A stretch of DNA of 64,000 nucleotides from an uncultured delta proteobacterium (GTDB lineage: Bacteria > Myxococcota > Myxococcia > Myxococcales > Myxococcaceae): the NCBI GenBank assembly GCA_963776345.1, contig CAVZMH010000020.1:64001-128000 (forward strand), read 5' to 3'. The notes below the pieces were generated by a model. It was not told where the DNA came from. It was given only the letters and a program-made list of their open reading frames with translations, and searched no databases. This document shows, piece after piece, positions 1 through 64,000 of the stretch; position 1 is the first letter of the stretch; every line of letters begins with the position of its first letter. The translations under genes were made by a program, and so were the position numbers.

Positions 1-3044
<3,044 letters not shown>

Positions 3045-3045
3045 C

Positions 3046-4077
3046 ATGGCCAACGTCCGAGCTGCCCTGGCGCTGCTCCCGCGGGGAGCCATCACCGGCA
3101 TCGGGAGCCTGCCGCACACCCAGATGGAGCTGGCGCTGCAGATGGCGCTGGCGGTGGACGTGCCGTACCTGCCCCAGCTCCCGACGGAGAACCCCTCCGA
3201 GCTGATGGTGCCCGCGGCGCTGGAGGGGCTCCCCGGGCTGCAGGCCGCGGACGATGGCTCCTGCACCGTCGACCTCGAGGCCTGGGAGGCGGGGCGGGGC
3301 GCGCTCGACGCGCGGATCGACACCGCGCTGCGCACCGGTGACGCCTCCGGGTTCCTGCCCGGCGTCGCCTCCACCCGGGCGCTCCGGCCGTTCCTCTGGG
3401 AGGTGCGGGAGCGCAAGCTGGCCTTCGCCAAGGCGCAGCTCGCCGGACCGGCCACGGTGCGGTGGAGCTCGCGGCTGTCGACCGGCGCGCCGCTGTCCGA
3501 CCACCCGGGACTCGATGCGCAGGTCTTCCGGCTGGTGCTGGTGCGCTCGCTGGCCCTGGTGCAGGCGCTCCGGGCGGCCGGGGCGACGGCGGTCTTCTAC
3601 CTGGACGAGCCCGGGCTCTACGCGCTGGACACCAGCGACGCCGCGCACCTCGCGGTGCTCTCCGAGCTCCGGTTGCTGGTCTCGGCGCTCCGGCAGCAGG
3701 GCGCGCTGGTCGGTCTGCACTGCTGCGGCAACACGCGGTGGAGCGCGCTCCTGGACCTGGGCATCGACCTGCTCTCGTTCGACGTCCGGCTGTCGCTGGA
3801 CGCGGTGCTGGACGAGCCCCGGGCGGTGAAGCGCTTCCTCGACCAGGGCGGGGCGTTCTCGCTGGGCCTGGTTCCCACGGACCTGGGCCAGGAGGCGGAT
3901 TCGCAGGAGCTGGCCCGGGCGGTGGAGACCTCGTTCGCCGCCGCGCTGCCGGATCGCCCCGAGGCGCTGCGTCAGTTCCTGGCCACGCCGGCGTGCGGGC
4001 TGGCCATGCGCTCGGTGCTCGAGGCCGAGCGGATCTTCGAGCAGCTCAGGGCCGCGCGGTCAGCCCTGCTGCGCTGA
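3046..4077 (+). CDS. Core (single-barrel) cobalamin-independent methionine synthase-like protein, URO-D/MetE superfamily
   Basis: N-terminal TGIGSLPH...YLPQLP, LDEP, putative Zn ligands HCC and PACGL; starts 1 nt after the metH stop. Confidence 0.7.
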   Translation: MANVRAALALLPRGAITGIGSLPHTQMELALQMALAVDVPYLPQLPTENPSELMVPAALEGLPGLQAADDGSCTVDLEAWEAGRGALDARIDTALRTGDASGFLPGVASTRALRPFLWEVRERKLAFAKAQLAGPATVRWSSRLSTGAPLSDHPGLDAQVFRLVLVRSLALVQALRAAGATAVFYLDEPGLYALDTSDAAHLAVLSELRLLVSALRQQGALVGLHCCGNTRWSALLDLGIDLLSFDVRLSLDAVLDEPRAVKRFLDQGGAFSLGLVPTDLGQEADSQELARAVETSFAAALPDRPEALRQFLATPACGLAMRSVLEAERIFEQLRAARSALLR

Positions 4078-4081
4078 GCCC

Positions 4082-4405
4082 TCAGCCGCAACCGGCCAAC
4101 AGCTCGCGCTCGGCCTGCGTCCAGTTCTCCGAGTCCCGGCCAGCGACGCACCCGGTCTGGAGCCAGATCTCGTAGGCGCGGCGGGCAATCTGCTCCTCGG
4201 TGGGCAGCGGCCGCGGGGGGACCGAGACGCGGTGCAGCTCCGACTTGCGCGGGGCCGGGATGGCGGCGGCGCCACGCGGGGGGCGCGGGGCGGGCGCGGG
4301 CCGGGCGGCGTGCGGCGCTCCGGTCTCGGTGGCGATGGCCGTTGTCCGGCTCGAGCCGGACGGCTCGCGGGTGTCGGCTGCGGTGGAGTGTCTCTTCGAC
4401 GGCAT
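4082..4405 (-). CDS. DUF2934-domain small protein
   Basis: C-terminal EEQIARRAYEIW...G.D.ENW.QAEREL signature; ATG at 4405 preceded by purine-rich AGGAAGG. Confidence 0.8.
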   Translation of the reverse strand: MPSKRHSTAADTREPSGSSRTTAIATETGAPHAARPAPAPRPPRGAAAIPAPRKSELHRVSVPPRPLPTEEQIARRAYEIWLQTGCVAGRDSENWTQAERELLAGCG

Positions 4406-4691
4406 TGGCGGTGCGTCCCTTCCTCTTCTTCTCCACCCGGAAGGCCGGGTCCGTCCAGACACGGGGTGTCGCCCGACATTGAGCGAACCGCGAAAAGCCA
4501 GGCAATGTTCCGCACAAGACGCGGGGCGTCGTCCATAGACCGAGGGTGCAACACGGGGGCGTGTTCCAGGGTCCAAGGCACAACGCAGAGCGTCATGCTG
4601 GCCGGCAACGCGTCCGTCGCTGCGGTCTCCTTTTCGCTGGTACGGAAAGACGGGGTGACCTACTCCGGACGACCCGCTGAGGAGTGAATCG

Positions 4692-5870
4692 ATGCACGCC
4701 CGTCGCCTCGTCCTCGCCATCGCCGCCCTCGCCCTCGCCGCCTGTCAGCAGAGCAAGCCCGGGCGGATCGGCATCATCACCGCCCTGACCGGCAGCCAGC
4801 AGGCCTTCGGCCAGGCCCACGACCGCGGGTTCGAGATGGCGCTGGAGGAGATCAACGCCGCCGGCGGCGTGCTGGGGAAGCCCCTGGAGATCGTGAAGTA
4901 CGACGACCAGAGCAAGGCGGACAGCGCGGCCCAGGGCGTGGCGAAGCTGGTGGACCAGGACAAGGTGAGCACGCTCATCGGCTCGTACTCGTCCGAGAGC
5001 ACCAAGGCCATCGTCCCCCTGGTCGCCCGGCGCGGGGTGCCGCTCCTGATGCCCACCGCGACCGCGGACAACGTCCTCGAGAACACCCAGGGCTGGAGCT
5101 TCCGCCTCTGCTCCGGGGCGACCGACTACGCCAACGGCATGGTGAGCTTCTGGAAGGACGCCGGCACGCCGAAGAGCCTTGCCATCGTCTACGAGAACAC
5201 CAACTTCGGGCAGGCCAACGGCGCGGCGATGAAGAAGGCGGCCACCGAGGCGGCCATCCCGATCGTCGCCGACGAGTCGTACACCGCGAAGTCCCCGAGC
5301 TACACCGCGATGCTCCAGAAGGTGAAGGAGAAGTCGCCCGACGCCATCTACTTCGCCAGCTACCTGCTCGACGCCACCAGCCTCATGCACCAGTCGCGGC
5401 AGGTGGACGTGAACGCGCGCTACTTCAGCGCCGCCGGCACCGGCTTCAGCACGCCCGAGTTCCCCACCGAGGACAAGGGCGCGGGCAAGGACGCCGAGTA
5501 CACCTTCAGCGTGACCCAGTGGATGCCCGAGTCGAAGTGGCCGGGCAGCGCGCAGTTCGCCGAGAAGTTCAAGGCCCGGTACGGCTCCACCCCGGCCTAC
5601 CACGCGGTGCAGGCCTACACCGCGCTGAAGGTGATGGCCGCGGCGGTGAAGAAGGCCGGGAAGTGGGACCCCATCGCGATCCGCGACGCGCTCAAGGCGA
5701 CCGACATGCCGGAGACCACCTTCGGCCCGGTGAAGTTCGACGCCCGGGGGCAGAACCTCCATCCGGTACTGGTGACGCAGATCCAGAAGGGGAAGTACGT
5801 CATCGTCCACCCCAGGGCCGAGGCCACCGGGGATCCGATCGTCCCCACCCCGAAGTGGAACGAGCGCTGA
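4692..5870 (+). CDS. Branched-chain amino acid-type ABC transporter substrate-binding lipoprotein (LivJ/K family)
   Basis: Lipobox LAAC, EEINAAGGVLGK motif, GAGGAG RBS, first gene of a liv-like operon. Confidence 0.92.
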   Translation: MHARRLVLAIAALALAACQQSKPGRIGIITALTGSQQAFGQAHDRGFEMALEEINAAGGVLGKPLEIVKYDDQSKADSAAQGVAKLVDQDKVSTLIGSYSSESTKAIVPLVARRGVPLLMPTATADNVLENTQGWSFRLCSGATDYANGMVSFWKDAGTPKSLAIVYENTNFGQANGAAMKKAATEAAIPIVADESYTAKSPSYTAMLQKVKEKSPDAIYFASYLLDATSLMHQSRQVDVNARYFSAAGTGFSTPEFPTEDKGAGKDAEYTFSVTQWMPESKWPGSAQFAEKFKARYGSTPAYHAVQAYTALKVMAAAVKKAGKWDPIAIRDALKATDMPETTFGPVKFDARGQNLHPVLVTQIQKGKYVIVHPRAEATGDPIVPTPKWNER

Positions 5871-5871
5871 C

Positions 5872-6735
5872 GTGTCCTTCCTGCAGGCCTTCCTCAACGG
5901 CCTGCTGGTCGGGGGCGTCTACGCGCTGATCGCCAGCGGCATGGCGCTGATCTTCGGCGTCATGCGCCTGGTGAACTTCGCCCACGGCGCGTTCCTGATG
6001 CTGGGGACCTACCTCGGCTACTACGGCTGGACGCTGCTGGGGCTGAACCCGTACCTCGCCTTCCCGCTCTGGGGCGCGGTGCTCTTCGCCCTGGCGGTGG
6101 GCACGTACTGGCTCCTGGTCCGCCGGGTGATGGGGGCCAGCGATTTCTTGCAGATCCTCCTCACCGAGGGAATCAGCCTGACGATCATCGGCGCCGCGCA
6201 GCTGGCCTTCGGGGCGGACTACCGGCAGATCAACCTCCCCATCGCCAACCGCATCACCTCGCTCGGTCCGCTGCACTTCAGCGTGGGCTACATCCTGAGC
6301 TTCGCGGTGTCGGTGGCGCTGGTGCTGACGCTCCGGCAGTTCCTCGCCCGCACCGAGATGGGGCGAGCCATCCGCGCCGTGGCCCAGAACCGGACCGTGG
6401 CCCCGCTGATGGGCATCCGGGTGGAGCGGGTGTCGGCCATCACGTTCGGGCTGGGCATCGCCTGCGCCGGTGTGGCCGGGGCGCTCCTGCTGCCCATCTT
6501 CTGGACCAACCCCACCGTGGGCGCTCCGTACACGCTCAAGTCGTTCGTCATCGTGGTGCTGGGAGGGATGGGCAGCGTGCAGGGCGCGGCGCTGGGCGGG
6601 CTCCTGCTCGGGGTGGCCGAGCAGTTCACGGCCTACACCTGGGCCGACCGCTACACCGAGGTGGTCAACTTCATCCTCTTCCTCGCGGTGCTGCTCTTCC
6701 GGCCCCAGGGACTCTTCGGAGGGAAGGGCGCGTGA
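5872..6735 (+). CDS. livH: ABC transporter permease, LivH family
   Basis: GVYALIASGMALIFGVMRLVNFAHG and VVLGGMGS motifs; hydrophobic. Confidence 0.92.
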   Translation: MSFLQAFLNGLLVGGVYALIASGMALIFGVMRLVNFAHGAFLMLGTYLGYYGWTLLGLNPYLAFPLWGAVLFALAVGTYWLLVRRVMGASDFLQILLTEGISLTIIGAAQLAFGADYRQINLPIANRITSLGPLHFSVGYILSFAVSVALVLTLRQFLARTEMGRAIRAVAQNRTVAPLMGIRVERVSAITFGLGIACAGVAGALLLPIFWTNPTVGAPYTLKSFVIVVLGGMGSVQGAALGGLLLGVAEQFTAYTWADRYTEVVNFILFLAVLLFRPQGLFGGKGA

Positions 6736-7688
6736 GCCGGCTTCCCTGGTGGCCGACGGTGGTCTTCTTCGTCGCACTGACCAGCATGCCGCTGTGGATG
6801 CACGACGGGTACATCCTCCAGCTCGTGTTCCGGGTGGTGGTGTTCGCGGTGCTGGGCATCGCCTGGAACTTCGTGGGTGGGTACGCCGGCCAGCTGAGCC
6901 TGGGCCACGTGGCGTACTTCGGCATCGGCGCCTACGCGATGACCCTCTCCACCGAGCGCATCGGCTGGAACCCCTGGCTGGGCGTGGTGCTCGGCGCGGT
7001 GCTGGCGGCGGTGGCGGCGCTGCTCATCGGGAGCATCACCTTCCGGCTCCGCGGGCCGTACTTCGCGCTCTCCACCATCGCCACGGCGGAGATCATCCGG
7101 GTGCTGGTGCAGAACCAGGACACGCTGACCCACGGCGCGGTGGGCACCAACGCCCCGCTTCTCTTCCAGGCCCCGGACCTGGACGCCAAGTTCTTCTTCG
7201 GCGCCATGCCGCTGCTGGGCGGGGCCTTCGCCCTGGCCACGTGGATCCACACCTCGCGGTTCGGTTACCGGCTCCGGGCCATCCGGGAGAACGAGAACAC
7301 CGCGATGGCGGTGGGTGTGAACCCGGCGGTGGACAAGCTCCTGGCTCTGATCCCCAGTGCGATGGTGACCGCGCTCGCCGGGAGCATGTACGCGAGCTAC
7401 TTCAGCTTCGTGGGGCCGGACACGGTGCTGAACATCGAGATCTCGGTCCAGGCGGCGCTGATCGCCATGCTCGGCGGCGCGGCCACGGTCTGGGGGCCGA
7501 TCCTCGGCTCCATCGTGCTCACCCTCACCGCGGAGATCTTCAAGAACTACTTCGAGCACACGCACCTGGTGGTCTACGGGCTCTTGCTGGTGGTGGTGGT
7601 GGTGTTCCTCCCGGGCGGGGTCATCTCGCTCTTCCAGCGGCGGTGGCGGTTCCGGCGGCAGGCCGGCCCCATCGGCGCGCCGCAGTAG
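6732..7688 (+). CDS. livM: ABC transporter permease, LivM family
   Basis: GYAGQLSLGHVAYFGIGAY and RLRGPYFALST motifs; 4-nt overlap with livH. Confidence 0.92.
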   Translation: MSRLPWWPTVVFFVALTSMPLWMHDGYILQLVFRVVVFAVLGIAWNFVGGYAGQLSLGHVAYFGIGAYAMTLSTERIGWNPWLGVVLGAVLAAVAALLIGSITFRLRGPYFALSTIATAEIIRVLVQNQDTLTHGAVGTNAPLLFQAPDLDAKFFFGAMPLLGGAFALATWIHTSRFGYRLRAIRENENTAMAVGVNPAVDKLLALIPSAMVTALAGSMYASYFSFVGPDTVLNIEISVQAALIAMLGGAATVWGPILGSIVLTLTAEIFKNYFEHTHLVVYGLLLVVVVVFLPGGVISLFQRRWRFRRQAGPIGAPQ

Positions 7689-7697
7689 GCCCTGGCC

Positions 7698-8438
7698 ATG
7701 GCGCGGATCCTCGAGTTCGAGAAGGTGAGCAAGCGGTTCGGCGGTCTGCTGGCGACCAACGAGGTCAGCTTCCACGTCGACGAGGGGGAGATCGTCTTCC
7801 TGATCGGCCCGAACGGGGCCGGGAAGACCACCGTCTTCAACCTGATCACCGGGTACGTGAAGCCGGACGCGGGCACCATCCGCTTCGCTGGCCAGGACAT
7901 CACCGGGAAGGAGCCGTACCAGGCGACCCGGCTAGGAATCGGGCGGACCTTCCAGGTCGTCCAGCCGCTGCCGGCGCTCACCGTGCGCGAGAACGTGATG
8001 CTGGGGACGTTTCTCAAGCACAAGCGCCGGGCGGACGCCGCGGCCCGGGCGGACCAGGTGCTGGAGTTCATGGGGCTGCGTGCGCGCGCCGACCAGCTGG
8101 CCAGCGGGCTGCCGCTGGCGCAGCGCAAGCTCCTGGAGGTGGCCCGGGCCATCGGCACCGGAGCGCGCCTCCTGCTCCTGGACGAGGTGATGGCGGGGCT
8201 GAACCCGCGCGAGGCCGAGGAGGTGGTGGCGCTCATCAAGCGGCTCCGCGAGTTCGGCATCACCAGCGTGGGCGGGGTAGAGCACATCATGCGGATCGTG
8301 ATGTCGCTCGCCTCGCGGGTGGTGGTGCTCGACCAGGGGCGGAAGATCGCGGAAGGACCGCCGGCCGAGGTGGTGCACGACCAGAAGGTCATCGAGGCCT
8401 ACCTGGGCACCAAGTTCGTGGCCGGGGGCGCGCGATGA
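7698..8438 (+). CDS. livG: ABC transporter ATP-binding protein, LivG family
   Basis: Walker A GPNGAGKT, LLLLDE, C-terminal VIEAYLG. Confidence 0.93.
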   Translation: MARILEFEKVSKRFGGLLATNEVSFHVDEGEIVFLIGPNGAGKTTVFNLITGYVKPDAGTIRFAGQDITGKEPYQATRLGIGRTFQVVQPLPALTVRENVMLGTFLKHKRRADAAARADQVLEFMGLRARADQLASGLPLAQRKLLEVARAIGTGARLLLLDEVMAGLNPREAEEVVALIKRLREFGITSVGGVEHIMRIVMSLASRVVVLDQGRKIAEGPPAEVVHDQKVIEAYLGTKFVAGGAR

Positions 8439-9145
8439 CCGCCCTCCTGGAATTGAACGAGGTGGTGGCCTTCTACGGGGACTTCCAGGCCCTGTTCGGG
8501 GTGAGCTTCGAGGTGCGCCCCAACGAGGTGCTGGCGATGCTCGGGGGCAACGGCGCGGGGAAGACGACCTGTCTCCGGGTCATCTCCGGGCTCCTGCGCC
8601 CGCGCTCGGGGACGGTGCGCTTCGAGGGGAAGGACATCACCCGGACCGCGCCGGACACCATCGTCGACCTGGGCATCGCCCACGTGCCGGAGGCGCGGCA
8701 GCTCTTCCCCGAGATGACGGTGGAGGAGAACCTCTACCTCGGCTCGCAGCTCCGGCGGGCGCGCGCCCACCGGGCGAGGAACCTGGAGCGGATGTACGCG
8801 CTCTTCCCCCGGCTCGCCGAGCGGCGGAAGCAGCTCGCGGGCACGCTCTCGGGAGGCGAGCAGCAGATGGTGGCCATCAGCCGGGCGCTGATGTCCGAGC
8901 CCAAGCTCCTGATGCTCGACGAGCCGTCGCTCGGGCTCTCCCCGAAGCTGACCGAGCAGACGCTGGCCGCGGTGCGGGAGATCGGCAAGTCGGTGACGGT
9001 GATGATCGTCGAGCAGAAGGTGATGGAGGGGCTGGAGATCTCCGACCGGGGGTACGTCATCGAGCACGGGAAGCTGGTGAAGGAGGGCGCGGCGGCCCAG
9101 CTGATCTCCGACCCCGGCATCCGAGAGGCTTACCTCGGGCTGTGA
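8435..9145 (+). CDS. livF: ABC transporter ATP-binding protein, LivF family
   Basis: ATG overlaps the livG stop (ATGA); GGNGAGKT, LSGGEQQM, LDEPSLGL. True start lies inside the long 6470..9145 ORF. Confidence 0.93.
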   Translation: MTALLELNEVVAFYGDFQALFGVSFEVRPNEVLAMLGGNGAGKTTCLRVISGLLRPRSGTVRFEGKDITRTAPDTIVDLGIAHVPEARQLFPEMTVEENLYLGSQLRRARAHRARNLERMYALFPRLAERRKQLAGTLSGGEQQMVAISRALMSEPKLLMLDEPSLGLSPKLTEQTLAAVREIGKSVTVMIVEQKVMEGLEISDRGYVIEHGKLVKEGAAAQLISDPGIREAYLGL

Positions 9146-9531
9146 GAACCTGGCGAGCCACGGCGGTCGTCTTGCTCCCCCTGGCGCTCGGCGCCTGCGC
9201 CCGCTCGTCTTCGCCCACGGACGGCACATCGGGCGGCGTGGTCGCCCCGGCCCCGACGGCAGGACGGGAGCCTTCGGTCCCGACGACCGCCTCTCCGTCC
9301 GCCGCTCCCGCGGGGGAGGCGGGGCCTCCGGTCGGGGAGGCCGGCGCGGCGGGCAGGAGCTGCCGCACCGATGCCGAGTGTGGGCGGGGCAAGGTCTGCG
9401 CAGGCTGTGGAGACGGGAAGATGGAGTGCGTCGGCGGGTGCAGCTCGTCGGCCGACTGCCCGGCGGGCCAGAGCTGCGTCCAGGTCCAGTGCGTCCGCTG
9501 TCCGTGCCCCGCGCAGTGCATGAAACGTTGA
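9142..9531 (+). CDS. Cys-rich lipoprotein
   Basis: Lipobox LGAC, Pro/Ala linker, C-terminal CRTDAEC...CSSSADC module with 12 Cys. Confidence 0.75.
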   Translation: MRTWRATAVVLLPLALGACARSSSPTDGTSGGVVAPAPTAGREPSVPTTASPSAAPAGEAGPPVGEAGAAGRSCRTDAECGRGKVCAGCGDGKMECVGGCSSSADCPAGQSCVQVQCVRCPCPAQCMKR

Positions 9532-9557
9532 GCCGGCGGGGGCACACGGAGGGTTTC

Positions 9558-10640
9558 ATGGGCCAGGTCGTGACGGTGCTCGCGCTGCTCCTCTCCGGCC
9601 TGGCCCGGGCCGAGGCGCCCGGCCTCGCGGTCCAGGTGCTCGGCTCCGGCGGACCGCGCCCCTCCGCGCAGGCCTCGAGCGGGACGCTGATCCTGGTGGA
9701 CGGGGTGGCGCGCATTCTGGTGGACGCCGGCCCCGGGACATTGCTTCGGGCCGGAGAATCCCAGGTGGACCTGTCGCAGCTCGACACGGTGCTCCTCACC
9801 CACCTGCACACGGACCACTCGGTCGAGCTGCCCTCGTTCGCGACGGTGCGCTCACTCGATGGCCGCGGCACGACGCGCCTGCGGGTCGTCGGCCCGGACG
9901 GGAACGCCGCGTTCCCGTCCACCCGCGCATTCGTCTCGGCCCTGCTCGGACCGCAGGGCGCGTTCCGTTACGTGCGGCACTTCGGGGCCGAGCTCACCAT
10001 CGAGGCGATGGACGTCCCGGCGGGTCCGCGGGCTGCGCCGAAGCAGCTCGCGCTCGGCGAGGGTCTCGTCGTCACCGCGCGGGGTCACCACCACGGGGAC
10101 GCACCGGCGGTTGCCTACCGCATCGAGCACGCCGGCAAGACGGTCGTCCTCACCGGCGACGTGGACCCGTCCGGACTCTCCTCCGTGGAGCAGCTCGCGT
10201 CGGGGGCGGACCTCCTGGTCATCAGCTGCTCGGTCCTGGACCCACCGGACTCGCCGCCGGGGCTGTACGAGCGCCACAGCCCACCGTCGGCGATCGGCCG
10301 GACGGCCGCGCGCGCCCGGGTGAAGGCGCTGCTCTGCACGCATCTGCCGCCGGCGGTGAGGGCGCATTCGGATGCGCTCCGGCGCTCGCTCGCCGCGGGC
10401 TTCCCGGGCCCGGTCACGCTGGCCACGGACGGGCTCGTCGTCCCGGTCGCTCCGGCGGGCGCGCCTGTCGGCCCGTGCCAGACGGACGCGGACTGCTCGC
10501 CGGCCCAGTCGTGTCTCTCGAGCGGCAGCCGGAGGGCGTGCGTCGCGGACTGCCGGAAGACGGGCTGCGGCGGGGGAGGAAGATGCGTCGAGGTGCACGA
10601 GTGCCGGATGGGTCCGTGCCCATGGGTCTGCGAGCGCTGA
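9558..10640 (+). CDS. Secreted metallo-beta-lactamase-fold hydrolase (RNase Z/arylsulfatase-like) with C-terminal Cys-rich module
   Basis: Signal peptide, VLGSGG, LVDAG, THLHTDH, TGD, THL; GGAGG RBS before ATG 9558. Confidence 0.85.
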   Translation: MGQVVTVLALLLSGLARAEAPGLAVQVLGSGGPRPSAQASSGTLILVDGVARILVDAGPGTLLRAGESQVDLSQLDTVLLTHLHTDHSVELPSFATVRSLDGRGTTRLRVVGPDGNAAFPSTRAFVSALLGPQGAFRYVRHFGAELTIEAMDVPAGPRAAPKQLALGEGLVVTARGHHHGDAPAVAYRIEHAGKTVVLTGDVDPSGLSSVEQLASGADLLVISCSVLDPPDSPPGLYERHSPPSAIGRTAARARVKALLCTHLPPAVRAHSDALRRSLAAGFPGPVTLATDGLVVPVAPAGAPVGPCQTDADCSPAQSCLSSGSRRACVADCRKTGCGGGGRCVEVHECRMGPCPWVCER

Positions 10641-10757
10641 CGGACGCATCAGCGACGCGCGGAGCGTTCGACAACCAGCGCTACTTCGGCCAGGAGTGCG
10701 TGCCAGCCAGCTGAACTCGCCGCCGGGCCGTCCTAGACTTCCCCAGCGAGGCGGACG

Positions 10758-11477
10758 ATGCGCTCGGTTCGCTCGGTCATCGTGGTGCTCTTGCTCGGAG
10801 GCATCGCCGGCGCCGGCGGCCCTGACGCCGGCCCTGCGCCGGACCGCCGCGCCGCCGAGCGGCTGCAGATGGTCGAGCGGTACATCGCGTCCGAGGGGAT
10901 CCGCGACCCGGCCACACTCCAGGCGATGCGGACCGTCCCTCGCCACGAGTTCGTGCCCCCGGGGCTGGTGGGCGTGGCCTACGAGAACCGCCCGCTGCCC
11001 ATCGGCCTCGGTCAGACCATCTCCCAGCCGTACATCGTGGCCTACCAGACCGAGGTCGTCCGCCCCCGCGAGGGCCTCAAGGTGCTCGAGGTGGGGACGG
11101 GCTCGGGCTACCAGGCCGCCGTCCTCGCCGCCGCCGGAGCGCGGGTCTACACGATGGAGATCTTCGCCGAGCTGGCCACCACCGCGCGGCAACGCCTGGA
11201 GCGGCTGGGCTACCGCGCGACCGTGCGCCACGGCGACGGCAACCTGGGCTGGCCGGAGGAGGCCCCCTTCGACGCCATCGTGGTCACCGCCGCGGCCTCC
11301 CACGTCCCTCCGGCGCTGATCGAGCAGCTCAAGCCCGGGGGACGGATGGTCATCCCGGTGGGGAGCATGTTCGGCGCCCAGAATCTGCTCCAGGTCGACA
11401 AGGACGCCTCCGGCACGGTGCGAACCCGCATCCTGCTCCCGGTCGCCTTCGTGCCGATGCTGAGCGGCCTCCGGTGA
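10758..11477 (+). CDS. pcm: Protein-L-isoaspartate O-methyltransferase
   Basis: VPRHEFVP, GQTISQPY, VLEVGTGSGYQAA, APFDAIVVTAA; N-terminal signal-like segment. Confidence 0.94.
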   Translation: MRSVRSVIVVLLLGGIAGAGGPDAGPAPDRRAAERLQMVERYIASEGIRDPATLQAMRTVPRHEFVPPGLVGVAYENRPLPIGLGQTISQPYIVAYQTEVVRPREGLKVLEVGTGSGYQAAVLAAAGARVYTMEIFAELATTARQRLERLGYRATVRHGDGNLGWPEEAPFDAIVVTAAASHVPPALIEQLKPGGRMVIPVGSMFGAQNLLQVDKDASGTVRTRILLPVAFVPMLSGLR

Positions 11478-13871
11478 GCTCGCCGGAGCAGCGGGGGCTG
11501 ACGACCCGGTGGTCACGCTGCTCTCCGCCGCCACGACCGCGTACGAGATCCTCCTGGTCCGCCTCTTCGGCGTGGAGCAGTTCCACCACTTCGCCACGAT
11601 GGCGATCGGCGTCGCGCTTCTCGGGCTCGGCGCCAGCGGCACGCTGGGCGCCCTCCTTCCGCCGGCAGACGCTGGGGCGGCGGGACGCCGGCTCCGCGTC
11701 GCCGCGATCGCCACCGCGCTGGCCCTGGTCGCCTCGCCCTGGCTCTCCCACCGGGTGAACGTCGAGCCGACCCAGCTGCCCTTCGAGCGGGGCCAGTGGC
11801 TCCGGCTGGCGGTGCTCGTCGCGGGGCTCGCGCTTCCCTTCCTCGCCGGGGGTCTCGCCACCCTGACCGGCTTCGTGCTCGCGCCCGGCCGCACCGGCCG
11901 CCTCTACGGCGCGAGCTTCGCCGGGGGCGCGCTGGGAGTGGCGCTCGCCCTGGTCGTTCTCTTCGTGCTCCCGCCGGCGAGGTCGCTCGTCCTCCCGCCG
12001 GTGCTCGCTGCCCTGGGGGCGATGGCCCTCGGGTGGCGGAGCGTGGCCGGGTCGCTGGCCGCGGTCGGGGGGCTCGTCGGGGCCTGGCTCTTCCTCGGGC
12101 CGGGATGGGACGCTCAGCTCAGCCCGTACAAGAGTCTCCCGCAGCTCTCGGCGCTCCCCGGCGCGCGCCGGGTCGCCGAGCGCTTCAGTCCCCTGGGATG
12201 GGTCCTGGCCATCGAGGCGCCGTCCTTTCACGCCGCGCCCGGCCTGTCGCTGGCCTTCCACGGGAGCTTCCCCCGGCAGACCGCGCTCCTGCTCGACGGA
12301 GACGTCGCCGGGGCGGCCACCGACCTGACCGATCCCGGAGCGGCGGCGCTGGCGGCTGCGCTCCCGACCTCGGTGCCGTACGCGCTGGCCGAGCGCCGTC
12401 GCGTCCTCCTGGTCGGGGTGGGTGATGGGCTCGACCTCGAGGCGGCGCTCGAGTCCGGCGCCGAGCGGGTGATGATGCTGGAGCCAAACCCGGACCTGCT
12501 TCGCCTCGCCCGCGAGCTTGGCCGTCTCAAGTTCTGGCAGGAGGGGCCGCTCGAGGATCGGGTCGGTCAGGCCCGTGCCGTCCTGGCCCGCGGACGGGAA
12601 ACGTTCGATCTCATCTCGCTGGCCCCCGCCACGGGCCACGGAGCCTCGGTGGGCGGGGTTCGCGCCCTGGAGGAGGACTTCCTCCACACGGCCGATGCGT
12701 ACGAGCTCTTCCTGCGCCACCTCGAGCCGGAGGGCGTTCTCTCGGTCACCACCTGGCTGTCGACTCCGCCCCGGGAGAGCGTGCGGACCGTGCTCACGGT
12801 CGGGGAGGCGTTGCGGCGACTCGGCCATCCTCCGGCGCTCAGGCTGATCGTTCTGCGGAGCTGGGGGACGGTCACCGTGCTGGCGCGGCCGGTGGCCTTC
12901 AGCGCCGGGGAGCTGGCGCAGGTGCGTGCTCTGGCCCGTGAGCGCGGGCTCGATCTCGACTGGCCACTGGAGGAGCGCTCCTCCGAGCTCCCGTTCAACG
13001 TGCTCGAGGACACCTCGCTCCGGCAGGCCGCGGCCGTCACCACCCGAACCCCGGAGGACGCGGCCCGCTTCGCGGCGGGGTACCCTTTCGACGTGGCGCC
13101 GGTGGACGACGCGCGGCCCTATCCGCACCACTTCCTGAGGCTGAGGAGCATCCCGGCGCTGGTGCAAGGCGCCCGGGGCTCGTGGCTTCCCTTCGCCGAG
13201 TGGGGCCCGATCGCGATGCTCGCGACGCTGGTGCAGACCGCCCTGGTCGCGATGTTGCTCCTGGTGGTTCCAGTCGCGGTGTGGGGGCGCCGCACCGGAC
13301 GGACCGCTCCGTGGTGGGCGTTGCTTGGGTACTTCGGAGCGCTGGGGTTCGCGTACATGGCGGCGGAGGTCGCGGCCATCCAGCAGCTCGGGCTGCTCCT
13401 CGGTCATCCGGTCTACGCGGTGGCGGGGGTCCTGGTGGTCTTTCTGCTCTGCTCCGGCGTGGGGAGCGCCTGGTCCGACCGGCTCCAGCCCTCGGCGGGC
13501 CGTGGCGCGTGCGTGCTCCTCGCGCTCCTGCTTGCGGGATGGCCGTGGGGCTGCTCGGTCTCGTGCACCGGCTCGAGCCGGTTGCGATGCCAGTCAGGAT
13601 CCTCGCGATCCTGGCCGCCCTGGCTCCAGCGGCCTTCCTGATGGGAGTGCCGTTCGCGCTTGGACTCCGGCGGCTCGCTCCGGAGGGTGGGGCGCTGGCC
13701 TGGGCCTGGGCGTCGAACGGCTTCGCCTCGGTGGTCGCCGCGCCGCTGTCCGCCCTGCTGTCGCTGGAGCTTGGTTCCCGGGTCCTCCTCGCGTCCGCCG
13801 CGGCGGCGTACGCGCTGGCGGGCGCGGTGATCTGGGCGGCGGGACGACAGGGGGCACGCCGCCCGGCGTGA
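11474..13871 (+). CDS. Multi-pass membrane protein with central spermidine-synthase-like SAM-binding domain; apparent frameshifts near 11505 and 13538
   Basis: ORF 11509..13641 (AYEILLVRLF, LLVGVGDG, FDLI) continues in another frame (FLMGVPFALGLRRL...AWAWASNGFASV) to the stop at 13871. Confidence 0.75.
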
Positions 13872-14144
13872 CTGGCCGGAACAGGCGAGCGGCAACGCGT
13901 CGCTCGCGACTCGAGGGCTGCCGCCTGGACCGAGTGCGTCTCTCACGCCCCCGGCGTGCAGCGAGCCCGAGTCGTCGCATCATCGCCCGGACGGTGCCCC
14001 CCGGGTCGACCGCCTCACCACGTCCCACGGCCCCGGGGGCTCCGCCGGCCCGGCGACTGGACAGGAAACGTACCTGACTATTCCCACGGAGATGATCAGG
14101 TGACTTACCTGACTTTCGAGAGGGTTCCCCGCGCGCGCCCGGGC

Positions 14145-14804
14145 TCAGACGCCGGTCACCAGGCCCACCGGACAGCTGACGCCGGTGCCGCCGATGCCGC
14201 AGTACCCGCCCGGATTCTTGGCCAGGTACTGCTGGTGGTAGTCCTCGGCGTAGAAGAACTCCGGGGCCTGGCGGATCTCGGTGCTGATGCGGCCGTGCCC
14301 GGCGGCGGCGAGGACCTTCTGGTACGCCTCCCGGGAGGCCTCCGCGGCCCGGCGCTGCTCCTCGTCGAAGGTGTAGATGGCGCTCCGGTACTGCGTGCCC
14401 GCGTCGTTGCCCTGGCGCATGCCCTGGGTCGGGTCGTGGCCCTCCCAGAAGGCGCGGAGCAGCTTCTCGTAGCTGGTCACCTTCGGGTCGAACACCACCA
14501 GCACCACCTCGGCGTGCCCGGTGCGGCCGGAGCAGACCTCCTTGTAGGTGGGGTTGGGGGTGAGCCCGCCGGCGTAGCCGACCGCGGTCACCGTCACGCC
14601 GGGCGCCTGCCAGAAGAGCCGCTCGGCGCCCCAGAAGCATCCCATCCCGAACAGGGCCTGCTCCTTGCCCGGCCACGGCCCGACCAGTGGCTGGCCGTTG
14701 ACGAAGTGCCTGTCGGGGACCGGCATCCGCGCGCTCCGGCCCGGGAGGGCCTCGGCGGCGGTGGGGAGGGTCAGCTTGGCGGATCTCGACTCGAAGTAGC
14801 CCAT
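14145..14804 (-). CDS. msrA: Peptide-methionine (S)-S-oxide reductase
   Basis: GCFWG active site, [23 protein letters not shown] 14804 with AGGTGAG RBS. Confidence 0.97.
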
Positions 14805-14869
14805 GACTCTCACCTTCTAAGGCGCGCCCCCCGGGCGTGCCAGACTCCCCTGCTACGCGAGGTTCCTCG

Positions 14870-15553
14870 ATGAGGTTACGCACGCTCGGTCCCTACCTGA
14901 TGCTCGTGCCGCCGGCGGTGGCGCTGATCCTCCTCGCCGACCAGTTCCCGTTGCGGATGCCGGTGCACTGGGACGCCGCCGGCAGGCCGAACGGCTTCTT
15001 TCCGCGCACTCCGCTCGCGCTCGCCTTTCCCCTTCTGCTCCTCGGGGGGATCTTGCTCCTGTTCGACGCCATCGCGGCGAGCAGCGGACGGACGGGGCCG
15101 GACTCGGTCGGGGAGGGCGTCCGCCGGCTCCTCGGGCCGATTCGCTGGGTCCTGGCGCTCATGGCGACGCCCGCCGCATTCGCCCCGCTGTGGGGGCCGA
15201 CGCCGGTCCTGGTTGGCGCAGCAGCGCTGGTGGTCGTCGTGGTGGTGCAGATCGCCCGTGCCCCGCGCATCACGCCGGCCAGCGACGATGGATGGCGCGG
15301 CGGACTGTTCTACGTGAACGCCGCGGATCCGCGGCTGCTGGTGCCGAAGCGCTCGGGGTACGGCTGGACCTTCAACTTCGCGCGCCCCCTCGCGTGGGTG
15401 TTGCTCGCCGTCCTGATACTCGGGCCTCTCCTGGTCGTGCTCCTCGTGGGGCTCGGCCGCCTCCCAGCGTTGAAAGCGTTGAAAGCGTTGGGCAGCGGGC
15501 TGCGGATCCATCAGCCAGTTGCATCTGGCGTCGTCGCTCCGGAAACCTGGTAG
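14870..15553 (+). CDS. DUF1648/DUF5808-type membrane protein
   Basis: PVHW..G.PNG and [24 protein letters not shown] motifs; several TM segments. Confidence 0.75.
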
Positions 15554-15579
15554 CCGGAACATTCTCCGGAGGGAGGGCC

Positions 15580-16107
15580 ATGGGCTGGGCAGACGGGCTG
15601 GGTCAGGTGCTGCAGAACGTGCTGGGTGGCAATGCCTCGGAGGCGGACGTCCACGCGGCCTTCGACAAGGTCGCCGGCGCGGCGCCCCACGGGGCGCTCG
15701 CCGAGGGGATCAGTCATGTCTTCAACTCGGACCAGACACCGCCCTTCGAGCAGATGGTGGGCGGGCTCTTCGGGCAATCCTCGCCGGACCAGAAGGCGGC
15801 GCTCCTGAACCAGGTGCTGTCCAGCCTCGGCCCGGCCGCGAGCCAGGTGCTCGGGGGCGCGGGTGGTCTCGGCGGGCTCGGGGGCCTCGCCAGCGTGCTC
15901 CAGGGCGGAGGGACGGTGTCCGCGGCCCAGGCGCAACAGGTCTCGCCGCAGGTGGTCGAGGGCCTCGCCGCGAAGGCGCGGGAGATCAACCCGGGCATCG
16001 TCGACGCGATCTCGGGCTTCTACGCGAAGAACCCGGCGCTGGTGAAGGCCATCGGCGCCGGCGCGCTGGCGCTGCTGATGTCGAAGCTCTCCAAGGGAGG
16101 CCGTTGA
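15580..16107 (+). CDS. Hypothetical protein (YidB-like, Gly-rich helical)
   Basis: GGAGG RBS, high GC3; FNSDQTPPFEQMVGGLFGQS...GIVDAISGFYAKNPALVK. Confidence 0.7.
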   Translation: MGWADGLGQVLQNVLGGNASEADVHAAFDKVAGAAPHGALAEGISHVFNSDQTPPFEQMVGGLFGQSSPDQKAALLNQVLSSLGPAASQVLGGAGGLGGLGGLASVLQGGGTVSAAQAQQVSPQVVEGLAAKAREINPGIVDAISGFYAKNPALVKAIGAGALALLMSKLSKGGR

Positions 16108-17090
16108 TGCGCGGCTCGCTGCGTGCGTCGGTGCTGCTGCTCGCGCTGTCCGTGGTCCTCCCGCGTCTGGCGCTCGCCGACGACGCGGCCGAGGTCACCT
16201 GCAAGGACGGGACGAAGAGCAAGGGCGGGAGCGGTGCATGCAGCGGCCACGGCGGCGTGGACAAGAGCGCCTCGAAGGCCAAGAGCGAGCCGAAGCCCAA
16301 GAGCGAGAGCAAGGCTAAGAGCAAGAGCGAGAAGAGCAAGTCCGCTGCGTCCGCCGAGGCCGCGCCGGCCACGGCGAGCGCCGGCGAGGCCGGCGAGACC
16401 GAGGTCACCTGCAAGGACGGGACGAAGAGCAAGGGCGGGAGCGGCGCGTGCAGCGGCCACGGCGGCGTGGACAAGAGCGCCTCGAAGGCCAAGAGCGAGA
16501 AGAGCGAGTCGAAGAGCAAGAGCGCGTCCTCGTCCAAGTCGAAGAGCATGTCCGCTCCGTCGGCCGAGGCCGCGCCCGGCGCGGCGAGCGCCGGCGAGGG
16601 TGGCGAGACCGAGGTCACTTGCAAGGACGGGACGAAGAGCAGGGGCGGAAGCGGCGCGTGCAGCGGGCACGGCGGCGTGGACAAGTCGGGCGGAGCCGCT
16701 GCGTCCACCTCGAAGTCGAAGAGCGCTCCGGCGGCCGAGGCTGCGGCGCCCGCTGCGGCGAGCGCCGGCGCGGCCGAGGTGACGTGCAAGGACGGCACGA
16801 AGAGCAAGGGCGGAAGCGGCGCCTGCAGCGGGCACGGCGGCGTGGACAAGTCGGGCGGAGCGGCTGCGGCGAGCGCGGCGGCCCCGGCGGCGGCTCCTGC
16901 GCCCGCGGCTCCGATAGCTCCGGCAGCAGTGCCCGCTCCGACGAAGACCACCAGCGCTCCCGCCGAGGAAGGCGGGCCGGCGACGGCGAAGTGCAAGGAC
17001 GGGACGCTCAGCTACTCCAAGCACCACACCGGCACGTGCTCGAACCACGGCGGCGTCGCGGAGTGGCTCGACGGCTCGCAGGCGCACTGA
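16107..17090 (+). CDS. Secreted DUF3761-repeat protein
   Basis: Signal peptide; four VTCKDGTKS(K/R)GGSGACSGHGGVDKS repeats plus terminal ATAKCKDGTLSYSKHHTGTCSNHGGVAEW; Lys/Ser/Ala linkers. Confidence 0.8.
   Translation: MRGSLRASVLLLALSVVLPRLALADDAAEVTCKDGTKSKGGSGACSGHGGVDKSASKAKSEPKPKSESKAKSKSEKSKSAASAEAAPATASAGEAGETEVTCKDGTKSKGGSGACSGHGGVDKSASKAKSEKSESKSKSASSSKSKSMSAPSAEAAPGAASAGEGGETEVTCKDGTKSRGGSGACSGHGGVDKSGGAAASTSKSKSAPAAEAAAPAAASAGAAEVTCKDGTKSKGGSGACSGHGGVDKSGGAAAASAAAPAAAPAPAAPIAPAAVPAPTKTTSAPAEEGGPATAKCKDGTLSYSKHHTGTCSNHGGVAEWLDGSQAH
16187..16850 (+). repeat. Intragenic repeats, four copies of a ~80-bp core spaced ~170-210 bp apart
   Basis: GAGGTCACCTGCAAGGACGGGACGAAGAGC...GGCGGCGTGGACAAG recurs near 16191, 16401, 16611 and 16776. 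Confidence 0.9.
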
Positions 17091-17125
17091 CCCGGGCTGG
17101 CGACGAGCGCCGGCCGACCTGATCG

Positions 17126-17554
17126 CTAGCGAATCGGATCGACGAGTCGGAGGCCGTCGAAGCGCGTGAAGTCGCGGTCGGTGGTGGCGAGCGCGGCGCC
17201 GTGCTCGATGGCCAGCGCTGCGAGATGGGCATCGGACACCAGAGGTCCACGCGCCTGGCTCGCCGAGAGAAGACCGACCAGGATCTCCCAGTGGCCCGGC
17301 CCCGGGCCGGGCACGACGACGCACGGAACCTCCAGCCAGGAGGAGACGATCTCCGTCGCCTCCGCGATGGAGAGAGGACGGGTCAGGACGCGGGGGTTGG
17401 TCGAGATCCGCACGAAGGCCAGGAGCACCGCCCACGGAAGCCCGACCGGGGCGGAGCCCGAGAATTGCTCCTCGAGCCACGAGCGCGCGCCCCGGTGGCG
17501 GCGGGAGGTCGCGTCGTAGGCGTACAGGAGGAGATTGGCGTCGACGATCGTCAA
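17126..17554 (-). CDS. vapC: VapC PIN-domain toxin
   Basis: TTG start (M)TIVDANLLLYAYD; LVSDAHLAALAIEHG...TTDRDFTRF. Confidence 0.9.
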   Translation of the reverse strand: MTIVDANLLLYAYDATSRRHRGARSWLEEQFSGSAPVGLPWAVLLAFVRISTNPRVLTRPLSIAEATEIVSSWLEVPCVVVPGPGPGHWEILVGLLSASQARGPLVSDAHLAALAIEHGAALATTDRDFTRFDGLRLVDPIR

Positions 17555-17797
17555 CGGTGCGACGGCCCCTCGACCTGCTTCGAGCAGCCCGCCGATGTCG
17601 TCGTACTCGAGCCCGGGGCGAAGCCCGAGGTCCCGCGGCTTCACCCGGAACGGTGCGCGCGTGCCGGTGCGTCGAGCGTTGAGAGCGAAACGCAGGAGCT
17701 CGTTGACCACCTGCTTGAACGGACGTCCCGACTTCCGGGCCTCGCTCTGCACCCGCGCGGCGACGTCCTCCTCGAGCGTGAGCGTCGTCCTTGGCAC
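17551..17797 (-). CDS. VapB-type ribbon-helix-helix antitoxin; +1 frameshift near 17580 fuses it to vapC as sequenced
   Basis: MPRTTLTLEEDVA...FKQVVNELLR. Removing one base at 17579-17580 gives ...LLEQVEGPSHR* with TGA overlapping the vapC TTG. Confidence 0.8.
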
Positions 17798-17831
17798 ATC
17801 AAGATGCTATTGAGAGGCATCATGATGTCAA
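17797..17831 (-). promoter_or_regulatory. Sigma70-type promoter of vapBC with two overlapping palindromic operators
   Basis: Minus strand TTGACA (17831-17826), 16 nt, TAGCAT (17809-17804). CATCATGATG (17818-17827) and CATCAAGATG (17797-17806) lie 21 bp apart. Confidence 0.7.
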
Positions 17832-18121
17832 CGACCCCGCAGCGCGTCGGCGAGCACGGCCGCCTCGTTCGCCCGGAAGCGAGCCTCGGTCCTGAGCGAG
17901 GGAGGGGTCCCGGATCGCTCCTCGGTCCCGGTCCAGAGCGTCCGGCGGCGCTCGCACTCCGCGACGCAGGCCAGCCGCTCCTGCCGGACCGCGGTCCGGA
18001 GCGCCGTCTCCAGGCGGTGCGCCAGGTCCTCGACGCTGGCTCTGCCCAGCGAGGGATGAGCGCGGAGGATGTCCGCGGCGATCATCCCCGCGAGCGCGGT
18101 GAGCGAGAATTCCTGCTCCAC
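17828..18121 (-). CDS. Hypothetical protein
   Basis: GTG start with AGGAGG RBS; 97 aa, helical; downstream of mutY. Confidence 0.6.
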   Translation of the reverse strand: MEQEFSLTALAGMIAADILRAHPSLGRASVEDLAHRLETALRTAVRQERLACVAECERRRTLWTGTEERSGTPPSLRTEARFRANEAAVLADALRGR

Positions 18122-19177
18122 GGCCTGCCTCCTTCCGGTCCGTGGCCAGCGAGGACGCGCTGGAGCACGGCCTGCATCGCGGCGGACACGCCGAGCGTCT
18201 CAATCTCCCCGGCAGTCGCCCAGCGCGCCCCGTCCGGGGGCTCGAGACGCTCGACCTCGTAGATCTCGAAGCGTGAGCGCGCGGTGGGTCAAGGTCCGCT
18301 CCACGCGCCCGAGCGGGCGGAGCGCCTCGCCCATCTCCGGCCAGCGGGCGCGCAGCGCCTCGACCTCGCTGCCCGGCGCGCACTCGACGCCCGGGAGCTC
18401 CCAGAGCCCGCCGAAGAGTCCCGTCCCGTGACGGCGGACGAGGAGCACCGCCTCGCCCTTCCGCGCCGCCGCCACGGCGAGATGCAGCGCCCGGCGGGCA
18501 GTGCGGACCTTCGGCGCGGGGATGTCCGCCACCCGGCCGGTGGCGAGGGCGACGCAATGGGCCCGCACCGGGCAGAGGAGGCACGTCGGCTGCTCGGGCC
18601 GGCACACGGTCGCGCCGAGCTCCATCAGCGCCTGGTTCCAGTCGCCCGGGCGCTCGCCCTGGACCAGCGCCTCGGCCAGGGCCCACAGCGCCTTCTCGCG
18701 CCCGGCGTCTCCCGTCGCCCCCTCGATGCCGAACAGCCGGGCGAGCACCCGCGCCACGTTCCCGTCGACGAGCGGGACCTCGCGCCGGAAGGCGATCGAG
18801 GCCACCGCACCCACCGTGTACCGTCCGAAACCGGGCAGGGCGCGGAGCGCCTCCACGTCGTCGGGGAGCTGGCCCCCGTGTCGCTCGACGACGGCCTGCG
18901 CCGCCCGGTGGAGATTGCGCGCCCGCGCGTAGTAGCCGAGCCCGCGCCACGCGGCGAGCACCTGGTCCAGGCTCGCCCGGGCCAGCGCGCCCACGTCGGG
19001 GAAGCGGGCGAGGAACGCGGTCCAGTACGGAAGCACCACCGAGACCTGGGTCTGCTGGAGCATCACCTCGCTCACCCAGATGCCGTAGGGGTCGCGGGTG
19101 CGCCGCCAGGGGAGATCCCGGGCCTGCGCGTCGTACCAGCCGAGCAGCGCGGAGCGGAGCTCGGTGGGCGCCGGCAC
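18082..19177 (-). CDS. mutY: A/G-specific adenine DNA glycosylase; frameshift near 18270
   Basis: RDLPWR, WVSEVMLQQT, GLGYYARARNLH, VDGNVARV, Fe-S motif C-x6-C-x2-C-x5-C, NUDIX-like tail. Deleting one base restores LTLEIYEV. Confidence 0.93.
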
Positions 19178-19258
19178 GCTCGCTCGCCGCGTACGCCGCC
19201 CCGGCCTCGTTCGCCCCCCGCTGACAGGGGCCCGGGCTACAGTCCTCTTCGAGCCGAG

Positions 19259-20257
19259 ATGGGCCAGAACGTCCTCACGAACGACTTCAGCTGGTCGAAG
19301 AGCCGCCACGAGAAGTTCCAGGACTGCCGGCGGGCCTACTACCTCCATTACTACGGGAGCTGGGGCGGCTGGGAGGACGGCGCGCATCCCGAGCTCCGCC
19401 AGCTCTGGGTGCTGAAGAAGCTCGCCAACCGCTTCAACTGGGCGGGCAGCGTGGTCCATGCGGTCATCAAGGATGCGCTGCTCGACGTCCGCGCCGGGCG
19501 GCGGCCGGACGCGGCGCGGGCCATCGTCCGGGCGCGGGCCGTCATGCGCGAGGACTACAAGCACTCGCGCGCCCGGGCCTACTGGAAGGAGCGCCGCCGG
19601 CTCGAGTTCATGGGCCTGATGGAGCACGAGTACGGCGAGCCTCTGCCGGACAGCGAGTGGAAGCGGACCTGGGACGGCGTGGAGGCGGCGCTGACCTGGT
19701 TCTTCCAGTCGCCGTGGCTCGAGCGGGCGCGGGCGCTGCAGCCGCAGCAGTGGCTGGAGGTGGACGAGGGCGCCGACCACAGCTGGTTCGAGATGGACGG
19801 GGTGAAGATGTTCGCCATCCCGGACTTCGCCTTCCGCGACCACGACGGCCACATCACCGTGGTGGACTGGAAGACCGGCGCGCCGCACACCGGCTACGAG
19901 GACCAGGTGGTGGGCTACGCGCTGTACCTCGCCCACCGGCACCGGGTGGAGCCGCAGCAGATCCGCTGCCGGCTGGTGTTCCTCAACGCCGGGCAGGAGG
20001 TCGAGGTCCCGGTCGACGCGCAGACCATCGAGCACTTCTCGGTGAAGTTCCGCGAGTCGGTGCAGCGGATGCGCGAGCTCCTGGTCAACGCCGCGGCGAA
20101 CACCCCGCTCGACGCCGCGCAGTTCCCGATGACCGAGGAGCTCTCGCAGTGCGCCCGCTGCGCGTTCCGCCGCGCGTGCGGTCGGCAGAGCGTGACCTTC
20201 GCCTCGCTCCCGCCGCGGCCGCCGCAGCCGGAAGAGCCGAGCGTCAGCGCCGCCTAG
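19259..20257 (+). CDS. PD-(D/E)XK nuclease family protein (AddB/Cas4-like Cys arrangement)
   Basis: FSWS...C.R.YY, IPDF...VVDWKTG, QxxxY, C-terminal CARCAFRRAC. Confidence 0.85.
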   Translation: MGQNVLTNDFSWSKSRHEKFQDCRRAYYLHYYGSWGGWEDGAHPELRQLWVLKKLANRFNWAGSVVHAVIKDALLDVRAGRRPDAARAIVRARAVMREDYKHSRARAYWKERRRLEFMGLMEHEYGEPLPDSEWKRTWDGVEAALTWFFQSPWLERARALQPQQWLEVDEGADHSWFEMDGVKMFAIPDFAFRDHDGHITVVDWKTGAPHTGYEDQVVGYALYLAHRHRVEPQQIRCRLVFLNAGQEVEVPVDAQTIEHFSVKFRESVQRMRELLVNAAANTPLDAAQFPMTEELSQCARCAFRRACGRQSVTFASLPPRPPQPEEPSVSAA

Positions 20258-20258
20258 C

Positions 20259-21122
20259 CTAGCGGCCGTGCGCGATGCGGCGGACCACCACGCCCGCCGC
20301 GTTCATCCCGAACACGCTGGTGACAAAGCCCACGCTGCCGTTCACCTGGGTACGGTGATCGCAGGTGTGGAAGTCGTTCTCGCGGCTCGGGCAGACGCAG
20401 AGGAAGCCCTCAGTCGCCGCGTCGTAGGTGAGGGGGACCGGGGTCCGGGGCGGCTCGACCGAGTAGACGGCGGTGATGCCTGTGCGCCGGTCGGTCTCCA
20501 GGCCGTACTTTCGCTTGAGGAGCTTCCGGACGTCCTTGGCCAGCGGGTCCATGATGGTCTCCGAGAGGTCGTCGACCCGGATGGCGGTGGGGTCGAGCCG
20601 GCCGGCGGCGCCCATGCTGCTCACCACCGGGAGCCCGAGCTGCACGCAGCGGTGCAGGAGGTGCAGCTTGGCCTTCACGTTGTCGATGGCGTCGACCACG
20701 AAGTCCCAGCCGGGCTGGAGCAGCTGCTCGGAGCTCTCGGCGCGGTAGAACTCGGCGACCGGCTCGACGCTGCAGTCCGGGTTCACCTCGCGGCAACGCT
20801 GGGCCATGAGCTCGGCCTTGCTCTTGCCCACGGTGCGCACCGTCGCGTGCAGCTGGCGGTTGAGGTTGGTGACGCAGACCTCGTCGAAGTCCACGAGCGT
20901 GAGGTGTCCCACGCCGCTCCGGACCAGCCCCTCCACCGCATAGCTGCCGACGCCGCCGAGGCCGAAGACGACGACCCGGGCCCGGGCGAGCCGCTCCATG
21001 GCCTCGTCCCCGAGGAGCCGGCCGGTGCGGTCCCACCGGCGCGAGAGCCGGAAGGCGCGCGCGGTCTCGTCGCCGGGGCGTGGTGCCGGCGGGGTGGAGG
21101 GACGGAGCGAGGGAGCGGTCAT
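20259..21122 (-). CDS. tcdA: tRNA threonylcarbamoyladenosine dehydratase (ThiF/E1-like)
   Basis: VFGLGGVGS, LVDFDEVCVTNLNRQ, VVDAIDN, SMGAAGRLDPT. Confidence 0.9.
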   Translation of the reverse strand: MTAPSLRPSTPPAPRPGDETARAFRLSRRWDRTGRLLGDEAMERLARARVVVFGLGGVGSYAVEGLVRSGVGHLTLVDFDEVCVTNLNRQLHATVRTVGKSKAELMAQRCREVNPDCSVEPVAEFYRAESSEQLLQPGWDFVVDAIDNVKAKLHLLHRCVQLGLPVVSSMGAAGRLDPTAIRVDDLSETIMDPLAKDVRKLLKRKYGLETDRRTGITAVYSVEPPRTPVPLTYDAATEGFLCVCPSRENDFHTCDHRTQVNGSVGFVTSVFGMNAAGVVVRRIAHGR

Positions 21123-21304
21123 GGGCGGCCCTTCTCTAGCGCGTCCGGGTCGGCGGTGCGCGGGCCCGTCCCACGGGCCCCCGGGACGGCCCCGGGCGAC
21201 GACCTGGCGCTCGGGCAGGAGGCGGTCGGCTCGTCGCCGGGAGCGTCGGTCTGCAGTCGCGGGGGACTGTGGACCTGGCTGGGCGACGGCTCGCGCGGGC
21301 GTCC

Positions 21305-22091
21305 TCAGAGACGGAAGGCGGGGAACAGTCGCCGGGCATTCTCGGCCACCAGCGCTCCCGTGGCCGCGACGGAGTCCCCGAGGGCCGCCGCGGTCGACTC
21401 GACCACCCGGACCAGGAACGCCGGCTCGTTCCGGCCGCCCCGATGCGGCGCGGGGGCCTGGTCCGGCGCGTCGGTCTCGACCAGCAGCCGGTCGCGGGGG
21501 GTGAGCCGGAGCGCCTCGACCGGCTTCCGCGCCCCGGGCCAGCTCACCGGTCCGGCGAAGCTCAGGTGGCACCCGCGGGCGACGTACGCCGCGACTCGGG
21601 CCGGGCCTCCGCTGTAGCTGTGCAGCACCACGCCGGCCTCGGGCAGCTGCGCGTGGGCGAGCCACTCCTCCAGCGCGGGGTGCGCCCTCTGGCAGTGAAG
21701 GAGGAGCGGGAGCCCGTGCTTCCGGGCGAGCCGTGCGTGTGCCTCGAGCACCCGGACCTGCCGCTCCATCGGAGCCCCGGGGGCGCTGGGCCCGTCGAGC
21801 CCGCACTCTCCCACCGCGACCGCACCGCCGCTGGCCAGGAGCGCGTCCAGCCGCTCGAGCGCGGGTCCGTCACCTTCCTCGGGCAGCTCGGGCAAGCAGC
21901 TGCGGGTGGATGCCGAGTCCGACCTGGACGCGGCGGTCGCTCCGGGGCAGCGCCAGCAGCGCCTCCCAGGCGTCCGGCCCGATGGCCGGGACCAGGATGC
22001 CCTCGACACCTGCCGCCCAGGCGCGCCCGAGCACCGCCTCGCGGTCCGGGTCGAAGCGGGGGACGTCCAGGTGGCAGTGGGTGTCGATCAG
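21305..22091 (-). CDS. tatD: TatD-family deoxyribonuclease; frameshift near 21895, start uncertain
   Basis: IDTHCHLD and GIHP in one frame; AVGECGLD, LHC, LHSYSG and ETDAP in the next. Deleting one base restores QLLPELPE. Confidence 0.88.
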
Positions 22092-22138
22092 CCGGCCGGC
22101 CCTCGTGGCAGAGCAGCCGACCCTAGGCCGGCCGGACG

Positions 22139-22348
22139 CTACTGGACCAGGACGATGCGCGCGTGCGCCGCCCGGCCAATCTCCCGGGACGAGAGCAGGC
22201 GGGCCACGTCCCTCACCTCGTTGCCCACCGTGTCGAAGGCGGCGACGATGAGCTCGCCGAGCGTGGTCTGCACCGCCTCCTGGTGCGCCCTTGCCTTCCG
22301 CGTCAACCGCTGCAGCCGCGTGCCCTTCTTCCCCGATGACTTGCGCAT
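22139..22348 (-). CDS. Small basic hypothetical protein
   Basis: ATG with GGAGAG RBS; 69 aa TTLGELIVAAFDTVG...ARIVLV. Confidence 0.65.
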   Translation of the reverse strand: MRKSSGKKGTRLQRLTRKARAHQEAVQTTLGELIVAAFDTVGNEVRDVARLLSSREIGRAAHARIVLVQ

Positions 22349-22568
22349 GGTCTCTCCGTAATCGCCGGGCCGGTGTCCGGCAGCTGTGTCCAGGCCCCGG
22401 AGCGGCCACTGTGCCGTCCAGGGTCTGACCGGAAGGTGTGTCCTTCGCCGGAGTCCGTGACACCGCGCGTCCGGGACCGGCCTGCAACGGGGCATCCCCG
22501 CGTCATCAGGAGCCTCCGAGGAACCCTCTCCCCGCGAGACGGGGTGGGGTGGTACGCCCTCCCACCAG

Positions 22569-23546
22569 ATGCGGATGCACGTGCTCTTCCACGACAACTG
22601 CTTCGACGGCGCGGCCAGCGCCGCCGTGTTCTCGCGCTTCTACCGGGAGCGCATCCGTCCGGACGCGACGCTCACCTACCAGGGCCTGTCACACCAGGCC
22701 AACGGCGCCCCGGTGCTCGAGTCGGCGTTCCAGGGGGACGAGAACGCCATCGTCGATTTCCGGTACAGCCAGTCGCCCGGGCTGACCTGGTGGTTCGACC
22801 ACCACGCCTCGGCCTTCCAGACGCCGGGGGACGAGGCCCACTACCGGGCGGACACCTCGGGCAGGAAGTTCCACGACGCGCGGCGGAAGAGCTGCACGGT
22901 GTACCTCGCCGACGTGGCGCGGGCCCGCTTCGGGTTCGACCCCGGGCCGATGACCGAGCTGCTCGAGTGGGCGGAGATCATCGACGGCGCGCAGTTCCCG
23001 AGCCCGCAGATGGCGGTGGGCCTCCGCGAGCCGGCGCTCCAGCTCATGACCGTGCTCGAGGCCAACCACGATCCGGAGCTGATCCCCGAGGTCATTCGCC
23101 TGCTCCAGCGCCACACCCTCTCCGAGGTGGCGTCGCGTCCGATGATCCAGGAGCCGTTCCGTCCGCTGCTCGAGCGGCACCAGCACAACCGCGAGCTGGT
23201 CCGGAAGAAGGCCGCCATCGACCGGGGCGTGGTCTTCTTCGACGTGGCCGACGAGGGCCTGGACGCGATGAACAAGTTCATCGCCTACGACCTCTTCCCG
23301 GAAGCGCGCTACGTGGTCTGGGTGGGGCGCGGCGCCAAGCGGGCCAAGGTGTCCATCGGCAGCAACCCCTGGCGCCCCGAGCTCCGGCGGCACGACCTCT
23401 CCGCCATCGCCGAGCGCTGGGGCGGTGGTGGGCACCCGGTGGTGGCGGCGATGAGCTTCAAGCCCGAGGAGCTGCCCCGGGCCCGCGAGGCCGCGCGGTC
23501 CATCGTCGAGGAGCTGCGCGCCGAGCCCGTGTCCGCCTCCGCCTGA
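22569..23546 (+). CDS. DHH-family phosphoesterase
   Basis: H.NCFDG, IVDF, WFDHH, C-terminal GGGGHP. Confidence 0.88.
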   Translation: MRMHVLFHDNCFDGAASAAVFSRFYRERIRPDATLTYQGLSHQANGAPVLESAFQGDENAIVDFRYSQSPGLTWWFDHHASAFQTPGDEAHYRADTSGRKFHDARRKSCTVYLADVARARFGFDPGPMTELLEWAEIIDGAQFPSPQMAVGLREPALQLMTVLEANHDPELIPEVIRLLQRHTLSEVASRPMIQEPFRPLLERHQHNRELVRKKAAIDRGVVFFDVADEGLDAMNKFIAYDLFPEARYVVWVGRGAKRAKVSIGSNPWRPELRRHDLSAIAERWGGGGHPVVAAMSFKPEELPRAREAARSIVEELRAEPVSASA

Positions 23547-23567
23547 GCCCGGGGGGATACTGTCGGA

Positions 23568-23972
23568 GACACTGTGCCGCGGCCGCCCTGGTCTCGACGG
23601 CTGCGGGCCTGAGAGTCTTCGACCAGGACCTCGGGCGCGGCCGCGGACGACACTGTGCTGCGGCCGCCTGGTCTCAACGACTGCGGGCCTGAGAATCTTC
23701 GACCAGGACCTCGGGCGCGGCCGCGGACGACACTGTGCTGCGGCCGCCCTGGTCTCGACGACTGCGGGCCTGAGAGTCTTCGTCCAGGACCTCGGGCGCG
23801 GCCGCGGACGACACTGTGTCGCGGCCGCCCTGGTCTCGACGACTGCGGGCCTGAGAGTCTTCGACCAGGACCTCGGGCGCGGCCGCGGACGACACTGTGC
23901 TGCGGCCGCCTGGTCTCGACGGCTGCGGGCCTGAGAGTCTTCGACCAGGACCTCGGGCGCGGCCGCCCTGAC
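23568..23972. repeat. Intergenic tandem array, five ~81-bp units
   Basis: GACACTGTG starts at 23568, 23649, 23729, 23810 and 23891 (periods 81/80/81/81); two GCGGCCGC per unit; no unique spacers. Confidence 0.95.
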
Positions 23973-24539
23973 CTACAGGAGCGGGAACCCGCGGGCCCGG
24001 AGCATCCGGACCACCGGGAGCATCGGGAGCCCCTGCACCGAGGTGCGGTCGCCCTCGAGCCCGGAGACCAGCGCCTGCCCCCGGCCCTCGATGCGGTAGC
24101 CGCCCGCGCAGCCACGCCACTCCTCGGTGTCGAGGTAGCGCTCCAGCTCCTCGGCGGTGAGCGGGTGGAAGCGCAGCGTGACGACGTCGAGCTCGAGCTG
24201 CTCGTCGCCCCCGCCCACCAGCGCCACGGCGGTGAGGAGGCGGTGCGCCCGGCCGAGCAGCGCCCCGAGCTGGGCGCGCGCCGCGTCCCGTGACTCCGGC
24301 TTGCCAAGCACCCGGCCATCCACCTCGGCGAGCTGGTCGGCGCCGAGCACCAGCGCGTCCGGGCGTCGCTCGGCGACGGCGCGCGCCTTGCGGAGCGCGA
24401 GCATCCGCACCGAATCCTCGATCCCCGTTCCCTCGGGGAGGTCCTCGTCCACGCCCGGCGCCTCGACGGAGTAGGGCACCCCGAGCGCGTCGAGCAGGGC
24501 CCTGCGGGCCGGCGAGGTGGAGGCGAGGAACAGGCGCAT
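23973..24539 (-). CDS. maf: Maf-family nucleoside triphosphate pyrophosphatase
   Basis: LASTSPARRALL, VDE, LGADQ, GKP, CAGGYRIEG, VQGLP. Confidence 0.93.
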   Translation of the reverse strand: MRLFLASTSPARRALLDALGVPYSVEAPGVDEDLPEGTGIEDSVRMLALRKARAVAERRPDALVLGADQLAEVDGRVLGKPESRDAARAQLGALLGRAHRLLTAVALVGGGDEQLELDVVTLRFHPLTAEELERYLDTEEWRGCAGGYRIEGRGQALVSGLEGDRTSVQGLPMLPVVRMLRARGFPLL

Positions 24540-24690
24540 CGCGGAGCAGGCTCTCTCACACGGTGCCGCGGCGCGCTGCAAGCTTTGCCGACCCACCGGG
24601 CCGGGGATGACCCACCCCCTCCGGTGCGGGGATCCCCGGAACTCGGGACCTTGGTGATGGGACAATGGTTTGCACTGTTCGGCGGTCGCG

Positions 24691-25425
24691 ATGGACCGGC
24701 GAATGGCAAGGAGGCGGAGGCACCCGCGCGGCGCGACGCTCCTGCTGTCGCTCGGGGTGGTGACCTTCCTCACCCTCGGCGCCATCACCACGCTGAACCT
24801 GATCACCGCGCAGTCGGATCCCGCGGGACAGGATCGCCGGGCAAAGGAGGCCTTCTTCGCTGCGGAGGCCGGGCTGGCCGAGGCGCGGGAGTGGCTCCGG
24901 CTGCAGACCGCGGCCATCCCCTCGCCGCAGCCGACCAACGCCATCCTCGCCGCGCTGGCCCCGGCCACCGACGTGGGCGGCTCGACCGACCCCTGGTACC
25001 AGATTCCGCTCGGCAACACGCCGGATGCCTGGGTGGCCTACACGCTCTCCCGTGCGCCCGACGCCAATGGCGCCCAGGCGCTGGACACCGGGGTGACCGC
25101 CGCCGGGCTGGAGCTCACCGCCTCGGACGGCACGCAGTACCTGGCGTACCCTGACGCCTCGCGCGTCACCTACCGCGTCTTCCTCCGCGACGACGACGAC
25201 GGCGACGGCGACCCCACGGTGGACTCGAACGGCACCGTCTGGCTGGTGGCGGTGGGCCAGGTGCAGGTGGGCCTCGGCGTCCCGGTGCAGGCGGTGGTGC
25301 GCGCGCTGGTCCGTCCCGGCACCGGCGCGGTGGGCACCGGCTACAGCTACTCCGACAAGATCTGGGACCCCGTTCACCTGAACGAGAACGCCCCCATCAA
25401 CGCCAACACGACCACCAGTCTCTAG
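24691..25425 (+). CDS. pilX: PilX-like minor pilin
   Basis: Class III leader RRRHPRG|ATLLLSLG without Glu5, AFFAAEAGL motif; start 24691 or 24703. Confidence 0.82.
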   Translation: MDRRMARRRRHPRGATLLLSLGVVTFLTLGAITTLNLITAQSDPAGQDRRAKEAFFAAEAGLAEAREWLRLQTAAIPSPQPTNAILAALAPATDVGGSTDPWYQIPLGNTPDAWVAYTLSRAPDANGAQALDTGVTAAGLELTASDGTQYLAYPDASRVTYRVFLRDDDDGDGDPTVDSNGTVWLVAVGQVQVGLGVPVQAVVRALVRPGTGAVGTGYSYSDKIWDPVHLNENAPINANTTTSL

Positions 25426-25434
25426 AGGCCCGAC

Positions 25435-25890
25435 GTGCTTCGCATCGCTCTTGTGGCATCCATCATCGTCTCGCTGCCCGCGCTCGCCGCGAACGCCACC
25501 GTGGGCGCCGAGGCGTTCGCCTCGGGCTGCAGTCGCTGCCACGCCGCGACGCAGGTGCCGGCGGGCGCGACCGAGCCGCATGCCGACCGGCGGAACGCGC
25601 GCCCCGGCGCCGGGCCCGACCTGACCGAGGCGCTCATCGCCCAGGGCTACGACAAGGTCCGGGCGTGGATCGAGAAGCCGGGTCGCGCGAACCGCGAGAC
25701 GACGTGCGACACGCGGCAGGTCCCGCCGGCGCAGCTCGACGACCTGATGGCCTATCTGGTCTCCCAGGTCGTCCCGGCACAGCCGTCGCGGAAGGAGCGG
25801 CTCCGCGGGAAGCTGTCCGAGGAGCAGGCCCGGGCCGCGGCGGCCGGAGTCCCGACCGCACGCGCACGGAAGGGGGGGAGGCGGCCGTGA
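25435..25890 (+). CDS. tfcP: Monoheme cytochrome c, TfcP-like
   Basis: Signal peptide, CSRCH, GPDLT, a distal Cys (TTCDT) where a Met ligand would be expected; located between pilX and pilY1. Confidence 0.75.
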   Translation: MLRIALVASIIVSLPALAANATVGAEAFASGCSRCHAATQVPAGATEPHADRRNARPGAGPDLTEALIAQGYDKVRAWIEKPGRANRETTCDTRQVPPAQLDDLMAYLVSQVVPAQPSRKERLRGKLSEEQARAAAAGVPTARARKGGRRP

Positions 25891-28800
25891 AGCGCACGAT
25901 GATCGCCGCGGTCGCGCTGCTCTCCTGCGTGGCGATGGTGGCCCACGCAGGCAGCCTGGCCGCGCTCTGCCAGGACAGCCTGGCCCAGAATCGCCAGCCC
26001 GACTTCGCCGATGGCGGGTTCCAGAGCCTGAAGACGGTGCAGGTGGTGGGGACCCCGGCGGTGCTGCGGCTGAACACCAACCTCGACGTGCTGAACCCGC
26101 AGAAGATCCAGCTCCCGTTCGATCAGAACGTGAGCATCAGCTACGTCTACGAGGCCGGTGGAGCGGGCTGGGCGCTGGGATGGCTCTACGCGGACGACCT
26201 GGTGAAGCGCGGGTACCTGGACGCGAACGGGAACCTGCTCGACTCCGACGGCGACGGCATCCCCGACTTCCACGAGGACATCTACAACCTCTCGCAGAAC
26301 CGGTACGTCGGGAAGTACCGCAAGTGCGGCGCCACGCCGCCCACCTTCACCTGGAACGGGGTGAACCTCGTCGAGCCGGAGATCGCCACCGACTCCTGTG
26401 GCACCACCTTCGGCACCACCAGCAAGACGGCCATCCTGGCCGACGGCGGGATGGGCTCGGTCTCGGGCTGGCAGGTGGGGAAGGCCAGCGGGAGCACGCC
26501 CACCACCCCGACCGTCGAGTACACCGACAACGGGCTGTACGCGCGGATCCCCAACCTCCTCGAGCCCGCGGACCCGCTGAACGGGGGCCTGGGCCTGGGC
26601 CACCTCATCTTCCTCAACGCCGACGACGACAGCGACACCACCACCAAGGCGCTGGTCCCGGTCGCGGACATCTCGAGCAAGGTGGACGGCGTGCCGGACT
26701 ACGACGTCAGCGCCTACGACGGGAACGGCCGGCTGCTCCCCGCGGGCAGCAATCCCGATCCCGGCGTGTCGCTCTACGACCGCACGCTCAACCTGGGCAC
26801 GCTCCCGGGGAGCAGGGAGATCATCTTCTACCTGGTGGTCTACTACACCAGCCAGGGTCAGGCCGGCTGCCTCGGCCGCGTCGGCGGCGTCTGCAAGCTC
26901 TGGCTCAACACGCCGGTCGTCGTCCACTTCAGCCGCACCGACCTGAACATGGACGAGAACCTCAACACCGCGAACCCCGCGGCCACGGTGGACATCGGGT
27001 GCGGGTATCCGAATACATGTAGTCTGGACGGTGGGACGTATACCGGCTGGCTCGACTCGGCGACCCTGACCCGCCTCGCGGCGCCGGACGGCGGCTACGG
27101 GCTGACCATGCCTCACGAGGTGGTGAGCGTTCCCCGTTCCAGCACCAACCGGATGCCGCACGTCATCGTGGGCGCGCCGAGCACCGATCCCTTCCGGTGG
27201 ATCATCGGGTTCGAGGACCTGAGCGGCGGCGGTGACCGCGACTTCAACGACGTGGTCTTCCAGATCAACAAGAGCAACGGCGGGACGGTGACCTCGGGGA
27301 TCGTGTCGAACGACATCAGCCCCACCGACGTCCAGAACCTCACCATCACCAACATCCGCTTCAAGAAGGACGACAACGCCATCTACCAGGCCAGCGGTCC
27401 GGCCAACGCGTGCAGCGGGCCGCCCAAGGCCAGCATCGACTACTACGTCGCGGTGGACTGCAAGGTCTGCGCGAGCGGGGTCTGCACCGAGAACCCCAAC
27501 CCCTCGTGGACGCGCGTGCCGCTGCCGGCGGGCAACCCGTCCGAGGTGACCTTCAACGTCCTCGACCTCGGCTTCACCGGCTCGCAGCTCTGCTGGCAGG
27601 CGCGGCTGTCGAGCCCCAACCAGTACTGCCAGCCCACCATCAACAGCGTCTCGGTGGGCTATCAGGCGGTGCGCTCGGGTTCCTACTCGCGGTCCAGCCT
27701 CTCCACGGTGGGCAACGCCTTCGTCTACGGGACCTACGAGACCCCGGGACAGGGCTGGACCGGCCCCTGGCCCACCAGCCCGCCGGCGCCGTCCACGCGG
27801 AACTACGACGGCAAGCCCGACCTGAGCACCCGCGGGCACCTGTACCTCAAGTCCATCTACGATCCGGAGGCGCCCACGCTGACTCACTCCGTGCAGCGCT
27901 GGGACTCGGGCGGACAGCTGGTCACCGACCTCACCGCCGGCTCGCCGTCGAGCCGCCGGCTCCTGACGGTGGACTCGACCGGGAAGATCGCCGCCCTCTC
28001 CACGGTGAACGCGGCCGAGGACCTGCTCCTCCCTGCGACCCAGCTCTGCCGGGTGAATGGCGGAAGGTACGTCTTCGACCTCAACGGCGACGGGGTCTGT
28101 ACCTCGAGCGATCGCGACTTCGTGAAGGACTGGCTCTATGGCTGGGAGGACAACCAGCCGCCCGGGCCGGTGGGCAGCCGCCGCGCCTGGCCGATGGGCG
28201 GGGTGAACCTCTCCACCCCCGCGGTGGTGGGGCCGCCGACCTATCCGTCCTGGTATTACAACACCACCGGCGACGAGCAGACCGCGTTCCAGACGCGGTT
28301 CGTCAGCGGCGTCCTCAACGGGAGCCCGCTCTCGGCGCGCAACACGTACACCTACGTCAACACCAGCAGCGGCATGCTCCACGCCTTCGCCGCGGGCCAC
28401 TACTCGCCGGCCACCTCGGACCCGTGCCTCGGGCAGCGCGGCACCACCCTGTACCGGGGCTTCTTCCAGCCCACCGGCGCCTGCGTCCCCCCCCCCGGCA
28501 TCAATCCCCGGAACTACGGCACCGGCGCCGAGCGCTTCGTCTTCCTGCCGCGGAGCCTGCTCGGGCGGTACGTGAACAGCTACGTCGGGCCCACCATCAC
28601 CGGCGCGCCGTCGGCCTCGCTCGACGCCTCGCCGGCGGTGGCGGACGTGGACCTCGGCGGCCTGGGCTCCAGCGTGCTGCCCTGGACCATCAGCAACAAG
28701 CTGGGCCAGGGGGCCAAGACGATGCTCGTCTCCGCCGCCGGCCGGGGCCAGAGCACGGTGTTCGCGCTCGACATCACCCAGCCCGATCTCGACACCTACC

Positions 28801-29885
28801 CCATCTTCCAGTGGGAGTTCGACATGAACTCGGTCAACAGCGCGTTCGCCAGCGCGCGGCTGGGCAACCCGAGCGCGCTCCTGCCGGACACCAACGGGAC
28901 GCGGCATGCGCCGGTGGTGGCGCGGGTGGACTTCGGGAGCAGCGGCTCCGCCGACTGCGGGACCGGCACGGGGAGCTGCCGGAAGTGGGTGGCGGCGGTG
29001 GCGACGGACTACCTCCCCGCCTCGGGGTACGCCGGCGCCATCTACCTCATCGACCTCACCACCGGCGCGCCGGTGGTGGTGAACGGGAAGCAGGTGGGGG
29101 TGGTGCCCCTGGAGCAGGGCGAGGGCGTCGGCGGTGAGCCGGCCTACGGCGACGCCACCCCCGGAGACGGCACCTCCGACGTTCTCTACGTGCCCTCGAC
29201 CAGCGGGCGGGTGTACCGGCTGAACCTGAGCAAGCGGGACGAGAGCCAGGCGCTCGGCTCGCGCATTCCCAAGTGCCTCATCGCCAGCGCTCCGCTCGCG
29301 GTGGGCGGGGCCGACGGGCCGCTGGAGGAGATCCACTCCGGTCTGGTCTCCCGGCCGGGCCCGATCACCGACGGCAAGTCCACGGTGATGTTCTTCTTCG
29401 GCACCGCGGACAGCCCGGACGATCCGTACGACGCGACCGCCTCGAGGTACTACGTCTTCGGCTACACCGATCCCGATCCGCTCGGCACCTGCCCCAGCGC
29501 GCCGGTGGCTCCCACCTGGAGCCAGGCGCTCGACGCGGGACAGCGGGTGTGGGGCGGGGTCTCGCTGGACTCGAACTACGTCTACGTGACCACCGCGGTG
29601 GGCAACGCCGCCGACGCCTGCAACCTCAGCAACAACGTGAGCGGCAAGTATTACAGCTTCGGCCAGGGCGACGGAACGGCGCAGTCCGGCAGCGGCAAGG
29701 ACCTGGGCGGCCACTCGCTCAACTCTCCGGTCATCTACGACGGCCACGTGCTCAGCGTCAGCGTCACCGGGCAGGCCACGGCCTACGGCGACGCCGCCTG
29801 GAACAACAAGACCAACTTCACGCCAGCCACCGCGCCGAGGGTCATCCTGTGGGACGTGTCGACACAGTCGCAGCTCCCCAAGTGA
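25887..29885 (+). CDS. pilY1: PilY1-like pilus tip adhesin with DUF4114 domain
   Basis: GTG overlaps the upstream stop; signal peptide; GFEDLSGGGDRDFNDVVF (DUF4114); GMLHAF and VFALDIT propeller motifs; Asp-rich loops. Confidence 0.85.
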   Translation: MKRTMIAAVALLSCVAMVAHAGSLAALCQDSLAQNRQPDFADGGFQSLKTVQVVGTPAVLRLNTNLDVLNPQKIQLPFDQNVSISYVYEAGGAGWALGWLYADDLVKRGYLDANGNLLDSDGDGIPDFHEDIYNLSQNRYVGKYRKCGATPPTFTWNGVNLVEPEIATDSCGTTFGTTSKTAILADGGMGSVSGWQVGKASGSTPTTPTVEYTDNGLYARIPNLLEPADPLNGGLGLGHLIFLNADDDSDTTTKALVPVADISSKVDGVPDYDVSAYDGNGRLLPAGSNPDPGVSLYDRTLNLGTLPGSREIIFYLVVYYTSQGQAGCLGRVGGVCKLWLNTPVVVHFSRTDLNMDENLNTANPAATVDIGCGYPNTCSLDGGTYTGWLDSATLTRLAAPDGGYGLTMPHEVVSVPRSSTNRMPHVIVGAPSTDPFRWIIGFEDLSGGGDRDFNDVVFQINKSNGGTVTSGIVSNDISPTDVQNLTITNIRFKKDDNAIYQASGPANACSGPPKASIDYYVAVDCKVCASGVCTENPNPSWTRVPLPAGNPSEVTFNVLDLGFTGSQLCWQARLSSPNQYCQPTINSVSVGYQAVRSGSYSRSSLSTVGNAFVYGTYETPGQGWTGPWPTSPPAPSTRNYDGKPDLSTRGHLYLKSIYDPEAPTLTHSVQRWDSGGQLVTDLTAGSPSSRRLLTVDSTGKIAALSTVNAAEDLLLPATQLCRVNGGRYVFDLNGDGVCTSSDRDFVKDWLYGWEDNQPPGPVGSRRAWPMGGVNLSTPAVVGPPTYPSWYYNTTGDEQTAFQTRFVSGVLNGSPLSARNTYTYVNTSSGMLHAFAAGHYSPATSDPCLGQRGTTLYRGFFQPTGACVPPPGINPRNYGTGAERFVFLPRSLLGRYVNSYVGPTITGAPSASLDASPAVADVDLGGLGSSVLPWTISNKLGQGAKTMLVSAAGRGQSTVFALDITQPDLDTYPIFQWEFDMNSVNSAFASARLGNPSALLPDTNGTRHAPVVARVDFGSSGSADCGTGTGSCRKWVAAVATDYLPASGYAGAIYLIDLTTGAPVVVNGKQVGVVPLEQGEGVGGEPAYGDATPGDGTSDVLYVPSTSGRVYRLNLSKRDESQALGSRIPKCLIASAPLAVGGADGPLEEIHSGLVSRPGPITDGKSTVMFFFGTADSPDDPYDATASRYYVFGYTDPDPLGTCPSAPVAPTWSQALDAGQRVWGGVSLDSNYVYVTTAVGNAADACNLSNNVSGKYYSFGQGDGTAQSGSGKDLGGHSLNSPVIYDGHVLSVSVTGQATAYGDAAWNNKTNFTPATAPRVILWDVSTQSQLPK

Positions 29886-30400
29886 GGAGCCGGCGCGGGA
29901 CCACGCTCATCGAGGTGATGGCCGCCATGGGCGTGATGGCCATCGGCATCGCGGCGATCGGATCGCTGGTGCTCGCGGCCAGCTCCCAGAACCGGCGGAC
30001 CCTGGCCATGGCCCAGGCGGAGGCGGTGGCCCAGCGTGAGCTGGAGCGGGTGCTGGCGCTGGGATGCAGCAACGGGAACTCGGACACCGCCTTCTGCGAC
30101 AACGTGCGCGCCCTGGACCGGACCGGGTACGACGTGGCCTGGGGCGTCTCCACGCTCCCCGGGACGGCGCCCACCGCCGCGACCCGTCCGTACCACGTGG
30201 ACATCGACGTGGACGGACCGGGCGACTGCAACGGCGCCCCGTGCTTCGAGGGCGGCGAGACCGGCGCCCCGATCCTCGCCCGGACGCTGGTGCCCGGCCA
30301 GCCGCCGCCGCGCCTGCTCAACGTCCGGGTGACGGTGAGCTGGACCGAGCGGGACCGGCCGCGGCAGGCCGTGGCGCTCCAGACGCGGGTGGCCCCATGA
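29882..30400 (+). CDS. pilV: PilV-like minor pilin
   Basis: RRG|TTLIEVMAAMG prepilin motif; translationally coupled. Confidence 0.8.
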   Translation: MRSRRGTTLIEVMAAMGVMAIGIAAIGSLVLAASSQNRRTLAMAQAEAVAQRELERVLALGCSNGNSDTAFCDNVRALDRTGYDVAWGVSTLPGTAPTAATRPYHVDIDVDGPGDCNGAPCFEGGETGAPILARTLVPGQPPPRLLNVRVTVSWTERDRPRQAVALQTRVAP

Positions 30401-31569
30401 CCCGGCGCGGCTTCACCCTCATGGAGGCCATGGTGGCCAGCGCCATGGGCCTGGTGGTCCTCACCGCGACGCTGACCGTGGGCGTGCAGCTCCAGCGCAA
30501 GGCCATCTTCGAGCAGCAGAGCTCGCTCATCCAGGGCGGGACCCAGGCGGTGGCCGAGTTCTTCGGGCCCATGCTCCAGCGCGCGGGCGAGGGGATGGGC
30601 AACGCCCGCATCAACCTCGGTGGGAATGCCTTCGTCTACGCCATCCAGGTGACCACCGGGGACACCTTCGGCGGCTTCCCCGGCTTCTCCCCCCCGCCGC
30701 CGGCCTACGCCGACCGGATCTCCGACTCGCTCCAGCTCCGGTGGGGCGACCCGACCGCGGTGGTCTCGCTCGGCGCCTGCGCGCTCTCCGGGGCGGACGG
30801 CGGCACGGGTGGTTTCTCCCGCGAGAGCTCGGGGCTGTGCACCGTGACCCAGGCGAGCGCGCTCGACGCCGGCACCCCGGTGTTCGTGGTGAACCCGGAC
30901 CTCCCGGAGGCCTGCTCGCAGATCGTCACCGGCCCGGCCGGGTCCGAGACCCCCGGGGTGCACGCGGCCACGCTGCCGGCGACGCCCTACCCGAACTCGA
31001 CCGACGCCCCGGCGGGCGACGGCTGTGCGATGGGCGGCTCGCTGTTCGCCACCCCGCGAACGGTGGTGATGCCGGCCGGCGGCGTCACCTTCCGGGTCAA
31101 CTGGGAGAGCGGCGCACCGGTGCTCGAGTACACCAACCGGGCGCCGCCGCTTCCCGGCGACACCTGGACCGAGGTGAGCCGCGACGTGGAGCAGATGACC
31201 GTCGCCCTCGGAGTGCACGACCTCACCGCGGACGCGGGAGTCCCCATGACCTGGTACCCCGGCGCGGACGGGGGCGTGCCGATCGACCAGTGCCTGGGCG
31301 CGAGCCCGAGCGGCAGCTGCGCGGTCCCGGGCGGGATGGGCCCTCCGGCGCTGGACCCGACGACCTGGGACGCCCTGATGCGGCGGGTGCGGGCGGTGGA
31401 GGTCCGGCTGGTGGCGCGCTCGAGCCGGCGCGAGCGGCCCGATGCCATGGCAGCGGACGGCGGGAGCTTCGTCCGCGACGAGGACGGGAACCCGGACGAT
31501 GGCTTCGTCCGCCGGACGCTGGTGCTGACGCTCGCCCCGCGAAACTACCAGCTGGCGGGGAGCTTCTGA
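30397..31569 (+). CDS. pilW: PilW-like minor pilin
   Basis: RRG|FTLMEAMVA; C-terminal VRAVEVRLVARS...PRN. Confidence 0.82.
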   Translation: MTRRGFTLMEAMVASAMGLVVLTATLTVGVQLQRKAIFEQQSSLIQGGTQAVAEFFGPMLQRAGEGMGNARINLGGNAFVYAIQVTTGDTFGGFPGFSPPPPAYADRISDSLQLRWGDPTAVVSLGACALSGADGGTGGFSRESSGLCTVTQASALDAGTPVFVVNPDLPEACSQIVTGPAGSETPGVHAATLPATPYPNSTDAPAGDGCAMGGSLFATPRTVVMPAGGVTFRVNWESGAPVLEYTNRAPPLPGDTWTEVSRDVEQMTVALGVHDLTADAGVPMTWYPGADGGVPIDQCLGASPSGSCAVPGGMGPPALDPTTWDALMRRVRAVEVRLVARSSRRERPDAMAADGGSFVRDEDGNPDDGFVRRTLVLTLAPRNYQLAGSF

Positions 31570-32156
31570 TGACCCGCCGGGCATTCACCTTGCTCGAGGC
31601 GATGACCACCTGCGCGATCATCGCCGTCCTGGCCGCCCTGGCGATGGAGAGCTGGGATTCGGCCATCGCCCGGGCGCGGGCCAACGACGCGGTGATGGGC
31701 GTCTACGGACAGCTGCTCGCGGCACGGAAGATCGCCCGCACGCACAACCAGCCGGTGCGGCTGGCGATGGTGCCGGACGGGGGCGTCACCCTCGCCCGCT
31801 GGGAGCGGCTCCCGTGTGACAACGAGGTCTTCGGGCTCGGCTGCCCCTCCGCCGCCTGCGCCACCACCGACGCCTGCGGCGGAGGCTCGTGCCCCTGCCG
31901 GGACACGGGCGACTGGGTGACGGTGCCGTCCACCGTGGACCTCAGCGCCTGGGCGGGTCTGTGCTTCCGGGGCGGCACCGGTCAGGCGGTGCCCCGGGTG
32001 GCGGGGGTGGGCGACTGTCTGGCGCCGCCCCCTGCCGGCGCGCTCGGCCTCCGGGCCGGCATCGCCCATCAGAACGACCAGCAGCTGCTGCTCGAGCCGC
32101 TGAGCGGGCAGCCGAGGCTGCTGTCCTGCAGCACGGGGGACGCCGGCTGCAACTGA
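31569..32156 (+). CDS. fimU: FimU/FimT-like minor pilin
   Basis: RRA|FTLLEAM; AR..A.T.NQPVRL; Cys-rich globular part. Confidence 0.8.
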   Translation: MTRRAFTLLEAMTTCAIIAVLAALAMESWDSAIARARANDAVMGVYGQLLAARKIARTHNQPVRLAMVPDGGVTLARWERLPCDNEVFGLGCPSAACATTDACGGGSCPCRDTGDWVTVPSTVDLSAWAGLCFRGGTGQAVPRVAGVGDCLAPPPAGALGLRAGIAHQNDQQLLLEPLSGQPRLLSCSTGDAGCN

Positions 32157-32212
32157 GGGTCGCGCGGGCGGACCTGGACTGACGGGGTCGGGTCGTCTGT
32201 TACATTGAGAGG

Positions 32213-33421
32213 ATGCTTCGCCGGCTCGGTCTTCTCTGTCTCCTCTGCGTGGCGTCTGCCTGTCACCGGGCGACGCCGGCGGAGGCCCCGGCGAAGAGCG
32301 CGGCCACCAACCCCGGCCTCCCCACCGCCCCCAGCCACCACCCGTCGCGCCCGCCCCCGGTGGAGCCGCTGGCGGTGTGCGACGCGCGGGGTCTCGACCC
32401 GCTCGACGCGGCGCGGGCGGCGTACGACGCCCGGGAGTACGACCGGGCGCTCTCCTGCGCCGCCGAGGCCTCGGCGAAGGCGCCCGACGAGCCGGACGCG
32501 CACAGCGAGCGGGGCGCGGCGCTCTCGGCGCTGGGCCACTTCGAGGAGGCCAAGCTGGCCTATGCACGGGCGCTGGCGCTCGACCCGGAGCACCTCGATT
32601 CGCTGCTCGGCGCGGCGCACCTCTACGGGGTGAGCCTCCCCAGCACCCGGGACAACGACGAGCTGGCGTTCGTCTACGCCGAGCGGGGGCGGCAGCTGGC
32701 CCGCGAGGCCGGCGACGGTGAGCTGGCCGCGCAGTTCGCCCTGCTCGGGGCCATGGCCGCCAACGACCTCGGCGAGGCGCAGGTGGCGCTCGAGCGGAGC
32801 GAGGAGGCCGGCGAGGAGCGCGCCAGCGACGCGGACGTGGCCTACGAGCGGGCGGTGGCGCTCTTCGAGCTGTGCCGCTTCAAGGAGGCGCAGGAGGCCT
32901 TCACCCGGCTGCTCTCGGACGACGAGCACGGGGCGCACGCCCACCAGCACCTCGGGCTGCTGCTGGAGCGGGAAGGGAAGCTGACCGAGGCCGAGGCGCA
33001 CCTCCGGAAGGCGCACCAGCTGTCGCCGGAGGACTTCCCGGCGCCGCAGCTCCTCTCGGAGAAGGAGTTCCGCCGCGAGGTGGACCGGGCGCTGGCCGGG
33101 CTGCCGGCGGACATGCGGAAGGACCTCGGCGGCATCCCGGTGACGGTGGAGGACATCCCCAAGGCCGAGGACCTCCTGGAGGGCGACCCGCCGCTGTCTC
33201 CCACCATCCTCGGGCTCTTCCGCGGGCCGCCCATCGGCGAGTCGTGCAGCGCGGACGACGGCCCGGTGTGCCGCTCGGTGGTGGTGTACCGGAAGAACCT
33301 GGCCCGCGCGGTGAGCTCGCGCGAGGAGCTGGAGGAGCAGATCCGGGTGACGCTGCTCCACGAGATCGGGCACCTCCGGGGCGAGGACGACCTGGAGCTC
33401 GCCGCGCGCGGGCTCGAATGA
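32213..33421 (+). CDS. TPR-repeat lipoprotein with C-terminal zincin-like metallopeptidase domain
   Basis: Lipobox-like ASAC, TPR repeats, LGLFRG...VVYRKN...TLLHEIGH. Confidence 0.85.
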   Translation: MLRRLGLLCLLCVASACHRATPAEAPAKSAATNPGLPTAPSHHPSRPPPVEPLAVCDARGLDPLDAARAAYDAREYDRALSCAAEASAKAPDEPDAHSERGAALSALGHFEEAKLAYARALALDPEHLDSLLGAAHLYGVSLPSTRDNDELAFVYAERGRQLAREAGDGELAAQFALLGAMAANDLGEAQVALERSEEAGEERASDADVAYERAVALFELCRFKEAQEAFTRLLSDDEHGAHAHQHLGLLLEREGKLTEAEAHLRKAHQLSPEDFPAPQLLSEKEFRREVDRALAGLPADMRKDLGGIPVTVEDIPKAEDLLEGDPPLSPTILGLFRGPPIGESCSADDGPVCRSVVVYRKNLARAVSSREELEEQIRVTLLHEIGHLRGEDDLELAARGLE

Positions 33422-34606
33422 GCTCCGAGCGTCGCGGTCCTCCGCCGGCGGTCCGGGTGTCGGCGGACGGGGCCCGCGCGCTCCGGCACCTCCGGCCCTG
33501 GGTCTGGAGGAAGGACGTGCTCGAGCCGCCGGACGCGCCCGGGGGCGCGGTGGTGACGGTGGTCGACCCACGGGGGCAGCCGGCGGGGCAGGCGCTGTGG
33601 GCGGCCCGGAGTCCGCTCGCGCTGCGGCTCCTCACCCGGCGCTCTCCGGCGGACGAGCGCGTGGACGCAGGGTGGTTCCGGGCCCGGCTCGAGGCGTCCA
33701 TCGCCCGGAGGGCGCCGCTCGGGCGCGAGGCGCTCCGGCTGGTGCACGGCGAGTCCGACGGGTTGCCGGGCCTGTTCGTGGACCGCTACCGCGACCGGCT
33801 GGTGCTGCAGACCCTGTCGGAGGGGATGGACGCGCAGAAGGAGGCGCTCGCCGCGGCGCTGGTGGAGCTGACCGGCGCGGTCCAGGTGGTCTGCCGCGAC
33901 GACGGCTCGGGGCGCGACTTCGAGCAGCTCCCGCGCGAGTCGCGCGTGCTGCGAGGCCCAGCGGACGCCGAGGCGGAGTGGCGCGCGGGCGAGAACGTCT
34001 TCCGCGCCGACTTGCTCCGGGGACATGAAGACCGGAGCGTTCCTGGACCAGGCGGAGAACCACCTCCGGGCGGGTGAGCTCGGCCGCGGTCGCGCGCTGG
34101 ATGCCTTCAGCTACCACGGTGGGTTCGCGCTGGCGCTGGCCGGGCGGTGCGACTCGGTGCTGGCGCTGGAGCAGGACCCGGCGGCGGCGGCCCGCCTCGC
34201 CGACAACGTGCGGCGGAACGGCCGGAGGAACGTCGAGGCCCGCGAGGCGAACGCGTTCGACGTGCTGCACCAGCTGGACCGGGACGGCGAGCGGTTCGAC
34301 ACGGTGGTGCTCGACCCGCCGGGGCTGGCGAAGCGCAAGGAGGGTCCGAGGACGGCGCTGCGTGCCTACCGCGAGCTGAACGTCCGGGCGCTGCGCCTGC
34401 TCCGGCCCGGTGGGCTGCTGGTCACCTGCTCCTGCTCGGGGAAGGTGAAGCTTCCGGACTTCGAGGAGATGTTGCTCGAGGCGGCGGACGACGTGCGGCG
34501 GCCGATCCAGATCCTCGAGCGGCGCGGGCCGGCGACGGACCATCCGGCGCTCGGTGGATTGCCGGAGACGGAATATCTGAAGGCGTTCTTCGTCCGGCCG
34601 CTCTGA
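33418..34606 (+). CDS. RlmI-like class I SAM-dependent rRNA methyltransferase; frameshift near 34022
   Basis: PUA-like start (PWVW), RLVHGESDGLPGLFVDRY; then KTGAFLDQ, LDAFSYHGGF, VVLDPP, TCSCS in the second frame. Confidence 0.88.
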
Positions 34607-34766
34607 GCGCTCGGGCCGTCCTGCTCTTCGGGCGGCCTGCGCTGAGCGACACCGGCCTCGGGGGGGACGCCGGTGTCGCTCGGGCAGGTGAGTGGGGGTT
34701 CGGGCCCTGACCCAGGCCTCGGCCCGACCCGGGGCAGGCTGCAACGGCTGCGGCCGGGGCCGGCTT

Positions 34767-34892
34767 CAGCGCTCAAGATGCTATAGCACTCTCGCCTACT
34801 GAGAGTGCGAGTTGATCCAACGTAAGCACCTGACTCGTCGTGGAGGCAAACACTCAGGGTGTATGGAGCGTGCTATAGCATCTTGAGCGCTG
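34767..34892. repeat. Orphan element with perfect 23-bp inverted repeats around an 80-bp lower-GC core
   Basis: CAGCGCTCAAGATGCTATAGCAC (34767-34789) and its exact reverse complement (34870-34892). Confidence 0.9.
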
Positions 34893-35040
34893 GAGGCAGG
34901 CGGCCCGGCACTGTCGACCGCTCATCGACCGGCGTCCCGGGGTGGCTCCCAGGCGCATGCGCTCGATGAGTTCCGGCGCGCGCTCGCGTCTACCCCAGCG
35001 ACGTCCGCAGTTGAACGGACCCAGGAACTGGAGAGAGACG

Positions 35041-35526
35041 ATGGCGGTGACGCAGAAGATCAGGCCGATGCTGTGGTTCGACGGCAAGGCGGAGGAGGCG
35101 GCGCGGTTCTACGTCTCCCTCTTCCCCGGCTCGAAGATCCTCGAGATGACGCGCTTCGGCGAGACCGGCCCCGGTCCGAAGGGCTCGGTGATGACGGTGA
35201 GCTTCCGGCTGGGAGACCAGGAGTACGTCGGGCTGAATGGTGGTCCGCAGTTCAAGTTCACCGAGGCCATCTCGCTGGCGATCGAGTGCGAGACCCAGGA
35301 GGAGGTCGACCGGCTCTGGAGCGCGCTGACCTCGGGCGGCGGGCAGGAAGGGCAGTGCGGCTGGCTCAAGGACCGCTACGGGCTCTCGTGGCAGGTCGTC
35401 CCGTCGGCGCTGATCCGCGCGGTCAGCGGGCCGGATCAGAAGAAGGCCGACCGGGTCATGGCGGCGGTGATGACCATGCAGAAGATCGACCTGGCGCGGA
35501 TCGAGGCTGCCGCGCGGGGCCGTTGA
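35041..35526 (+). CDS. VOC/PhnB-like (3-demethylubiquinone methyltransferase family) protein
   Basis: KIRPMLWFDGKAEEAARFY, LNGGP.FKFTEAIS, CGWLKDRYGLSWQVVP. Confidence 0.92.
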   Translation: MAVTQKIRPMLWFDGKAEEAARFYVSLFPGSKILEMTRFGETGPGPKGSVMTVSFRLGDQEYVGLNGGPQFKFTEAISLAIECETQEEVDRLWSALTSGGGQEGQCGWLKDRYGLSWQVVPSALIRAVSGPDQKKADRVMAAVMTMQKIDLARIEAAARGR

Positions 35527-35645
35527 CGCGGGCAGGCGTCGGCCCGTTCGTTGCAGCCCGCCAGCGCACCGGCCGAGGCCAGGCCGCACCTCTGCAACCC
35601 GTCCGGTGACACGGACGCTGTCGTCCCCTCGGAGCAATGACCGTC

Positions 35646-36161
35646 CTACTTGCCCGGAGGCGAGGCGCCGGTGGCCGCGGCCCTCGGCGCCGCCGGCCTG
35701 CTCAGGTTCGACGCGTGGAGGTGGACGATCTTCCACCCCGCGTCCAGCCGCTCGAGGATCATCGTCCGCCGCCCCACGGTCTCACCCTGCGGCAGATGAA
35801 ACGTGACCAGGGCGATCTTGTCGGACAGCAGCTGGATCCGGACGTCCCTCGGGGCCAGCGTGAAGTACGGCGGCGCGGTCCTGCCCGAGTTCCTGCGGAT
35901 CCGCTCGAACACCACGGCCCAGGCGCGCTCGAAGCTCTCGGGCGAGTCGGTCCGGAGCACGTTCGGCGGGGCGGGATGGAACACCGTCGCCCCCTCGGCG
36001 AAGCAGGAGCGGAAGGCGGGCCAGTCGAGCGCCTCGAACGCGCGGAGGAACGTGTCGACCGCGGCGCGCACCTCGGCCGTCGCCGCCTCCGGGGCCGGGG
36101 GGTCCGCGAGCGCTGGACCGCCGGCCAGGAGCAGCAGGCCGCCGGCGAGGAGGGCTCTCAT
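35646..36161 (-). CDS. Secreted NTF2/SnoaL-like protein
   Basis: Own signal peptide MRALLAGGLLLLAGGPALA; GRRTMILER...WKIVHLHAS. Confidence 0.8.
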   Translation of the reverse strand: MRALLAGGLLLLAGGPALADPPAPEAATAEVRAAVDTFLRAFEALDWPAFRSCFAEGATVFHPAPPNVLRTDSPESFERAWAVVFERIRRNSGRTAPPYFTLAPRDVRIQLLSDKIALVTFHLPQGETVGRRTMILERLDAGWKIVHLHASNLSRPAAPRAAATGASPPGK

Positions 36162-36617
36162 CCCGCCACCGCGACCGCCGGCGCCCCGAGCCGACGGAGC
36201 GTCTCCTCCAGCGACCTGGTGAACATCCGCTTCCCTCCGAGCGCGAGCAGGAGGGAGACGATCCGCCCCTTGAGGTTCTTCGGCCGCCGGTCGAACTCGA
36301 ACCGGACCCGGCTCCCGCTGCCCACGGCCTCCACCTGGTACCGCCACCAGCTCCCCGGCGAAGGCGTTCGAGTCCTCGACCTCGATGAGCACCACGCCGG
36401 GCTCGCTCCAGTCGTACCGGGTGCGCTCCCAGACGCCGCCCAGCACCGCGGTCCCCTCGGTGACCTCGGCCTCCGTCTTCCCGACCGAGTGCACCTGGTA
36501 GAGCTTCGGGGAGAGGTTCGGCCAGAGCTCCGGCCGGCGCGGGCTGAAGTCGGTCAGGGCCCCGAGGATCACCTCCGGCGGAGTCGACGAGGTGACCTCT
36601 CCCGAGACGCGCGCCAT
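36158..36617 (-). CDS. SRPBCC/START-like protein; frameshift in G-run near 36355
   Basis: ALTDFSPRRPELWPNL...WERTRYDWS; continues as SWWRYQVE...* ending at 36158, overlapping the next ATG. Confidence 0.7.
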
Positions 36618-36629
36618 GGACGGCCCTCC

Positions 36630-37139
36630 TCAGCCCGGGAGCCCGAGCTCCTTGCGCAGCCGGGCGGTGATCTCGAAGTACTCCTTCCGCGGGAAGCCCA
36701 CGTTGAGGATGTGGAAATCCTTCTTCGAGAGACCCACGCAGCCGAAGCAGTAGTTGCAGTCGGAGAGGTTGCGGGACAACACGAGATACGCCGAGTGCGT
36801 GCACGACTCGCATTGGAGGAGGTAGGCGGACGACTGGCAGCCCTTGCTCTCCCGGCAATGGCTGCAGTTGCTGCAGCCGTCGCAGTCCACGCAGTGCGTA
36901 CACTGGTAGCAGCCCACGCAATCGCGGCAGAACATGCAGTTGGCGCAGCGCTCGCAGTCCTTGCAGGCGTAGCTGCCGGGGTTCCCCGGGTCCTCGGCGA
37001 AGGCGCGGCCGAGCGCGGCCAGCTGGTCGAGGAACTCGCGGCGGCCGAGGCGCGCAACCGCGGCGCGGGCCTCCCTGGCCTGGTTGTCGATCTCGGCGGT
37101 GGACGGGCGGACGGGAACGCGCGCGGGGGAGGCGGCCAT
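36630..37139 (-). CDS. Cys-rich (CxxCxxC) repeat protein
   Basis: Cys roughly every third residue over ~75 aa, ending CFGCVGLSKKDFHILN. Confidence 0.75.
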   Translation of the reverse strand: MAASPARVPVRPSTAEIDNQAREARAAVARLGRREFLDQLAALGRAFAEDPGNPGSYACKDCERCANCMFCRDCVGCYQCTHCVDCDGCSNCSHCRESKGCQSSAYLLQCESCTHSAYLVLSRNLSDCNYCFGCVGLSKKDFHILNVGFPRKEYFEITARLRKELGLPG

Positions 37140-37201
37140 CGGTCGTTCCCCGGACTCTAGCAGCGCCGTCGGTCCCCGACGCTATACGCGTCCGTCCCTG
37201 C

Positions 37202-39217
37202 TTGGACCTCTCCGGCCTGAACCCTCCACAGCGTCGTGCCGTCACCACCACCGAAGGCCCGGTCCTGATAGTCGCGGGGGCGGGGAGCGGGAAGACGCGG
37301 GTCATCACGCACCGCATCGCCTGGCTCCTCGACCAGGGAGTCTCCGCCCGCGCCATCCTCGCGGTGACCTTCACCAACAAGGCCGCCGCCGAGATGAAGG
37401 AGCGGGTGGTGCGGCTGGTGGGGCAGGGCGCACAGGCGCTCACCGTCTGCACCTTCCACGCCTTCGGGGCCGAGGTGCTCCGGCAGCACGTCCACAAGCT
37501 CGGCTGGCCGCGGAGGTTCGCCATCGCCGACAGCTCCGATCAGATCTCCCTCGTCCAGCGCGCGCTGCGCGAGCGGTCGATCGACGGGAAGCGCGACTTC
37601 GATCCGCGCCGCATCCTCACCGCCATCAGCCGGGCGAAGATCGCCGCTCGGGCGCCGAGCGTCGAGGGCGATGCGCCGAGCGACGCGGAGATCGCCGCGG
37701 CCGAGGTGTTCCCGCTCTACCAGCGGGGGCTGAAGGCACAGGGAGCGGTGGACTTCGACGACCTGCTGCTCCTGCCGCTCCGCCTGTTCCGCGAGCACCC
37801 GGAGGTGCTGGGCAGCCACGTCCGCCGCTTCCGGTATCTCATGGTCGACGAGTTCCAGGACACCAACGGCTCGCAGCTGGAGCTGGTCCGCCAGCTCGCC
37901 GGGGAGCGGCGGAACGTCTGCGCCGTCGGCGACGACGACCAGTGCATCTACGGATGGCGCGGCGCCGAGGTGCGGAACATCCTCCGCTTCGAGGAGGCCT
38001 TCCCGGGCGCCACCGAGGTCCGGCTGGAGCAGAACTACCGCAGCGTGCCCGCGGTGCTCGAGGCGGCGCACGGCGTCGTCTCCCAGCTCCCCGAGCGGCG
38101 GCCGAAGAAGCTGTGGACCGCGAGATCGGAGGGACCGAAGGTCTCGCTGGTCGTCACCCCCGGCGAGGACGACGAGGCGGAATGGGTGGCCCGCAGCATC
38201 GAGCAGCGGCTCGCGCGCGGCGTCCGGCCCGACGACATCGCCGTGCTCTACCGGACCAACGGCCAGTCCCGCCCCTTCGAGGAAGCATTCCGGGCCCGCG
38301 GCATCCGGCACGAGGTCGTGGGCGGCACCGAGTTCTTCGACCGGCGCGAGGTGCGCGACGTGCTCGCCTACCTCAAGCTCCTCGCCAACCCCGCGGACGA
38401 GGTCTCGCTCCTGCGCATCGTCAACGTGCCGGCGCGCGGCATCGGCGACGTCACGGTGGAGCATCTGGTCGCCCACGCCCGGGGCCGCGGGCAACCGCTC
38501 GCCGAGGTCCTGGCGTCTACCGGGTCCGTTCCCGAGCTGACCCCGGGCGCGGCGCGGGCGGTGAAGGAGTTCTCCGACCTGATCCACCGGACCCGGGGGC
38601 GGCTGCGCACCGAGCCCCTCTCGACCGTCGCGCGGGCGCTCCTCCACGAGATCGGCTTCGAGGCCGCGGCCCGGGTGAGCACCCCGTCGGCGACGGCGGC
38701 GGACCGGAAGCTCCGGGGCGTGGAGGGCGTGCTCGGCTCGCTGGAGCAGTTCGAGCGCCGGGAAGGGCCCCGGTCGGACCTCCGCACTTACCTAAACCGG
38801 CTCTCGCTCGACACCCGGGAGGAGGAGGACGGGCCCACTCCCGCGCGGGTCACCCTCCTGACCCTCCATGGCGCCAAGGGCCTGGAATTCAAGACGGTCT
38901 TCCTGGTGGGCATGGAGGAGGGCTTCCTCCCCCACGGGGGCATGCAGGGCGAGTCCCAGAACCTCGAGGAGGAGCGCCGGCTCTGCTACGTGGGCATCAC
39001 CCGGGCCCGGGAGGAGCTGATCCTCACCCGGGCCGCCGCCCGGCTCCGGCGGGGCCGCGAGGTGCCCCGGACGCCCTCCCGGTTCCTCGCCGACATCCCA
39101 GAGGCCGTCCTCGAGGTGTCTGACACCACGGTTCCGCCCCCGGGGCCTCCCGGCGAGGCCGAGCAGGGCTTCTTCCGGAGCCTCAAGGCCCGCCTCCAGG
39201 GAGGCCCACTCCCCTAG
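37202..39217 (+). CDS. UvrD/Rep/PcrA superfamily 1 DNA helicase
   Basis: AGAGSGKT, VTFTNKAA, VDEFQDTN, VGDDDQCIYGWRGA, LEQNYRS, TLHGAKGLEF, EERRLCYVGITRA. Confidence 0.95.
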   Translation: MDLSGLNPPQRRAVTTTEGPVLIVAGAGSGKTRVITHRIAWLLDQGVSARAILAVTFTNKAAAEMKERVVRLVGQGAQALTVCTFHAFGAEVLRQHVHKLGWPRRFAIADSSDQISLVQRALRERSIDGKRDFDPRRILTAISRAKIAARAPSVEGDAPSDAEIAAAEVFPLYQRGLKAQGAVDFDDLLLLPLRLFREHPEVLGSHVRRFRYLMVDEFQDTNGSQLELVRQLAGERRNVCAVGDDDQCIYGWRGAEVRNILRFEEAFPGATEVRLEQNYRSVPAVLEAAHGVVSQLPERRPKKLWTARSEGPKVSLVVTPGEDDEAEWVARSIEQRLARGVRPDDIAVLYRTNGQSRPFEEAFRARGIRHEVVGGTEFFDRREVRDVLAYLKLLANPADEVSLLRIVNVPARGIGDVTVEHLVAHARGRGQPLAEVLASTGSVPELTPGAARAVKEFSDLIHRTRGRLRTEPLSTVARALLHEIGFEAAARVSTPSATAADRKLRGVEGVLGSLEQFERREGPRSDLRTYLNRLSLDTREEEDGPTPARVTLLTLHGAKGLEFKTVFLVGMEEGFLPHGGMQGESQNLEEERRLCYVGITRAREELILTRAAARLRRGREVPRTPSRFLADIPEAVLEVSDTTVPPPGPPGEAEQGFFRSLKARLQGGPLP

Positions 39218-39223
39218 GTCCGC

Positions 39224-39252
39224 TTGACTTGGGGCGCCAAGACCTCTACATC
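39224..39252 (+). promoter_or_regulatory. Putative sigma70 promoter of rplM-rpsI
   Basis: TTGACT (39224-39229), 17 nt, TACATC (weak -10). Confidence 0.4.
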
Positions 39253-39300
39253 GCCCGTCTTTTCCGGGGGGCACCCCCTCCGGTGCCGGAGTGTCTCCAG

Positions 39301-39747
39301 ATGTCGAACCGGACGTACAGCGCGAGGCCCGCGGACGTGAAGCGGGCGTGGCACGTCATCGACGTGAACGACAAGGTGCTCGGGCGTGCCGCGAGCCAGA
39401 TCGCTGCCCTGCTCAAGGGCAAGCACAAGCCCATCTACACCCCGTCGATGGACACCGGTGACCACGTCATCGTCATCAACGCCGCGAAGGTGAAGGTCAC
39501 CGGCTCGAAGGAAACCAACAAGCTCTACCACCGGCACCCGCGGGCCGGCTTTCCGGGCGCCCTGAAGACCACCAACCTCGCGGCGCTGCGTGCGCGGCAC
39601 CCTGAGGACGTGATCGTCAACGCCGTTCGCCGGATGCTCCCCCGCAACGCGCTGGGCCGGCAGATGATGACCAAGCTCAAGGTCTACCCGGGCGAGCAGC
39701 ATCCGCACGCCGCGCAGAAGCCCGAGCCGCGCCAGGTGGAGGCCTGA
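39301..39747 (+). CDS. rplM: 50S ribosomal protein L13
   Basis: WHVID...[36 protein letters not shown]. Confidence 0.98.
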
Positions 39748-39755
39748 GGTCCACG

Positions 39756-40157
39756 ATGCCGATCCAGAACGAGAACGGGTTCTACGCCACCGGCCGCCGC
39801 AAGGAGTCCACGGCCCGGGTGTGGGTGAAGGAAGGAAGCGGGGCCATCGTGGTCAACGGCCGCCCGCTCGACGAGTACTTCGGGCGCGAGACCTCGAAGA
39901 TGATCCTCAACCAGCCGCTGCAGATCCTCGAGCAGGTGGGCAAGGTCGACGTCACCGTCAACGTGGTGGGCGGCGGTCTCTCCGGCCAGGCCGGCGCCAT
40001 CCGCCACGGGCTCAGCCGCGCGCTGTGCCTCCTGAACCCCGAGTTCAGGAACCCGCTGAAGAAGGCCGGCTTCCTCACCCGTGACGCCCGCGTGGTGGAG
40101 CGCAAGAAGTACGGTCAGCCCGGCGCCCGCCGTCGGTTCCAGTTCAGCAAGCGCTAG
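39756..40157 (+). CDS. rpsI: 30S ribosomal protein S9
   Basis: [27 protein letters not shown]...[10 protein letters not shown]. Confidence 0.98.
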
Positions 40158-40262
40158 GTCAGGGTCAGGGCGGCCGCAGTCGAGGTCCGCGTCGGGGTGG
40201 CGTCAGGCGGGCTGCAGTCGGCGAGGTCAGGGCGGCCGCAGTCAGCGAAGCAGCGGCCGCAA
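40155..40262. repeat. Short degenerate copies of the GGTCAGGGCGGCCGC repeat family
   Basis: GGTCAGGGCGGCCGCAGTC occurs twice right after the rpsI stop, with further partial copies. Confidence 0.75.
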
Positions 40263-40336
40263 TCCGGCCGTTTCAGGCATGTAGGCCGGGCCCGCACAGG
40301 CGGGGTCGCTCGCCCGGGTGCTAGGCTTCCGGGGGC

Positions 40337-41695
40337 GTGGAACTCAACGAGATCCTCCAGGTCGCGCTGCGCGGTGGCGCGAGCGACATCCATCTCAAGG
40401 CCGGTCTGCCCCCGATGTTCCGGGTGGACGGCTCGCTGGTCCCCCTGAAGGACGGCAAGCGCCTCCCTCCCGAGGAGGTGGCGCGCATGGCCTTCGGGAT
40501 CATGAACGAGTACCAGCGGGACAAGTTCAAGAACTCCAACGAGGTGGACCTGGCCTACGGCGTCCCCGGGCTCGGCCGCTTCCGCGTGAACGTGTTCCAG
40601 CAGCGCGGCACGCTCGGGGCCGTGCTCCGCGTCATCCCCTTCAAGGTGATGACCATCCGGGATCTCCTCCTGCCCCCGGTGCTCGAGACCATCGCGCTCG
40701 AGGAGCGCGGCCTGGTCCTGGTCACCGGCACCACCGGCTCGGGCAAGAGCACCACGCTGGCGGCGATGATCGATCACATCAACGCCAACGAGACCGATCA
40801 CATCATGACCATCGAGGATCCGATCGAGTTCCTCATCCGCGACAAGCGCTCGATCGTGAACCAGCGAGAGGTGGGGGTGGACACCGTCTCCTTCAGCCAG
40901 GCGTTGAAGAGCGCGCTCCGCCAGGACCCGGACGTGATCCTGGTGGGCGAGATGCGTGACCTCGAGACCATCGAGACGGCGCTCACCGCCGCCGAGACGG
41001 GCCACCTGGTCATGTCCACGCTCCACACCCTGGACGCCACCGAGACCATCAACCGCATCGTCTCGGTGTTCCCGCCCTACCAGCAGAAGCAGGTGCGGCT
41101 GCAGCTGGGGAGCGTGCTCAGGGCGGTCATCTCCCAGCGGCTCGTCCCGCGCGCCGACGGCAAGGGCCGCGTCGCCGCGGTGGAGGTGCTGAAGGCCACC
41201 GCCCGCGTCCGCGAGCTGATCGCGGACAAGGACCGCACCAAGGAGATCCCCGACGCCATCGCGCAGGGTCACCAGACCTACGGGACCCAGACCTTCGACC
41301 AGTCGCTGATGAACCTGGTGCGCCAGAACATCATCACCTACGACGAGGCGCACCGGCAGGCGACCAACCCGGACGACTTCGCGCTCCGGTTCAGCGGCAT
41401 CAGCGCCACCAGCGACTCGCGCTGGGACGACTTCGAGGGCACCCAGGACGGGAACTCGGCCCCGGGCAGCGTGGCCTTCGCCCAGCGCGGCGCCCCTCTG
41501 CCCGCGCCGGCTCCGGGCCCGGCGCCGTCCCCGGCCGCTGCGGCCCCCCGGCCACCCGCCCCGGGCGCCGGGACGCCGCTCGGGCGCATCAACCCCACCA
41601 CTCCGAAGCCCGGGGCACAGCCCGCGGCGCGCCCCGCCGGAGGGTCCACCGGCCTGCCCGCGGCGGACGACGACTTCCACATCGAGCGGTTCTGA
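40337..41695 (+). CDS. pilT: Type IV pilus retraction-type ATPase, PilT/PilU family paralogue with Pro-rich tail
   Basis: ASDIHL, RFRVN, GTTGSGKST, TIEDPIE, LRQDPDVILVGEMRD, ETGHLVMSTLHT. Confidence 0.92.
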   Translation: MELNEILQVALRGGASDIHLKAGLPPMFRVDGSLVPLKDGKRLPPEEVARMAFGIMNEYQRDKFKNSNEVDLAYGVPGLGRFRVNVFQQRGTLGAVLRVIPFKVMTIRDLLLPPVLETIALEERGLVLVTGTTGSGKSTTLAAMIDHINANETDHIMTIEDPIEFLIRDKRSIVNQREVGVDTVSFSQALKSALRQDPDVILVGEMRDLETIETALTAAETGHLVMSTLHTLDATETINRIVSVFPPYQQKQVRLQLGSVLRAVISQRLVPRADGKGRVAAVEVLKATARVRELIADKDRTKEIPDAIAQGHQTYGTQTFDQSLMNLVRQNIITYDEAHRQATNPDDFALRFSGISATSDSRWDDFEGTQDGNSAPGSVAFAQRGAPLPAPAPGPAPSPAAAAPRPPAPGAGTPLGRINPTTPKPGAQPAARPAGGSTGLPAADDDFHIERF

Positions 41696-42050
41696 CGGAC
41701 ACCGTGCCGCGGCCGCCCTGACCTCGACGGCTGGCCGCGGGCCTGAGGGCTCAACGACCAGGACCTCGGACGCGGCCGCCCTGACCTCGACCAGCTCGGC
41801 CGGACACCCGCCGCAGCCGTGCCGCGGGCTGACGGACGACTGTGCCGCGGCCGCGCGGGTTCTGACGGACACCGTGCCGCGGCCGCCCTGACCTCGACGG
41901 CTGCGGGCCTGAGGCTCAACGACCAGGACCTCGGACGCGGCCGCCCTGACCTCGCCCGGTTCTGACGGACACCGTGCCGCGGCCGCCCTGACCTCGACGG
42001 CTGCGGGCCTGAGGCTCAACGACCAGGACCTCGGACGCGGCCGCCCAGAC
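41688..42050. repeat. Intergenic array of three ~100-bp units related to the 23.6-kb array
   Basis: GGTTCTGACGGACACCGTGCCGCGGCCGCCCTGACCTCGACGGCTG starts at 41688, 41858 and 41958. Confidence 0.92.
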
Positions 42051-42762
42051 CTAGACCAGCTCGGACAGCGCCCGCCGCAGCCGTGCCCGGCGCAGCGGCC
42101 CGATGAGCCGCATCTCGGCGAGGTGATCCACGAACTCGGCGAGCGCCCCGCGCTGCTCCGGCTCCAGCCGGGCGGCCGCCGCCTCGAGGTGCTCGCGGGA
42201 CACCGAGATCCGGCCCCTCGGACCAGGCCACCCCGCAGAGCGACTGCGCCGCGATGCGGCGGCTCCGCCGCTCGGCGCCGTCCTGTCCACCGGCGAAGGC
42301 GTTCTCCAGCGCGGTCACCCGGTCCGGGGTCAGGATCGCCAGCGCGGCGAGCGTCTCCAGCGACTCGGCCACGAACGCCGCGTCGAAGCCGTCGGCCGGC
42401 AGGTCGTCGCCGAAGGCCTCGTCGAGCAGCACCGCCCCGAGGAGCGCGTCCACTTGCTCGGGTGTCGCCCCCTCCGCCTCCAGAGCGCCGCGTGCGCGCT
42501 CGAGCGGGCCCACCAGCCGCTCGTCGTCGCCGAGGACGGTGGTGGCGGTGTGCGCGGCGAGGACCAGGAGCGCGTTCTGCGCCTCCTCCGGCGGGTGCGC
42601 CTTGCCTGCGGCCCGCTCCACCGCGGACCAGAGGTCCGGCCGCGCCCGCGCCGCCAGCACGAATGCCTGGTCGGTTGGCTCGTCCGGCGCGCAGCCGTTC
42701 CGGCGCTGCCAGACGCCCCACGCGGTCTGGAAATCCATGTACCGTCCGAGGGCGGGGTGCAT
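42051..42762 (-). CDS. Hypothetical helical protein; frameshift near 42215
   Basis: MHPALGRY...LLDEAFG...AWSEG continues in another frame as ISVSREHLE...LIGPLRRARL*. Confidence 0.6.
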
Positions 42763-42767
42763 GCACC

Positions 42768-43235
42768 GTGAGGCGTAACACCGCTGGAGCCACCGGGGGA
42801 ACGGGTCTTCGAGCGCTGCGCACGCTCGCTCGCCGGGAGGTGTCCACGGCCGCGCTGCGGGAAGCGCTGCGTCGCGCCGGGCTGTCCGAGCCCGAGGTCG
42901 AGGCCGAGCTGGAGGCCGCGGTGCGGCTGGGGGCCCTCGACGACCGCCGCTCGGCGCGCGCCCGGGCGCTGGCCCTGGTGCTCCGGGGCGGCTGGGCCCG
43001 CGACGCGATGGCTGCCCGCCTCGTTCAGCAGGGTTACCCGCCGGCGGTGGCGGAGGAGGCGCTCGCCGAGGCCATCCGCGACGAGGGATGGGACGCTCGC
43101 GCCGCGGCCGCCCGGGCCATCGTGCAGGGCGAGCCGCCCCGGCGCTCCGCTCGAAGGCTCCTGGCCCGGGGCTTCGCCAGGGCCCTCGTCCGGGAGCTGC
43201 TTCCCGGGGTGGAAGGGATGGAGGAAGGAGGCTAG
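42768..43235 (+). CDS. recX: RecX-family regulator (start uncertain)
   Basis: ALRTLARREVSTAALREAL...GALDDRR...RLVQQGY...RRLLARGF. Confidence 0.75.
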   Translation: MRRNTAGATGGTGLRALRTLARREVSTAALREALRRAGLSEPEVEAELEAAVRLGALDDRRSARARALALVLRGGWARDAMAARLVQQGYPPAVAEEALAEAIRDEGWDARAAAARAIVQGEPPRRSARRLLARGFARALVRELLPGVEGMEEGG

Positions 43236-43251
43236 GGTGTTCGCCCTTTCG

Positions 43252-44028
43252 ATGCGCCTGCACCGTCTCCTCCCGCTCGCCGCCCTCGTCCTCGTGCCCG
43301 CCTGCGGCCTGTTCGCCAACAACGGCGACTTCGGCGAGCCGGATTACGCCAGCGAGGCGAGCACCAACCTCAAGCGCGGGGACGAGGCGCTCGACTCCAG
43401 CCAGTACCAGCTGGCCGAGAAGTACTTCGAGTACGTGAAGACCAAGTTCCCGTTCCTCGAGGCCTCGCGGCAGGCCGAGCTCCGGCTGGCCGACGTGTCG
43501 TTCGACCGGGAGCTCTGGACCGAGGCGGCGGACCGCTACAACGGCTTCGTGAAGCTCCACCCCACGCACCCCAAGGTGGACTATGCGGCGTACCGCGCCG
43601 CCCTGTCCTACTACCGCGACACGCCCAGCGACTGGTTCATGCTCCCCTCCTCGAGCGAGAAGGACCAGACACAGGTCCGGGCCGCCTGGGAAGCGCTGAA
43701 CACCTTCACCAAGACCTACCCGCAGTCCCAGTACATCGAGGACGCCCGGAAGAAGCAGACCCAGGTGCGCGAGCGCCTGGTGGGTCACGAGGTCTACGTG
43801 GCCGATTTCTACGAGAAGCGCGATCGCTGGTCCGCCGCCGCGAGCCGCCTGGAGACCGTGCTGCAGAAGTACCCCGGCCCGGACGACGAGAAGTACCTCT
43901 TCCGGCTGCACGACCTGTACTCGCGGCTCAAGGACCAGAACCGGGCGCGCGATGCGCTCCAGCGGGTCATCACCCGGGTCCCGGGCTCGCCCGCAGCGGA
44001 GAAGGCCCGCCAGATGCTCGGCTCGTGA
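43252..44028 (+). CDS. bamD: Outer membrane protein assembly factor BamD
   Basis: Lipoprotein signal (VPAC), TPRs, FVKLHPTHPKVDYA, DQT, HEVYVADFY. Confidence 0.9.
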   Translation: MRLHRLLPLAALVLVPACGLFANNGDFGEPDYASEASTNLKRGDEALDSSQYQLAEKYFEYVKTKFPFLEASRQAELRLADVSFDRELWTEAADRYNGFVKLHPTHPKVDYAAYRAALSYYRDTPSDWFMLPSSSEKDQTQVRAAWEALNTFTKTYPQSQYIEDARKKQTQVRERLVGHEVYVADFYEKRDRWSAAASRLETVLQKYPGPDDEKYLFRLHDLYSRLKDQNRARDALQRVITRVPGSPAAEKARQMLGS

Positions 44029-44732
44029 CCCCCGCGGGCGGCGAGCGCCGCGGCACCCGCGCGGTGGCGGTGCTGCTCGGGCTCGCCGTGCTCGCCGGGG
44101 CCGTGTGGGCGCTCCTTCCGCGCCTGCTCGGCGCCGCGGGCGGGCCGGAGCCGGAGCTGGTCTCGGCGCTCCGGACCGCCGAGCTGTCCCGCGCGCCCAT
44201 CGCGGTGCCCGGCGGTCCGCCGTTCGAGCCGCGGAGCCTGCGCTTCGACCGGTTCAGCGCCACGGTGGACGGAGACCGGGCCTCGGTGGTGGCCACGCTC
44301 GACGCCTCCGGTGTGTCCGGCGGGGTGCAGGTGTCGTCCCTCGGACGGGAGAAGGTCCAGTTCGTACGACGCGGTGGACGGTGGACCCCGGACGGACCGC
44401 TCGCGCCGGCGCTGGCGGGGGCGCTGGGGGCGCTCTGGCGACGGGCGGCGCTGCTCTCCGGCAGCTCCCCGGACGCGCTCGGGCCGATGGTGGTCGCGAC
44501 CGACCGGGAGCGGTCGCTCTCGGACGCACGGCTCGAGCCGGTCCTCCGCCTCCCGGACCACCGGTGGGAGCCGCGCGCCTGGTACCTCCGCTCCGAGCGC
44601 GGGGAGGTGCTGGTCACCGAGGAGGCGTTCCTGGCCTCGCCGTCCCGGAGCCCGGAGCCCAGGACCGGACGGCTCCGGCTCCTGTCCTCCGGCGATGCTG
44701 GAGTTTTCGTCTTCGCCGGGACCTTGCTGTAG
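44025..44732 (+). CDS. Hypothetical membrane-anchored protein
   Basis: GTG overlaps the bamD stop; N-terminal TM helix. Confidence 0.55.
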   Translation: MTPAGGERRGTRAVAVLLGLAVLAGAVWALLPRLLGAAGGPEPELVSALRTAELSRAPIAVPGGPPFEPRSLRFDRFSATVDGDRASVVATLDASGVSGGVQVSSLGREKVQFVRRGGRWTPDGPLAPALAGALGALWRRAALLSGSSPDALGPMVVATDRERSLSDARLEPVLRLPDHRWEPRAWYLRSERGEVLVTEEAFLASPSRSPEPRTGRLRLLSSGDAGVFVFAGTLL

Positions 44733-44747
44733 GGTGACCACACCACG

Positions 44748-45692
44748 ATGGCAGCGTCGAGCGGCGACACGGCCTGGGCCCTCCGGTTCATCTCGGGCAA
44801 GTACCAGGGGGGCGAGTTCCCCCTGAAGATGAGCCGTCAGGTCATCATCGGCCGCTCGAGCGAGCTGGACATGGTCCTGGTCGAGGACATGGTCAGCCGG
44901 AAGCACGCGAAGATCACCGTCGGCCCCGGCAAGGTGCTCATCGAGGACCTGGGCAGCACCAACGGCACCTTCGTCAACGGAGAGAAGATCCGCCAGGCCC
45001 GGCTCAAGGAGGGAGACCGCATCCTCATCGGCACCTCCATCCTCAAGCTGGTGCAGCGCGAGGGCGGCGCCCAGAGCGAGCTGTCCGACGCCGAGATGCG
45101 CGAGCGCCTGGAGGAGGCGGCGCAGGTCCAGGCGGCGAAGACCAACAAGACCTCGTCGATGACCGGGAAGATCGAGGACATCCCGCTCCCGGACCTGCTC
45201 CAGCTCTTCCACACCTCCAAGAAGAACGGCGTGCTGGTGGTCACCGGCGCGCACGAGGGCCGCATCTATCTGCGCCAGGGCCGCGTCTACTACGCGGTGG
45301 TGGACGGAGATCACGCCCTGGGTCCGCAGAAGAGCTTCAACCGGATCATCACCTGGGAGGAGGGGGACTTCGAGCTCCAGCCCCCCGACGGCCAGGAGTT
45401 CATGGTCGAGCTGGATCGCTCGACCGAGGCACTCCTCATGGACGCGCTCCGGCTGCTCGACGAGTACAAGCGCATCGAGGGGAAGATCCCGGCGGCCGAT
45501 GCCCCGCTCCTGCTCCGGCGCCCGCTGGTCCCGAGGCTGCGAGACCTCTCGCCCGAGCAGCTGGACGTGCTCCAGCTGGTGCACAACCACGGCACGCTGC
45601 GCGCGGTGATGGACCACTCCGAGGCCGACGACGTGACCATCGCCGAGGCGATTCTCGAGCTGATGCGCAAGGATTACGTGCGCAGCGGCTGA
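44748..45692 (+). CDS. FHA + DUF4388 (PATAN-like) signalling protein
   Basis: IGR...VSRKHA...DLGSTNGTFVNG; MTGKIEDIPLPDLLQLFHTSKKNGVL. Confidence 0.88.
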   Translation: MAASSGDTAWALRFISGKYQGGEFPLKMSRQVIIGRSSELDMVLVEDMVSRKHAKITVGPGKVLIEDLGSTNGTFVNGEKIRQARLKEGDRILIGTSILKLVQREGGAQSELSDAEMRERLEEAAQVQAAKTNKTSSMTGKIEDIPLPDLLQLFHTSKKNGVLVVTGAHEGRIYLRQGRVYYAVVDGDHALGPQKSFNRIITWEEGDFELQPPDGQEFMVELDRSTEALLMDALRLLDEYKRIEGKIPAADAPLLLRRPLVPRLRDLSPEQLDVLQLVHNHGTLRAVMDHSEADDVTIAEAILELMRKDYVRSG

Positions 45693-45714
45693 TTCCGGGG
45701 CAGAAGAAGCCCCC

Positions 45715-46764
45715 ATGAGCCACGAGACGCCGCGGCGACTGACCCAGTTCAGTCACTGCGCCGGTTGAGCCGCCAAGCTCCGACCGGCGGAACTGGCGCA
45801 GGTCCTGCGCCGCCTGAAGACCCGGAAGGACCCGCGGGCGCTGGTGGGGTTCGCCACGCACGACGACGCCGCGGTGTACCGTCTGTCGCCCCGGGTGGCG
45901 GTGGTCTCCACCGTCGACTTCTTCCCCCCGGTGGTGGACGACCCCTTCGCCTTCGGGCAGATCGCCGCCGCCAACGCGCTCTCGGACGTCTGGGCCATGG
46001 GGGCCCGCCCGCTGTTCGCGCTGAACCTCGTCGCCTTCCCCACCCAGGCGCTCCCGATGGAGACGCTGGTCCGCATCCTCGAGGGCGGGCAGAGCAAGGC
46101 GGACGAGGCGGGCATCCCCATCCTCGGCGGGCACTCGGTGGACGACCCCGAGCCCAAGTACGGGATGGCGGTCACCGGCGTGGTCCATCCGCGGCGCATC
46201 CTCACCAACGCCGGCGGCCGCCCCGGGGATCTGCTGCTGCTCACCAAGCCGCTGGGGTCGGGCATCGCCACCACCGCCATCAAGCGCGGGCTCGCCTCCC
46301 GGGAGCTCGAGCGCCGGGTGGTGGCGCTGATGTCCGCGCTGAACCGCGCCGCGGGCGAGGTCTTCGCCTCCGGCAAGTTCCCGGTGCACGCGCTGACCGA
46401 CGTCACCGGCTTCGGGCTCCTCGGGCACCTGACCGAGATGGCGATGGGGGCGAGGCTCCGGGCCCGCCTGCTCCTCGAGCGCGTCCCCATCCTCGCCGGG
46501 GTGCCGGGGCTCGCCGAGCAGGGGGTGATCCCGGGTGGGACAGCGGCCAACCTGGAACACTTCGCCGCCCACGTCCGCTTCCCCCCGGGGCTGCCGGAGC
46601 CCATCCGTCTCGTCCTCGCCGACGCCCAGACCAACGGCGGGCTGCTCGCGGCGATCCCCGCCTCCGCCCGGGCGCGTGCCGAGCGGGCGCTCTCCCGGGC
46701 CGGGGTGGAGGTGGCGGTGGTCGGGGAGCTGTCCCGGGGTCGCCCCCGGATCGACGTCGAGTGA
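45715..46764 (+). CDS. selD: Selenide,water dikinase (selenophosphate synthetase), selenoprotein with Sec at codon 18
   Basis: MSHETPRRLTQFSHCAG-U-AAKL (TGA 45766-45768) in frame with DDAAVY, TVDFFPP, ANALSDVWAMG, LTKPLG, TDVTGFGLLGH, DAQTNGGLL. Confidence 0.93.
45781..45798 (+). promoter_or_regulatory. Candidate bacterial SECIS hairpin
   Basis: CG(A)CCGG-CGGAA-CUGG-CG; G-containing loop starts 19 nt after the UGA. Confidence 0.45.
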
Positions 46765-46822
46765 AGCCCCGGGTCCGCTCGAGTGGGCCGGGCCGCGCGT
46801 TGCAGTAACATGCCGGGACGGG

Positions 46823-47602
46823 ATGACCTTCGCTCTGGGGCTCTGCACCGCCTTGCTCGTCGCCGCCGCCCCTGCGCCGCGCCCGCGCGTGGTGATCGAC
46901 CCCGGGCACGGCGGCGCGCAGGAAGGGGCGATCGGCCCCGACGGGCAGCTGGAGAAGGCCGTCTCGCTCGACGTCGCTCGCCGGCTCAAGGCCGCGCTGG
47001 AGCACGAGGGCGTGGAGGTGCTCCTCACTCGCGAGCAGGACCTGCTGCTGGCCCTCGCCGACCGGGTGACCTTCGCCAACCAGGCCCGGCCGGACCTCTT
47101 CGTCTCCCTGCACCTGAACTCGATGCCCACCCGCCGGCTGCGGGCCAAGCTCGAGGGGGTGCAGACCTTCTTCCTCTCGGCCAGCGCCTCGGGCGAGGAC
47201 GCGCGGCGGGTGGCGGAGCTGGAGAACGCCGACTCGGCCGGGGCCGGCGCACCCGAGCCCACCGACACCCTGGCCTTCATCCTCTCCGACCTCCGCCGGA
47301 GCGAGGCCCACGCCGACAGCGCACGGCTGGCCTACGCCATCCACTCGCGACTGGTGGCCGCCTCCGGCGGTGGCGACCACGGGGTGCAGCAGGCGCCGTT
47401 CTTCGTCCTCACCGGGGTGGAGGCCCCGGCGGTGCTGGTGGAGTTCGGCTTCATCTCCCATCCCGAGGAGAGCCGGAAGCTCGCCCGGCCCGAGTACCGG
47501 GACCGCATCGCCCAGGCCGTCGCCGACGGGGTCCGCGCCTTCCTGACCCAGACCGCCGCGCGCGACCGCCGCCCGCCGGTGGTCTCCTCCGCGCCGCCCT
47601 GA
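46823..47602 (+). CDS. N-acetylmuramoyl-L-alanine amidase (Amidase_3)
   Basis: VVIDPGHGG, EK, LTR, FVSLHLNS, AVLVEFGFISH. Confidence 0.92.
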   Translation: MTFALGLCTALLVAAAPAPRPRVVIDPGHGGAQEGAIGPDGQLEKAVSLDVARRLKAALEHEGVEVLLTREQDLLLALADRVTFANQARPDLFVSLHLNSMPTRRLRAKLEGVQTFFLSASASGEDARRVAELENADSAGAGAPEPTDTLAFILSDLRRSEAHADSARLAYAIHSRLVAASGGGDHGVQQAPFFVLTGVEAPAVLVEFGFISHPEESRKLARPEYRDRIAQAVADGVRAFLTQTAARDRRPPVVSSAPP

Positions 47603-47620
47603 GAAGCTCCCTCGATTGAC

Positions 47621-48337
47621 ATGCGCTCCTTCGACCGCGGCCTGCTCGATCTCCGTCCCTTGACCATCACCCCCGGGGTGTCCCGCCATGCCGAGGGCTC
47701 GGCAGAGGTCCGGCTGGGCCACACCTGGGTGCGCGTCACCTGCTCGGTGGAGGAGCGCGTCCCGCCCCACCTCATGGGCAAGAACAGCGGCTGGGTCACC
47801 GCCGAGTACGGGATGCTGCCCCGGAGCACCCACACCCGCTCCGCCCGAGAGGCGGCCAAGGGCAAGCAGAGCGGGCGCACCCAGGAGATCCAGCGGCTCA
47901 TCGGGCGGGCGCTCCGGGCGTCGGTGGAGCTCGGCCAGCTCGGCCCGCGCACCTTCACCCTGGACTGCGACGTCATCGAGGCGGACGGCGGCACCCGCTG
48001 CGCCTCCATCACCGCCGCGTACGTGGCGCTGGCGCAGGCGACACGGGCTCTCCAGGGTCGGAAGGTGCTCTCCAGCCTGCCGAGGATGGTTCCCGTCGCC
48101 GCGGTGTCGGTGGGCATCCTGAAGGGCGACGTGGTGACCGACCTCGACTACCAGGAGGACAGCGCGGCCGAGGTGGACATGAACGTGGTCGCCACCGGCG
48201 AGGGCAAGCTGGTGGAGGTCCAGGGCACGGCGGAGAAGGGCTCCTTCGCCCGGGCCGAGCTGGACGCGCTCATCGACGCGGGCCTCGCCGGGGTGGCCAG
48301 GCTGGTCGAGGCGCAACGCCGCGCGCTCGGCGGATGA
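47621..48337 (+). CDS. rph: Ribonuclease PH
   Basis: [44 protein letters not shown]. Confidence 0.97.
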
Positions 48338-48927
48338 GGCTCCTGGTCGCCACCCGGAACGCCGGGAAGCTCCGGGAGGTCAGGGCGCGGGTGCAGGGCC
48401 TCGAGGTGGTGTCGCTCGACGACGTGCCCCCGATGCCCGAGGTGGAGGAGACCGAGGACACGCTGGAAGGCAATGCGGCGCTCAAGGCAAGGGCCGCGGC
48501 GCGGGCCTCGGGGCTGTGGAGCGTCTCGGACGACTCGGGACTCTTCGTCGATGCGCTCGGAGCCGCCCCGGGGGTGCGCTCGGCCCGCTACGCGCCGGGC
48601 GACGACGCCGCGCGGGTCAGCAAGCTCCTCCGGGAGATGGAGCGAGTCGCCGACGGCGCGCGCGGCGCGGCGTTCCGCTGCGCCCTGGCGCTGGCCTCGC
48701 CCGCGGGGGAGGTGCGGCTGGCGCAGGGGGAGTGCCGGGGGACCATCCTCCGTGCGCCGCGGGGGAGCGGCGGGTTCGGCTACGACCCGGTGTTCCTGGT
48801 CCCGGAGCTCGGGCGGACGATGGCCGAGCTCACGCTCGAGGAGAAGGGGCGCATCTCCCACCGGGCGCGGGCGCTGGACGCGCTGGAGCCGGAGCTGGCG
48901 CGACTCGGCTCGTCCTCGCCCCGGTAG
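48334..48927 (+). CDS. rdgB: RdgB/HAM1 non-canonical purine NTP pyrophosphatase
   Basis: [32 protein letters not shown]; coupled to rph. Confidence 0.95.
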
Positions 48928-48949
48928 TCCGGCCCGGGCCGTGCGACTT

Positions 48950-49471
48950 CTAGGCGCCGAGGGTGGGAGGAGCCGGGCGGTCGTCGAGCCGCCGCTCGAG
49001 GAAGGTGAGGTCGAGCCAGCGGCCGAACTTGCAGCCCACGTGGTGGAGCGTGCCGGCGCGCTGGAAGCCGAGCCGCTCGTGGAGGCGGATGGAGACGAGG
49101 TTGTCCGCGTCCACGCCGGCCACCATCACGTGCTTGCCGAGCGTGGTGGCCCGGTCGAGCAGCACGCGCACCAGCTCCCGCCCCACGCCTCTCCCTCGGG
49201 CGTCTGCCCGGACGTGGACGCTGTGCTCGACCGTGTGCCGGTAGCCGGGCCAGCTGCGGAAGTCACCGAAGCTCGCGAACCCGAGGACGCCGGAGGCGTC
49301 GGTCGCGACCAGGACCGGGTATCCGAGGTCACGTCGGGCCCGGAACCACCGCAGCCGCTCCTCGAGCGTGGTCGGCACCTCGGAGAAGATGGCGGTCGAG
49401 GTGGCGAGCACGTCGTTGTAGATGGCGAGGATCGCCGGGACATCGGCCTCGGTCGCGTCGCGGATGCTCAC
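48950..49471 (-). CDS. GNAT acetyltransferase, phosphinothricin/methionine-sulfoximine (YncA/Pat) type
   Basis: AILAIYN...TAIF, YRHTVEHSVHV, RGRGVG, SIRLHERLGF, KFGRWLD. Confidence 0.88.
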   Translation of the reverse strand: MSIRDATEADVPAILAIYNDVLATSTAIFSEVPTTLEERLRWFRARRDLGYPVLVATDASGVLGFASFGDFRSWPGYRHTVEHSVHVRADARGRGVGRELVRVLLDRATTLGKHVMVAGVDADNLVSIRLHERLGFQRAGTLHHVGCKFGRWLDLTFLERRLDDRPAPPTLGA

Positions 49472-49603
49472 TCCCGGGAGGTTCTCGCAGCGCCCTGCCC
49501 GCTGGCCAGCACAGTCACCGGCTCGCTGCCTGGAGCAGCCCGCGCATACCGCGCTCGCTTTCTCCGTTCCAGCCGGTCCTGCTCCGGCGTACCGTGGCGG
49601 GCG

Positions 49604-49885
49604 ATGAGAGCGGTGAAGCCGACGACGACCCCGGCAGTGGGCTGCCCGCGGCGCAGCGCGCTCCATCTGACCGAGGTCCTGGCGCCGGCCATCCTGGCGC
49701 TGGCCGGCTGCGCGATGCTCGGCCCCGAGACCACGCTCAGGCAGCAGATGACGGCCCTGCACGGCTGCCCCGAGGAGCAGCTGAAGGTCACCGGCCTCGG
49801 CGGCTCCCGCTACCAGGTCGAGGGCTGCGGGTCGACCGAGACCTTCGTCTGCGGACAGACCGACGGATGGGTCTGCAACCGGTGA
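49604..49885 (+). CDS. Small Cys-containing lipoprotein (start uncertain)
   Basis: Lipobox LAGC; CPEEQL...YQVEGCG...FVC. Confidence 0.55.
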   Translation: MRAVKPTTTPAVGCPRRSALHLTEVLAPAILALAGCAMLGPETTLRQQMTALHGCPEEQLKVTGLGGSRYQVEGCGSTETFVCGQTDGWVCNR

Positions 49886-49942
49886 CGGCGGCTCCCGCCC
49901 TTGACCGGGTGCGTCTCCCCGTGTTCTCTACCGCGACCGACT

Positions 49943-50018
<76 letters not shown>

Positions 50019-50043
50019 CAAGAACGCCTCACCCACGTGACGC

Positions 50044-51036
50044 TCAGCCGCTGCCTGCGACGCGTGGGCCATCGTCGTCCCGCCGTCCCTCTCGCCAGGC
50101 CGCGGGCGGGACGCCCACCACCTTCTTGAAGGCCCGGCTGAACGCGGCCTCCGAGGCGTAGCCGACCTCGACCGCGGCCTCGAACACGCTGACGTTCCGG
50201 GTACGGAGCAGCGTGGCCGCGAGCTGCATCCGCCAGCGCGTCAGGTACTGCATCGGGGCCTCGCCCACCAGGTGCGCGAAGCGCTCGGCCAGCGCCGAGC
50301 GCGAGAGCGCGGCCTCCTTCGCCAGCGCCTCCACGGTCCACGCCTCCGCCGGGCGGTCGTGCAGCGCCGCGAGCGCCCGGCCGACGTACGGGTCGCGCAG
50401 CCCGGCGAGCCAGCCGGTCTGCCCCGGAGGGAGCGAGGCCACGTAGCGGCGGATGACCTCCACGAACATCAGCTCGCTCGCCCGCGCCAGAACGCACTCG
50501 CCGCCGGTCCGCCCGGCCGAGGACTCCGACACCGCGAGCCGGGCCAGCGCCTCGAGCCATTCGCCGCCGTCGCGCGCGCTCACCCGGAGCACCCGGGGGA
50601 GGGTCGCGAGCAGCGGATTGAAGGGCCGGGCGTCGCAGCCCACGAAGCCGCAGACCAGCTGCGTGCGCTCGTCGCCCCCTCCCTCGCGGAGAAGGAACGG
50701 CAGCTGGCTCCCGACGGGGCGGCGGTAACCGTCGAGCGAGATCTGGCCGCGCATCCCCGGGCTGCTGGAGATGGTGTGCGGGTCGCCGTGCGGGAAGGCG
50801 ATGATGTCTCCCTCCCGGAGCAGGACCGGCTCCTCGCCGACGATGCCCCCCCAGCAGCTGCCCCGGGTGATGAGGTGGTACTCGATCACGTGGTCGATGC
50901 CCGGCATGACGTGTGGAGCGACCTCGCCCGCCGGCAGCGCCTCCGCGGCGAAGGGGGCCGAGGCATCGATGGAGAAGTAGACCGCCCCGGTCAGGCGGAC
51001 CGCGCGCAGCACGTCCGAGAGGACATCGGTGCTCAT
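50044..51036 (-). CDS. AraC-family transcriptional regulator with cupin sensor domain
   Basis: DVLSDVLRAVRL, LSRSALAERF, PMQYLTRWRM, GYASEAAFSRAFK. Confidence 0.93.
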   Translation of the reverse strand: MSTDVLSDVLRAVRLTGAVYFSIDASAPFAAEALPAGEVAPHVMPGIDHVIEYHLITRGSCWGGIVGEEPVLLREGDIIAFPHGDPHTISSSPGMRGQISLDGYRRPVGSQLPFLLREGGGDERTQLVCGFVGCDARPFNPLLATLPRVLRVSARDGGEWLEALARLAVSESSAGRTGGECVLARASELMFVEVIRRYVASLPPGQTGWLAGLRDPYVGRALAALHDRPAEAWTVEALAKEAALSRSALAERFAHLVGEAPMQYLTRWRMQLAATLLRTRNVSVFEAAVEVGYASEAAFSRAFKKVVGVPPAAWREGRRDDDGPRVAGSG

Positions 51037-51198
51037 CGCGGGGTCCGGTTGCGACGCGTCGTGTCGTCCCCGCCGCCGTCGGCGGCCGCGCGGAACGGAC
51101 GGTGGAGCAAGAACTGCGGAGTGCCGGTCAAGCGCGCCTCCGGGGCCACGGACATCAAGAGCCCCGTCGCACGCACCCTTACCCCAGGAGTTCCGTTC

Positions 51199-52035
51199 GT
51201 GACCACCGCAGCCCCCCTGACCGTCGCCCCCGCGCCGGACCTCGCCGCCATCAAGACCCGCCAGCAGGCCACCTGGGCCAGCGGGGACTACGCCGTCATC
51301 GGCACCACCCTCAGCATCGTCGGCGAGTCGCTCTGCGAGGCGGTGGACCTCCGCGCCGGGCAGAACGTCCTGGACGTCGCCTGCGGGAACGGCGCCGCCA
51401 CCCTCGCCGCGGCGCGTCGGTTCTGCACGGTGACGGGTCTGGACTATGTCCCCTCGCTCCTGGCCCGCGCCGAGGAGCGCGCCCGCGCGGAACGGCTGGA
51501 CATCGCCTTCGTCGAGGGAGACGCCGAGGCGCTTCCCTTCCGCGACGGCCAGTTCGACGCGGTGCTCTCCACCTTCGGGGTGATGTTCACCCCCGACCAC
51601 CAGCGGGCGGCGCGCGAGCTGGCGCGGGTGGTGCGCCGGGGCGGGAAGATCGGCCTGGCCTGCTGGACCCCCGACGGGTTCGTGGGCCAGATGTTCGCGC
51701 TGGTGGGCCGCACCATGCCACCCCCCGCCGGCGTCAAGCCCCCGCCGCTCTGGGGCACCGTCCCCCACTGCGAGGAGCTCTTCGGCGACACCGCCGCCTC
51801 GATGCAGGCCCAGCAGCGCGAGTTCGCCTTCCGCTACCTGTCGCCCGAGCACTTCATCGACGTGTTCCGCCGGTTCTACGGGCCGACCCACAAGCTCTAC
51901 GGGGCGCTGCCGGCAGACAAGGCGGCCACCTTCACCGGGGAGCTCACCGAGCTCATCCGCCGATTCAATCGCTCCGGCGACGGGACGGTGGTGATCCCCT
52001 CGAAGTACCTGGAGCTGGTCGTCACCCGGCGCTGA
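51199..52035 (+). CDS. Class I SAM-dependent methyltransferase (UbiE-like), divergent from the AraC gene
   Basis: AGGAG RBS + GTG; WASGDY, VLDVACGNG, GDAEALPF, FDAVLSTFGVMF. Confidence 0.9.
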   Translation: MTTAAPLTVAPAPDLAAIKTRQQATWASGDYAVIGTTLSIVGESLCEAVDLRAGQNVLDVACGNGAATLAAARRFCTVTGLDYVPSLLARAEERARAERLDIAFVEGDAEALPFRDGQFDAVLSTFGVMFTPDHQRAARELARVVRRGGKIGLACWTPDGFVGQMFALVGRTMPPPAGVKPPPLWGTVPHCEELFGDTAASMQAQQREFAFRYLSPEHFIDVFRRFYGPTHKLYGALPADKAATFTGELTELIRRFNRSGDGTVVIPSKYLELVVTRR

Positions 52036-52134
52036 GGCGAGACGCGGCAAGCCCGCGGGCGATCCGACCTTCTCGGCGCCCGCGGGCGAACCGGCGAATG
52101 CCTGCGACAACGTCAACAGACGAGTGAGGCACCC

Positions 52135-52251
52135 CGCAATCGATGCGCCGCCGGGTGTCCAGACCCGCAGGCCCTGCAGCGCCGTGGGGCGCGAAACACC
52201 GTCCTCCCCTGGGTACAACGAGGGAGCCACCGCCGTGGCTCGACCGATGCA
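52135..52251 (+). promoter_or_regulatory. Sigma54-type promoter with tandem enhancer boxes, upstream of CBS gene
   Basis: CGCA-ATCGA-TGCG (52135), CGCA-GGCCC-TGCA (52166); TGGCTCGACCGATGCA with GG-N10-GC at 52237-52250. Confidence 0.72.
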
Positions 52252-52284
52252 CGATCTGGCCTCGACCCCGGAAGGAGGTCAGCC

Positions 52285-52758
52285 ATGCGCGTCGAGGACA
52301 TCATGACCAAGCAGCTCGAGACGTGCCGGGCGGACGATTCGCTGTGGCACGTGGCACGGAAGATGTGGGACCACGACATCGGGTGCCTGCCAGTGGAGGG
52401 AGCCGACGGGCGAGTGACCTCGGTCGTCACCGACCGGGACATCGCGATGGCGGCGTACCTCCGCGGCAAGCCGCTCGCCGAGCTCAAGGTCTCCGAGGCC
52501 ATGTCGCACCGGCTGGTGACGGTCCAGCCCACCGACCCACTCCGCGTCGCCGAGGACCGGATGCGCTCCGAGCAGGTGCATCGCATCCCGGTGGTGGACG
52601 CGCTCGGGTTCCTCAAGGGGATGGTGACGGTGAACGACCTGGCGCATCACCTCCGGACGCTGAAGTCGCTGGAAGGCCTCGAGCCGGCGGAGGTGGCCGG
52701 AACGGTCGCCGCCATCAGCAGCCCGCGCTCGGCGGCCTCGGGGACCGCCCAGGCCTGA
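52285..52758 (+). CDS. CBS-domain protein
   Basis: AGGAGG RBS; VEDIMT, IGCLPV, VVTDRDI, HRIPVVD, MVTVNDL. Confidence 0.92.
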   Translation: MRVEDIMTKQLETCRADDSLWHVARKMWDHDIGCLPVEGADGRVTSVVTDRDIAMAAYLRGKPLAELKVSEAMSHRLVTVQPTDPLRVAEDRMRSEQVHRIPVVDALGFLKGMVTVNDLAHHLRTLKSLEGLEPAEVAGTVAAISSPRSAASGTAQA

Positions 52759-52796
52759 TCGGTGCGGGCGGGCGCGGACCCGCCGGCCCCTGATGC

Positions 52797-53906
52797 TCAG
52801 AGCGTCCGTCGTTCGGGCCGCGCGGCCACCTCACCCACCGTGGGTGGAGAGGCCATGTGCCTGATGGCTGGCGCGACCGAGAGGACGAACGCGCCGAGCA
52901 GGCCGAGGGCGACGAGGAGTGCCCGGGGATGGATCGGGAGCAGCGCGTCCCCCGAGCTCAGGGAGGGAACGACCAGGATCTGGAAGACGAGCCAGATCCC
53001 GACGAGCTGCCCGACCAGCACGGCCGCGAGAGCCCGGGGCGAGGACTTGCCCACCGGGTGCAGCAGTGCCGCGAAGGGCGCCGCGAAGACCAGCATCAGC
53101 ATCGTGAGCCCGGCCCATCCCCAGCCCCCCTGCATTCGCCGGAGGAGGAACCCGGTCTCGTCGGGCAGGTTCCCGAACCAGATGGTGAGGAACTGCGCGG
53201 CGAAGAGGTAGCTCCAGAAGACGGTCACCGCGAGCAGCAACGCGACCGCGTCGCTCCGGTCGGAGGGCGAGAGCTCGCCACGGGCGAGCCCGAGGAGCAC
53301 CAGGAGGTCCGCACCGGCGAGGAAGGTGCTGACGAAGACGAACGGCCCGATCACCGTGCTCCCGAAGACCGGATCGGGGCCGAGCACGAAGTCGAACGCC
53401 CAGATCGACAGGACGATGGTGTAGCCGATCAGGAAGGTCACCGCGGAGGCGAGCGCCAGCTCCGCGGGCGGTCGGGAGCGCGGGCCGAACCAGACCCACG
53501 CCGCGCCGAAGAGCACCGTGCCGAGCACGATCTCCCGCGCCACCAGCACCGGCGGGGCGAGCCAGCCCCGGCTGCCGGCCACCCACGGCGCGGTCTCGGC
53601 GCCCGCGAGGACGACGACCAGCAGCGCCAGCGCGACCGGGGCGAAGACCACCGGTGCACGCCCGAGCGCCACCAGCGCTCGCGCCCAGCGGGCAGGGATG
53701 ATGCGGAACATCGCCCCGAAGGCGACCGCGCCGAGCGCGCCACCGGCGAAGAACATCCAGCTGGCGATGAGCGTCCCGTAGGTGCCCGGGCTCCGCCCTC
53801 CGCCGAGCCCGGAGAGGAATGCCGCCGCGCCGGCCACGACCGCACCGCCGGCCACCGCCGCACCCCGCCGACCGACTGCAGCCTCGAGGTCCCGTCCCCA
53901 GCTCAT
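52797..53906 (-). CDS. actF: Alternative complex III subunit ActF-like membrane protein
   Basis: Multi-TM; AFDFV...P.FGSTVIG, FWSYLFAAQFLTIWFGNLPDE; last gene of the act operon. Confidence 0.8.
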   Translation of the reverse strand: MSWGRDLEAAVGRRGAAVAGGAVVAGAAAFLSGLGGGRSPGTYGTLIASWMFFAGGALGAVAFGAMFRIIPARWARALVALGRAPVVFAPVALALLVVVLAGAETAPWVAGSRGWLAPPVLVAREIVLGTVLFGAAWVWFGPRSRPPAELALASAVTFLIGYTIVLSIWAFDFVLGPDPVFGSTVIGPFVFVSTFLAGADLLVLLGLARGELSPSDRSDAVALLLAVTVFWSYLFAAQFLTIWFGNLPDETGFLLRRMQGGWGWAGLTMLMLVFAAPFAALLHPVGKSSPRALAAVLVGQLVGIWLVFQILVVPSLSSGDALLPIHPRALLVALGLLGAFVLSVAPAIRHMASPPTVGEVAARPERRTL

Positions 53907-54427
53907 GGCTGCTGCCCTCCCTGTCCGGGGCCGCTCGTCCCGGTGCAGCCCTCGCGCTGCAGCGCCCGGACGAAGGCGACCAGGTCCCAGCGGTCCCTGG
54001 CGCTCGTCCCCTCGCGCATGGAGGGCATGGCCTTCCCCCCCGCGATCAGCGTGCCGTAGAGGTACCCGTCGCTCCGGCGGCAGATGGACAGGTGGCGAAG
54101 ATTCGGAGCGGGCGGAAACTCCCTGGAGACCGGGCCATCTCCCTTGGCCTCCGGGCCGTGGCAGGGTGTGCAGAACCGGGAGAAGAGCACCTTCCCGTGG
54201 GCCTCCGCTGCGGAGTCGAAGGGCGCGGGAGGCCGCGCGTCTTCCACGTCGTCCCGGTCGGCCACCGTCTCCACCCCGCCGAGCGGCACCGCGCCCTCGG
54301 GAGCCGGCCTGGCCTCGGTGAGCGGCTGGAGCGAGGGCTGCTGCTCCATGCTCGCGGGCCAGAGGAAGCCACCCGACGTGCACCCGGAGAGCACCAGCGC
54401 GCCGAGCACCACCGGGCGGAGGTTCAT
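53903..54427 (-). CDS. actE: Alternative complex III monoheme cytochrome c lipoprotein ActE
   Basis: Lipobox LSGC, CTPCHG...GDG, DG.LY..L..G..AMPS, DRW.LVAFVRALQ. Confidence 0.83.
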   Translation of the reverse strand: MNLRPVVLGALVLSGCTSGGFLWPASMEQQPSLQPLTEARPAPEGAVPLGGVETVADRDDVEDARPPAPFDSAAEAHGKVLFSRFCTPCHGPEAKGDGPVSREFPPAPNLRHLSICRRSDGYLYGTLIAGGKAMPSMREGTSARDRWDLVAFVRALQREGCTGTSGPGQGGQQP

Positions 54428-54918
54428 GGCCTCCCCTCCTGCAGCGCGCGGAGCACCGCGGCGGCCAGTGGACCCTCGAACCGCTCTGCCGGCACCACGA
54501 CCACGATCTGCTCGCTGTTCACCGCCGCCCTCGCCGCGGCGGCCACCCGCCGCCTCGCTCCTGCCGCCAGGAGGACCAGGGCGATGAAGTTCGCCGCCCC
54601 GGCGAAGAGCATCGTCAGCTCGAACATGATCACCCCGAAGGCGGGCCAGGCCAGGATCGGCTTGCCCCCGACCACCAGGCCCAGCGAGCGCGAGGTGAGC
54701 GCCTGCAGCAGCGCCGCGCAGGTCAGCCCCGTCACCGCGCCGGCGAGCGCGACCTTGCCCAGGACCGGCCAGGGTCCGGGGCGCCCGGTGAGGTGGACCA
54801 CCGGGAAGGGCGCGGGGCTGACCACCCGTGCGTCGGTCACTCCGGCCTCGTGGAGGCGCCGCAGGGCGCGGGCCGCCGCGTCGGGGTCGGCGAAGAGGGT
54901 CACCCGCGGCTCAGGCAT
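54424..54918 (-). CDS. actD: Alternative complex III subunit ActD (DUF3341)
   Basis: SPAPFP, LVVGGKP...WPAF.VIMFELTMLFA; two TM helices. Confidence 0.85.
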   Translation of the reverse strand: MPEPRVTLFADPDAAARALRRLHEAGVTDARVVSPAPFPVVHLTGRPGPWPVLGKVALAGAVTGLTCAALLQALTSRSLGLVVGGKPILAWPAFGVIMFELTMLFAGAANFIALVLLAAGARRRVAAAARAAVNSEQIVVVVPAERFEGPLAAAVLRALQEGRP

Positions 54919-56245
54919 GGCCGGGCTCCATCCCGGGCTCGTGGGCCGCGGCGTGCTGCCGCTCCATCGTCTCGGCCACCGAGATCGAGGGGAAGATCTT
55001 GATGAAGAGCAGGAAGAGGGTGAAGAACCAGCCGAAGCCGCCGAGGCAGATCAGCAGCTCCGGCACGGTGGGGCGGTAGAACCCCCAGTTCTGCGGCAGG
55101 TAGTGGTGGGCGAGGGTGGTGACGATGAACATGAAGCGCTCGAACCACATCCCGACCGAGACCAGCACCGAGATGATCACCAGCGCCGGGAGGCTCCGGC
55201 GCACCCGGCCCCAGAAGCAGGCCAGCGGCGCGACGCTGTTGCAGACGATGACCAGCCAGAAGACCCAGGCGTAGGTTCCGGTGGGCCGCCAGCGGAACAC
55301 CTCGGCCTCGGCCTGGCTCCCGTGGAAGAAGGCCATGAAGAACTCGGTGGCGTAGGTGAAGGTCATCACCAGCGAGGCCGCCAGGAGCAGCTTGGAGAGC
55401 ATCTCGAAGTGCTCGGGCCGGATGTACCGCTCCAGCCGGTAGCCGCGGCGCAGTCCGGCGAGGAGCAGGATGGCCATCGCGATGCCGGAGAAGATGGCCC
55501 CGGCCACGAAGTACGGGGCGAAGATCGACGAGTGCCACCCCGGCATCACCGACATGGCGAAGTCCCAGGAGACGACGCTGTGCACCGAGACCGCCAGGGG
55601 GATGACCACCCCCGCGAAGATGGGGTACGCCTTCTCGAACAGCGCCCACTCCGCGTCGGTGCCGGAGAAGCCGAGCGACAGCACGCGGTAGAGCGGCCGC
55701 CGCCATCCCGTCACCCGCCGGGCCAGCATCGCCAGGTCCGGCAGCATCCCCATGTAGAGGAACAGCGCGCTCACCGTGACGTAGGAGCTGATGGCGAACA
55801 CGTCCCAGGTGAGCGGGGAGCGGAAGTTCGGCCAGAGCTGGCGCTGGTTGGGGTAGGCGAGCACGAAGTAGAAGAGCCACGAGCGCCCGATGTGGATGAT
55901 CGGGTACAGGCCGGCGGTGAGGATGGTGATCACCGTCATCGCCTCCGCCGACCGTCCGATCGCGGCCCGCAGCGGCGACCGGGCGAAGAAGAGGATGGCC
56001 GAGACCAGCGTGCCGGAGTGGCTCACGCCGATGAAGAAGACGAAGGTGGTGATGAGCGCCCCCCACATCACCGGCTCGTTCAGGCCGAAGACGCCCAGGC
56101 CCCGGCGGAGCGCCAGCGACCAGGCCACTCCTCCCACCACCACCAGGCCCGCGGAGAGCCCGAGCCCGAGCCAGTAGCGCCAGCTGGTCCGGGACATGGT
56201 CCCCACCATGTCGCGCTCGATGCGGGTGAGGTCAGGGGCGTCCAC
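54911..56245 (-). CDS. actC: Alternative complex III quinol-interacting subunit ActC (NrfD/PsrC family)
   Basis: WG..I.TFVFFIGVSHSGTLVSAIL, R.AEAMT, HIGR.W, NFRSPL.WD, SVHSVVSWDFA, WHS.IFAPYFVAGAIFSG, GMWFERF. Confidence 0.92.
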   Translation of the reverse strand: MDAPDLTRIERDMVGTMSRTSWRYWLGLGLSAGLVVVGGVAWSLALRRGLGVFGLNEPVMWGALITTFVFFIGVSHSGTLVSAILFFARSPLRAAIGRSAEAMTVITILTAGLYPIIHIGRSWLFYFVLAYPNQRQLWPNFRSPLTWDVFAISSYVTVSALFLYMGMLPDLAMLARRVTGWRRPLYRVLSLGFSGTDAEWALFEKAYPIFAGVVIPLAVSVHSVVSWDFAMSVMPGWHSSIFAPYFVAGAIFSGIAMAILLLAGLRRGYRLERYIRPEHFEMLSKLLLAASLVMTFTYATEFFMAFFHGSQAEAEVFRWRPTGTYAWVFWLVIVCNSVAPLACFWGRVRRSLPALVIISVLVSVGMWFERFMFIVTTLAHHYLPQNWGFYRPTVPELLICLGGFGWFFTLFLLFIKIFPSISVAETMERQHAAAHEPGMEPGHA

Positions 56246-56246
56246 G

Positions 56247-59003
56247 TCAGGCCTTCTCTCGTCTGCGGGCGAGGTAGAGCACGCCCGGCTGGGTGTTCAG
56301 CTCCTCGAGGAGCCGGTAGGCCCGGCCGTCGCGCGCGAGGCGGGAGATCTCCGAGTCCGGGTCGTGGAGGTCTCCGAAGACGATGGCCCGGGTGGGGCAG
56401 GAGGCCGCGCAGGCGGAGATGACCTCGCCGTCGCGCACCTTGCGGTTCTCCATCTTCGCCTTCTCCTGCCCGGCGGTGACCCGCTGCACGCAGAGGGTGC
56501 ACTTCTCGCTCACCCCGCGCTCGCGCACGCTCACGTCCGGATTGAGCCCCAGGCGGGACAGCCCGTGGTGAGGCCAGTCGAAGAAGTTGAAGCGGCGCAC
56601 GCCGTAGGGACAGTTGTTCTCGCAGTACCGGGTGCCGATGCAGCGCGGGTAGATCTGGGCGTTGAGCCCCTCGCGGGTGTGGTACGTGGCGAAGGTCGGG
56701 CAGACCACCTCGCACGGCGCGTTGGTGCAGTGCTGGCACGAGAGCGGAAGGAACGACGGCTCGACGCCTCCCGGCCGCGGATCGAGGTAAGCGTGGATCC
56801 GCATCCAGGACATCGACCGGCCGCGCTGGACCTCCTCGGCGCCCACCACCGGCAGGTTGTTCTCGACGTAGCAGGCGGCGGTGCAGGTTCCGCATCCCGT
56901 GCACCGGTCGAGGTCCACCGCCATCCCCCAGCGGTGCTCGGGGTGCTCCACCGGCGAATACATCTGGGGGAGCGGATGGCGGGGAGGCAGGCTCGGCTGG
57001 GCCCCGCTCACGCTGCGCGCCAGCTCCCGCCCGTGCTGCTCCGAGGAGCCCTCGACCAGCGACGAAGGTTTCCTCTCCCCCGTGCGGCGGGCGGTCACCC
57101 GCACCTCGAGGCCGGGCGGGCCCTCTCCCTCGAGCAACCGTGCAGCGTCGGGCGCAGGGAGCGCGGCCACCCCGGCACGGACGCCCGCGGTGACGTGCGC
57201 CGGCAGGGCCACCTCGCCGCCCGGACCGCTCAGCGCCACCACGTCGCCCTCCTGCACACCCAGCGGTGCCGCCGTGCTCGGATGGAGCTCGATCCAGCCC
57301 GTCCACGCATAGCCGGACAGCGGATCGGGGATCTCCTGGAGGAGGGCGCTCCGGGGGACCCGACCGTCGAGGTGGCGGAGGCCGGGCATCGCCAGCAGGG
57401 TGAGCCCGCCGGCCGGACCGCGGGACTTTGCGGGTCCGGGGAGCTCGGCGAGAGCGCCCGAGGCGAGCGCCACCGGAACGGCAGCCGCCTCGCTCAGCTT
57501 CAACCCGTGCTCCCGCTCCTTGACGTCGTAGGCCGCGCGCACCACGTCGGCCCAGGTCCCCTCGGGGAGCCCGGCGGTCCGTCCCAGCGTCCGTGCGGCT
57601 CCGAGCAGCATGTCGGCCGCGGCGCGGGTGTCCAGCACCGGCGTCATCACCGGCTGCTGCACACCGGTCACCCCTGGCCGGGCCGGGGCGTCTCCCCAGG
57701 ACTCGAGGAAGTGGTGATCCGGCAGGACCAGGTGCGCCCGGCCGGAGGTGTCATCGAGCTCCGTGGTCAGCGCCACCACGAAGGGGATCTGTCCGAGGGC
57801 CGCGGCGAAGCTCGGGTGCCCGCTGCCGATCGGATCCGCGTGGTGGAGCACCAGCGCGCCGATCGCCCCCGCGCGCGCCTGGCGCGCCAGCTCGGCCAGG
57901 TCCCACCCGGGCGGCTCCTCCGGGCGGGAGAGGAAGGCCAGGGCGGCGTTTCCCAGCAGCGCGTTCAGGACGGTCACTGCCTCGGCCAGCCGGCCCGCCT
58001 GGCTTCCGGCCAGGGCGCGTCCCGGCCCGAGAACCAGCCCCGGGCGATGGTCGAGCAGCGCCTGCGCCAGCCCCGAGATGCGCTCCGCGGTCAGCCCGGT
58101 GCGCGCCGCGACCGTCCTGGGGTCGAAGCCGGCCAGCCGCTCGCCCAGCGCGGCCCCGAGGTGAGGCGCGAGGTCCGGTGGGGGCGCCCGCTGGAGGACC
58201 TGACGACAGAGCCCCAGCACCAGGGCCAGCTCGCTCCCCGGCTCCATCGCGAGCCACTCGTCGCACGAGGCGGCGGTCAGCGACAGCCTCGGGCCCACGT
58301 AGATCGAGCGGCCACCCGCGGCGCGCTGCTCGGCGAGTCCCCGGGCGGACTCGACCGGCGAGCCCTCCTCGACGAAGTCGTCGCCCACCGAGAGGATGAG
58401 GCGGGCGGCCTCGAGCCGGCGCACCGGCACCGCATCGGACCCGAGCGCCCGCCGCTGTCCCTCGCGGAGCCAGGGACGCGCGGTGGGCTCGAACACCGCC
58501 CGGTGCGCCGGGGGCTGTCCCAGCGCTCCGAGCCAGGCGGTCAGGAAGCCCCCGAGCAGCCCCGGCTCGTGGCGGGTGAGCACCACCACCGCCCTTCCCG
58601 AGTCGAGGGCGGTCTTCAGGCCGCCCGCCAGCGCCTTCTCCGCCTCGGGCCAGCCCGTCGGCTTCCCGGCCGCCCATGGACTGGCGAGCCGGCCCGGACC
58701 GTAGAGCGACTCGATGGAGGCCTGGCCGGCGGGGCAGAGGCCTCCCCGGCTCACGGGATGCTCCGGGTTTCCCTCCACCATCACCGCCCGTCCCTCGCGC
58801 ACCCGGGCCGTCATGCCGCAGGCCGCGGGACAGGCGCGGCAGGTGGTCCGGTACCACCGGGCCACCCCGGCGACCGCGTCGTCCGGAGGCGTGACGTAGG
58901 GCACCATCGAGCGTGGCAGCCGGCTCTTGCATCCCTCGACCAGGCTGGTGCCCAGCACCGTCGCCGCCGAGCCGAGGAACGTCCGTCTTCCCAGTCGCTT
59001 CAT
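56247..59003 (-). CDS. actB: Alternative complex III subunit ActB (molybdopterin-oxidoreductase-like + Fe-S fusion)
   Basis: Tat motif RRTFL; HFLESWGD; C-terminal CTGCGTCTAAC, CQHC..APCE.VCP, CIGTRYCENNCP, EKCTLC...ACAASCP. Confidence 0.9.
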   Translation of the reverse strand: MKRLGRRTFLGSAATVLGTSLVEGCKSRLPRSMVPYVTPPDDAVAGVARWYRTTCRACPAACGMTARVREGRAVMVEGNPEHPVSRGGLCPAGQASIESLYGPGRLASPWAAGKPTGWPEAEKALAGGLKTALDSGRAVVVLTRHEPGLLGGFLTAWLGALGQPPAHRAVFEPTARPWLREGQRRALGSDAVPVRRLEAARLILSVGDDFVEEGSPVESARGLAEQRAAGGRSIYVGPRLSLTAASCDEWLAMEPGSELALVLGLCRQVLQRAPPPDLAPHLGAALGERLAGFDPRTVAARTGLTAERISGLAQALLDHRPGLVLGPGRALAGSQAGRLAEAVTVLNALLGNAALAFLSRPEEPPGWDLAELARQARAGAIGALVLHHADPIGSGHPSFAAALGQIPFVVALTTELDDTSGRAHLVLPDHHFLESWGDAPARPGVTGVQQPVMTPVLDTRAAADMLLGAARTLGRTAGLPEGTWADVVRAAYDVKEREHGLKLSEAAAVPVALASGALAELPGPAKSRGPAGGLTLLAMPGLRHLDGRVPRSALLQEIPDPLSGYAWTGWIELHPSTAAPLGVQEGDVVALSGPGGEVALPAHVTAGVRAGVAALPAPDAARLLEGEGPPGLEVRVTARRTGERKPSSLVEGSSEQHGRELARSVSGAQPSLPPRHPLPQMYSPVEHPEHRWGMAVDLDRCTGCGTCTAACYVENNLPVVGAEEVQRGRSMSWMRIHAYLDPRPGGVEPSFLPLSCQHCTNAPCEVVCPTFATYHTREGLNAQIYPRCIGTRYCENNCPYGVRRFNFFDWPHHGLSRLGLNPDVSVRERGVSEKCTLCVQRVTAGQEKAKMENRKVRDGEVISACAASCPTRAIVFGDLHDPDSEISRLARDGRAYRLLEELNTQPGVLYLARRREKA

Positions 59004-59016
59004 CCTCGGGGCTCCC

Positions 59017-59661
59017 TCAACGGTGGCAGACCACGCAGTCGCGCCGGACGTTCCTGTCCTCGTGGCAGGTGAGGCACCGGCCCATGGTGAAGGGCTCGTC
59101 CTGCCGGACGGTCCCCATCGTCGCGACGTCGCCGTGGCACTCGCTGCAGGCGACGGGCTCGCGGAAGTGCAGGTGCACCTGGTGGGTGAAGCGGACGAAG
59201 TCGGGAAGCTCGAAGACCCGTGTCCAGCGGAGCGGCTGGTCCGCGCGCACGCGGGCGGCGAGCACCTGGACCGCCGGGTTCTCCTTGGCCACGAACTTGT
59301 GGCAGCCCATGCACTTCTTGCCCGAGGGCAGACCGGCGACCGGAGACCGGACCGCGTCGGCGTGGCAGCTCAGGCAGGGGATGGCACAGTCCCCGGCGTG
59401 GACCCGGTGGTCGAAGGGGATCTCGTCCACCGGGGCGGGCGTGCCGGGAGGCCCGAGCACCACCTGGATCGGCGGGGCCGGGCTCGACGCGGCCGGCCCC
59501 CCTTCGGGCTCCGGTGCGCACCCGCGGCGGGTGCGCGACGAGGCTGGAAGCGGTGTCCGAACTCCCGCCGGCGGGGCGAGCTCGTCCGGAGTCGCTGGCT
59601 GCTGGCAGCCGGGGGCGGCCGCCAGCACGGCGAGCAGGAGCCCGGCGATGAGAGGCCGCAT
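59017..59661 (-). CDS. actA: Alternative complex III pentaheme cytochrome c ActA
   Basis: Five CxxCH (CLSCH, CMGCH, CSECH, CLTCH, CVVCH); PFDHRVH, LPDFVRFTHQVH, TMG.C; lipoprotein-like signal. Confidence 0.88.
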   Translation of the reverse strand: MRPLIAGLLLAVLAAAPGCQQPATPDELAPPAGVRTPLPASSRTRRGCAPEPEGGPAASSPAPPIQVVLGPPGTPAPVDEIPFDHRVHAGDCAIPCLSCHADAVRSPVAGLPSGKKCMGCHKFVAKENPAVQVLAARVRADQPLRWTRVFELPDFVRFTHQVHLHFREPVACSECHGDVATMGTVRQDEPFTMGRCLTCHEDRNVRRDCVVCHR

Positions 59662-59669
59662 CCCGTCGT

Positions 59670-60257
59670 TCAGCGCTTCAGCGTCAGGTTCTGGGTGACG
59701 GTCTGGCCGGCCGCGACGGTGATCGGCTTGTCAGGCGCCTTGAGGTGGGAGTTCCAGACCGCGAGCTGGTAGGTGCCGGGTGGCACGTGGGCGATGGTGA
59801 AGCCGCCCTTCTTGTCCACCGCGGCGGCGTACGGACCGGGGGCGACGAAGATGAAGGCCAGCATCTCCGGATGCATCGAGCAGAGCTGGGTGTATGCGCC
59901 CTCCTGCTGGAACTTGTACGTCCGCTCCTCGTCCTGCTTGAAGCTCCCGAGGTTGTATCCCTCGCCGTCGGGTGAGTAGACGTTGTGGGCCACGTTGTCG
60001 TGGTTGAGGAACTTGACGCTGTCCCCCTGGGTGATCACCAGAACGTGGGGGACGAAGGTCATGGACTTCTGGTCCATCGCCTTGGTCTCGGGAGTCCTGG
60101 GCGGGGCCTTCACGCCCTTCAGGTAGACCACCGTCTCCTCCAGGTACTTGGAGGGCGTCACCTCGACCTTCCCGGTGATCGTTCCGTCGGCGGCCAGCGC
60201 CGAGGAGGTCAAGGCAAGAGCGGCGAGGGTCAGGAGATTGCGCATCGATGTCATCAT
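59670..60257 (-). CDS. Periplasmic cupredoxin (type-1 blue copper) inserted in a carboxypeptidase-regulatory-like beta-sandwich
   Basis: Signal peptide; FVPHVLVI..GDSV.F.N.D...HNV...CSMHPEM gives a His/Cys/His/Met ligand set. Confidence 0.82.
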   Translation of the reverse strand: MMTSMRNLLTLAALALTSSALAADGTITGKVEVTPSKYLEETVVYLKGVKAPPRTPETKAMDQKSMTFVPHVLVITQGDSVKFLNHDNVAHNVYSPDGEGYNLGSFKQDEERTYKFQQEGAYTQLCSMHPEMLAFIFVAPGPYAAAVDKKGGFTIAHVPPGTYQLAVWNSHLKAPDKPITVAAGQTVTQNLTLKR

Positions 60258-60282
60258 TTCCTCGTTTCCTTCAGGATGGGTT

Positions 60283-61698
60283 TCACATGGCCCACGCGAG
60301 AAACAGGCCGATGCTCTCGAACTCGGAGCGGTTGTTCTCGCCGCTCGACGGAGGCGCGATCTGCAGCGGGCCCCACGGCGTGGCACCGCCCTGGTATGCC
60401 TGCGGCCCGGCGCCGGTGGTCGGGAACCCCTTGGCCGACTCGTAGTCGAACACGGCGACCAGCTTGATGTTGGGACGGATCAGGAAGGCGATGCCCGGCT
60501 GGACGTGCAGGTCATGGACCGTCGGACCGCCCTCGGGTGTCAGCCACACGGTCTCCACCCGGAGCGCCGGCACCATCCAGGGGAAGATGACGTAGGAGAG
60601 CTCGCCGAACAGCACCTTGGCCTTCACGGGGCCGCCGGTGTCGGTGCCGTGGCCGTGCGATTCGCTGTAGTAGCCCACGTTGAGCTCGGCCGAGCCCAGC
60701 TGGCCGCGAACGCCGACGCCATAGGTGTTGGCGGTGTCGCTGGCGACGGGGGCTCCTGCCGTGGTGTCGAAGCGCGAGTTCGACTGGTACGCGAAGCCGT
60801 AGATTCCCAGCGCCGTCTCGGCCCAGGGCCGCTCCGGATCCATCCCGCTGGACTCCTCGCCGTCCAGACGCATGCCGCCGATCTTGAAGCCCACCCGCCC
60901 GTAGAAGTTGTCCGTCGGGGCGAGCCCGTGGGCGATCTTCCCGGCGTTGAGGCCCACCGCGTAGTCGATCCGGCCGGCGATGACGCCGTTGAGCTCGACG
61001 CCGGTGTAGTTGTCCACCAGCGTCCAGGAGTTCGAGTCACCCCAGTAGATGCCGGTCACCGGCACGGTGGTGACCATCGCATCGCCCAGGTACGAGGAGT
61101 GAGGCCCGAACTGGGTGACGTTGGGGAAGCCGTGGCCAACGATGAGGTTGAAGAGGTGCTTCGGACCGACGATGTCGTTGAAGAGCAGCTGCGCGTGCTC
61201 GACATCCACGCCGTCACTGCTGAAGGTGACCTCGAACCAGGCCGTGATGGTGTCGTCGAACGCTGCGCCGGCCCAGATGTGGCCCTCGGCCGCGAGGTCC
61301 TGGAGGGTGAAGTGCGTGGCGCTTCCGTCGGCGCTCTTCGCTGCCTCCCCGGCGCTCGAGGAGCTGGAGGGGATGATGAGCGCCTGGCCGTTGACGCCCA
61401 CGGAGAGGGGGATGGCCGCCAGGATCGAGTCGGGCCACGCGGTCTTGGGGAAGGTCTTCTTGTTCGCCTCCTGTCCCATCGGCACCTGCTCGGCCTTGAT
61501 GTAGTCCGAGTCCGTGCCGGGGAAGCGATAGCCGTTGCGCCGGAACGCCTCTCCGAACGGATTGAGCTTCGGATAGACGGTGTGACAGGTCAGGCAGCTC
61601 GTCTGGTACTTGCGCGCAAAGGCCGGGATCGCCCCCGCGGGGGCTGCGGCCGTGAGCACCACGACGACGAGAAGCCCACCGAGAGCACGCCTCGACAT
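60283..61698 (-). CDS. Cyc2-like fused monoheme cytochrome c-porin outer membrane protein
   Basis: Signal peptide then AIPAFARKYQTSCLTCHTVYPKLNPFGEAFRRNGY; remainder has alternating amphipathic beta-strands rich in Gly/aromatic residues, ending IGLFLAWAM. Confidence 0.82.
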   Translation of the reverse strand: MSRRALGGLLVVVVLTAAAPAGAIPAFARKYQTSCLTCHTVYPKLNPFGEAFRRNGYRFPGTDSDYIKAEQVPMGQEANKKTFPKTAWPDSILAAIPLSVGVNGQALIIPSSSSSAGEAAKSADGSATHFTLQDLAAEGHIWAGAAFDDTITAWFEVTFSSDGVDVEHAQLLFNDIVGPKHLFNLIVGHGFPNVTQFGPHSSYLGDAMVTTVPVTGIYWGDSNSWTLVDNYTGVELNGVIAGRIDYAVGLNAGKIAHGLAPTDNFYGRVGFKIGGMRLDGEESSGMDPERPWAETALGIYGFAYQSNSRFDTTAGAPVASDTANTYGVGVRGQLGSAELNVGYYSESHGHGTDTGGPVKAKVLFGELSYVIFPWMVPALRVETVWLTPEGGPTVHDLHVQPGIAFLIRPNIKLVAVFDYESAKGFPTTGAGPQAYQGGATPWGPLQIAPPSSGENNRSEFESIGLFLAWAM

Positions 61699-61752
61699 GG
61701 TTCGCTCCATTCCCGACCGCAGCTGGGAAACGTCGGATGTCGCGAGGCCCGG

Positions 61753-61910
61753 TGCAAGGACGAAGCCCCGCGCGGGTTCGAGGTTGGAACGGCACGGCAG
61801 TTCAGATGAACCACACGCGGCGCGCGGGTCTTGGCCGAGACGCAAGCAAATGACTTCATCAGTTACGCAAAGCCTGCGAACGACGAAAGGAATGCACGCA
61901 GAGACTGCGC
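61753..61910 (-). promoter_or_regulatory. Putative sigma54 promoter with tandem enhancer boxes for the cyc2-act operon
   Basis: Minus-strand GGGCTTCGTCCTTGCA (GG-N10-GC, 61767-61754); CGCA-AAGCC-TGCG (61866) and CGCA-GAGAC-TGCG (61897), 31 bp apart. Confidence 0.65.
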
Positions 61911-62126
61911 TTTTGCTTGCATGTCTCTGGCATCAGAAATCGAGTTGCATATGCGCAGGTTCGTTCGGGCAGGCGGTGATCCGGCACGCCGCAGACAGGA
62001 CAGCGGTGGTCACCCGGCTCGCTCTGCAGGGCCTTCGCGACCGAGGGCCGCCACGGGGCTCAGCGCCGCGTCCTCGAGCCGGGGCCACACCACTCGCTGA
62101 GTCGCGCGGCTGGCTCGGCCTGAGGT

Positions 62127-63056
62127 TCAGGCCGATGCGCCGCCGTGTGCCGGCTGCTCCGGGCGTTTCTCAGGTGTGGTCCACGGCAGGGTCGACATCA
62201 TTTCCCCAGTCACCCAGGTCGCGAGGAGGATGAGGAGCAGCGGCACCCACGTTCCGCCGATGCTCCGGAACATCGTCATGCTTCGCTGCACCAGCGCGGC
62301 CACGACCACCAGGTCGAGCACTGCGACCACCAGGGTGAAGGCGACGGCCGTGTCTCGCGCCTCCCGGGCGCCGGGCAGCCGGAAGTAGTGCCAGGCAATC
62401 GCGACGAAGATGAGCGGGGCCACGAAGGCGTGGACCCACATCGCCAGGGACGTGCTCCCGAGCGCGAGGAGCCCTGCCATCACCGCTCCGCACGCGGCCC
62501 AGCCCGCGACGGCATGCCCCAGAAGGCGGAGCGGCGAGGCCGCCGGAGGATCCACCGCCGGGCGCGGTTCCGCTGTCGGAAGCGCCCGGGCCACGTCCGC
62601 CGCCCAGGTGCGGACCCGGTCCGGGTTCCGCCAGTCACCGCCGTGGGTCCTCGCCATCGCGCTCGCCGGAAAGCCGCGCGCGTCGGCCAAGAGGCGACCC
62701 CCGAACGTCACATGCTCCTGCGCGCCGACCAGCTCGGCGAGCGCCCGCACCCGTCCCGTGGGAGGGATCGCCCCGCGATCCGCCGAGTCGTCGAGCGGCC
62801 CGCTGGAGAAGAACCACACCGGAACCTTGCGCAGCGCCTTCCGATGTCTCCAGACGAAGCGCCGGGCGTCCGCGTGCCAGCGATTCGCGTAAAGCGCGCC
62901 TCCGACGATGACCGCATCGAAGCGTGTCTCCCGGTGCGCCTCCGACGGCGGGAGAAGCACCGGCTCGTGCCCCGATCCGGCCAGCACCGCGCCCACCATC
63001 CGTGCGATTCCCTCGGTACCGCCCCGCTTCGAACCCCAGGTCACGAGGACGCGCAT
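62127..63056 (-). CDS. HemG-like long-chain flavodoxin fused to a C-terminal 4-TM domain
   Basis: AAGGA RBS; VTWGSKRGGTEGIA, DAVIVGGALY, VWFFSSGPL, HVTFGGRL, DWRN; hydrophobic tail. Confidence 0.8.
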   Translation of the reverse strand: MRVLVTWGSKRGGTEGIARMVGAVLAGSGHEPVLLPPSEAHRETRFDAVIVGGALYANRWHADARRFVWRHRKALRKVPVWFFSSGPLDDSADRGAIPPTGRVRALAELVGAQEHVTFGGRLLADARGFPASAMARTHGGDWRNPDRVRTWAADVARALPTAEPRPAVDPPAASPLRLLGHAVAGWAACGAVMAGLLALGSTSLAMWVHAFVAPLIFVAIAWHYFRLPGAREARDTAVAFTLVVAVLDLVVVAALVQRSMTMFRSIGGTWVPLLLILLATWVTGEMMSTLPWTTPEKRPEQPAHGGASA

Positions 63057-63073
63057 GGTCGTGCTCCTTTCCT

Positions 63074-63667
63074 CTACGGCAGGTGATGCGCGAGGTAGAT
63101 CCCGAGCGGGATGATGAACGCAACCCCGAGCAGGAGCGCGGCCGCGACCAGGACGATCGCGGCTCTCGCGCGGGTGGTGCCCTGCAGGCTGGCGAGGGCG
63201 AACACACCGATCACCAGTCCCCAGAGGCCGAGCGGGCTGACGCTGAGGAGAAGCCCGACCGAGACGCCGGAGTAGCACACCGCGCGGAGGGTCGCCCCGA
63301 GCCCGCGGTGCGCGCCGCGGACGACGAGCGCGAGCAGGTGCACCACGACGCCGAGCACGAGCACGATCGCCGGATACAGCACCACCGGCGCCAGCGGCAC
63401 GACGAGGAGCCCGAGGAGGCGCAACGGCGTCGCCGCGGCGGCCCCGAAGGTCTGGAGGAGGAAGAGCACCGCTCCCACCGCGCCGAACAGCGCCTGGAGC
63501 AGCCAGCCGTACCAGAAGGCTTCGGTCCAGGGGACGTCGGGTCGAAGCGCGGCGAAGAACTTCCCTGGCGAGAATGCGCTCTCCCTCAGGGTGTCGATCA
63601 GCCCCGGCCCCAGCCCGAGCCGGTCTCGTTGCTCCCAGGGAGTGAGTTCGCCGGTCGCCGTGTCCAC
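63074..63667 (-). CDS. YIP1-like membrane protein
   Basis: GGAG RBS + GTG 63667; TPWE.R..LG...T...FSPGKFF; ATLRAVCYS; about five TM helices. Confidence 0.7.
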   Translation of the reverse strand: MDTATGELTPWEQRDRLGLGPGLIDTLRESAFSPGKFFAALRPDVPWTEAFWYGWLLQALFGAVGAVLFLLQTFGAAAATPLRLLGLLVVPLAPVVLYPAIVLVLGVVVHLLALVVRGAHRGLGATLRAVCYSGVSVGLLLSVSPLGLWGLVIGVFALASLQGTTRARAAIVLVAAALLLGVAFIIPLGIYLAHHLP

Positions 63668-63680
63668 GACCACTCCGGCC

Positions 63681-63795
63681 CGCAATGGCTGCGTGGGCAT
63701 CCGGGCCATCTGCACAGGGTGCGCCCGGATGCTCCGTTCTTGGCCGACTGGGGGAGGGTGCATCGGCGGGGCCAACCCGTGGCTCGACCGATGCA
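63681..63795. promoter_or_regulatory. Back-to-back sigma54-type promoters with tandem enhancer boxes
   Basis: Plus TGGCTCGACCGATGCA (63780-63795); minus TGGCCCCGCCGATGCA (63774-63759); CGCA-ATGGC-TGCG (63681) and TGCA-CAGGG-TGCG (63711). Confidence 0.7.
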
Positions 63796-63909
63796 ACCCA
63801 GCCTTCGAGCAGGGAAGCCACGGACGTGACAGGGACGCGGTCGCCGCGCGGCAAGCGGCGCCGGCGGGCACCTCGACCGAACGGGGGCCCTGACGTCCAA
63901 GAGGTGACC

Positions 63910-64000
63910 ATGAGCCGGCTGATCCGGCTGCTCGACCCGAACAACCTGCGGTCGTTCTTCGATGCGGTCTCGGTCGGCCAGGACGCGTGGAGGGCGGTGC
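63910..64000 (+). CDS. 5' end of an unidentified gene running off the window
   Basis: GAGGTGA RBS then ATG; MSRLIRLLDPNNLRSFFDAVSVGQDAWRAV. Confidence 0.6.
   Translation, partial: MSRLIRLLDPNNLRSFFDAVSVGQDAWRAV

Follow-up and report, generated by a model that had tools for sequence, protein, structure and literature searches.

We found that a Cyc2-like cytochrome-porin, a copper protein and a complete alternative complex III (ACIII) are encoded side by side in one operon of the window (the whole 64,000-nucleotide stretch of myxobacterial DNA analysed here), and that this arrangement is conserved across many genomes. The Cyc2-type cytochrome, the cupredoxin and the ACIII, which is an extra one in the genomes that carry it, are likely to act in series as a wire that links the quinone pool to the outside of the cell. 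The component parts are all known, and we found no contiguous Cyc2-ACIII operon in the published literature. The features are as follows.

61699..62126, minus strand: upstream intergenic region, with a terminator-like hairpin at 61896-61910
60283..61698, minus strand: Cyc2-like protein of 471 aa, a monoheme cytochrome fused to a porin; Cyc2 motif at residues 23-45, barrel of 16 strands predicted
59670..60254, minus strand: predicted periplasmic type-1 cupredoxin with a carboxypeptidase-regulatory-like beta-sandwich, 194 aa; ligands H90, C125, H128, M131
59017..59661, minus strand: ActA, pentaheme cytochrome c; five CxxCH, lipobox-like Cys19
56247..59003, minus strand: ActB, fused B1+B2; Tat-like/lipobox N-terminus, N-terminal CX2CX3CX27C (C55/58/62/90) and four C-terminal Fe-S motifs
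54911..56245, minus strand: ActC, NrfD-family quinol-site subunit; W61, I65, F68, P115, H118, L145, D148, D228
54424..54918, minus strand: ActD; PF11821
53903..54427, minus strand: ActE, monoheme cytochrome c; one CxxCH, lipobox-like Cys, distal MPSM motif
52797..53906, minus strand: ActF, divergent membrane subunit; tblastn matches to the genome's two other ACIII operons
52285..52758, plus strand: convergent CBS-pair gene, the operon boundary, outside the operon

The original prediction of eight co-directional, tightly packed genes holds. The eight ORFs were found again free of internal stops (GC3 0.91-0.98), and the gaps between them are, in order, 28, 8, 13, 1, -8, -4 and -4 bp. It was also right that the operon ends against a convergent CBS gene, 38 bp from the actF stop, and that no heme-copper oxidase follows, there being no oxidase subunit after actF here. 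The genes are presumably co-transcribed, and the hairpin may separate them from the upstream flavodoxin-domain gene; the intergenic region has four hairpins where 2.4 are expected, a weak excess. No sigma-70, sigma-54, FNR or CRP motif was found in this upstream region. Strict sigma-54, FNR and CRP patterns likewise gave no match in 55 upstream regions, in which a loose sigma-54 pattern matched seven times in the sense and five in the antisense direction; we claim no common motif. Overlapping contigs of a near relative (run X1, about 98% identical) cover positions 51000-61065 and start again at 61067, which makes it improbable that the gene order arose in assembly. Signal peptides of the operon proteins were read by eye.

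The 471-aa protein has a single CxxCH (C35) and two cysteines in total. It carries the hallmark of Cyc2 as given in 10.1101/228056, namely the motif AXPXFAR[Q/K][T/Y] before CXXCH and PXL after it, and the full pattern is matched by 107 of the 115 aligned homologues. The motif originally recognised here is thus present in full, except that its spacing had been put at five residues; four lie between K30 and C35, which agrees with the published counting. A beta-barrel, to be checked by structure prediction, had also been proposed, and the AF2 model (pLDDT 83.7) does predict a barrel of 16 strands, with OprP as its best structural match (Z 23.6, rmsd 3.5, 317 aligned) and with the heme domain modelled at low confidence. 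Cyc2 of A. ferrooxidans, Cyc2 PV-1 of Mariprofundus and Cyt572 of Leptospirillum share the motif, the lone N-terminal heme and a predicted 16-strand OprP/OprO-like barrel; unlike these, the present gene is joined to an ACIII rather than to an oxidase, and its host is a heterotroph-type myxobacterium. Motif and modelled fold support a Cyc2-like identity, with heme attachment, outer-membrane location and activity as predictions. No Pfam or NCBIfam model matches it, homologue searches with it returned only unnamed or hypothetical proteins and no named Cyc2, and neither a relative among solved structures (by sequence) nor a plasmid homologue was found. Many Glu, Asp and His residues of the barrel are invariant (e.g. 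E138, H140, E156, E167, H200 and D206). Co-folding with the cupredoxin and heme scored 0.05 against a mark of 0.32.

The cupredoxin matches PF00127 above cut-off, its predicted fold matches amicyanin/pseudoazurin, and its type-1 ligands, arranged in a C-x2-H-x2-M loop, are invariant (52/52); together these bear out the blue-copper protein first proposed. Its second domain is carboxypeptidase-regulatory-like. Among solved structures it comes nearest to amicyanin, pseudoazurin and a cupredoxin from Nitrosopumilus, and rusticyanin is absent among the PDB and NCBIfam matches listed for it. Rusticyanin has a longer ligand loop; the loop here is amicyanin-like, not rusticyanin-like. The analogy with rusticyanin drawn at the outset is one of function only, and auracyanin is the closer precedent for an ACIII with a copper protein. 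The Acidithiobacillus rus operon (cyc2-cyc1-cup-coxBACD-rus, as described in PMC10654088) likewise combines Cyc2, copper carriers and a respiratory complex, but its complex is an oxidase, whereas here it is an ACIII and the copper loop is amicyanin-like. We rejected a rus-type Cyc2-oxidase operon, as no heme-copper oxidase subunits are co-encoded. The real rus-like analogue in the host genome is a second Cyc2 operon, C3, in which a divergent Cyc2 paralogue is encoded with an oxidase and without complex III.

All of ActA (five CxxCH), fused ActB, ActC, ActD, ActE (one CxxCH) and ActF lie in one cluster, so that the claim of a complete ACIII is upheld. ActC matches four solved ActC chains at E values of 1e-106 to 1e-113. 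Counterparts of the Roseiflexus quinol-site residues W84, I88, F91, P138, H141, L168, D171 and D252 are invariant (27/27), and Roseiflexus I249 is Val in the operon's ActC. Judged by these residues the complex is an ACIII with an intact quinol site, and quinol oxidoreductase activity is predicted. ActF, which has no Pfam or NCBIfam match, was assigned by tblastn alone, which matched it to the genes at the ActF position in both other ACIII operons of the genome (E 1e-21 and 8e-16). Qrc (QrcABCD) was rejected: the scores (61.5, 191.5 and 232) are below the NCBIfam cut-offs for QrcA, QrcB and QrcC (180, 440 and 400), and ActD, ActE and ActF, which the four-subunit Qrc lacks, are present. The ACIIIs of Roseiflexus/Chloroflexus (menaquinol:auracyanin) and Rhodothermus/Flavobacterium (oxidase-linked) have the same ActA-F architecture and quinol-site residues, and the former provide a precedent for a blue-copper acceptor; the operon's ACIII differs from them in having neither reaction centre nor oxidase as partner and in an ActA that often begins lipobox-like. 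A lipoprotein ActA was dropped as a defining trait, as ActA N-termini vary among homologues. The CX2CX3CX27C motif of ActB is kept in 42 of 43 loci; we also dropped it as a marker of direction, as it occurs in the genome's cbb3-linked ACIII too. In our ActC tree, built without Rhodothermus, Chloroflexi or iron-oxidiser ActC, Cyc2-linked ActCs form lineages separate from the oxidase-adjacent ActCs sampled. The tree does not establish the Cyc2-linked ACIII as ancestral: its root lies on a long outgroup branch, and one clade is not rejected by the AU test (P = 0.089).

A synteny search across genomes had been suggested as a check, and it shows that linkage with the act genes is conserved. The ACIII adjoins a cyc2 homologue in 51 of the 72 assessable loci, in two phyla and two gene orders (45 cyc2-first and six with cyc2 after actF), and a cupredoxin gene is present in 76 of 80 homologous loci. 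The cassette occurs in many myxobacteria, in full in two cultured Anaeromyxobacter strains, A. terrae SG22 and A. oryzisoli SG63 (loci L012 and L021), and in some Acidobacteria. In an unselected phylum sample gathered via ActC, 17 of 20 assessable members of the ACIII subfamily are Cyc2-linked; two of the other three retain the cupredoxin and one lies among multiheme genes. Of 250 Acidobacteriota genomes sampled, 24 hold related ActCs (598-659 bits); among the 20 inspected none is Cyc2-linked and nine have adjoining oxidase genes, so the cassette is uncommon in Acidobacteriota. The Cyc2 tree (FastTree) needs eight switches between two ACIII types; the linkage has therefore outlasted changes of partner. 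A Rieske/cytochrome b complex takes the place of ACIII in four of 80 loci and in L182, five loci pair this Cyc2 subfamily with a diheme cytochrome, and in L070 the Cyc2 and cupredoxin lie inside a cbb3 oxidase operon.

The Cyc2-linked ACIII is an extra ACIII in its carriers: a second ActC is encoded in 46 of the 49 carrier genomes, and at least 37 of the 49 have an oxidase-adjacent ACIII. The host's two other ACIIIs are encoded with a caa3-type oxidase (C12) and with a cbb3 oxidase (C15). A COX1 gene lies within 11 kb of none of the 48 Cyc2-type ActC genes but of 39 of the 53 others, and no oxidase match was found in the 51 ACIII-linked loci, 25 of the 45 cyc2-first loci extending at least 1.5 kb past actF. 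A COX1-family gene is present in each of the 49 carrier genomes, which ruled out an argument from strict anaerobes and means that this ACIII may serve an oxidase encoded elsewhere. The host also has NosZ, NrfA and a bd oxidase, and a cluster that combines Rieske/cytochrome b with Mtr-like multiheme genes; NirK, considered as a sink, gave no match above cut-off. RuBisCO has a strong match in two of 49 carriers, and the host genome has no match to RuBisCO or CdhC. MtrC/MtrF-like domains occur in 16 of 21 carriers and 90 of 280 other genomes, a comparison confounded by kinship. The presence of an ACIII-linked Cyc2 module is independent of that of a C3-type, oxidase-linked one.

The original prediction of a full chain, running in either direction, therefore stands in its parts and their conserved linkage, and is narrowed in its uptake from minerals and in autotrophy. 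One heme inside a small porin is thought, in PMC9040806, to react solely with dissolved species, so the chain is less likely to use minerals directly. Autotrophy by reverse electron flow is improbable, and for CO2 fixation such flow would be unneeded given the rarity of RuBisCO in carriers and the lack of RuBisCO and CdhC matches in the host. We infer the physical partnerships, direction and substrate of the chain. Export, from ACIII through copper and Cyc2 to a soluble outside acceptor, is the reading we tentatively favour over the uptake variants, at rather less than an even chance; the latter taken together come close to an even chance without reaching it. In export, menaquinol would be oxidised by ACIII with the cupredoxin as electron acceptor; the cupredoxin would hand electrons to the Cyc2-like heme, and the heme to an outside acceptor that is small, soluble and of high potential, probably chelated Fe(III) or Mn. 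The Cyc2/cupredoxin pair would fill the slot held by a caa3-type or cbb3 oxidase at the genome's other ACIII clusters, and a heterotroph would retain ACIII-coupled proton pumping under O2 shortage. The serial linkage and this slot logic favour export, as do the independence of the Cyc2 modules, the rarity of RuBisCO, the MtrC/MtrF-like domains and quinol oxidation by ACIII; the characterised ACIIIs considered here are quinol oxidases, including a menaquinol:auracyanin enzyme with a blue-copper acceptor (PMC7439408). Several observations weigh against export. In each of the three Cyc2 clusters the proteins tested biochemically oxidise Fe(II), and the heme of Ghiorsea Cyc2, a protein that has been expressed in E. 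coli (PMC13692758), was measured at -130 mV; a heme that low could not be reduced by a typical copper site. The L070 operon, the five diheme pairings and the paralogue in a rus-like oxidase operon point the same way. Other sinks exist (COX1 in all carriers; NosZ, NrfA and bd oxidase in the host), the host's Rieske/cytochrome b and Mtr-like cluster could already serve export, and Fe2+, of which more is found in solution than of Fe(III), is the kind of cation that the invariant acidic residues would suit.

The uptake variant that survives best, which we consider possible but unlikely, makes the cupredoxin a branch point: Cyc2, oxidising Fe(II) or a reduced solute, and a forward ACIII would both reduce it, and electrons would pass to a remote oxidase or NosZ. 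It requires no uphill step and fits the known Fe(II)-oxidising Cyc2 proteins, the universal COX1 family, the L070 operon and a host with both NosZ and the C3 operon. However, it requires an unlinked fourth partner and leaves unexplained why this ACIII subfamily stays with Cyc2 and was not found beside an oxidase (0/48), when an oxidase-adjacent ACIII is already present in at least 37 of the 49 carriers and C3-type modules occur independently of the operon.

Slightly less probable still is uptake through a reversed ACIII, in which Fe(II) electrons would pass via Cyc2, cupredoxin and ACIII to menaquinone, so that a mixotroph would be supplied with NADH or its quinol-fed reductases with electrons. 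The serial logic of the genes fits this reading too, and so do the Rieske/cytochrome b variant, which includes an NAD(P)-binding flavo-Fe-S protein, and the Cyc2-Cyc1-ACIII model for neutrophilic iron oxidisers (Mariprofundus and Gallionellaceae) as set out by Barco 2015 and Kato 2015 (PMC5566968, PMC4643136). That model shares the outer-membrane-to-quinone route via ACIII and an ActB with CX2CX3CX27C, the motif noted in iron-oxidiser ActB1, but this motif, being shared with the host's cbb3-linked ACIII, marks no direction. The link in that model was drawn from co-occurrence and expression, and it involves a cytochrome carrier, a split ActB and autotrophic hosts; in the present cassette the genes adjoin one another, a cupredoxin serves as carrier, ActB is a fusion and most hosts have no RuBisCO. 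Reverse activity has been termed highly speculative in the literature, ACIII is weakly expressed in Zetaproteobacteria mats, and uphill flow to menaquinone would use proton-motive force. Finally, a non-respiratory porin for redox-coupled acquisition or sensing of Fe or Cu, its heme re-reduced by ACIII via the cupredoxin, would suit the invariant Glu, Asp and His residues and the sensor kinases in or beside 11 of 80 loci (four of them with CxxCH), but is improbable, as no metal transporter or TonB genes recur in the neighbouring gene clusters, every recurring partner is respiratory (ACIII, Rieske/cytochrome b or oxidases), and a dedicated six-subunit complex is expensive for a trace-metal task.

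A Cyc2-ACIII route has been hypothesised for a decade, and the conserved cassette in cultured Anaeromyxobacter makes both the link and its direction testable. Export, if true, would reverse the direction known for Cyc2, which serves as a marker of iron oxidation, though few of its divergent homologues have an established function. Should this Cyc2 subfamily carry electrons outward, or work in heterotrophs whichever way it runs, inferences on the iron cycle from soil and peat metagenomes would change. We offer, as a speculation that is probably wrong in some part, that a Cyc2-family protein is the outward terminal reductase of a dedicated, possibly early-branching ACIII and that, alongside the oxidase-linked Cyc2 operon of the same genome, it allows heterotrophic myxobacteria to treat soluble iron or similar shuttles like a battery that can be recharged. 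Quinol electrons would be discharged outward under anoxic conditions and taken back to O2 under oxic ones; if so, Cyc2 matches in soil and peat metagenomes would not be markers of iron oxidisers.

We found that the operon comprises eight minus-strand genes with GC3 above 0.9, separated by intergenic gaps of 28, 8, 13, 1, -8, -4 and -4 bp. The coordinates and gaps (28 bp at most) bear out the original observation of eight co-directional, tightly spaced genes ending at a convergent CBS gene, and near-relative contigs from a public run cover the same order. The operon and its surroundings in the window are:

61698 to 52797, minus strand: cyc2-like gene, cup (cupredoxin), then actA-F (alternative complex III, ACIII)
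38 bp past actF, convergent: CBS gene
62127-63008, minus strand: protein with a Flavodoxin_5 domain (PF12724) and hydrophobic C-terminus, co-directional, 428 bp upstream of the operon
~50000-52035: AraC-like regulator (minus) divergent from a methyltransferase-like gene (plus), as read from the ORF list only

The Flavodoxin_5 protein, presumably HemG-like, is not among the recurrent neighbour clusters of homologous loci. The host genome (5.1 Mb, 71.7% GC, 98% complete) has its closest titled homologues in Anaeromyxobacteraceae and other Myxococcales, which would make the host a myxobacterium.

A GTDB genome scan with the Cyc2-like protein gave at least 556 confirmed relatives. The synteny recurs across genomes: among the best 80 of these loci, which are not 80 independent cases as some share a genome, ACIII genes lie beside cyc2 in 51 (cyc2 first in 45, after actF in six), eight stop at a contig edge and 21 are without ACIII; a cupredoxin is found in 76. 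Titles include Anaeromyxobacteraceae, Myxococcaceae, Kofleriaceae, Thermoanaerobaculaceae and Terriglobia, with two cultured Anaeromyxobacter strains (L012, L021). In a search free of Cyc2 selection, an ActC profile that separates the subfamily (at least 679 bits) from others (at most 559 bits) in the reference set was run against 301 genomes of the same phylum, yielding 25 subfamily genes in 21 genomes: 17 are Cyc2-linked, five lie on contigs broken upstream, two have only the cupredoxin, and one has mono- and multiheme cytochromes on its flanks, together with a possible barrel protein. We set aside, as a separate group, five ActC that scored 587-596 bits; none of these five loci has a Cyc2-like gene, and cbb3 genes adjoin three. 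The association of cyc2, cupredoxin and ACIII is real, conserved and beyond chance. Its distribution is patchy, with a full-length-type match in one of the 12 congeneric genomes compared, Cyc2-like matches in 0/19 and 0/29 genomes of two large genera, and none of 250 sampled Acidobacteriota genomes reaching the subfamily ActC threshold. Frameshifts, probably sequencing errors, split several cassette genes in four loci (L008, L018, L040, L048); the split genes were excluded from alignments and trees.

The Cyc2-like protein has no match in Pfam, NCBIfam or PDB sequences. It carries PXL after the heme site and the Cyc2 motif, called unique to Cyc2 by Keffer et al. (10.1101/228056), and the complete pattern is intact in 107 of 115 aligned homologues. 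AlphaFold2 predicts a 16-strand barrel (pLDDT 83.7, dropping below 50 in parts of the heme domain) whose top structural matches are 16-stranded porins, OprP being the best (Z 23.6, rmsd 3.5, 317 aligned); PMC13741234 reports OprO, a paralogue of OprP, as template for Acidithiobacillus Cyc2. Many Glu, Asp and His are invariant in the alignment; from strand alternation in the predicted barrel, E138, H140, E156 and E167 would face the lumen, and H200/D206 would lie in the long loop joining strands 5 and 6. Small one-heme barrels have been linked to dissolved substrates (PMC9040806), to which this single-heme barrel likewise points. The 194-aa cupredoxin has a confident model (pLDDT 96) resembling amicyanin and pseudoazurin, with a second, beta-sandwich domain, and H90, C125, H128 and M131 are invariant in 52/52 aligned homologues. 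The Cyc2-like identity and the blue-copper ligand set originally proposed are both supported. ActC matches four solved ActC chains, and eight residues of the Roseiflexus ACIII menaquinol pocket, as described in PMC7439408, are kept in 27/27 ActC sequences, including that of the operon. The CX2CX3CX27C motif of ActB is kept in 42 of 43 loci and occurs likewise in the cbb3-linked ActB of the host genome. A Qrc identity was rejected, as the operon's proteins do not reach the NCBIfam Qrc cut-offs.

The host genome has three ACIII clusters: one on contig C12 with a caa3-type oxidase, one on C15 divergent from cbb3 genes, and the Cyc2-linked operon. We compared 49 carriers (one entry per genome with ACIII-linked loci, plus the host). 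In these, 0/48 intact Cyc2-type ActC have a COX1-family gene within 11 kb, versus 39/53 other ActC, 12 fragment or outgroup-type rows being excluded. Of the 49, 46 have a second ActC, 37 an oxidase-adjacent ActC, and all 49 COX1-family genes, a family that includes NO reductases. Cyc2-type and canonical-type ACIII lie ~13-14 kb apart on one contig in L145 (G068:C265) and G073:C8. In ActC trees, Cyc2-linked sequences form lineages separate from oxidase-adjacent ActC; given a correct outgroup root they would be the earliest branches, but a single clade is not rejected by the AU test. ACIII type changes at least eight times on the Cyc2 tree (FastTree; 42 labelled rows), which suggests that modules re-paired over time.

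Variant loci were also found. A Rieske/cytochrome b/multiheme complex replaces ACIII in four of the 80 loci and in L182; in L036, L049, L066 and L083, the genes after cup-cyc2 encode an Fe-S protein that binds FAD/NAD, a Rieske protein, cytochrome b and an 8-heme cytochrome, a Rieske/cytochrome b complex with a possible NAD(P) module. Five ACIII-less loci have a diheme cytochrome in front, and seven (L061, L064, L065, L069, L075, L077, L084) have an azurin-family, lipoprotein-like second cupredoxin after cyc2-cup and no complex III. In five loci a kinase and sigma-54 regulator separate cyc2 from cup, and six further loci have a divergent kinase upstream; the window operon has neither. Divergent upstream histidine kinases with an N-terminal CxxCH (L005:1145-3289, L019:7580-11125, L055:2070-3989, L076:7642-9744) may be heme c redox sensors. 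L170:1-16129 and L192:7518-19903 hold ACIII without Cyc2; barrel-like genes and multiheme cytochromes adjoin it and may take the place of Cyc2 as a porin-cytochrome conduit. Further features of the host genome (G000) and one cbb3 locus are:

G000:C3:113566-122428 (L001): second, divergent Cyc2-like gene, clustered with genes for heme-copper oxidase subunits, a cupredoxin and two diheme cytochromes
G000:C22:15948-32735: three small monoheme cytochromes and a cytochrome b whose Rieske partner is likely present; beyond these, long lipoprotein-like genes with many hemes, a barrel-like gene, and cytochromes with 13 and 9 hemes
G000:C20:140785-142056 and G000:C2:~80100-82700 (L004): N-terminal CxxCH (YPW...GY..CxxCH) and long barrel-like body
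L070:2-6726: cbb3 oxidase operon containing the same Cyc2 subfamily and a cupredoxin

The C3 cluster resembles the Acidithiobacillus rus operon and is kept within the genus (L085, L087-L090; L086 only in part). The C22 cluster is likely an Mtr/Omc-type conduit; L079 has a similar multiheme set, divergent from its Cyc2-ACIII operon. Each CxxCH-barrel gene has a neighbour that we take to be YceI-like, and the C2 copy is followed by a third member of the cupredoxin family. NosZ, NrfA, a cytochrome bd oxidase and a NiFe uptake-type hydrogenase are also encoded (C16:448902-450953, C14:116389-120807, C10:34950, C3:144841).

The Cyc2-like protein, cupredoxin and complex III are quite probably redox partners. 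Because they recur as a unit, the simplest meaning would be a serial wire between quinone pool and exterior. The direction argument assumes an amicyanin-like copper potential of ~+250 to +300 mV. We tentatively favour outward flow, in which ACIII would oxidise quinol, because the Cyc2-like/cupredoxin pair takes the acceptor slot held by oxidases in sister clusters; because most carriers lack RuBisCO (strong RuBisCO matches in two and weak RuBisCO-like matches in three of 49, completeness not stated); because carriers are rich in MtrC/MtrF-like domains (16/21 versus 90/280 others, a confounded comparison with one family at 41/43); and because the characterised ACIIIs in the literature covered oxidise quinol, one of them into a blue-copper protein (PMC7439408), with hemes that reach +230 to +439 mV against ~-70 mV for menaquinol. 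CdhC is absent from the host, the sole genome examined for non-RuBisCO fixation pathways. Against outward flow, tested Cyc2 proteins oxidise Fe(II), their measured potentials run from -130 mV (PMC13692758) up to +560 mV at pH 4.8, L070 and the C3 paralogue are linked to oxidases, and oxidases and NosZ are present as alternative sinks. A less favoured but credible reading has Cyc2 uptake and forward ACIII both reducing the cupredoxin, which would then feed such an oxidase or NosZ elsewhere. A reversed ACIII, passing electrons from Fe(II) through Cyc2 and cupredoxin to menaquinone, is credible too, at a slightly lower probability.

For Mariprofundus and Gallionellaceae, co-occurrence and expression had led to the proposal of a Cyc2-Cyc1-ACIII route (PMC5566968, PMC4643136), which lost support when ACIII expression proved low (PMC7029218); Myxococcota Cyc2 matches are mentioned without gene context (10.1101/2022.03.26.485925, PMC12442345). 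A contiguous cyc2-cupredoxin-act operon was not found in open full text, including the available parts of PMC6344600, PMC10654088, PMC3534657, PMC10732223 and 10.1101/2022.05.06.490989; subscription papers, bioRxiv supplements or figshare trees may hold one. The operon puts known parts together in a new way, and its contiguity puts the old Cyc2-ACIII hypothesis within reach of test.
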